Position numbers and translations under genes: made by a program. Source: Adineta vaga (taxonomy: Eukaryota > Animalia > Rotifera). From it: DNA of 64,000 nucleotides. The notes under the pieces were generated by a model that had not been told where the DNA came from, did not search any database, and saw nothing but the letters and a program-made list of their open reading frames with translations. The stretch's first letter is position 1. Each line of letters starts with the position of its first letter. This document shows, one piece after another, positions 1 to 64,000 of this stretch. The stretch covers positions 2,170,001 to 2,234,000 of the forward strand of contig CP075492.1 in the NCBI GenBank assembly GCA_021613535.1. Direction: 5' to 3'.

Positions 1-55
1 TTTAAATCGAAATCTATATAAACTTCAATTTTTTATTCAGAATAATAATAATAGA

Positions 56-367
56 ATGCATTCAAGTATACTGATTAGTATTCTCCTAGTTATGACGATT
101 ACTGTTGTACTAGGTATTAATATTCAACATGCATATTTATCATCTAATCAACAATCGATTTTCAATGAAAATAGCGTTGGTATTGATAATTTTCAAGTAG
201 TAAAAGGTTAGTTATTCTATTAATAAAATAATTAAATTTCTATATAAATGAATATATATTTTCAAGATCAACAAGATGGATCTCGTAATTTTCGAGGTTG
301 GGGTGGAGGTGGGAGTTGGAGTAGTGGCGGAGGTTTTGGTGGAGGTGGCGCTAGTGGTGGATGGTAA
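56..367 (+). CDS. Small secreted glycine-rich peptide precursor (83 aa, 2 exons: 56-206, 267-367)
   Basis: Not in the ORF track; translated by hand. ATG at 56, hydrophobic signal-like MHSSILISILLVMTITVVLG, 60-bp GT(207)..AG(266) intron, then DQQDGSRNFRGWGGGGSWSSGGGFGGGGASGGW* in frame. TATA-like TATATAAA at 15-22 and AATAAA near 391. Confidence 0.8.
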
Positions 368-1024
368 TTATTATCAATCCAAAATATTTTAATAAAATGA
401 CTTAAAAATCTATTTATAAAATATGCATCTTTTTTTTTGATTAAATAATAAATAAATATTGTTCAAGATGATTCGTTTGACCTTCAACTAATTGTTTGTT
501 AATTGAAGATAAAATAGTCTTAAAGAATGTTTCTCATGGAAATGCGTGCTTTAATCCTTAGTCATTGTCGGGGGACCCATTTCACAGATTTTTCTTTCAA
601 AGTGCATCAAGAGTTTCTGTGTTGGACTAATCTATTTATCTAATCTTTAGACTTATGTCGGTCTATATCATCCTTATATGAAATCATAGATAAGTCTTAT
701 AGATGAAAAACACAGCTGTGGGTTTGAGTGGACCCTATGTCAATTTGGTAGGGCAGAAATCGATAGGATCAATGAATTTTCGATCATTTCATGGAACGGG
801 ATTCCAACTTCGTATCCAGGCATTAGTTTCCAGTGTAGTTCCAATTGAATCTCTGATACGGATATATGAATCGAGATTTTTAGATTTGAAATCTTTGCTT
901 TAGATTTTCTTTATTAATCTACATTTTAAGTAAACAAATATTTTAGAGTATTCTCATATACAATCAATGAAAAGGATATGGAAGTCTAACACTGATTCCG
1001 ATGACGACAATCATGAAAAGGATA

Positions 1025-1088
1025 TCTTGAGGGTGAGGATGTGGATGTTGTCTCGTTACCTACATCTTCATCTATATTCACACCCTAA
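1025..1088. repeat. Inverted telomere-like hairpin element
   Basis: TCTTGAGGGTGAG...TTCACACCCT. Confidence 0.6.
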
Positions 1089-2520
1089 TTTTATTTTTAA
1101 TGCGTATTATTTCTCGATTATATTCTCTTTATCATTCTTCAAATCCAATATTTAATCGAAACTTTTGTAAAGCTTAAGGTTATTTAATAGAAATCAGTGC
1201 AATGTTATATCGATAGTTATTAACAATTGCTTGTTAACTTCATCAAAATTCTCGCCTTCGTCTTTTTTCAACTGCATCAATTGCACGAAAAATAGTTGCC
1301 TTATTTTATATTCGTTCGAAGAATAGATTATATAACTTGTATGATATCAACAGATTAACTAGCAAGTGACTCATTTATGCAATTATTTACAAAAGTAACA
1401 AGTCTTATGATTTATAATCATGGAGAACGATTTCGTAATAAACAAAGAATTGCTCTCAATGATTTAACTATGGAACAGTAACATGAAAAACAAAATGATT
1501 TACTAATGATTGTATTTTATTGAAATTAGTTTTTGTGCAGAATTCGTACTATGATATAATATCTTCTGTTTTAATTGTCATTTGATGTTAATATATATAC
1601 AATGGGAGAAGATGTTTCAGGTATCACAATTCAATAATTGTAATCTATAAATCTTATTTTCTTTTACTTTACTATTTTAGTTGAATAACTTATTGATCGA
1701 CAGCAATATAATAGACTTAATTTTTTTCCTTATTTCTTTTCTTTTATTATAAAAATTTTCAATATATTCATTTCTAAAGTATTTGTACTCTTTTATTTTA
1801 AAAATTTTCTCTAAAATCACTATAATATGGTACTAATAAAAACAGTGATCGATACAAAATTATATACACATCCTTAAAACGGGCCGACTTACTTATTCAA
1901 TTCGATCGAACAACACCACAATCAACGCTCTACCAGAACAAGTAGGTGTCCGATGCTATTGGACTTCGTTGACGACCGCCTGCACTATTCCACATCCTAA
2001 AACAAAAATAAAACAATACATACAAAAAGCAACACAATTTAAAGTAGGTTATAATCTCTCTCTCTCTCTCAGCCCACGCTATAATCATCTATAAGCAAGG
2101 AAAAAATCACGTACTCAGAGCATCCAGAAAATTCTTCTTCGAAAATGCCTGATTAATCAATGGTCGATTTGCGTTGTTGCATTCAGTCACATCGACGTTA
2201 AACTTTGATATGGTAAAGAAAGAGAATATACCCAATGATTTTTCTTCCTACAACAGAGCATTCCATGGACTTTGATCATACAAAATGGTGGATAATGGAA
2301 TTTTTCCCATTAAAAATACACAATTTCTCTTAAAATTCAGTCATGCTCCACATTCTCATACTCTCTCCCTCTTCAGCCTATATAAGACGCCACTTTCCTT
2401 CATTGTCTTTATCATTCAATCAACCTACACTAACAAGTAAGCTTCTCTTAGACACTTTCATCATTTATATTATTATTATCGTTTAGATATATTCATTACA
2501 AACAATATATCTTTTATGTC

Positions 2521-4101
2521 ATGACTTCCAATAGTAAAAGCAATGATTTGTCAAATAACTGTTGGTATATGGATGTACAAAATCAAAAGCAAACACATCA
2601 GCTTGAATCAAATGAAGGCAGTCTCATATCAGAACTAGAACAGCAACAACAACAACAAACACAGTCGATAAAAAGAAAAAAATGCCACGGTAATCGAAAG
2701 CAACAGCGCTATCGTCGTAATCTTAGAAATCAAGGTATGAATCCAGATGCAATTAATGGAATAATCAGTAGTGAATGCATTAGTACAAATTTATCTGCAA
2801 GTGATAAAATAAATGAAGAAGAAAAAGAAGAAATGATACAATCAACCGGCGGACATATTGCTAAATTACTTGAAACAAACAAAACAATTGAACAGAATGA
2901 AATCCATCAAGAAAAAATCAACATCAAGAAAAAGAAACAGAAATCTAAATCAACTGAATCCAATTCAATGGCAAAAACTAAAGTACCAATGGTCGATACC
3001 ATAGATTACACTACTATACCTGATGAAGTATTCTCTCAAATGTTTTCTCAAGCTTTTAATGAAAAAGAGACCATTTCCTGCTTTTCAAATGAAGATGAAA
3101 AGATCAAATTAATTCGTCAATATACAAGCTTGATCGATTGTTTATGTTATTCACAATTACAAGAATTTCAATGGCGATATTATCAACAAATTGGCATAAC
3201 ACAAAATGTTTGGTATGGTCATATCACAAAACATTTAGCTGAGAAATATTCAATCTGTCCTTCATATGGTAGATCGAAAACAGCCATTCAACAACGTTTA
3301 AAACAAATTGAAACACGTTTACAACAAGCTCAAAATGCAATTAAAGAGTTTGAAGAAGAGATCTTGTTAAAATGTCCACAATACAGAGATCGCTTTCATG
3401 TCATTACAAAATTATCTTCTATTGTTAATCAGTTTGTTCAAGAAAAACAAAATGTCGTACGACATGAATTCCAAATCAAACGAAAGATACTAATCATGGA
3501 TGCAAATGATCATCAACTACTTCAAGAATTTCTTAACATAGAACCACACCAATCTCATGTAAGTAAATAATTTTCCATCAATATCCTTGTACTTGACGTA
3601 TATATTCACTTGACTGGATTTTAGATCATAACACCCAAACGTATCTGGCAAGCTACTGTTCAACAAATGTTAATAGAAGAAGACATTGCTTTATTACAAT
3701 GTCGGCTTACTTCATCACAAACTCAATCACCGTCTAACTTGCTAGGCGCTATGATTGAAGACATCAATAAGCAACTAACCAATTTAAAGGAAAATAATCG
3801 AACAGCAGCAGATACATCTAGTGTTAACTTGGATGAAATCGACAAACTGCAAACTTTCAGAAAAGATATTATTCAACAAGCAACGAATACCAGTCGCCGA
3901 TTGATACAGAATATCGACGAAAAGAATGCACTTGAAATAGAGAAATATTCCAAAAAGACACGTTTCAACGAATCTAAATCCAATTGGCACAAAACAGCAC
4001 TAAATGCCATTGAAACGCGTCGAATTCATGTGATCAGACGAGCAAATTTGATCATCAAACACAAACTAGAATCAATCGCCATTTCCAACGATCACAGATG
4101 A
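2521..4101 (+). CDS. Coiled-coil ORF1-like protein of an Athena/Terminon Penelope-like retroelement (about 504 aa; intron 3559-3624)
   Basis: ORFs 2521-3570 and 3667-4101 join in frame via GTAAGT(3559)..TTTTAG(3624). KR-rich NLS-like KRKKCHGNRKQQRYRR, coiled-coil segments and a KRIWQAT motif. Followed by hammerhead repeats and a reverse-telomeric tail. Upstream TATA near 2379 and a probable 5'UTR intron near 2437-2487. Confidence 0.7.
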
Positions 4102-4631
4102 ATATTAGAGACAGAGTACCCTAATTAAAGAAAACATTCAAATTATTATCACTTTTCATCAAACTAGTATTTCTGAACAATTTCTCTCTTATTAAAATTA
4201 TATTTCCTTCTACAAAGATATATATTTGATTTTTCTCTAGTCTAAGAATTCCAAAAACATATCTTAAATGAATTTCATTTATTCTAGATAATATATTACA
4301 AACCAAAGCCGAAATTAATCTTTGAATTATGATAACAAATCACCTATTCTCAACACGAAAATGAACTACACAAATCTTTATAAACAAGCGAATACCTTCT
4401 AATACATTCCGCGCATTATTTACTAACTACCATAGATCATAAAAAACCAAGATTATCCTACAAAATAGACATCATATAACAATCAACATATACAGCGAAC
4501 TAACAAAAACAACCACAATCTATTCCTATGCCGAACATAGAGTAACTCAAAAAACTTCCAAAAATGATTTTAAACAATTTTTCTCAATTTCAGATTGATT
4601 TAAAATATTTTGAAATCATTTTTGAATAAGA

Positions 4632-4676
4632 AGCCATTTGATAAGAACTTTAGTAAGTTCGAAACCGGTCATGGCT
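4632..4676 (+). ncRNA. Type I hammerhead ribozyme, copy 1 (C3U/G8A variant, minimal palindromic stem III)
   Basis: Stem I AGCCAT/ATGGCT; core TTGATAA; stem II GAACT-ttagta-AGTTC; GAAA; CCGG; GTC cleavage triplet ending at C4670. Confidence 0.85.
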
Positions 4677-4848
4677 GCTAGGAAACACACCGCTTACAGT
4701 CGAAAATACCATTATAAGTCGAGGTTTATGACTTTTTGTCATGAAATTTGATTTATGACAGTGTATTTTGTTCAGAATTGTTTAAATTTGATTAATTTTG
4801 ACTTTTTAAAGTTAGAATTGATTAGATTTTGAACATTTTTGAATAAGA

Positions 4849-4893
4849 AGCCATTTGATAAGAACTTTAGTAAGTTCGAAACCGGTCATGGCT
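4849..4893 (+). ncRNA. Type I hammerhead ribozyme, copy 2
   Basis: Identical to copy 1 and 217 bp downstream; predicted cleavage after C4887. Confidence 0.85.
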
Positions 4894-6339
4894 GCTAGGA
4901 AACACCCACAACCTCACCCACACCCTTTTTTGTTTTAATTGATTGAATTTTACGCAGGTTTTTTGCGCAAAATAAACATGAAAAATGGTACATGTAATCT
5001 TCATCGAAGTACTCGTGCACCCGTAAACTCTGTTTACAAACAAACAATAGTCATGATTGATGAATGTGTTGAATATAAATCTTGATGAGACCTACAACGT
5101 TATATGTGTCACCGACGGGATGATCCGAGAGTCCGAAAGAGTTCAGTAGTACTCAACAAATAAGTCCTCATCTCATTAGGTACAAAAGTTGTTAACCGCA
5201 AACGAAAGTTGTGTTTGTTTTCAGCGAAATTTAGACAAGTAAAAGTGATCAAATTACTTATTGAATTCGATGTCTGTGTAAGATAAGAAACAATTTATTC
5301 TATTTGATTCTCATACATATTCAACCAGTCCTTCATTTCGATCTCGTTGGTTGGATTTACGAGACTGAAAGTCATACTAAAATTCAACAGAATTTCTTTT
5401 CCCTTCGTCCTAGTAATAGAAAATGTTTTTTAGTTTATGTTAGAGAGTTGTCCATGCTTAATAGAACTGCGAAAAAATTTTCTGTCATTCTGTTTCGCTC
5501 TCTCGTTAAAGTGTATTACAATTCTTTTTATTTTAAAACAAAATATAAATTTGTCGCTGATGATTCCATTCTTCTATCGCAACTCTATGGGAGGCCATGT
5601 CTTTAGCACAGTTAAATATTCGCTTTACAAAAATTATTGTGATGAAAATAGAAGTAACTATCTTTATCGTTTGACTCGTAGTTTGTTTTGCTGTTCTGTT
5701 GGACCTGTGTAGATACTGCGTGTCCATAAATAGCCAATTGCTAGAGTGAATAGCATGAGTAGTAAAGAAAAAACGGGTGAGGGTGGGTGCATGCTGGCGA
5801 AAACCTCAATGGGTTAGATAGGCGAATAAAATTAGTTTTAAAATATCAAAAATCCAGATTTTCTCTCTTGATGGTCATATTTTGCTTTTCGCAGGTCGTG
5901 ATTTGATCCATAGTTTTCAATGTGCGCACACCCTATTTCTCTCTTTCATTCACTTCAAGCACTTAGCGGTAGTAAACGACAAAACAGGTAATCCAATCGA
6001 TCATTTGTTTTATCATCATATACCATTCATGTTAACAACAGAGAGGTCGATATATTCTGCAAAACTTATATTTAGAATAGATTGGTCTTCTATATTTGTA
6101 GATACTATCCTTCATTAACTTTCATTCAAATAAATACTGTTTACATAGATTTCAACAAATAGGCTGATACAATGAGATGTAATTATATGTTGCATGTATA
6201 TCATGGGCAAACTTCGATGCTGAAACTATATCTGCCAATTTGAGATTATTTTAAGCTTTACCAGCTGAGCACGCTGTTACATGAAGCACAGACAAACGAA
6301 AAAACAAGTCATTCTCAATAGGTTCTATACCGTTAGATT

Positions 6340-9300
6340 TCACCGAATACATCGGGTTAACAATGCCAAAAGCTGTTGTTTATAAACTGTAGACGGCAAA
6401 ATAAATATCAGACTGTTCAATACATATGGTAAATAAGATATAAAGTATCCAATCATAGGTAGGTAGGGATATGCATTTCTCGTTGGTCGTATGCATGTCG
6501 TATGAAATGCGATGATCACTCTCGGTACTTTAAGAAGAACTAACACAATTGGACTGATTATTAAATGTTGATGTTTTCGAATATTATCACGAAATCGAAT
6601 TTTTTCGCTTTGATTCGTTCGAGCTTTGATTCTTGCTGTGAGAACAATGATCGTCATTGCCGATATACCATTGATAATAAATGGTGCGATAAAATTAATC
6701 AAATTAATTGTCGAATCGTATGTTTGAAGAAATGTTGACGAATATGAGACAACACACCATGTTCTTCGTTCAAACTCATCGTACAATAAACGTCGATGTA
6801 ATGGATCATGTACCGTCATGCAGATCGTACAAAGAAAAACTAATCCGATTACGAATTTCGCTAATTTGTAACTGGTCTTTTGCTGAAATTTCACTCCCCG
6901 TTGAACAATCGAAACATTTTCGATTGATAAACATGCATGTAACCAATCACAGGTAATCGGCAAACATTTTAATAGATATTCAATAATTATACAACTTGAT
7001 AGATTAATTTGTTCAAAAATTAGCAATAAAATTTGAATAAAACAAATAATTATCGTTAAAATTGATAATAAAGATGAACTCAATAAATAAATACCTCTTC
7101 CTGTTTGTCGAATAATTAACTGACAAAATGTAACAGTAGAACCTAATCCATCTACAATTCCACACATGAAAATAACACAACAGACGACGAAACTAATATG
7201 AATGATTTGTAATTGTTCAATCAACGAGGCATTTGGTTTAATATACGGTCCAAGAATAGTATTCAATGAAAATATATATCCCTTTATACTAAATTGACAT
7301 AAACTCCCAAAGGTGCATTGTGGACACAAACATATACTTGTAGTTGGACATCGTTCTCTATCTTGTACGCATTCTCCATTATTCTGACATGGATTATCTT
7401 GATTTGGACATCGTGCAGTATTATTTGTAGTAATAAATGCAATACAATCAGTTTGATTAAATTTATTGCATAGACAAACTTGAGTATCGTCGTAAAAACA
7501 CGAGATATAGTTTATACATGGACGCTGGTAAAATTTTACTCGACGAAGATAAGGTAAAGATGGGAAATCTTGATTGAAGAATTCATTTATATGAGGACAT
7601 CGATTTGAATTTGTGATTTCTACTGTAGTTTGATTAAAAGGAAGGGAACTAAGCAGAACAAGATGTAATGGAAGTGATTTTTTGTTATCTGCAATAAATT
7701 GAATAAAAACGATCGGTGGGAGTTGGTTTGTTGGGTGAAATAGTTCGGTTTCGCTTTCATGAAAACGAATTTGTTTGAAATACGAACGAACTTGATGTTC
7801 GGAATGATCAAGTAATGAAATAAAATGAACGAGGATCGACGGTGGAATAGCAATCGAAGATGAAAATCTAACATTTAAACGAGACGAAATGTGTTCACAA
7901 TTTCGACCAAAATATCCCTCATCACAAACACAATACGCATCAATTGTTCGAATATCTGTTGCAACACAAATACCATGATTTCTACAAGGATTATCCTGAC
8001 ATGGATTATAATCAAGATAACATCGTGAACCAATTTTGTTTAAAGGACAAAAACATATTCCCGGAATAACACAAAGTGAATCCGGAGAGCAATCACATTC
8101 TTGCGGATGTTTTACATTACATAAAGAACCTGACCAACCTGGTTTACAATGACAAAATGAATATTCAGGGTTGTTTAAATATAATTCACATGAACCATGT
8201 AAACATGGCAAAGTTTGACAGTTTGTTCTGGTATTTTTAAAAATTCCTTCGGATAAAATTATCTGCGAAGCAATACGATTCACATAAAGAAATTCGAATT
8301 TAATTGAAAAAAACCATGCACCTCGATATTCGATTGAAGAATTTGCTAAACGGTAGATTTGAATGCGTATATGATGTTTTATGTTTTCTCTCCGTTCTAT
8401 TGGATATAATAGATCAATAATATACTTCGGTAAGCATTGTACATATGGTACATAAATAATTTCTTCAGCATGAAATACAATCGAACTGTTGGATGTTTGA
8501 ATAAGGGATATAAAAAACTTATAGACATTTGTTCGTTCAAGTAATGTTGGAATGTTAATTTCAAGAATAAGACTTAATCTTTTTCGTTGATATTCACATC
8601 GATTTCCATAATAAGCGGGTGGGCAAAAACATTGAAAACTGCCTGGATCTACAGTCGATTGTATAGGTACACCCCGATTACAATACCAGCCAAGAAAAGT
8701 ATACGATTTACGAGTAGATCGTTGAGAAACTGGTTTAAAAAGTGAGAGAACTGGTAATGTAAATGGAGAGATTAATGGTTGATCTATTAAATCACATAAC
8801 CACTCATCTTCATTGTGTTTACATCGCGATTGACCATCGCAACGTTGGTTTTGAAGTTCGTTGGATTCTATGCACGGAAAATTCGTTCTGTCGCAGGAAC
8901 TTTTCCAAGGACACAATAGAAGACTTTCGTCATCTTCTAAAGGACAATCTGAATGACAATCACAAATTTGATACGGACTGATACATTTTGAATCGTTTAA
9001 ACCTACAATAAACAAAACAAAGAACTTCTTTTCTTCTTTCTGGATGCAATTTTAAATTTACATCTGTAACGTCGTTCGAATTCGTACGGATATTTGTTTC
9101 GACAATATTCACGTTCATCACTTGCTCCTAAACAATCGATCTTGCCATCGCCAATAACTTCCACCGAGGCGCAGACGCTATTACCACCCAGTTGAATACA
9201 AAAGAATTCGTCTCCATTAAAATCACATATTTCTGCTGATAGAGTATTTCCACAAGTGTGTTCATCACTTCCATCACGACAATTCCATTGACCATTACAA

Positions 9301-11249
9301 GCGGTATATCGTGAGACGCAAGAATATTCATCACAATCTGTTTCATCTGTATCTTGATCTTGGATAGTCGGCTGAAGACGTTCTATTCCATCACATATTT
9401 CTCCAAAAGGAATTATTTGATTAACTTCCTTGCGACCGGCTAGAATATCACAAGATTCAATGGAAGTATTTGTACATAATATAGTTAAAGATTCATCAGA
9501 TCCATCAACACAATGTCTTTCAATATCGATGAGAAAACGGCGAGGTATACATCGTTTTTCTAATTTACATTGGAAACGATGAGGAAGAGCAAGATCACAT
9601 GTGCCATTGTAATTTTCATCTGTGCCGTTATAACAATCGACCACATGATCTTGTAATCGATGTTGTGAGATACATTTCGATGAATTCGAGCAATGAAATA
9701 GCGATGAATGTGGACAGGTCGAATCTTTCGTCACCGCCAATCCTGCAAAGAAATATGATTTTATTTCACAGAGAAGTGCTCTATCTCTCTACTTACTTGG
9801 CAACGAACATCCGCCAAAAGTAGTATGCAATATTTTAAAAATAATTTTCCAATCGCCATAATATTCGTTTTGATGAAATGCTCCAAATTGATTAATATGT
9901 GAGCATGTTCGATTGTAGATTATATCTGTTACTCGATATTGTGAACATCGTATGGAATCAAAACAAATGAATGTAGGAACAAAGTTTGCATGCCATGAAT
10001 ATGTTCTATTCAATGCATAAAGAAAATAGACATGATTATCATAGATAGGTTTCAATGGAAACATTATTAACGATTGATTGACACATTTCAGTTTGACTTG
10101 TGCATTACAAGTATACTTCGAACTACATAACAATTGACATTCAGATTTCGCCATAGGAAAGATAAAAGCGCATCTTAAATAATTTAAACATTCATTTGTC
10201 GGTTGAAAAAGTTGCCTCTTATAAAGTATATCTCGGCCATTAGTACATCCAAAAGGAGGTCTACGCATAACATGGGATGATGGATCTACACGTGCGACTT
10301 CTATACATCCACCATCACCACAACTGAATGGTCTTGATGAACTTATTGTCACTTGTAGGAGTTTATATGGATTACATGTCGTATCCTCACAATACCAAGA
10401 AACGTCATCGTAACATTGTCTATCATAAAATACTATTTCATCACTTTTATCTAAACAATCTGCAATGAGATCATAGAAAAAATTGTTTGAAATACATAAA
10501 CCGTTTGAACATCGATATTCAGTTAAAGGATCACATTCATTCATTTCAAGTTCAAAACAAAATTCTTCATCTTTGCCATTCAGACAATCGACATATCCTA
10601 TGTACAAAGAAATCAATAGATGAATATGGCATTGTTGATGTTCAGTATCTAACGTACCATTGCATATTTCACGCCAATCTAGACAGAGATTACGTCCGTC
10701 ACAATGAATACCTTCTATACAAGTTCCATTTGTCTGTTCTAGTACATCCCACACTTCCGAATTCGTTCTCCATTCATATAATAAAGATATCATAGTGGCC
10801 ATAGATATATCTGCAGGAAACGTAAATTGACATTTGGTACCAAATAATGGAGGCATACATTTATAATAGAGATTTTCATCTGAATCATTCGTATTCATGT
10901 TTAATTGACGTCTTTGTCGATAGATTTCATAATCTTCTATCATATCTATTGGAGCATGATCGATCAATAAAGTTTCACTTGTGACATTCAATTTGTACAA
11001 AAATGTGAACGTTACCCTATCTAATACAGAAGACGGAAACACGGAAACGTCCGGCGAACGAACACAATACGGTACAAGTGTATACACGCGACCAAATGTT
11101 GTCATAAAATAATACAAACAGTTTGTTTCGAAGTCGAACTGTTCATTCCTCGTTTTGTAAAGTAATTCGGGATAATATGATACACCATGACAGATTTGTA
11201 TGAAGACGAGAAACGCAGAATATACATATATCGTGTTCTCATACTTCAT
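6340..11249 (-). CDS. LDLa-repeat/EGF-repeat 7TM receptor (class A GPCR with a large ectodomain), 4 exons
   Basis: Three ORFs are joined by GT-AG introns 9743-9796 and 9003-9061, plus an in-frame 60-bp intron at 10598-10657. Signal peptide, LDLa motifs (DCxDxSDE), EGF motifs (CxCPPxYYGxRC) and seven hydrophobic segments. Confidence 0.85.
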
Positions 11250-11758
11250 GCCTTATAATTCTGTGTTAACCAGTGTGTCAAAATAGAGAATGACAGGATT
11301 TTCTGCTTCATTAAAATTATGATTGGGCAAATACATTGACATACCAGATGGTTTATTGTTGTCAAGGCGTGACATGATTGTGTTGATAAAATTGAGGAAT
11401 GTTGTAAATAGAAGTTGATTTTACAGAACATTTGTTCTCTTATTTCTTTATCGAATTTGTTGAGTAGCTTAGAATGATGTTCAATTCAAATCGGTTAGAA
11501 AACGAGAAATTAAAGCAAATGATTTACATGATGATGTTCTTACAGAAAAGTCATTTTTCGATTAGAAGTTCCCTCGTCATTTTACATTGGATGCATCTGC
11601 GAACTACACAACCACTAAGCAAAGTTCTAAAAAAAATGATCACCTATTCATTTATGAGCTTCTTTGGAATCTGCATCTACATCTGATTTATTCGTATTTA
11701 TTGTTATCGCTCGGTCTTTTTCAGACGATACAGAAAACTATGAGTTGTGGGAATAATT

Positions 11759-12446
11759 TTAGTGAAGAAAGGGATTGAAACTGCCAAATTTTTGAACACA
11801 TGCACGACAGATACAACCGCCTTCGCAGTGATGAAGTGCTATATTGCTGAACTCAGTACCTTTCTGACAGTTCGCGCAAGTGAACGGGCTACTCATTTGA
11901 GAATATTGTCCAAACGAACAAGACGAGATACGATGTTGCTTTTTCAGCGCTTCGCCACACAACGATACCTTCTTATTTTGGCGGAGTTTATGTTCGTTTT
12001 GATATGATAATCCTGCCGAAGAGTGGCTACCGAAAAGTCTTGCAGCGTTTTGTTGTATTCGACATTCACCAACTGAACCAGTACATCGATCACTCATTGG
12101 CTTTCCTTTGTTAAACAGTGTAGCAAGGAATTGAGTGTATGCGTGATTGCGTTGTTTTTCTTGTTCAAGTTGCTGCCGAAGTGTTTGTAATTCATTAATT
12201 AACGGATCGTAAACATTCTTCAGAGATTGATTAACATCGGCAATAACTGGACGAATTTTTTGGAAAGGACATTCTCGAAGATGATTTGCTAGTGTACTGC
12301 GGGCTCCTTTCCATGTACATTTGATGTCAGATGCAGGACAAGGAACTATCTGTTGAGGACATTGTTCTTCGTGTTGATTGATGTCACCGCGTTGTATGTT
12401 TGGTCGCATCGTTTACAGCGCATTTGAAGTCTATGCAGTTGATTAA
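11759..12446 (-). pseudogene. TRAF-type zinc-finger protein, 5'-truncated by the piggyBac and frameshifted
   Basis: HEEQCPQQIVPCPASDIKCTWKG..H...C (zf-TRAF), a coiled coil and a Cys-rich C-terminus. The upstream frame LNQLHRLQMRCKRCDQ runs into the TTAA TSD and is shifted relative to NIQRGD. Confidence 0.7.
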
Positions 12447-14519
12447 CTCTCCGTTACTTTCGTGGGGTCCAGGTGGACCCACTTTGCATTTTTCTAATCC
12501 ATTCTGCGCAATTGTATGCTAATTAGAATTAGTTGTTTTTTGTAATCTCTAGTCTTTGGATGACCTATAATATCTGCATGAGAAATCACATATATATCTT
12601 TTAGAAAAAAAATATAGATATGGGTCCGCTCGGACCCCAGGACACTAATTGTGCTATATATACAATTTTGTGGTTTATTATACCTATTTCGCGTTGTATA
12701 TTGATTAATTTTTAGAATAAGTAAACTATGAGTCGTATATATGTCTATCTCTTGTATCAGTGACTAATATTTTCTTGATTTTGTGATACGATTTTATTTT
12801 TTCTCGATAAAAAGCAATTTTATGTAATAGAATATTTTTGTTAGTTCGTATCAGTCCTCTAATGTCCCTACGATCATGATAATATAAAAGTCTACAAATA
12901 TACAACTGATATACTATTATTTTTGCGACACGATATAGTTCAACGTATTGAAATACACTTGTATTGAAAGTCTCTATTCGATTATACTAGTGTATTTCTA
13001 CTGATATTATATCGCATGTTATTGAAACGTGTCCGACGAATTTATCCTTTCTAACATATATTTATGGATTTATCCTTTGTTATGATTTTACCATATATGT
13101 TTTCTTTCGTCTTTTTTCCTTTCTGTTCTTCCTCTCTATGTCTGTTTTTACCTCTTTGTTTCTGCTTTTTATCATAGATTAAACTTTTCACTCACAAATT
13201 CGACAAGATTTATACACAACATGAATGATACACAAAAATCAAATCTAAAACGAATTAGGGATCTTTTGCTTTATGATGAAAACGAAAACGATTACATTAC
13301 TAGTCAAGATTCCGATTCAGACAGTGATTATGATTATGTTCCTGTTGAATCAGATGATACATCTGCAAGTGAACATGTTTCACAAGAATCTGCAGCATCA
13401 AATGATGATGATGATGATCAAGCCAATGTTTATACAGTTGATCAACCGGAAAAATTAGAAAAAGCCGGCATCACATGGTCAATTCATACAAATCCAACAA
13501 AAGGACGAATACCAGCTTATAATATAATGAAAAAGAAATCTGGCTCGATCACTAATGTACAAACGATTCTAAATTCATTTAAGCTATTCTTGACTGATGA
13601 AATACTTGATGAGATTGTTATACAGACGAATTATTATGCTGAGCAATGTTTTGATCAAAATAAAAAGTTAAAGGCAGAATCTCATTCTTCAACACTCAAA
13701 TCAAGTAAATGGAAATCGTTAGATCGTGTCGAATTAGAATCATTCATTGGATTGTTAATACGCTCCGGCGTACATCGAAGCAACCATGAGTCTCTGAGTG
13801 AATTATGGGACATCAGTCAAAGTTGCCCACTATACCGTGCAACAATGTCCCTACAACGTTTTCGACAGTTGCTACAATTCATCCGATTCGATAATCGTCA
13901 TACTCAAGATAAAACCGATCGTTTGTCGTCGATCAGACATGTGTTTGAACTTTTCGTGAAGCAACTTCCCAAACATTTTATACCTGGTGAAAATTTAACA
14001 GTAGATGTGCAGTTGGTACCATTTCGAGGTCGTTGCTGTTTCGTACAATATATTCCTAATAAGCCGGCGAATTATGGTCTTAAATTTTGGTTATTATGTG
14101 ATGTGGACAGCCGCTACGTGTTGTCTATCGACCTTTATACTGGAAAAAAAAACAACACTATTCAAAAGAATCTTGCAACTAATGTTGTACTTCATTTGAT
14201 TGATCAATTACCAGATAATGTAAAACAGGGTCGTACTGTTACATATGATCGTTATTTTACAGATATCAAATTATCTGAAGCTTTATTAGATCGAAAAATG
14301 ACATCTATTGGTGTCGTCGATTATCGACGTGCATTTTTACCTAATGAATTAAAAGTATGCCGGAAAGATTTATTTTCATCATGGTTTTATTTTTCAAATT
14401 CTCATATGCTTTTATCATACCAAGCAAAGGAAAAGAAAAAGCCAATCATACTTCTATCTTCTTTACATACATGTGCTGAAACATTTGATGATGATAAACC
14501 TAGTGGGATAGGGCAAACT

Positions 14520-14709
14520 TGAAGTGGAAAAGTACAGCAAAGTACAAAAGTAGTTCAAAGTATTCGGAAGTAGCTCCAAGTATAGGAAAGTAGCTCAAAG
14601 TAGCGCAAAGTACTTGGAAGTACGACGAAGTACTTCAAATTACAGCAAAATTACGTCCAAGTACTTCAAAATTACGCGAAAGTACTTTAAAGTAGCATCA
14701 AGTACTTAA
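14520..14709 (+). repeat. Left subterminal array of about 11-bp AA(G/T)TA(C/G)nnn units
   Basis: About 18 units such as AAGTACTT, AAGTAGCT and AATTACGT. Confidence 0.9.
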
Positions 14710-14840
14710 TATGTATTTTGATATCTAGATTCACATGGAAACAAAATTAAATGACATGGGAAAAATTTAAAAGATTGCTTTATTCACTTCAAAATGAGAA
14801 TAATCTCGAGCAAAACATTAAAAATAGAGGAATAAATTTG

Positions 14841-17580
14841 CTAATTGTTAGTAGATGTCTGTTGCATGACACGGGATAAACGATCACTTGATAATTTGGT
14901 TATCTGGTTCGATTGCATCCAGCATGCCGATTGTTTGTGAAGATATTTAATGTTGTTATTGATTTTGACCTTGAAATATGACTCTCTTAAGGCTGGATTA
15001 ATATCATCCACTATTCTTATTCCATTAAAATCAGATTTTGTTGAATTTAATATATCAACATCATCATCATCATCAATTAGAGTATCGTTTTGAAGATCAA
15101 ATAGAGCTTCATTAGTAGATTGATCTAGTGGATCATTTATAAGATCATTATCATCATTTTCTTCATCCAATCCAAACTCTTCATCGATATTATTTTCTGA
15201 TCGGAAAGAATAATTAATCATTCTTGAATTTTTCTGCAGTAAATCAAAGATATAGCAACTCAAATCATCCAAAGAATTTATCTTATATTGCGTTAACGTA
15301 TCTAACATTTTTGAATGTTTAACAAGATCAATTGCTTGATTATATGCAGCTAATATTAATTGTTGAACATCTAATGTATCAATATCGTTCAATTGATGTA
15401 ATGATGCTAAAGAATGTTCACGTCTTTGTTTGTGATGCACAGGAAAGGATAAATCTTTTTCTGTTGCATTATATTTCAATTGATTTAGTATTGATAGTTT
15501 TTGTGAACGTCGAATAAAATCTTTTACAGTAAAGTTAACTATTGTTGACGACATACTGCTTAACGATCTTGCATCTCTAAATAATGATTCACAGGGTTGT
15601 GAACTGAATAAATGTATATTGATTAATGCTTGTTTTGGCAATTGTTGTTGTTTTACCAGTAGAACCATATATGGCAAATGATGTGCATTTAGTTCAACAG
15701 ACATGTATGCTGGTCTAGTAATAAAATACTCATTAATTTTATTTTTTCTTTCGTTTGTTGTTTGGCTGGTTCTTGATGGCTTTAAATTCGATGAATTTGC
15801 TAGCGAGTACCACCATAATCGACAAACAAACACAACACACCATGCTGATTTAACACCTAAATACATACAAATTGACAAGGATTAATAAGTTTGAGTTTTT
15901 TTATTTTCAAACTCTAAAAATGAACTCACGTTCTTGAATACTTGTTGATTTATCAATATATGCTTTTACTATCATTTTTAGCAATGTTAAATAAACAACT
16001 GTTCCATTTGAATCGACATCGTTCTTAAGCAGATTTATTACATCGTCTGATATTAATTTAATGCATGAACTATAATTTTGACGATCTTTCGGATTAATAT
16101 CACTCATCGTCAAACCATGATCAATTTTTGTGTAATTATCATTATTGATCAATCGCTTCAAATGTCCCATACTAATTTTATCATTACCAAAACATAAATT
16201 CGCTGTTGATGATAACAATCTATTTCTCCATTTCGTTACAAGATGAACTGGATCTTGAAAAAATAAGAAAAGTTGATTTTTGTTAAGAAAAAACCATGTC
16301 CAATCATCTGGTATGTCTATTTGAAATACATGTTGATGCTTGTCTAATTTGAAATTTGGTAACGATGCAAAGAAATTACTTGCAAGTCGCATAGCACTGA
16401 CATATTTATTATCTGCATCTATTCACAATATACATATATTTTAGAAAAAGATAGACAAGATAAACTTTACCCGTTGAGAAGCCTATAATACGCACGCCTT
16501 TAGCTAAACAGTTTTCAAATATATACATCCATCGTCGTAAAATATCCATAGTGGTAAACTTATTATCAACACCGTAGGCAGATAATAAAAATGGCTTTGG
16601 AAAATTTATTGGATCATTATCTGTTGATATACTTTGGAACATATGTACATTCAATAATCGTGCTGTTTCATTTGTATCATAGATCGCTTTTAAATCCTCA
16701 TATGTATCAGCCTGATAATATTTCGTTAATGGAATACCATCAACAATTCGTGTTGAAAAACCGATAAACGAGTTTGTTGACGAATCATATTCGACTTTAG
16801 GAATGACACCTGTAGTGTCTTCAGAGCAGAACCCAAAACCTGATTGAAACTGTCGAAGTGAATCGAATCTAAATTCTGCTTCATTTAAAGTCATATTTGA
16901 TTTGCTTATTAAATCACTGATTATTGATAGATGTGGTATAGCACCAGGCATATTTAAACGAACAAACTCATAACATTGTTTACCACCAAGGATATATAAA
17001 CACATTGCGAACTTTTTTACGGATTCGGAATATCTGAAATGATTTGAAGGTTTTGCAAGATTAAATACTAAATTATCGACGAATGACATCAAAAATTTAT
17101 CTGTCATATTGTTATCTTGTAATTCATTTAGCTGATACCATTTAATTAACGATTTTAAAAGTGGATGTTTGTCAATAAAACTATCAGTTACATATTTGCT
17201 TTGATTTTCATTATTATCATTCAATGTTACTTTTTCTTCTTCTTCTTGTTTTAATTTTTGTTTTAGTATTCTGATTAAATATGATAAATCAGTTTGAATA
17301 CCAGGTTTAACAATATATAAACCACTTTTAGATTTAAAACAAGATTCAGCTTTAATAATATCTGTTTCTGTTGATTTAATTTGAAAAAAGGCGAACACAT
17401 CAGGCGTAGCTAATAGTTTTCTCGCCGAATTGATTAATTGTATTTTTAAAATATGGCATAAAGAATCACCTGTTAGTGATTTGACAATTGAAAAAAATCA
17501 TCATCTACACGTGAAAAAACATCATTTGGTAGAACTGATGCATCAATAAATGAATCATTATTGAATAAGTTCGACTTCAT
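14841..17580 (-). CDS. P-element-like DDE transposase without a THAP domain (introns 16419-16470 and 15857-15929; 1-nt frameshift in a T-run near 17491-17497)
   Basis: Spliced motifs CSEDTTG, GFSTDAD, FQDPVHLVTKWRN (D(2)H), DRQN and SSQPCESLFRDAR (catalytic E), as in P-superfamily transposases. ATG at 17580. Confidence 0.85.
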
Positions 17581-18698
17581 TTCGTACAATAAGCTTCTGT
17601 GAATACCTAAAACATTTACCACAATGGATATAAGAATGAAAAGATTTCAGAGAAAAACATTACTATTGAAAAAATTAAGATGTGATTGTAATTATTTTTT
17701 TTGTTCAATTATTTTTAAACAGTTTTTTAATAATTATATTGAGATAGTGATAGAATCAACTCGAGTTTGATTAGAAAATTAATCTGAAAGCAGATTATAA
17801 TATTTAATATTAAAAAAATTATATCAGTGAATCGTTCGACAATCCAAAAGAAGAGATGATCAAGAATAGCTGTTATTCGATGAATACTGCTATGTATTTA
17901 GTAAAACAAGAAAATAAAATTATTAAATACATCTGAATATATTGTTCAACTCTTCATTTATTTTTATTTTCAAAAAATATGTTTTTTTTATAAGATAATA
18001 AATAAGTAAAAAACGATATTGAATGAGTATCCATATGTGAAAGTAACATAAGTGAAAAGTTGATAGAACATGAGAACAACAACAAAATGATGAAAATATG
18101 TATCAACCAAATATGTTTCAAGAAATTTTTTTATTAAAAATACTAGTTTAATAGAAAAATAAAAATTGATGTTTGTAAATAAGTATTAGAGGAGTTATCT
18201 CAAACCGCGTTAATAACAATAAGTTGAATGTTTATACGACTACATTGAAGAAGCATTCCTGATGAAAATACGCTTCATAACATAAGAATAATGTACACCA
18301 AACTTTAGCTGCATTATAATATACTCGACAAAACTATTCCCAAATTTTTAATTGTTGAAAAAAAAATAATCTCTAATCTATTAATATAGTTGAAAAGAAT
18401 TCATTGATGATCACTAAATTCCTTCGTACTAAATTTGTTTTGCAGATGTCACTGCTTCATGAAAACAACTAGAAATTCACTCTGAAGTAAAAAAATGTAA
18501 ATAAACTAGTCAACCGTGGTTGGTTAATTGTATTAAGCAATCGATCGTTTTATCTTTGTTGGCTTAATTTAAACAATTCAGATACTGTTAGATCATTTGT
18601 GTGTAGTTATATTTTCAAAAAGTATTTTCAATGTTCAAATATTAATTGTTGAATTTACTTATGTTTTTCTTGAAATTTAATTTTAGAAGATTTTCGAT

Positions 18699-19664
18699 AT
18701 GCCGACGTCTTATGATTTCGATTATTTACCAGAAAATGTATTAGCATTATCCGGTTATGATTTCTTTCAATTTATAAAGTCTACTTTAGGAGAACCAGAA
18801 GCTAATCTATTACAAAAGATATCTGTCAAAACAACATCGTCTTTATTACTTACTGAAAATCCATTTGATATTTTTAATTGCGATATAGATGATGACGAAT
18901 TGACCACATTAAAGAATCAATTATCGTTCAAATTAAAAAATGATAAATATATGATCAAACCTGGTGTTATTGCAGGCTTTCGCTCGCTAAATGATGCTTT
19001 AAAAAGACGAGTTGATGAACAAGCAACAAAATCTAAAAGAAAAAAAAAACAACAATCACAACAATTATCTCATACAAACTCATCATTTATATGTTCATTA
19101 CCGTCGACATCACCACCATCAGCACCAACACAATCAGTACCTCATCGATTTTCATTAGCTGAACATAGAGCACATATTGTTAAATTAATAGAAAAATGGT
19201 GCTCAGATAATAAAGAAAACTTTGGTTTAGAAATTTTCACTTTAGAAGAAGATGTTGATTTTAATTTATTTATTGATTCAGATGGAGATGCTGATGTAAA
19301 AGCAAATATTAAATGTAAATGTAATAAATTAATTTCATTAGGCAAAAATGATAATAGAATTCAAGTATCTAATTATTATAAGCATTTGCAGTCAAATGGT
19401 TGTGATTATATGAAAAATATTAAAAAAGCTGCAAAAGATGCACAATTAGAACAACAGCAGCAGCAATCATCATCATGTATTATATTGTCGTCACATTTAT
19501 CAAATGCACCAGTAATACAAGATGATGTTTCACCGCTTACAACACAAGCAACGGCTAATACTGATTCTAAAACATTAACAAATCAACATTCATCCGGTGG
19601 TGGTAAACGTCGTTTAGCATCACAATCGCAAAAAGATATTTCGACAAAAAGACGTCGGACATGA
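18699..19664 (+). CDS. Accessory protein of the P-like element (N-terminal domain paralogous to the transposase N-terminus; CxC..H..C zinc-finger-like motif; basic C-terminal NLS)
   Basis: Intact 321-aa ORF inside the TSD-bounded element, preceded by a TTTTAG acceptor. Motifs CKCNKLISLG...YYKHLQSNGC and TKRRRT. Confidence 0.85.
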   Translation: MPTSYDFDYLPENVLALSGYDFFQFIKSTLGEPEANLLQKISVKTTSSLLLTENPFDIFNCDIDDDELTTLKNQLSFKLKNDKYMIKPGVIAGFRSLNDALKRRVDEQATKSKRKKKQQSQQLSHTNSSFICSLPSTSPPSAPTQSVPHRFSLAEHRAHIVKLIEKWCSDNKENFGLEIFTLEEDVDFNLFIDSDGDADVKANIKCKCNKLISLGKNDNRIQVSNYYKHLQSNGCDYMKNIKKAAKDAQLEQQQQQSSSCIILSSHLSNAPVIQDDVSPLTTQATANTDSKTLTNQHSSGGGKRRLASQSQKDISTKRRRT

Positions 19665-19894
19665 ATTTTCTTCTCTTTTTAATTCGTACTTTAATTCACA
19701 TGTGATCACTGTTTTATTCGTTTTTTAAATAAACCATGGAAATGGAAATACTTCTGAAATAATACCGTTTCTGTCACTTTTTCTCACATATATTTTATTG
19801 TTCATATCATATTATGGATTGCCAAAAACAAGATAATCATTATCTGTTATCCACAATTAATATTTACAGTCATATTGAGCCATTTTAGATGCGT

Positions 19895-20070
19895 AAGTAC
19901 TTCAAAGTATCGAAAGTACTTGAAGTAGCGTAAAGTAGCTTAAAGTAGGTACAAGTAATGAAAAGTAGCTCAAAGTACTTTAAAAGTCCTGTGAAGTAGT
20001 TAAAAATAGCCTGAAGTACTTTAAAATTACGTCAAAGTACTTCAAAGTAGCATAAAGTACTTCAAGTACA
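19895..20070 (+). repeat. Right subterminal array of about 11-bp AAGTA units
   Basis: About 17 units, on the same strand as the left array. Confidence 0.9.
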
Positions 20071-20499
20071 AAAGTCTGCTCTTCCCCCCTTGTGATAAAC
20101 ACTTACCATGCGCAATTCATGATTATAATCAAACAAAATTTGGTGTCGATATTGTAGACCAATGTGTTGGAACTTATACAATACGTCGAATTACTCGAAG
20201 ATGGCCGTTGATGGTTTTTTACAACATGATCGATATAGCCGCAATTAATAGTATGACTATTTGGTTGTCTCAGAATCCTGAATGGAACAGAAGAAAAACA
20301 AATACTCGTCGCATATACTTATCACATCTCAGTACCGCTTTAACTGCATCACACAATCAACGTCGTAGTCAAATATCTCGTCTGATGCCGAAAGTCAAAC
20401 TTGCACTTTTGTCTCTAGGTTATCAAGTTCCATCAGGTTCTATCAATGATCTCGGTGTGAATACTCATTCAAATCGTACTAAGCGCAGATGTTATCTAT

Positions 20500-20722
20500 T
20501 GTGACGAGAACAATATCATTCTATCGGTCATATTACCGTTTGACTTCTCGGTTCATTCTTTCGTTCTTATCTTCGCTTCATTGGTCTGTATGTACATTTC
20601 TCTTCCTCTCTCTATATAAGCGTGTGTCTTATTGTGAAGTAGGGACATTCTGGTCATGTAGAGTAGTCAATAAACATCATACCGTGAGAGGCGGTTAGCT
20701 ACTCAACCAGTTTGTCATTACA
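20500..20722 (+). mobile_element. Solo LTR (223 bp)
   Basis: TGT...ACA termini; 5-bp TSD TCTAT (20495-20499, 20723-20727); TATATAA at 20613-20619 and AATAAA at 20669-20674. It splits the piggyBac CYLC codons. Confidence 0.88.
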
Positions 20723-21822
20723 TCTATGTCCAGCAAAACCTGGTCGAAAAGTTCGACAAACATGCAACAATTGTGAAGAAAACGTTTGTCTTTCGCACTC
20801 CAATAGCGTCACAATTGTCACTTGTCGTACATGTGAGAAAAAGAATTAAAGGAAAATTAGGAACTTCTCAGAGCTAATCAAATATAAAGAAATTTATTGC
20901 TCTGATTAGATGTCTTCATCTTTCCACTTGTTTTACGTTTAATAAAAGAAGAAGAAAAGATAAATATAAAAACTAACGTACTATTCTTTTAACGAAAATC
21001 CCACAAGCTAATACATGAGGAATACCCACTATATAGAGAAGAAGACTTCGAGAAATAATACACGTCTACATACAATAAAAAGTATGATTTTCTAAGTTTT
21101 TAATGAGTGGGTCCACCTGGACCCCAGCATACTGTTGAAGTCATAAAATGAGGACGGTAACGGAGAGTTAATAAATAATAGTAAATATGAAATTGTTTTC
21201 CATGTTTATATTAGATGTTTTCGTTTGGTAAAAACCAAATGAGTGTAAAACTATAATTTCGTTGGACATGCTTATCATTCGCGTACTTAAGATAACATAT
21301 TATATATCCTCCCAATGTGGTCAACAATCAAAATATGGATGCAATGAAATATTAGTCATAGATTACAATATGGTTACTTTTCATGTATGTAAATAAAAGG
21401 TAACTTTATTTTGTAACATTATACAAAAACGATATGATCGTCACTCAAAAAAAAAATAGCTTAATGAGTCGATTTAGGAATAAGACTTTGATTTTATTTT
21501 TCTGTGTCAATATACTATAAGAAGGAAATACCTTTTTTTTCGTTAATCTCATCAGAAAGCGCAGTCGATGATTGCACAATCTGTTTAAATAGTTTAGTAT
21601 CAAATGCACCGCATTTAACATTATCATGTAATCAAAAATTTCATTTTGATTGTTGTTTTTCAATCGATTAAATATATTCTTTTACTCATTTATTTGCAAT
21701 TGAATATTTTCCTTATAATCATGGCGGTACTATCATTCTGTAAAAATGACAGCATCAAGAAGAAGGCAACGAAGAGAAAGAGAAGCGAGCAAACTAACAA
21801 AAAAAAAACAATTTTCTTAAGA

Positions 21823-24800
21823 TTATTGAGGTGTACGAAATTTTTTAAAGATTTTTTCGATGACTGCATTGAATTCTGTCTTGTATGTTTTTGATGGTAA
21901 TACAAAAACAACAAATATTGACATTGATGGAACGAATGAAAGGAAATAACCAATTAAAAACAACCAAGGTTGCTGTGTTGATCTCATACAAGTACGTGTG
22001 AATGAAATGATCAAACGAGGTAAACTTAATAATATTAATATCAAAGGTGAATATAAAAGATGTTGATGTTGTTGAATTTGATGTTTTAAATGATGTTGTA
22101 CTGTCTGACCACGTTCCACACCACGTCGTCTATAAGCTAATTGAATAATCATCCAAAGAGAAGAAATGATATTAATAGAGAAAGGTGTAAGAAAATGAAA
22201 AAGAATAATAAATGAATTGTAGTTTTCAATCAAAGATGAATATCGAACAAAACACCAAATTCGATGTTCATCAATATCAAAATCATCAATCAATTGACGA
22301 TGAGGTGGTTCATGAATATGTGTCAATGTTACTAAAATGAATACAATCAGGATAATTCGTTTAGAAAACTTAACACTTTTCTTTCTTTGAAAACGCGTAG
22401 CCATAATAACACTAAACATTCTTTCAATCGACACACAGCAATTACACCATTCACTTGATGCAAGAAGAATTCGAAGAAGAACATCGATTGTAATACAATT
22501 AAAATAAAGTAAAGATTGATTCGTTATGAAAGATGTTTGAGATAAGATTAATAACCAAAATTTATATGTTAATGTAATTATTGTAAAGATTGAAAAAATC
22601 GATGAAAACAAAAGATAATAACCACTTCCCATTTGTTTAACTTTAATTCGACGAAATGTAACAAATGCTAATAAACCATTGATTATTCCAATAAGTAACA
22701 GAATCGTACTAATAACAATACTTATTTTAACGACTAATGATTGTTCAGTCAACGAAATCTTTGGTTTAATATGATAAGCAAGGATTGTATCGAGTGAAAA
22801 GATAAAACCTCTAGTTGAAAATTGACATTTACCACCATAATAACAATCCCGACAGATACAAGTTAATTTGGTTGGACATGTTGCATTATTTTGAAAACAT
22901 TGACCTTGATTTTCACAATAATTATAACCTGGACAATCATTATTGATTGTATGATTAAATAGAAAACAATTAGCAAATCGATCTTGATCACATAAACACA
23001 TCTGTTCGTGATCATGAAAACATTCTAATTCAAGATTCTTTCGACATAATAATGGATAATATTTCACTCGTCGTAAATATTCATATTGTTGAAAAGTTTC
23101 ATTCAGAATAAGTTGATCGATTGAAAAACAACGTTTTTTCAATTGTATTTCCGTACGGATATGTTCCGAAGGATGAAATACTTCTCGAAGTATTGTTAAA
23201 TAATAATATTTATTTGGTATTTGTACGAAAAGTATATGAAATGATTTTGTATTATAAACTGTTAAAATCTTTTGATTAAAAGAAATTTTTCTCAATAAAG
23301 TCCGTCGCTCATGTTCTCCATGATTAAACGATGTGATGAAATGTATTAATACTAATGATGTAATTGATCGTATTTCTTCATTTAGATATATATCGATACG
23401 AGTATTTTCAATTTCACATCGTTTTCCCGAATAATCTTCTGGACAGAAACAAGTAAATTCTGTTAAACTAATTCGATCATCAACTGGAATACAAACTCCA
23501 TTATGTTCACATGAATTATTCGTTTTTGTTTGACAACTCGAATGTTTTAAATGACAATACGAACCAAATTTATTCAACGGACAGATACATATAGTTGAGG
23601 TTAAACAGAATGAATCATCTGCACAATGACATTGATGTTTAATATTACAATCAGTACTAGAATATCCATCATTGCATAAACAAAAACTCAATGATTTGTT
23701 ATTGATATAATTCATACATTTACCATGTTCGCCACATGAGAGAGTACATGACTCGTGATTCGGTAGTTCGGGAATTCGTATTTGAGTAGCAATTCGATTA
23801 ACCGGTAAAAATTGAAAAGGTATAGGTAGATACCAACTTAACCAATAGATTACATTTATTTTTTCATAAATATCAATACGAATTGAATAATTCCTTAATA
23901 TAGATTTTGGTCGATCTGGATAAAGTAAATACAGATTATATTTTGTATTACAATCACGATCGGGCATATAAGTAATTCGTTCATAATATGCTTCAATTTG
24001 TCCGTGTTCATCAATAAGCATGATGATCAGTTCAAATATTGTCATCTGAAATGTCATACTACGCCATACTAATTGGATTGTTAAACTAATGCGTTGATTT
24101 TGCCATTGACATCGAGATCCAAAATAATTTGGTGGACAAAAACATGTTTTTGTTTGATTAGAACCATGTAACACAAGAATACCACGATTACAATAAGAAA
24201 TTGATTCATTATCCATATTCGATGTGAGTCTTGATGTTGAATTTGCTTGAGGTAGAAGTGAATTCGAATGATTTATTGATAATGATGGATAATATCCTAG
24301 TCGAGACGTTTTGAAATAAGGAGGAATAATTCCGCTTAAAGCTGAATGAAATGTACAAAGATATTCGTCATTTGGAATAAGTTTGATGGTTTTTTCAATC
24401 GTTCAATAGAAATTTTCGGATGAATACAGGCAAATGTTTTCTTCGAAGATGATATTTCTAAATAAGAATTCATTCGACAGAGTTTATCGAAATTTAGACA
24501 GTGACTATTATTCCAAGAAAAGTAATCTTTACTAATATCATCTGTTCCATTGTAAAAGTAAACATTACGCTTAATATATGTTTCATTACAAGAATTCAAA
24601 TATTTATCATACATATTGGTTAATGATATACAGTAAAATGATTCAGATTGTTGTACAGAACAATCATGTTTATTGTAAGAACATCTCGAATTCGGACAAT
24701 TAAGTTCATCGATACCATTTGGACAATTCCAGTGTTCATCACAATGTGTGTAGGGATTATCACAAGGCCACCAATGACAATTCGATTCATCTGTATGATT

Positions 24801-26540
24801 CATTGAATGAATAAGTAAAAAGTTTGAATCTCGATTACATATATATGCATAAGGTAATAATACAATAGAATGTTGAGTATAAGCAAACATTTCGTCGTCT
24901 TCTCCACGACAATTGATTATGTTATCACCAGTTGCAACTTGTAATAAACATTTCGTTGGATCTGATAAACATTGAAATCGATTTGAATCGTTCAAATGAC
25001 ATGCATTGAATTGTTCATCTTCACCATAATAACAATCAGATTGACCATCACCAATACGATTGTATGAAATACATTTCATCGATTTGTTACAATAAAAATC
25101 AGATAAATTTGTACAGAATGTTTCAGTACCTTTCTTTCGACAATATCGATTGTAATCTGAAAATATGCTAAATACATCATTAAAATTGTTTAATTTATAA
25201 AACAATGAGAAATTCACAGGAGAAAAACGTGTTAATCCATTAATAACTTGAATAGGAACTATATCCAATACCAATCGAGGACATGCTTGTGCATGAAAAC
25301 ATACGAGATCAGGTTCTATTGATGCTTTGAAATCATCCACAGATCGATTAGTAAAATACACAAATTGAAAGAATCCAAATAAAACTGGAACAGCAGGTAT
25401 AACTAACCATTCCGATTCACAATGTTTAGATAAAGGTTCACAATCTTCATCTCTAATATCTTCCAAAATTGGAAATAATTCAATACCTGTATGATCTATA
25501 CCTCCGTAACCAAATTTTCGATTGGCATGAAGCGCACAATAGAATGCTTTTTGACAATCAATATTTGAAATATGTTCCATACTCGTTAGTATCGCTAGAG
25601 ATACTTTTTTATCTTTCTCATTTGAACAAAATGTTCTATCATTTGGTAGAACATAATTAAGTAAATATTCACCATCACCGCATTGAAAAGATTTAGGATA
25701 TCGACCAATACGTTCTTGACATCGAAATGTGGACGTAAGTGAGCAAAACATATTTCTTAATGAAGTTGCAAAGTAACGATCTTCACCTTCGTCACTGCCA
25801 TCAAGACAATCAGTACTAAATCTACTATCTTTTAAAAATGTTTGTGGAATACATTGACCACCATAATGACATCGATATTCATCATCATTACATTTCGTCA
25901 TTTCTAATTCATCACAAAATTCTTCATCTTCACCATTCATACAATCAAATTTTCCATCACAAATATCGTACCGATCAAGACATAATGGCCATGATCTTCC
26001 ATTACAATTCGTTAGAAATCGATAACATGTTCCATGAAAAATATTAGCTCTTATATCATCTTGTTTCTTGAAAGTTATTTGAATAATATCCTCTAATGAT
26101 AGATTTTGTTCAAAAGGAAATTTATATTGACACATTGAACCAAACCAAGGTGATGAACAATTATGGAAAACATCTGAATCATTAAAAAATCTTTCATAGT
26201 CTTCTGCTACGTCAATAGCTGAAAACCATCGAAGTAATTGTTCACTTGTCACACTTTGTCTTTTCAATTGTTCAAAACTTAATGTTTGAATGATATTTTC
26301 ACGAATTGGATATTGAGTTTCATCTTGTTCTTCATTATTATCAGGTCGTCGACAATAGGGAATTAAATGATAGTTTTGTACATAATTTATTCCCATCTGT
26401 TTTTCACCATCAACTAAAGAAGCATGTAAACAATCGTATGTTTGATAGGAACCTTGAAGAATGCTCGAATAATAAAGTAAATGAGAAGCATTTACTGATA
26501 TACACAGATTGAGAACGAAGATTGTCTTTAATATGATCAT
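21823..26540 (-). pseudogene. LDLa/EGF 7TM receptor paralogue, apparently disrupted near 24400-24460
   Basis: A 734-aa LDLa ORF and a 797-aa EGF/7TM ORF in different frames. The downstream frame extends upstream through NDEYLC to a TGA near 24403, and I found no clean intron to bridge them. Confidence 0.7.
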
Positions 26541-27009
26541 CTATCTATATAAAGAAGAAAGTTTGTCTTTTCGCTATGCATTCAGTCCCTGTAATCTTGA
26601 GGGTGGGTTTTTGCATCCAAGATGGACAGCTGCAATGTCTGGGTTGGGTTCTCAAAAAAAACTGAATCTGGAGTGAAGGTTATAAACTAGAGAATGACTT
26701 GCAGCGAGCGTCTGAGAATAGGCGCAGATCTACGGAGGGGACTGGAGTTGCAGCGAGACAAAACCAGTAGGAAAGAACTAATGCAGAGATGCGAAAAGTT
26801 CTGAAAAAAAGACCTTGTGCATGGCGCGAAAAAGGATATAGGAGGAGCCTCAGTACGAAGGAGAAAGACTTGTGGAAGACAGTTAACGCGCGTTGAGTGA
26901 CGAACCGACGGGTAAATACCAATGGAGAGGTCCGGTGGATGATGAGAAGAGCACTGTTGTAGATGGAAAACGTAAATTGCGTCCTCTTTGCAGCGGGTAT
27001 CTCCACTAG
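26540..27009 (+). mobile_element. Probable non-autonomous Helitron (470 bp)
   Basis: 5' TCTATCTATATAAAG after an A; 3' GCGGGTATCTCCACTAG before a T; no TSD; GC-richer than the flanks. The subterminal hairpin is weak. Confidence 0.55.
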
Positions 27010-27832
27010 TTTTTTTTATAAATGGAAATATTGTGATATAAAACGGAGTTGTTTTTTTTATCAAACTCACACAAGCATATGTGCATGCATTTTTCTTTTT
27101 TTTAATATTTTAATGTGTTAGATAAAACACAAATTAACGCGTTTCCTTTAAATACACTTTCCACTAGCAAAAGGCATTAAATGTGATATGATATTCAAAA
27201 AAAAACTTGCATTAAAATCAGATAAGGACAACATAGAATGTGCACTAGATAAATTTCATTAGATCAACATCGGTAGTCATATTTGATTTTCATACAGATT
27301 ACACATTCTTTTATGTCAGTGTATTCATTAATTTTCGAGCAGATTGTAAATTTTGTTAAGGTGATATATTTTTCTTAGTTAACATTGATTAGTTGATTGT
27401 TTTCTCTTTCTACTGTCAGTGGTTGATCGATATATCCGCGCAGTTCATAATCTTGAGTAAAAGTGGCCGTTAAAGACCGCATTTACACTCCTCACACACA
27501 TTTTTGTCTCAAACTGACTTTGAAAATAAATTTCAATTTATTGACAAGCTTTCGATTTTGATTTTTCTCTAAACCATTCGATTTGAATTCGAATATCGAT
27601 GAGAAGAGAAAATGAAAATCTTTTCTTTCAATTTCGTCTTCTTTCTTAATTTTTATCGATATTTTTTCAAGAAAAATCCTTAGTTGATTAAATCAAATGA
27701 AATTTAGATTTTCAAAATGTTTCAGAATGCTTTGTTTTTCATTTGAAAAACTTCGAATCAAATAATCGCATAGAAGAATTCAACAATATATCATCAATTT
27801 TATAAACATTTTCCTGTTTGCATAAATTGACA

Positions 27833-27879
27833 AAGGGTGGGTGCGGGTATTCGTCTATTAGACACCCGCACTCTCAAGA
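27833..27879. repeat. Inverted telomere-like hairpin element
   Basis: AAGGGTGGGTGCGGGT...ACACCCGCACTCTCAAGA. Confidence 0.75.
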
Positions 27880-28076
27880 TAATTTTTTTTACTGATCTAT
27901 ATAACTAAACTAGTGGAGTATGTATGTGAATCATGTAGAATCATCATATTTTTTTCCTTTGTAAAAACGAGATGTGCATTTTATTTTTGTTAATATATAT
28001 ACACAAGAAAGTGATAAAACAGAACGGTAAAAACAAATTATTTGTATATCTTTTGTGTATATATTCTTTATTTTTG

Positions 28077-28153
28077 CTTGAGGGTGTGGGTGTGAGTAGT
28101 AGCTTTGATATAGATTTAAAACAACAGTCGTACTAACTTTCACATCCTCATGA
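28077..28153. repeat. Inverted telomere-like hairpin element
   Basis: CTTGAGGGTGTGGGTGTGAG...CACATCCTCATGA. Confidence 0.65.
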
Positions 28154-29731
28154 CGGTTCTGCAAACGTGTTACAGAACTATCAATAGTTTCGTGTATCAC
28201 ATAGAAAATCTGCAAATACTTTTTTTCTTGTCAACTGCGGAACCTTTTTCATCTTACCTGACTGAAAAACTTTCGATACTTAGATTGTACGGATTCTAAC
28301 ACTATAGAACAAACTGTTTCCCATTTATTTTCACTTGTCATCGTGAAAACATGTTCGCACGTGCCATATTTTTTTTCCTTCCGAACGACGTTGTCGCGCA
28401 TACACTAATATGTACATACGTATTGCGGAAAATGATTTACCTGTAATATATTTTATTTTTCTCCTAATCGAAGTAGCCTCTTTTCGATTGAGACAATGCG
28501 TAGTTGTAGTTGCAAAATCGGTATTTATATCTAATCCATTTTTATTCTTTCGTAACAAAAGTGGTAAGTTCTGTCTTTAATCTGGAATCATATTCTAGTC
28601 AGATAGTTCGGTAAGTGTTTATGGTGATCGTAGCTAACTCTCTACTAATAAGGTAGAGATCCGTACGAGAGCATTAATATGGAATATCTTATATACTTAT
28701 TCGAGAAAAGTTCTTTATCGAACCGAAAGCAGGATGCATGCAAACTTGTTTCGTATCTGTTGGTTTAGTACAGAACCTATTAGACTCGTTACAACTCCGT
28801 TTTTTTACAATGATAGTGATATATAGAAATATTGACATCAATGCTCAAAACTTATATAGTGGAAATCAACGTTTCAATATGCATGATCTATAATCAAAGT
28901 GGAGGAGACGTATGCGTTGATGATACTACGCCTTCATTTATTTATTTCTCTCAATAACTGCATCGGTTTGATACAAAACACGTTTATATACACATCCATC
29001 AATAGAATGAAAAGAAAGGTAATACCGAAGCAAGGATACACAGCATGCGTACACCGCATGTTGGCGAGAGCGTCACAAGGTGATTAAAATTAAAATTTTC
29101 CAATCGTTTTTGGTGCTAGCTCCACATCGATATTTTTGTAAGGATCTAGTTTGTAGATTATATTGAGTAGAAATCATGACTAAAGTTTAGAAAGATGTAG
29201 AGTTCGCAAGTGTTATTTAATAAAAACTGAAAAATGACGCATTCCAAATTGTTCACAAGTATTTAGTTCTGCTGCGAATAGTTTTTTTTTCTCAAAAGTG
29301 TATGCGATGTTTATTACTTACTCGTCATTAAATCTCAGCTAGTCAGCATATTTTTTCGTTCATATTAGTCTACGAGTCGAATGCAGTGGTGTAACGATCA
29401 AATAGTTTCGCTGCATTTATACTTTTCTAAGTCTATTCAGTTTCTCTCTCTCCCTTTTTCAGATTACTATCATGATTATCTACTATTTCAATGTATCTCT
29501 AGAGTATGCTTATCATTTATATCCACTCCTGTTAATTCTTTGCATTAATCTAACATGAAATAGTGGTCTAAATTTACGTAAACATCAACGAACATATCAG
29601 TGTAGGAAAATAATAGTTTTCTTGATTTTGTATCAAATTATAAATGAATTTTGACTGAATTTAATTGTTGCTAAAAACTTAATATGTCTCATAGTTTATT
29701 CTTCAATTTATATATATATACAATATTTTAG

Positions 29732-31207
29732 ATGGCCAACAATATAGAAGAAAACAATGGGATTAATAATTGTTCGATGAATAATAACGAACTTATCTCG
29801 AATGATTCAACTGTCAACCTACAACTGACAGATACACATTGTCATGTACAGGACGAAGCATTTGATCATGATGCACGAAATCGCCTTGTTCTAGTGCTTT
29901 TTGTTTGTACGATATTTTTAGTTATTGAACTTATTGGTATGTTTGTTTATTTTTTACCAGTAACCAAGAGAAAATCAGAGAACTTTTTTAATTTATGTAG
30001 GCGGTTTTCTTTCGAATTCAACCGCTGTTATGACAGATGCAGCTCATATGGCTATTGATATCGGTAGTTTTCTCATATCATTAATAGCCATGTATCTTGG
30101 AACAAAACGGCCGACTCGAAAACTTTCATACGCATATGCGAGAGCAGGTTATTTTATTTACTATTGCTAGTTTTTTCTAAGTATGAATAACCGAATTTTT
30201 CCTCTTCAGACGTACTTGGAGCATTCATCAGTATACTAGCTATATGGGTAGTTACTACTATACTTGTCTATGCAGCCGTGAGACGTTGTATTCATCAAAA
30301 TTTTGTGGTATATCCCACTGAAATGATCATTGTAGCAGCATTGGGTGTTTTCTTCAATATCATGTAAGTATATTACTTGAGCACTCAAGCGTGTCTATCG
30401 GGTAATTTTGTTTGATAGAATGTATTTCGTTTTACATGGAAACGCACTTGGAAAATTGCTTCCGCATGGACATTCACATGATGACAAATACGAAGAACTT
30501 GGTGATGATAATCATGATATATCGTCTGACGTAAATAGCAACGTTAACAAAAATATCAATATACGAGCTGCCATGATACATGTCATTGGCGATTTTATTC
30601 AAAGTGTTGGTGTTCTTATTGCTGCTATACTTATTAAAATAAATGTAGATTAAGTACAATATAAAAGAAATATAACATCTTTCACAAATATTTTGTATTT
30701 TTTAGCCAGATTATAAATTAGCTGATCCAATATGTACTTTTATCTTTTCTGTATTAGTCATTTTTACGACTGTGACTATTTTGCATGAGATCCTTATTGT
30801 ACTGATGGAGGGTATAGCTATATTATAATTTTTACTCTTGTATGATTCTATATGTTTTATTAGGAGTTCCTGCCGATGTTGATTATCAAAAAGTTGTTGA
30901 TGATCTTCTTGCAATTCCTGGTGTGCATAACATGCATAGTTTACATATCTGGTCACTATCTTTACATAAAATTGCTTTATCTGTTCATATAGCAATAGGT
31001 TAGATTTTTTTTGTGTATACAATTTATATATATACATATTTTTCTATATTATTTCTAGATCACAGCAAAGATTCTATGGCGATATTGAACGAAGCCCAAT
31101 CAGTACTCCGTTGTAAGCATTCCATCAATCGAACAACGATACAAGTTGAACTATATAATAAAGAAATTATAGATTCATGTGACAACTGTCGTGGACCAGA
31201 AACTTGA
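29732..31207 (+). CDS. SLC30/ZnT cation-diffusion-facilitator zinc transporter (ZnT2/8-like), multi-exon
   Basis: Spliced motifs [16 protein letters not shown], His loop [44 protein letters not shown] and TTIQVE; short GT-AG introns. Confidence 0.92.
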
Positions 31208-31377
31208 ACTGAGCATTGTTCTCGTAAAGGACTTCTATTAAATTCTTTTTCAATTACATTTCTTCGCATTTTAATATATTAATATGACTATTTGAAGATT
31301 TAAAGAAATGAATGAGAATTTTGAGCGCATGTTGATATGCATTATTAGTTTTTCAGATATAGTCATGCTTTTTTGAT

Positions 31378-31419
31378 GAAGGGTGTGAGAGCAGTAGTAT
31401 TGAAACACTCACACCCTTC
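31378..31419. repeat. Inverted telomere-like hairpin element
   Basis: Perfect 12-bp arms GAAGGGTGTGAG/CTCACACCCTTC. Confidence 0.8.
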
Positions 31420-31759
31420 GATGAATAAGAGGCAGTAAGAAAAGATTCAACTACAATATCACCTTCATCAAATGTTAAATTAGTCGAATCAAATGGATTT
31501 GTAATTTGTTTGAAATTTACCAATGTCCAACTAAATATTATGGTTTCTTTTTGAAATGTAAAAAAATTCAAAGAATTTGATCAAAGTATACGAGAAATTG
31601 TCTATTACCGAAATTTTAATGTATTATCTACGATTTCTAAATGTCACAAAACGTTTCAGCGAAGTCTCTTGAATATCTATTGGAAATTTATTTCAAAGAT
31701 TAAAGCAAAAATCAGTACATAGAGAGAAATGTTTGATGATTTTAATAGATAAAAGGAAT

Positions 31760-32716
31760 TTATTTCGATCCAGTAAATATGTTTGCGAGTGTTTTATTCT
31801 TTTTACATCTATCAAAAAAGGAATTTATGCATTGAAAGAGAAAAAAATAAACTTTGAACTACTTACCCTTGTATGAATTGTTGTTTATTCAATTTTTGTG
31901 TTTTATTCAGACGAAATTCTCGAAAAATATTTTCAACAGTTTGATTCATATCATCTTCATCAGCTTTTCCATATCCAACAGCCAATATTGTCTAAAAGAT
32001 AAAGAAAACAAATTAAATTTATTTTCTCTATTTAAATCATACAGCTTTTTGTAAATAACTTTTTAATTCATCAAAACTAATTTGTCCATCACCTGATATA
32101 TCCATTCTAAATATTTCAAAACAAAAAAAAGTTAATTTCTTGAAAAAAACAAACTCGAATATTACACTTCAAATGAAAAATCCAATATACTATCTAAATC
32201 TGTTTTATTATGTGCAAGAATAGCAAAAACAAATTCAGTAAAACTAATAGAACCATCATGATTAGTATCAAATGCAGCAAATGTATTTCTTAAAAACAAA
32301 ACAAAACATATAAAATATACATAAAAAGAAAAGTAAAATATACCCAGCTAAAATTCCATCTTCATCATCGGATCCGATAGATTTTGTATAATATCGACGA
32401 AATTCATCTTTAGTTATTTTTCCATCACCTGCTCCACCACCTTTTTGAAAATCCTTAACATAAATCGAGATCATTTTTATGTTTAATTAAGGTCATATTT
32501 ACATTATACATATCTCGAATTTCTAAATAGAAAATTAAATCAAATGGTTATTTATTAAAAAATGCCTTTTTTTTAACCTTTTTCAGTCAGTTTTGTATTT
32601 GCTTTTAATGCAGCGATTTCTAATAGATTTAATTTGTTTTTAGATTAACGAAAAAAGAAAATTTTACCTCCATTGCCTAATGTTGCTGAATGATCTTTAC
32701 AAATTTCATTACCCAT
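31760..32716 (-). CDS. Neuronal-calcium-sensor-type EF-hand protein, multi-exon
   Basis: MGNEIC myristoylation-type start; EF loops DGKITKDEF, DTNHDGSISFTEF and DISGDGQISFDEL; C-terminus FIQGCKKNKTLANIF. Confidence 0.8.
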
Positions 32717-33055
32717 TATTTTGTTTTGTCTTGAATGAAATGATAGTTGTTCGCAAAAAAACCAATTACTTTTATCAAGGTAAAGAAAATATAATTATGA
32801 TAATGAATCGATGATAATTAAAATACCTCAGGTGAAATTGACATATTATTCATCACAATGCATTAAATGAAAAGATGAAATTAATTTGATTTGGTAACAA
32901 AATGTCAATGTATAATATCATTAAATTTTTATCTATTTAAGTCATCTGTCATTATATCAATTTTATAGTATCGCAATATACACGCTAAAGAGAAAAAGAA
33001 TTTCTTTAGGGTGAAATGACTTGTTAGTAGTTGTGAGAAATGAAACTGTATTATT

Positions 33056-33098
33056 TTGAGGGTGTGAGAGCATTAGTATTGAAACATCCACACCCTTC
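33056..33098. repeat. Inverted telomere-like hairpin element (near-identical to the 31378 copy)
   Basis: TTGAGGGTGTGAGAGCATTAGTATTGAAACATCCACACCCTTC. Confidence 0.8.
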
Positions 33099-33174
33099 TT
33101 TATAGAATGTAAAGAATTAGAGCAATTATTTATTCAATAAGACGATAAAATCCGCATGTTAATCTTTACAACAT

Positions 33175-34197
33175 TCATTGTGGCTGCGCGGGATTAATAT
33201 TTGCCAGTATCGGTCGTATTCTCATCGGAAAATATTTAATTAATCCCAAACGGATACAATGTTTCATTTCCTTGCGAAATTTGGAACTTGCCATCGTATA
33301 AATATAAAATCCAGTAACAGAATTGGTATAATAAAGGAGTCCGGCTATAACATTAGCACAAGTATAAATCATATTTTGTAGTAATGAAAGATCATATTTA
33401 TACTTAACTACAGCTAATGTATAGAACATAGTGGTACCTATATATGGAAGTGACATTATAACAGTGATGAGTATTTGAAATAAAAGCATTTTAGCCATAT
33501 GACGATCATTAGAACGTATGTGATCATTTCGTGCATTGTTAGCATGTGGAACAATACGGACATGTACACTGCGAACATTATGTAAAATTAAAATACCGAA
33601 TATACACATCAAAAGAATTGGTAAAATGCAACATAGTATAGGCACGAAAAAGTTAAAGAAAACAAAGTATTCTTCGGAACTCACGCCACAATCAAATCCA
33701 TTATTAGAAGTTGGAACCAACTCATAATATATAAACAAGTGCACAAGAAGTAGAAGAAAGACGATATAAATACCAACGATCACTCGACGTGCTATTTTCA
33801 AACTACTCAAGTGACGAACTTGTATGTTTCGTGAACTTGAGAGAAATCGATCGATACTGGCAAGTACAGGAAACCATAATATAAGTGTAAATGGCAAATA
33901 TCCAATGATGATGTCTAATTTACACCAAAAATTGCTTTTTGGTAGTATATACACATGCCAGATACTTGAAAGATAATTTATCAACTCGAATAGATACATA
34001 AACAAAATATTATTGATTGAACTAGCTATAAAATATATCGAACATGGATTAGTTCGTAGATTAGGACGAGTAAAAAGAATAATATTAAGTACATTTCCAA
34101 ATGTTCCAAAAGTTAAATGAAATGGTGGAGTGATTTGAGATATTCGTATTGTAACGAAATAGATGCTGATAGCCAAATTATAAGTTGAATTCGACAT
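33175..34197 (-). CDS. Rhodopsin-like GPCR (single exon)
   Basis: GTFGNVLN, LRTNPCSIYF, SIDRF and YIYTMASSKFR; seven hydrophobic segments. Confidence 0.9.
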   Translation of the reverse strand: MSNSTYNLAISIYFVTIRISQITPPFHLTFGTFGNVLNIILFTRPNLRTNPCSIYFIASSINNILFMYLFELINYLSSIWHVYILPKSNFWCKLDIIIGYLPFTLILWFPVLASIDRFLSSSRNIQVRHLSSLKIARRVIVGIYIVFLLLLVHLFIYYELVPTSNNGFDCGVSSEEYFVFFNFFVPILCCILPILLMCIFGILILHNVRSVHVRIVPHANNARNDHIRSNDRHMAKMLLFQILITVIMSLPYIGTTMFYTLAVVKYKYDLSLLQNMIYTCANVIAGLLYYTNSVTGFYIYTMASSKFRKEMKHCIRLGLIKYFPMRIRPILANINPAQPQ

Positions 34198-35099
34198 GAT
34201 AAAGACTGAAAATAATTCTCGAAGCTATACTTTCAATATGTTGATCTAATCTAAGAAACTTCTTGAAATATTAACTTTCTATAAAAGTACTCGTCTTTTT
34301 TCCAGACCGTTAAAACTTTTCTATCATAAATTATAATTAAATTATTTGCAGAAAAACAACTTGTGACAAGTTTTTCAAAAAAATTTAATTTCCTGTGTTC
34401 TTAGAACTAATCTTCTATTGAATCATAACCATACATAACCTTAATTTTTAAAATTCGATATATGTATCATAAGATTAGTATAAAATCATGAAATATATAT
34501 AATATATATATATAGGTGTTAGCCGTATGGCTTAGTAATGAGGGTGTTTTTATTTGGAGATGGAAATTGAATGTAATTTTATAAATTCTTTTACAGAATA
34601 TTTCTATTGTTGTTCTACTAGGTAATTTATATTGTCTAAAATAAAGTGGTGTAAATATTGTATAGCTGAGGACGTGGACAAGGTTTCTGTCATTGTATAC
34701 TCACACCTACTCTCAAGAGTAGATATCAAATAAAAACTTTAAGAGGAAAGTTTTAACTGTTTATATGTGGTTTGATACAATCATTTTTTGAAACGACAAA
34801 GTAATTAATCAACGATCAAATAAATATATATCGATGTTTATTCATTTAGTTCTCGTCTATAATCTGCAAATTATGCATCAGTTATATATTAAAATTTGGA
34901 ACATTCATACAAAGATAAATATTTGATATTTAGATTCATGTTTCTTTGGTATAATTAGTTTTTTCTCAAAATACATTAAAAAATACCGGTTGTTCATTAT
35001 ATTTCATTAGTCTTTAAGTTTTTCATCTCATAGTTCTTTTTATTTCTTGTTTCACTCAAATTATATTTGCAATAACTGGATTTGATATCGCACTTCATT

Positions 35100-35620
35100 C
35101 ATTATTTTGGTGTAAATTTTTTGTTTATTTTCTTTTTAATGGTATTTTTTTATCTCGTTATTATATATATTTAATATCTATTGATCGATGGTTAGTAACA
35201 TCATTACAAGCACGAATTGGTCAAATGAGTAATTTATTATTTATTCGACGAATTCTTCTAATCACTACAACTATTTGGCTTATTTCAACTTTATTATCTT
35301 AATTTTATTTACGATATTAACTTTAATACGTTTATTAAAGAAAATGTGATCAATAAACATACACCACATATCAATAACCTGATTGAATTAAACGAACGAA
35401 ATAATAATTTACCAATACAAATTCCTAATCAATAACAACAACGAATATCAAATCATAATTTTCAATTAATTAAATTAAGTCTTATTCAAGTATTATCATA
35501 TATAATCATCAATTCTCCTAAGACAATTCATGGAATATATTTATTGTCAACAAGAAATTCGAAAAAAAGTTCAAAACAGCTTGCAATCGTTTCTTACTAT
35601 TATTCGTCATTAATGTTAAT
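35100..35620 (+). pseudogene. Decayed rhodopsin-like GPCR fragment
   Basis: LISIDRWLVTS...QMSN and QLIKLSLIQVLSYIIINSP segments, broken by stops and indels. Confidence 0.5.
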
Positions 35621-35663
35621 CGTTGTTGTTATTTAAGTGAATTTTATTAGGAAAAGTGAATTT

Positions 35664-37008
35664 TTAATAAAAATAACTAGAAAGTAATCCTATATAAAAG
35701 ATTAACAAAACGAATTTTGAACTAAATGATGTCATAAGGCTTGTTGATAATGATGTTGTTGTTGTTATTGGAGGCATTGAAGGTGAGGATGATAATGTTG
35801 TTGTTATTGGAGACATTGAACTTGAGGATGATAATGTTGTTGGAGCTAATAGACATCCATAATATCGCTGTACTTCAGCGATATCTATTGAACTCATACC
35901 GATTCGTTGTCCTAACGGTGTTGTAAGGTTTCGTTTTGGTATAATAGTTGGTTGTCCATTTGAAGTAAATGCATTTGCTTCATAATGCATTACAGACGTA
36001 TAATCGTATGGTAAACTAAGAGTATCAATATCTTCTTCACCATACTTAGCAAAATTGAATTCAGTACCTAAAAAAGAGACATACTATGTTTTTTGATTAT
36101 TCAATTAATTTACCATTGATAATATTTTCCCATTGAATAGAAACATAATCATCACGATCAGGACGAGATTGTTCATGAAAAAAACCTTTGAAATTAGATA
36201 TGAGATAATTCGAACAGGAACATTTCTTTACCTAGTATATGAAGAAGTTCATGTTGAATAATTCCTCTTATCATACAAGTATATGGTGGTGCATACATCA
36301 ATGTAAGAGTACGATTTAATGTATAATTTTGTAGATAACCAACCTTTATTAAAACTAAATATTCTTTTTTCATTTTATCAATTAAAACTTAATTACATGA
36401 GCAGAACAACCAGTGCCATTTTTAATAGTAATAAATATTGGATCAGCATCAGTTTTGGGTCGAAATTGAATACACATACGATTGTTAACTTTAGTTAGAT
36501 CTTCCATTCGTCTCATAGCATCGACAATCAATGCAGAATGATTTGATACTATAAAAAAAAAGAGATTCATTTTTATAAAAACAATTAGAAGAAGAAAAGT
36601 TTTTTTTCTATATACAAATTGATGATGTCATATCGTATGGAATGACGCCTTGAGGCCATCGTTGCCATAATGGTCGACTAGCTGCTCCTCGCTTTTGATC
36701 AAAAAAAGAATATTTCAATATAAATATTATACAAATGGAAATATTTTTACCGGTGCATCCTTAGGAAGGATCATATCACCTTGATAATGACCACCTAAAA
36801 CAAAATTTCATTATTATTAAAGAATAATTTATTTTTGTAATGTTAAACATTTACCCATTTCTTCCGGATTAGTAAGACGTTTAGTCTGAAGGAATAAAAA
36901 TTATATAAGCATCTTTAAAACTATTCTTACTTCTGATACAGGCACGGCATCAAATAAATTCTTGTGAAAAATAACGATCAAAAGAAAACTAACTAAGTAT
37001 TTCATCAT
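35664..37008 (-). CDS. Astacin (M12A) metalloprotease with a Ser/Thr stalk and hydrophobic C-terminus (GPI-like), multi-exon
   Basis: Spliced [19 protein letters not shown] and Met-turn YDYTSVMHY; signal peptide [14 protein letters not shown]; stalk built from about 39-bp repeats. Confidence 0.9.
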
Positions 37009-37891
37009 GAGCAACAAATAAGATGTGATATAAAACAAAATATCTCCAACGTATCTGTCTTTTTATACGATCTCAATAAGTTCGTTAAACGATTTATATC
37101 TGTCGTATAACACTTCATTTCTCTTGAATAATCGCATGTCATCATAGTATTTACAAGTAGCTTTATAACATACCTGTAAGAATTAAATGTTCGTCATCAA
37201 TGATGAATAAGAATGTATATATCTATTCGAAAGGAAAATATAATCATCATAACGACGTATTTTTATCAATAAATGTAGTTTTCGTTTTTGCTGCATGTCA
37301 TTGAAAACTACTATACGTTCTATAACAATATCCATTGAAAAATGCAAAATTATAAGATTTTAAATATTTCGATTTATCAAAAATAAATTCTTTTCGTATT
37401 TCTGATAAACATTTTATTCAAATAGCAAATCTATTCTATAACAACAAGAAAAAAACCCTAATAAAACAATAAATTCATCGAGTAACTTATTTTCTTTAAT
37501 TATTCTTGTTAAATATTTGACAATATCATTGGCGATCTTATAGGCATTGTAAACGATAATAATCGAATATGAGATAAAAATCAATGAAAAATGATATACG
37601 TATCAATATGTTCGAAATGATTGACTATATAAATATTATATTTGACTATTGTATAACGAACGGGATATATATAGTGCCTGAAAGTCAACAAAGAATGATG
37701 TCGATAATATAGTCGACTTTTTCCAACTTAGCAACTGAGACTGTTATTTCGTCTGATGAAATGGCCATGCGGCATGTTCGTTCTCTCCTTGAAAAAGGAG
37801 GAAAAAAAATTGCAATTCGTTTTTATTTGCTTCACTTATTTGTTTTCATAAAGTTACAGAATAACGGAATCAAACGTCGATATTTTCATGA

Positions 37892-62581: not shown

Positions 62582-62641
62582 GGGTGTGGGTGTGGGTGTG
62601 GGTGTGGGTGTGGGTGTGGGTGTGGGTGTGGGTGTGGGTGT
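62582..62641 (+). repeat. Interstitial (GGGTGT)10 telomere-type array
   Basis: Ten perfect hexamers. TGTGGG is the reported Adineta telomere unit. The array forms the left arm of a hairpin-family copy. Confidence 0.9.
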
Positions 62642-62782
62642 GCGCACTACATCTATCTAACACCCGTACCCTTCTTGATCGACATGTAAACAACTGAAAA
62701 TTGTTTTCTCATCTTTAACATCGTTGGTAACATCGTTTGCTAGTGGTGATGCTTATTCGATAATAGAGTTTTTAGAAGGAAT

Positions 62783-62831
62783 GCGGGGTGTGGGTGTGGG
62801 TACTATATCTATCTAACACTCACCCTCAAGA
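62783..62831. repeat. Inverted telomere-like hairpin element
   Basis: GGGGTGTGGGTGTGGGT-ACTATATCTATCTA-ACACTCACCCTCAAGA; the spacer resembles that of the 62575 copy. Confidence 0.8.
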
Positions 62832-63007
62832 TATATCCACTCGCCTGACATCACTTAAATTTTTATTCAAACATATTCTTAATACTTTCATAGTATTAAA
62901 TAGTAAAATATAATATAAGTACTACTCATACAGAACAAAATCATTCAGACAAAACTTAGAAGCAGAGTTCAAGAATATGTTATTGTCCGCGGTTTATTGA
63001 GACTGCG

Positions 63008-63969
63008 TTACCCATCGACTAGATTATCGATTTGATTTTTCTGTCGACAAAATAATATTCGCTTTTTGGTTGCTCGACGAAATTTCGGTGATGAAATGAA
63101 AAACACATAACAAGTTCCCTACAATAGAAATCCTTCATCAAGGTTCTATAAAATCAATATCATACCGCATAGTAACCATAATTCCACAAAGTAAGTAACG
63201 TAGCGACGAAACTCTCATGTTTAAGCCGAGTTGCATCTTTCGTTTGATTTTTTGTAATATAAATATATGTAACAATAACTCCATATGGAATTAAACAGAC
63301 ATTCACCAGAATAACTTGAAATAATGTCATTCGTACTACCTGCTGGTCAGCATGTTTATTGACAAGAGCTCGGATCGAATGAATATTTCGATAAGTCAAA
63401 TATCCAAATAAAAGCGTCATTATAATTGGAATAACAGCCAGTAAACCAAGAAGAAATACCGATCTGTACTTCACAAAGTAGCTATACGTGATTTCACACT
63501 TTCCTGTCGTAGGCAAAATTTCATAAGACAACGCTGCAGGAATTCCTTGAAGATTCGATATAATTATCATAATGAGAACGAAACGGTGTGCCCATCGAAT
63601 ATTGCTTAAACGCCGTAGTTTTACATGACGTGATGTGACCAGAAACTGATCGATCATTGCCATACACGGACATGTTACTACAATCATAGAGAGAGTATAG
63701 AGTAAATAGTTTCTTGCCTTACACCAATGTGTCGATATTTGTGTTACATCGATGTTAAAACCGAAAGCAATACGAGTAGAAAGATTAATCATAAGGAAAG
63801 CAGTGTTGAAAATAGAAGCAATAAGAAAATAAAATGTGGCAGGATTTGTACGATAAGAACGAACAATTGAAAATATGTAAACATTTATAGTATTTCCTAA
63901 GACACCAGTGATGAGAAGACAGAAACCACCATAAATTGTAATTTGTTGAGCAATGTAAATCAATGACAT
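63008..63969 (-). CDS. Rhodopsin-like GPCR (intron 63119-63165)
   Basis: GVLGNTIN, MIDQF and a spliced last exon GTCYVFFISSPKFRRA..DG*. Confidence 0.88.
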
Positions 63970-64000
63970 ATCTTTACTTTAGATAAATCCACAAATCGAT

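Follow-up and report, generated by a model that had tools for sequence, protein, structure and literature searches.

A two-gene, P-like DNA transposon family of bdelloid rotifers whose THAP-less transposase and partner protein share an N-terminal domain

Background

Among described DNA transposons, the element reported here most resembles the P superfamily (Drosophila P, vertebrate THAP9, Galileo, 1360), with which it has in common an 8-bp target site duplication (TSD), short terminal inverted repeats (TIRs), and a P-type helix-turn-helix (HTH; PF12017) in its transposase. P and THAP9 families are also the nearest language-model and predicted-structure neighbors of the rotifer catalytic core, and internal sites (putative binding sites in the rotifer element) lie beside the TIRs in each. 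The rotifer element departs from the P plan in that its transposase carries a domain of predicted SAM-like fold where P has THAP, and in that it has a second, co-inherited gene. Canonical P elements have one inverted THAP site per end, whereas the rotifer element has ~18 phased, direct-orientation sites at each end.

Two genes within one TIR-bounded unit are familiar from PIF/Harbinger elements, which encode a DDE transposase and a Myb-like protein. As in those elements, the rotifer partner (“ORF2”) is non-catalytic, is co-inherited inside the element (at 11 of 11 loci in other assemblies, and among paralogues in the genome analyzed here), and has a putative DNA-binding domain and a nuclear-localization-like signal. 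The Harbinger3_DR partner reportedly recruits its transposase to subterminal sites, and we propose the same logic for ORF2. The proteins themselves differ from those of PIF/Harbinger: the rotifer transposase comes from another superfamily, its partner has a CCHC zinc domain instead of Myb/SANT, and the two rotifer proteins have homologous N-terminal domains, an arrangement that is not, to our knowledge, known for Harbinger.

Two further comparisons concern single proteins. The KP and 66-kDa repressors of Drosophila P are products of transposase-gene copies that carry deletions or are spliced in an alternative way, and they retain the DNA-binding and multimerization parts without the catalytic part. 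ORF2 is likewise non-catalytic, with putative DNA-binding and multimerization parts, and could compete or form mixed oligomers; in contrast to these repressors, it is encoded apart from the transposase, has a zinc domain of its own, and is conserved throughout an entire animal class. The shared N-terminal domain (“N-domain”) resembles SAM domains (Ph/Scm, CNK/HYP, Yan/Mae, TEL, and the LEAFY N-domain) in its predicted five-helix bundle, at an rmsd of ~2–2.6 Å over 65–70 aa, and several of the SAM domains matched by VIA-align form SAM–SAM heterodimers or polymers. The rotifer domain differs from them in having no sequence-level match, in an extra beta-hairpin between helices 4 and 5, and in reaching Z scores of only 5–6.5.

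In the present study, we analyzed a 64,000-nucleotide stretch of the Adineta vaga genome (hereafter, the window, to which all coordinates refer). A preliminary description of this DNA had suggested that the element might represent an undescribed architecture, and we found no earlier description of a THAP-less, P-like transposase paired with an ORF2 that has the same N-domain in the literature searched.

Results

Positions 14500–20092 of the window are occupied by a ~5.6-kb DNA transposon of a bdelloid rotifer, inserted in a piggyBac transposase gene. The limits first proposed for it proved exact. The flanking 8-bp TSD, TGATAAAC, lies at 14492–14499 and, identically, at 20093–20100; the host piggyBac frame runs through it, and deleting the element together with one TSD copy in silico restores an uninterrupted piggyBac frame (PF13843, E 2e-55). 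The terminal repeats are ~21 bp long. The right TIR (20072–20092, minus strand; reverse complement CAAGGGGGGAAGAGCAGACTT) agrees with the family consensus, CAAGGGGGAA, while the left TIR (14500–14520, plus strand; CTAGTGGGATAGGGCAAACTT) is degenerate, departing from the consensus at several bases and matching the right TIR at 15 of 21 positions. The consensus start is kept in five relatives, and the pattern occurs 14 times in the genome from which the window comes, versus 0 for a reversed control pattern. Perfect 8-bp TSDs flank four elements, namely the window copy and three relatives (AACTTAAA at C6:13071079-13074124, CGTAAACC at L076, and GTAAATAT at L071). Copy number is low: the genome has one full copy of the window's subfamily.

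Inside the TIRs lie two subterminal arrays (14525–14707 and 19893–20071), each of ~18 AAGTAC/AAGTAG units at a 10-bp period, which most units of the left array keep. Both are oriented on the plus strand; the non-palindromic form AAGTAG, which in the left array is confined to that strand, occurs 11 times on the plus strand and 0 times on the minus strand within the element's ends. Same-orientation arrays also bracket the gene pair in seven related loci (L070–L074, L076, L077), with a period of 10 bp, or 19–20 bp in L070; at L075 one array is seen. The motifs vary among lineages. In the four AAGTAC-type elements, both ends show (G/C)TACTT when read along the sense strand of the transposase.

The transposase gene comprises three exons (~871 codons) on the minus strand, starting at an ATG at 17580. 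Exon 1 (16471–17580) encodes the N-domain, the P-type HTH, and the start of the catalytic core. The single frameshift that had been corrected in the preliminary description is real and falls in a T7 run at 17491–17497, where the closest relatives (L079, L080) have one frame. Intron 1 (16419–16470; 52 bp, phase 1, gtaaag...aatag) was read directly from the sequence, as was intron 2 (15857–15929; 73 bp, phase 1, gtgagt...tttag), after which the frame resumes and with which the relatives are colinear. Between them, exon 2 (15930–16418) begins within an FSTDADNKY motif and is 50–60% identical to paralogues, with a dN/dS of 0.16. Exon 3 (14841–15856) supplies the C-terminal third with its stop codon and contains the SQPCESLFRDAR motif; it has tblastn matches in L070 and L071 and a dN/dS of 0.20 against L079.

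The P-like nature claimed for this protein was borne out by the PF12017 HTH, by its P/THAP9-type nearest clusters, and by the 8-bp TSDs. PF12017 matches exon 1 with a score of 26.2 bits, above the cut-off of 23 (E 1e-5), and is found as well in L047, P0148, P0144, and many other homologues. In a comparison of ESM-Atlas features, each of the 10 best-scoring clusters with a name has TNP-like RNaseH_N, GBD (GTP-binding domain), or RNaseH_C domains (scores 0.86–0.95), and predicted structures align with THAP9 and P clusters at a TM of ~0.47–0.49 over ~400 aa. The Pfam models for the P RNase H, GBD, and C-terminal regions (PF21787, PF21788, PF21789) gave no significant match, and the transposase family profile did not match P transposase among PDB sequences. 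Taken with the marginal PF12017 match, the language-model and predicted-structure neighbors argue with moderate strength for P membership. An identity as PIF/Harbinger was rejected, the transposase being P-like and the partner having no Pfam match to Myb/SANT.

The absence of a THAP domain, also proposed earlier, holds for Pfam searches, spacer reading frames, full-length relatives, and 92 homologues. No exon piece of the window transposase matches THAP in Pfam, PF05485 is found in 0 of the 92 homologues, and all transposases examined are without the domain. In full-length relatives the shared domain starts at residue 2–13, and the spacer upstream of the window gene (17581–18698) has no ORF longer than 55 aa. 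A ~100-aa domain of SAM-like predicted fold occupies the position where THAP normally sits.

As described initially, the two genes stand head to head and ~1.1 kb apart, with ORF2 running on the plus strand from 18699. The divergent spacer between them, which presumably holds both promoters, has diverged from that of L079 while both genes were kept. ORF2 (18699–19664) is intact and encodes 321 aa: the N-domain (aa 9–105), a flexible, S/T-rich linker, a CCHC zinc domain without earlier annotation (aa 153–245), and a basic bipartite tail (~aa 300–321). The CxC..H..C motif first noticed in the sequence corresponds to C206, C208, H229, and C235, the sole invariant columns in a 40-sequence alignment, with a family spacing of CxC-x20-26-H-x4-6-C. 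The zinc domain is modeled at a pLDDT of 85; it has no match in Pfam or among PDB sequences, and comparison of the whole domain yielded no fold relative, known DNA-binding fingers included. Neither zf-BED nor THAP appears among the families shown for the 40 ORF2 members scanned, and the ligands differ from those of BED (Cx2C...Hx3-5H) and THAP (C2CH plus an AVPTIF box) fingers, so both identities were rejected. The nuclear-localization-like tail recurs, with two K/R clusters in 11 of 12 ORF2-like tails; K+R content is 26% over the last 30 aa versus 13% overall, and a strict bipartite pattern occurs in 4 of 39 ORF2-like proteins versus 0 of 35 transposases.

An N-domain of ~100 aa opens both proteins. 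The similarity noted between them is far above chance, at 29% identity over 83 aa by BLASTP (E 4e-9), and it withstood a profile–profile comparison of 19 transposase N-domains with 30 ORF2 N-domains (hhalign probability 99.95%, E 7.9e-38, 106 columns). The AlphaFold model (pLDDT 88.3) predicts a five-helix bundle with an extra beta-hairpin between helices 4 and 5. The SAM-like character suggested at the outset is recovered in this predicted fold: 24 of the top 25 VIA-align matches are SAM domains (rmsd ~2–3 Å over 60–77 aa) at moderate Z scores of 5.0–6.5, and the remaining one is the RNA-polymerase alpha C-terminal domain. Foldseek returned nothing at E ≤ 0.001, no N-domain-bearing protein matched SAM_1, SAM_2, or SAM_PNT in Pfam at E ≤ 0.1, and the N-domain profile had no match among PDB sequences. 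With structural similarity at Z under 8, we regard the assignment as SAM-like with moderate confidence.

The N-domain is present in 555 cluster representatives (380 at E ≤ 1e-10), and all named carriers are bdelloids. About 45 of the best 150 matches are proteins of 290–360 aa with the zinc motif. Related elements do carry ORF2: it adjoins the transposase gene, directly upstream, at all 11 loci found in other assemblies (L069–L077, L079, L080), seven of them from named bdelloid species, and at 6 of 6 loci picked through the transposase alone. Paralogous pairs occur in the window's genome as well. The head-to-head layout holds in the window; it is not the sole form, since 4 of the 11 loci have the genes in tandem, ORF2 then transposase. 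Some A. vaga copies lack ORF2, because merely ~730–870 bp separate their TIR from the transposase start, and an ORF2 remnant in a sister copy (L044) suggests secondary deletion. Within the window's subfamily, ORF2 and transposase N-domain trees are nearly congruent. Values of dN/dS are 0.16–0.21 for the transposase and, among four intact orthologues of 311–321 aa, 0.26–0.41 for ORF2 (0.12–0.32 in the N-domain, 0.24–0.41 in the zinc domain); across this range of 0.16–0.41, both genes are therefore under purifying selection.

Discussion

The preliminary description read the gene pair as a split transposase. The components of that reading stand (a P-like, THAP-less transposase, a common SAM-like domain, a zinc site and nuclear-localization-like tail on the partner, and co-inheritance of ORF2), and the division of labor between the proteins is a matter of interpretation. 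The best overall explanation, which we hold with belief and doubt in about equal parts, is that ORF2 recognizes DNA, serves nuclear import, and brings in the transposase by way of the shared domain. ORF2 would enter as the recognition and import subunit of the element, its zinc domain contacting the short motifs that repeat every 10 bp in a single orientation next to both TIRs. Its SAM-like domains may self-associate head to tail over the arrays and capture the transposase through the homologous N-domain in a SAM–SAM contact, which would set the HTH and catalytic core onto the conserved CAAGGGGGAA termini. At high dose, ORF2 could double as a competitor.

The main rival, which seems to us rather unlikely, makes ORF2 a built-in repressor that corresponds to the KP and 66-kDa P repressors of Drosophila but has a gene to itself; it would fill the arrays or poison transposase oligomers via the shared domain and so keep copy number low. 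The parts of ORF2 suit such a role, as it pairs an oligomerization-type domain with a likely nucleic-acid-binding zinc domain and has no catalytic region, and the single full copy of the subfamily in the window's genome would be expected. However, the transposase has no sequence-specific DNA-binding domain besides the HTH, and pure repression by ORF2 would therefore leave the reader of ~18 phased sites per end unexplained. Retention of ORF2 at all 11 loci under purifying selection is also more in keeping with a factor that the element needs in order to spread than with a brake it could do without, although self-limiting elements can likewise retain repressors. The basic tail of ORF2 also speaks against repression, with the strict bipartite pattern absent from all 35 transposases, though present in just four of the 39 ORF2-like proteins.

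A second rival places the reading of the arrays in the transposase. The putative recognition stretch of ORF2, QLSNFYKHL, is nearly constant across lineages with unlike array motifs, a pattern that does not fit ORF2 as a simple motif reader; the transposase HTH could be the array binder in its place. ORF2 would then serve chiefly for nuclear import or as a tether to chromatin, an adaptor attached to the transposase via the shared domain, and the target of its zinc domain would be RNA or else the chromatin or a factor of the host. The near-invariant zinc-helix stretch beside varying arrays, the want of a fold relative among known DNA-binding fingers, and the conserved basic tail all favor this explanation. 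Yet one HTH per transposase is hard to square with ~18 one-orientation sites per end at a 10-bp phase, and a variable beta-hairpin ahead of the zinc helix could hold the specificity of ORF2; we consider the HTH an improbable reader.

That ORF2 is a passenger or chance neighbor with no role (for instance, a gene taken up from the host, or an artifact of annotation) might be supposed from the A. vaga copies that lack it, but this is extremely improbable and contradicted by co-inheritance and selection: ORF2 sits within the TIR/TSD-bounded unit, has a domain homologous to one in the transposase, adjoins that gene at every one of the 11 loci, seven named species among them, has a dN/dS of 0.26–0.41 with invariant zinc ligands, and yields a tree nearly congruent with that of the transposase in the window's subfamily.

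Conclusions

The window copy is an old, slightly decayed member of a two-gene DNA transposon family. This family probably belongs to a bdelloid-rotifer branch within the P superfamily, a branch that is rotifer-wide.

An element with exact boundaries inside a piggyBac gene

The two-gene transposon spans 5,593 bp (window 14500-20092), the extent given in the preliminary description, and is flanked on both sides by the octamer TGATAAAC (14492-14499 and 20093-20100). It splits a piggyBac transposase ORF (PF13843, E 2e-55) whose frame picks up again past the second octamer; this resumption fixes both the boundaries and the 8-bp duplication exactly. The left terminus reads CTAGTGGGATAGGGCAAACTT and agrees at 15/21 positions with the reverse complement of the right terminus, CAAGGGGGGAAGAGCAGACTT. 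The window, part of a genome of six contigs (100.8 Mb), has a GC content of about 30%, hence AT-rich, and contains short spliceosomal introns.

The interrupted gene itself belongs to a transposon, and lies at 13221-14499 and 20101-20504 on the plus strand, and without the element and one octamer it forms an uninterrupted frame, a natural empty-site control. Just past the piggyBac remnant lies an intronless 797-aa ORF (21823-24216, minus strand) in which a seven-helix-like membrane region comes after several cysteine-rich repeats of EGF-like type, and upstream of the piggyBac gene is a 216-aa cysteine/histidine-rich ORF (11759-12409, minus strand) that looks TRAF/zinc-finger-like by eye.

The terminal repeat opens with CAAGGGGGAA in five related loci from other assemblies (L070, L071, L074, L076, L077), and its pattern occurs at 14 sites in the window's genome versus 0 for the reversed control. 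Perfect 8-bp duplications were also found at L076, at L071 and at a derivative on contig C6 (13071079-13074124). The last, a 3,046-bp non-autonomous relative, combines good CAAGGGGAA-type terminal repeats with the perfect duplication AACTTAAA, so the window's subfamily has moved within this genome. Short MITE-like end pairs are present as well (e.g., C2:1416408-1416615).

The transposase is THAP-less and probably a divergent member of the P superfamily

The transposase is encoded on the minus strand by three exons, from the ATG at 17580 to 16471, from 16418 to 15930 and from 15856 to 14841, separated by GT-AG introns of 52 bp and 73 bp. Together they sum to about 871 codons, and full-length relatives among those listed are mostly 815-887 aa. 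Its single frameshift lies in a T7 run (17491-17497). The earlier correction of this frameshift was right, as the closest relatives of the window copy (L079 and L080) stay in a single frame there; either the window copy is broken or the frameshift is a homopolymer assembly error. Searches with the transposase were run exon by exon.

In HMM searches of the transposase, one domain alone reached significance, the HTH domain of P elements (PF12017, 26.2 bits against a cut-off of 23), which is also found in relatives. The Pfam models for the P RNase H and GTP-binding domains gave nothing significant on the transposase or its relatives, the RNase H models, when applied to the genome of the window, had no match at these elements, and a profile of the whole transposase family compared with PDB sequences returned chance-level matches only. 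In ESM-Atlas, all ten of the best named clusters for residues 110-815 of a full-length relative (P0148) carry TNP-like RNaseH_N, GBD or RNaseH_C domains (scores 0.86-0.95), and its predicted structure aligns with clusters of THAP9 and of P transposase, with TM values of about 0.47-0.49 across some 400 residues. Taken together, the HTH hit, the ESM-Atlas neighbours and the 8-bp duplications support placing this lineage in the P superfamily as a divergent branch. The transposase C-termini share a conserved YLHKQSACW...DRLxRV motif. An Integrator-3 match of the C-terminal ORF at another family locus (L047), obtained in a single-sequence PDB search, was spurious.

The absence of a THAP zinc finger, claimed from the sequence at the outset, is borne out on every count: Pfam finds none, the intergenic spacer has no room for one, PF05485 is present in 0/92 homologues, and in full-length proteins the N-domain, the roughly 100-aa domain that starts both the transposase and ORF2, begins at residue 2-13.

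Both proteins begin with a shared SAM-like domain

The preliminary description had proposed that the two N-termini are related, and the similarity is highly significant. BLASTP aligns the N-terminus of the transposase with that of ORF2 at 29% identity over 83 aa (E 4e-9), and hhalign, comparing profiles of 19 transposase and 30 ORF2 N-domains, gives a probability of 99.95% (E 7.9e-38, 106 columns). An AlphaFold2 model of the ORF2 N-domain (mean pLDDT 88.3) has five helices with a small hairpin ahead of the last. In an exhaustive structural comparison, SAM domains account for 24 of the 25 top matches (Z 5.0-6.5, rmsd about 2-3 Å, 60-77 residues), several of them SAM-SAM heterodimers. The suggestion of a SAM-like helical domain therefore stands as far as fold neighbours go, but Foldseek against the PDB at E ≤ 0.001 returned nothing for this model (nor for that of the zinc domain), SAM sequence profiles did not match the N-domain, and the N-domain profile matched PDB sequences at chance level only. 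Since the structural scores are also moderate, we call the domain SAM-like in fold, short of proven membership of the SAM family.

A complex prediction for the two N-domains of a cognate intact pair (L026, a tandem locus at C2:15551707-15555681) scored 0.02 in a run without controls, a value that speaks neither way on binding and is given no weight here. At this locus the N-domains of ORF2 and the transposase pair together in the tree (support 92/79) and not by class, possibly reflecting gene conversion or a second duplication. With the deep nodes of the N-domain tree unresolved, the pair may go back to one ancient duplication or to more than one.

ORF2 adds an unannotated zinc domain and a basic tail

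ORF2 is an intact 321-aa ORF on the plus strand (18699-19664). When 40 ORF2-like proteins that share 19-57% identity with the window's ORF2 are aligned, exactly four columns are invariant, C206, C208, H229 and C235 in window numbering, and these are the ligand positions of the CxC..H..C pattern recognized earlier in this protein. They lie within the motif CxC...(Q/I)LSN(F/Y)YKHL...C. A model of the surrounding 114 aa (pLDDT 85) runs helix, four-stranded sheet, zinc knuckle, helix. None of the 40 members has a Pfam family at the zinc domain, a fold search by VIA-align gave nothing above Z 4.9, and its profile matched PDB sequences at chance level only.

The nuclear localization signal ascribed to ORF2 corresponds to an NLS-like tail. 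Visual inspection, together with the share of K+R (26% in the tail versus 13% overall), finds two K/R clusters with a serine-rich stretch between them in 11 of the 12 tails inspected, but the strict bipartite expression catches few: 4/39 ORF2-like proteins, and 0/35 full-length transposases.

The gene pair is inherited together across bdelloids

A profile search of 1.84 billion proteins with the N-domain retrieved 555 cluster representatives, 380 of them at E ≤ 1e-10. Among the best 150 of the 555, about 45 are ORF2-like, having the zinc motif and a length of 290-360 aa, and the long proteins are transposases. All named members are bdelloid: Rotaria magnacalcarata, R. socialis, R. sordida, Rotaria sp. 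Silwood1 and Silwood2, Didymodactylos carnosus, Adineta steineri, A. ricciae and A. vaga (including protein B3G4J8). Public databases label family proteins "unnamed", "uncharacterized" or "THAP9-like HTH domain-containing". Some public gene models (P0001, P0144) fuse ORF2 with the transposase and others fuse it with unrelated neighbours; P0144 includes HEAT repeats, and P0154 an ion channel and an M36 peptidase. The Rotaria and Didymodactylos annotations are chimeric at such loci.

As to the co-occurrence that the preliminary description wanted surveyed, an ORF2 comprising both N-domain and zinc domain sits immediately upstream of the transposase in 11/11 loci from other assemblies. Six of these were reached via the transposase alone and so form a sample without bias towards ORF2. 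The head-to-head layout first described applies to the window and to L073-L077, L079 and L080, but L069-L072 are tandem. Both arrangements also occur in the window's genome, head-to-head at C1:16.13 Mb, C2:16.11 Mb and C3:0.63 Mb, and tandem at C2:15.55 Mb, C2:0.26 Mb, C3:15.93 Mb and C3:19.87 Mb. The reading of A. vaga paralogues extended about 1.5 kb from each match; in a few copies the terminal repeat lies just about 730-870 bp from the transposase start, a gap that leaves no ORF2. A sister of these copies (L044) retains a zinc-domain remnant, which suggests that the absence is a secondary deletion.

Both genes bear the mark of purifying selection, in values that are approximate, since dS is near saturation: dN/dS is 0.16-0.21 for the transposase exons against L079 and L080 and 0.26-0.41 for ORF2 overall, where it varies by region (N-domain, in four intact orthologues of 311-321 aa, 0.12-0.32; zinc domain, 0.24-0.41; linker, 0.27-0.51; tail, 0.36-0.88). 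DNA identity to L079 is 77-82% for both genes, but the spacer between them cannot be aligned with that of L079. Within the window's subfamily, the N-domain tree of ORF2 and that of the transposase are nearly congruent. That ORF2 is a passenger gene is effectively excluded.

The N-domain of the window's ORF2 is 71% identical to that of an R. magnacalcarata copy (L077), and in both gene trees an A. ricciae copy (L073) is nearest to this same copy. Such closeness across genera could have arisen by horizontal transfer from one bdelloid genus to another, or could reflect old lineages that have existed side by side.

Phased arrays share one orientation at both ends

Just inside each terminus of the window element is a series of about 18 short units, one roughly every 10 bp. 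On the plus strand these read AAGTAC or AAGTAG, left and right alike; AAGTAG, the non-palindromic form, is present there 11 times and 0 times on the minus strand. Relatives have arrays of the same design whose motifs differ by lineage: GACTCCATTG in L074, CGTACTT in L076, TACTT in L073 and L077, CATTGACAAT in L071, a unit of 19-20 bp in L070 and GGATCCA-type units in L072. The arrays at the two ends share their orientation in all of L070-L074, L076 and L077, and in the four AAGTAC-type elements the motif at either end is (G/C)TACTT when read along the sense strand of the transposase. Because of this common orientation, the two ends are not mirror images past the roughly 21-bp terminal repeat. 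Other short-repeat blocks, tandem and inverted, lie just outside or inside related elements, for example 15 repeats of a 31-bp unit in L074 (8462-8946) and 10-11-bp palindromic blocks in L076 (2450-2810 and 4550-4880).

Possible roles of the second gene

The best-supported model, to which we would give about an even chance, is that ORF2 acts as an activator or targeting partner of the transposase. The transposase would have lost its sequence-specific head, and the partner would bring the zinc domain, the NLS-like tail and a homologous SAM-like domain; ORF2 would bind the phased sites, self-associate along them, recruit the transposase via the shared domain and carry it into the nucleus. SAM domains usually associate head to tail, a mode reflected in complexes among the structural matches of the N-domain, and the single orientation of the arrays fits, because such association would orient bound subunits one way. 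More speculatively, the shared domain may be a polymerisation module, with ORF2 forming a head-to-tail oriented filament on the 10-bp-phased direct repeats and the transposase, without a targeting domain of its own, joining as the terminal subunit; we regard this version as doubtful. If true, it would mean that end recognition, end polarity and nuclear entry have all been handed to the second gene, giving a filament-guided P-type transposase whose left and right ends are chemically distinct.

A repressor role for ORF2, like that of KP, is rather unlikely, and it is compatible with activation or targeting. Improbable, too, is that the arrays are read by the HTH of the transposase, with ORF2 serving as an adaptor for some other target. 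In favour of this reading, the zinc helix is near-invariant across lineages with differing array motifs. A comparison of zinc-helix residues with array motifs in ten elements showed no clear co-variation.

As an activator or targeting partner, ORF2 would make the system closest in working mode to PIF/Harbinger, where the transposase has a partner for DNA binding and nuclear import. In descent, its kin are the P elements, the textbook single-protein system, in which THAP is treated as part of family identity. Compared with these, the bdelloid family lacks THAP, commonly regarded as typical of P transposases, and adds a SAM-like domain duplicated across two genes, a CCHC zinc domain for which no relative was found and same-orientation phased arrays. 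A literature search limited to papers found no description of a two-gene THAP-less architecture.

A whole animal class has a P-element branch without THAP, in which a SAM-like domain is common to the transposase and its partner gene and an unannotated zinc domain seems to have taken over DNA recognition. The analysis defines two protein domains present in hundreds of database clusters now "unnamed" or "uncharacterized", and improves the annotation of bdelloid transposons, whose ORF2 and transposase are at present mis-merged or unclassified in public gene models. The family also offers a compact system for asking what role phased same-orientation sites play in transpososome assembly, and a natural, testable case of how a transposase may be divided between catalytic and targeting subunits, convergent with PIF/Harbinger.
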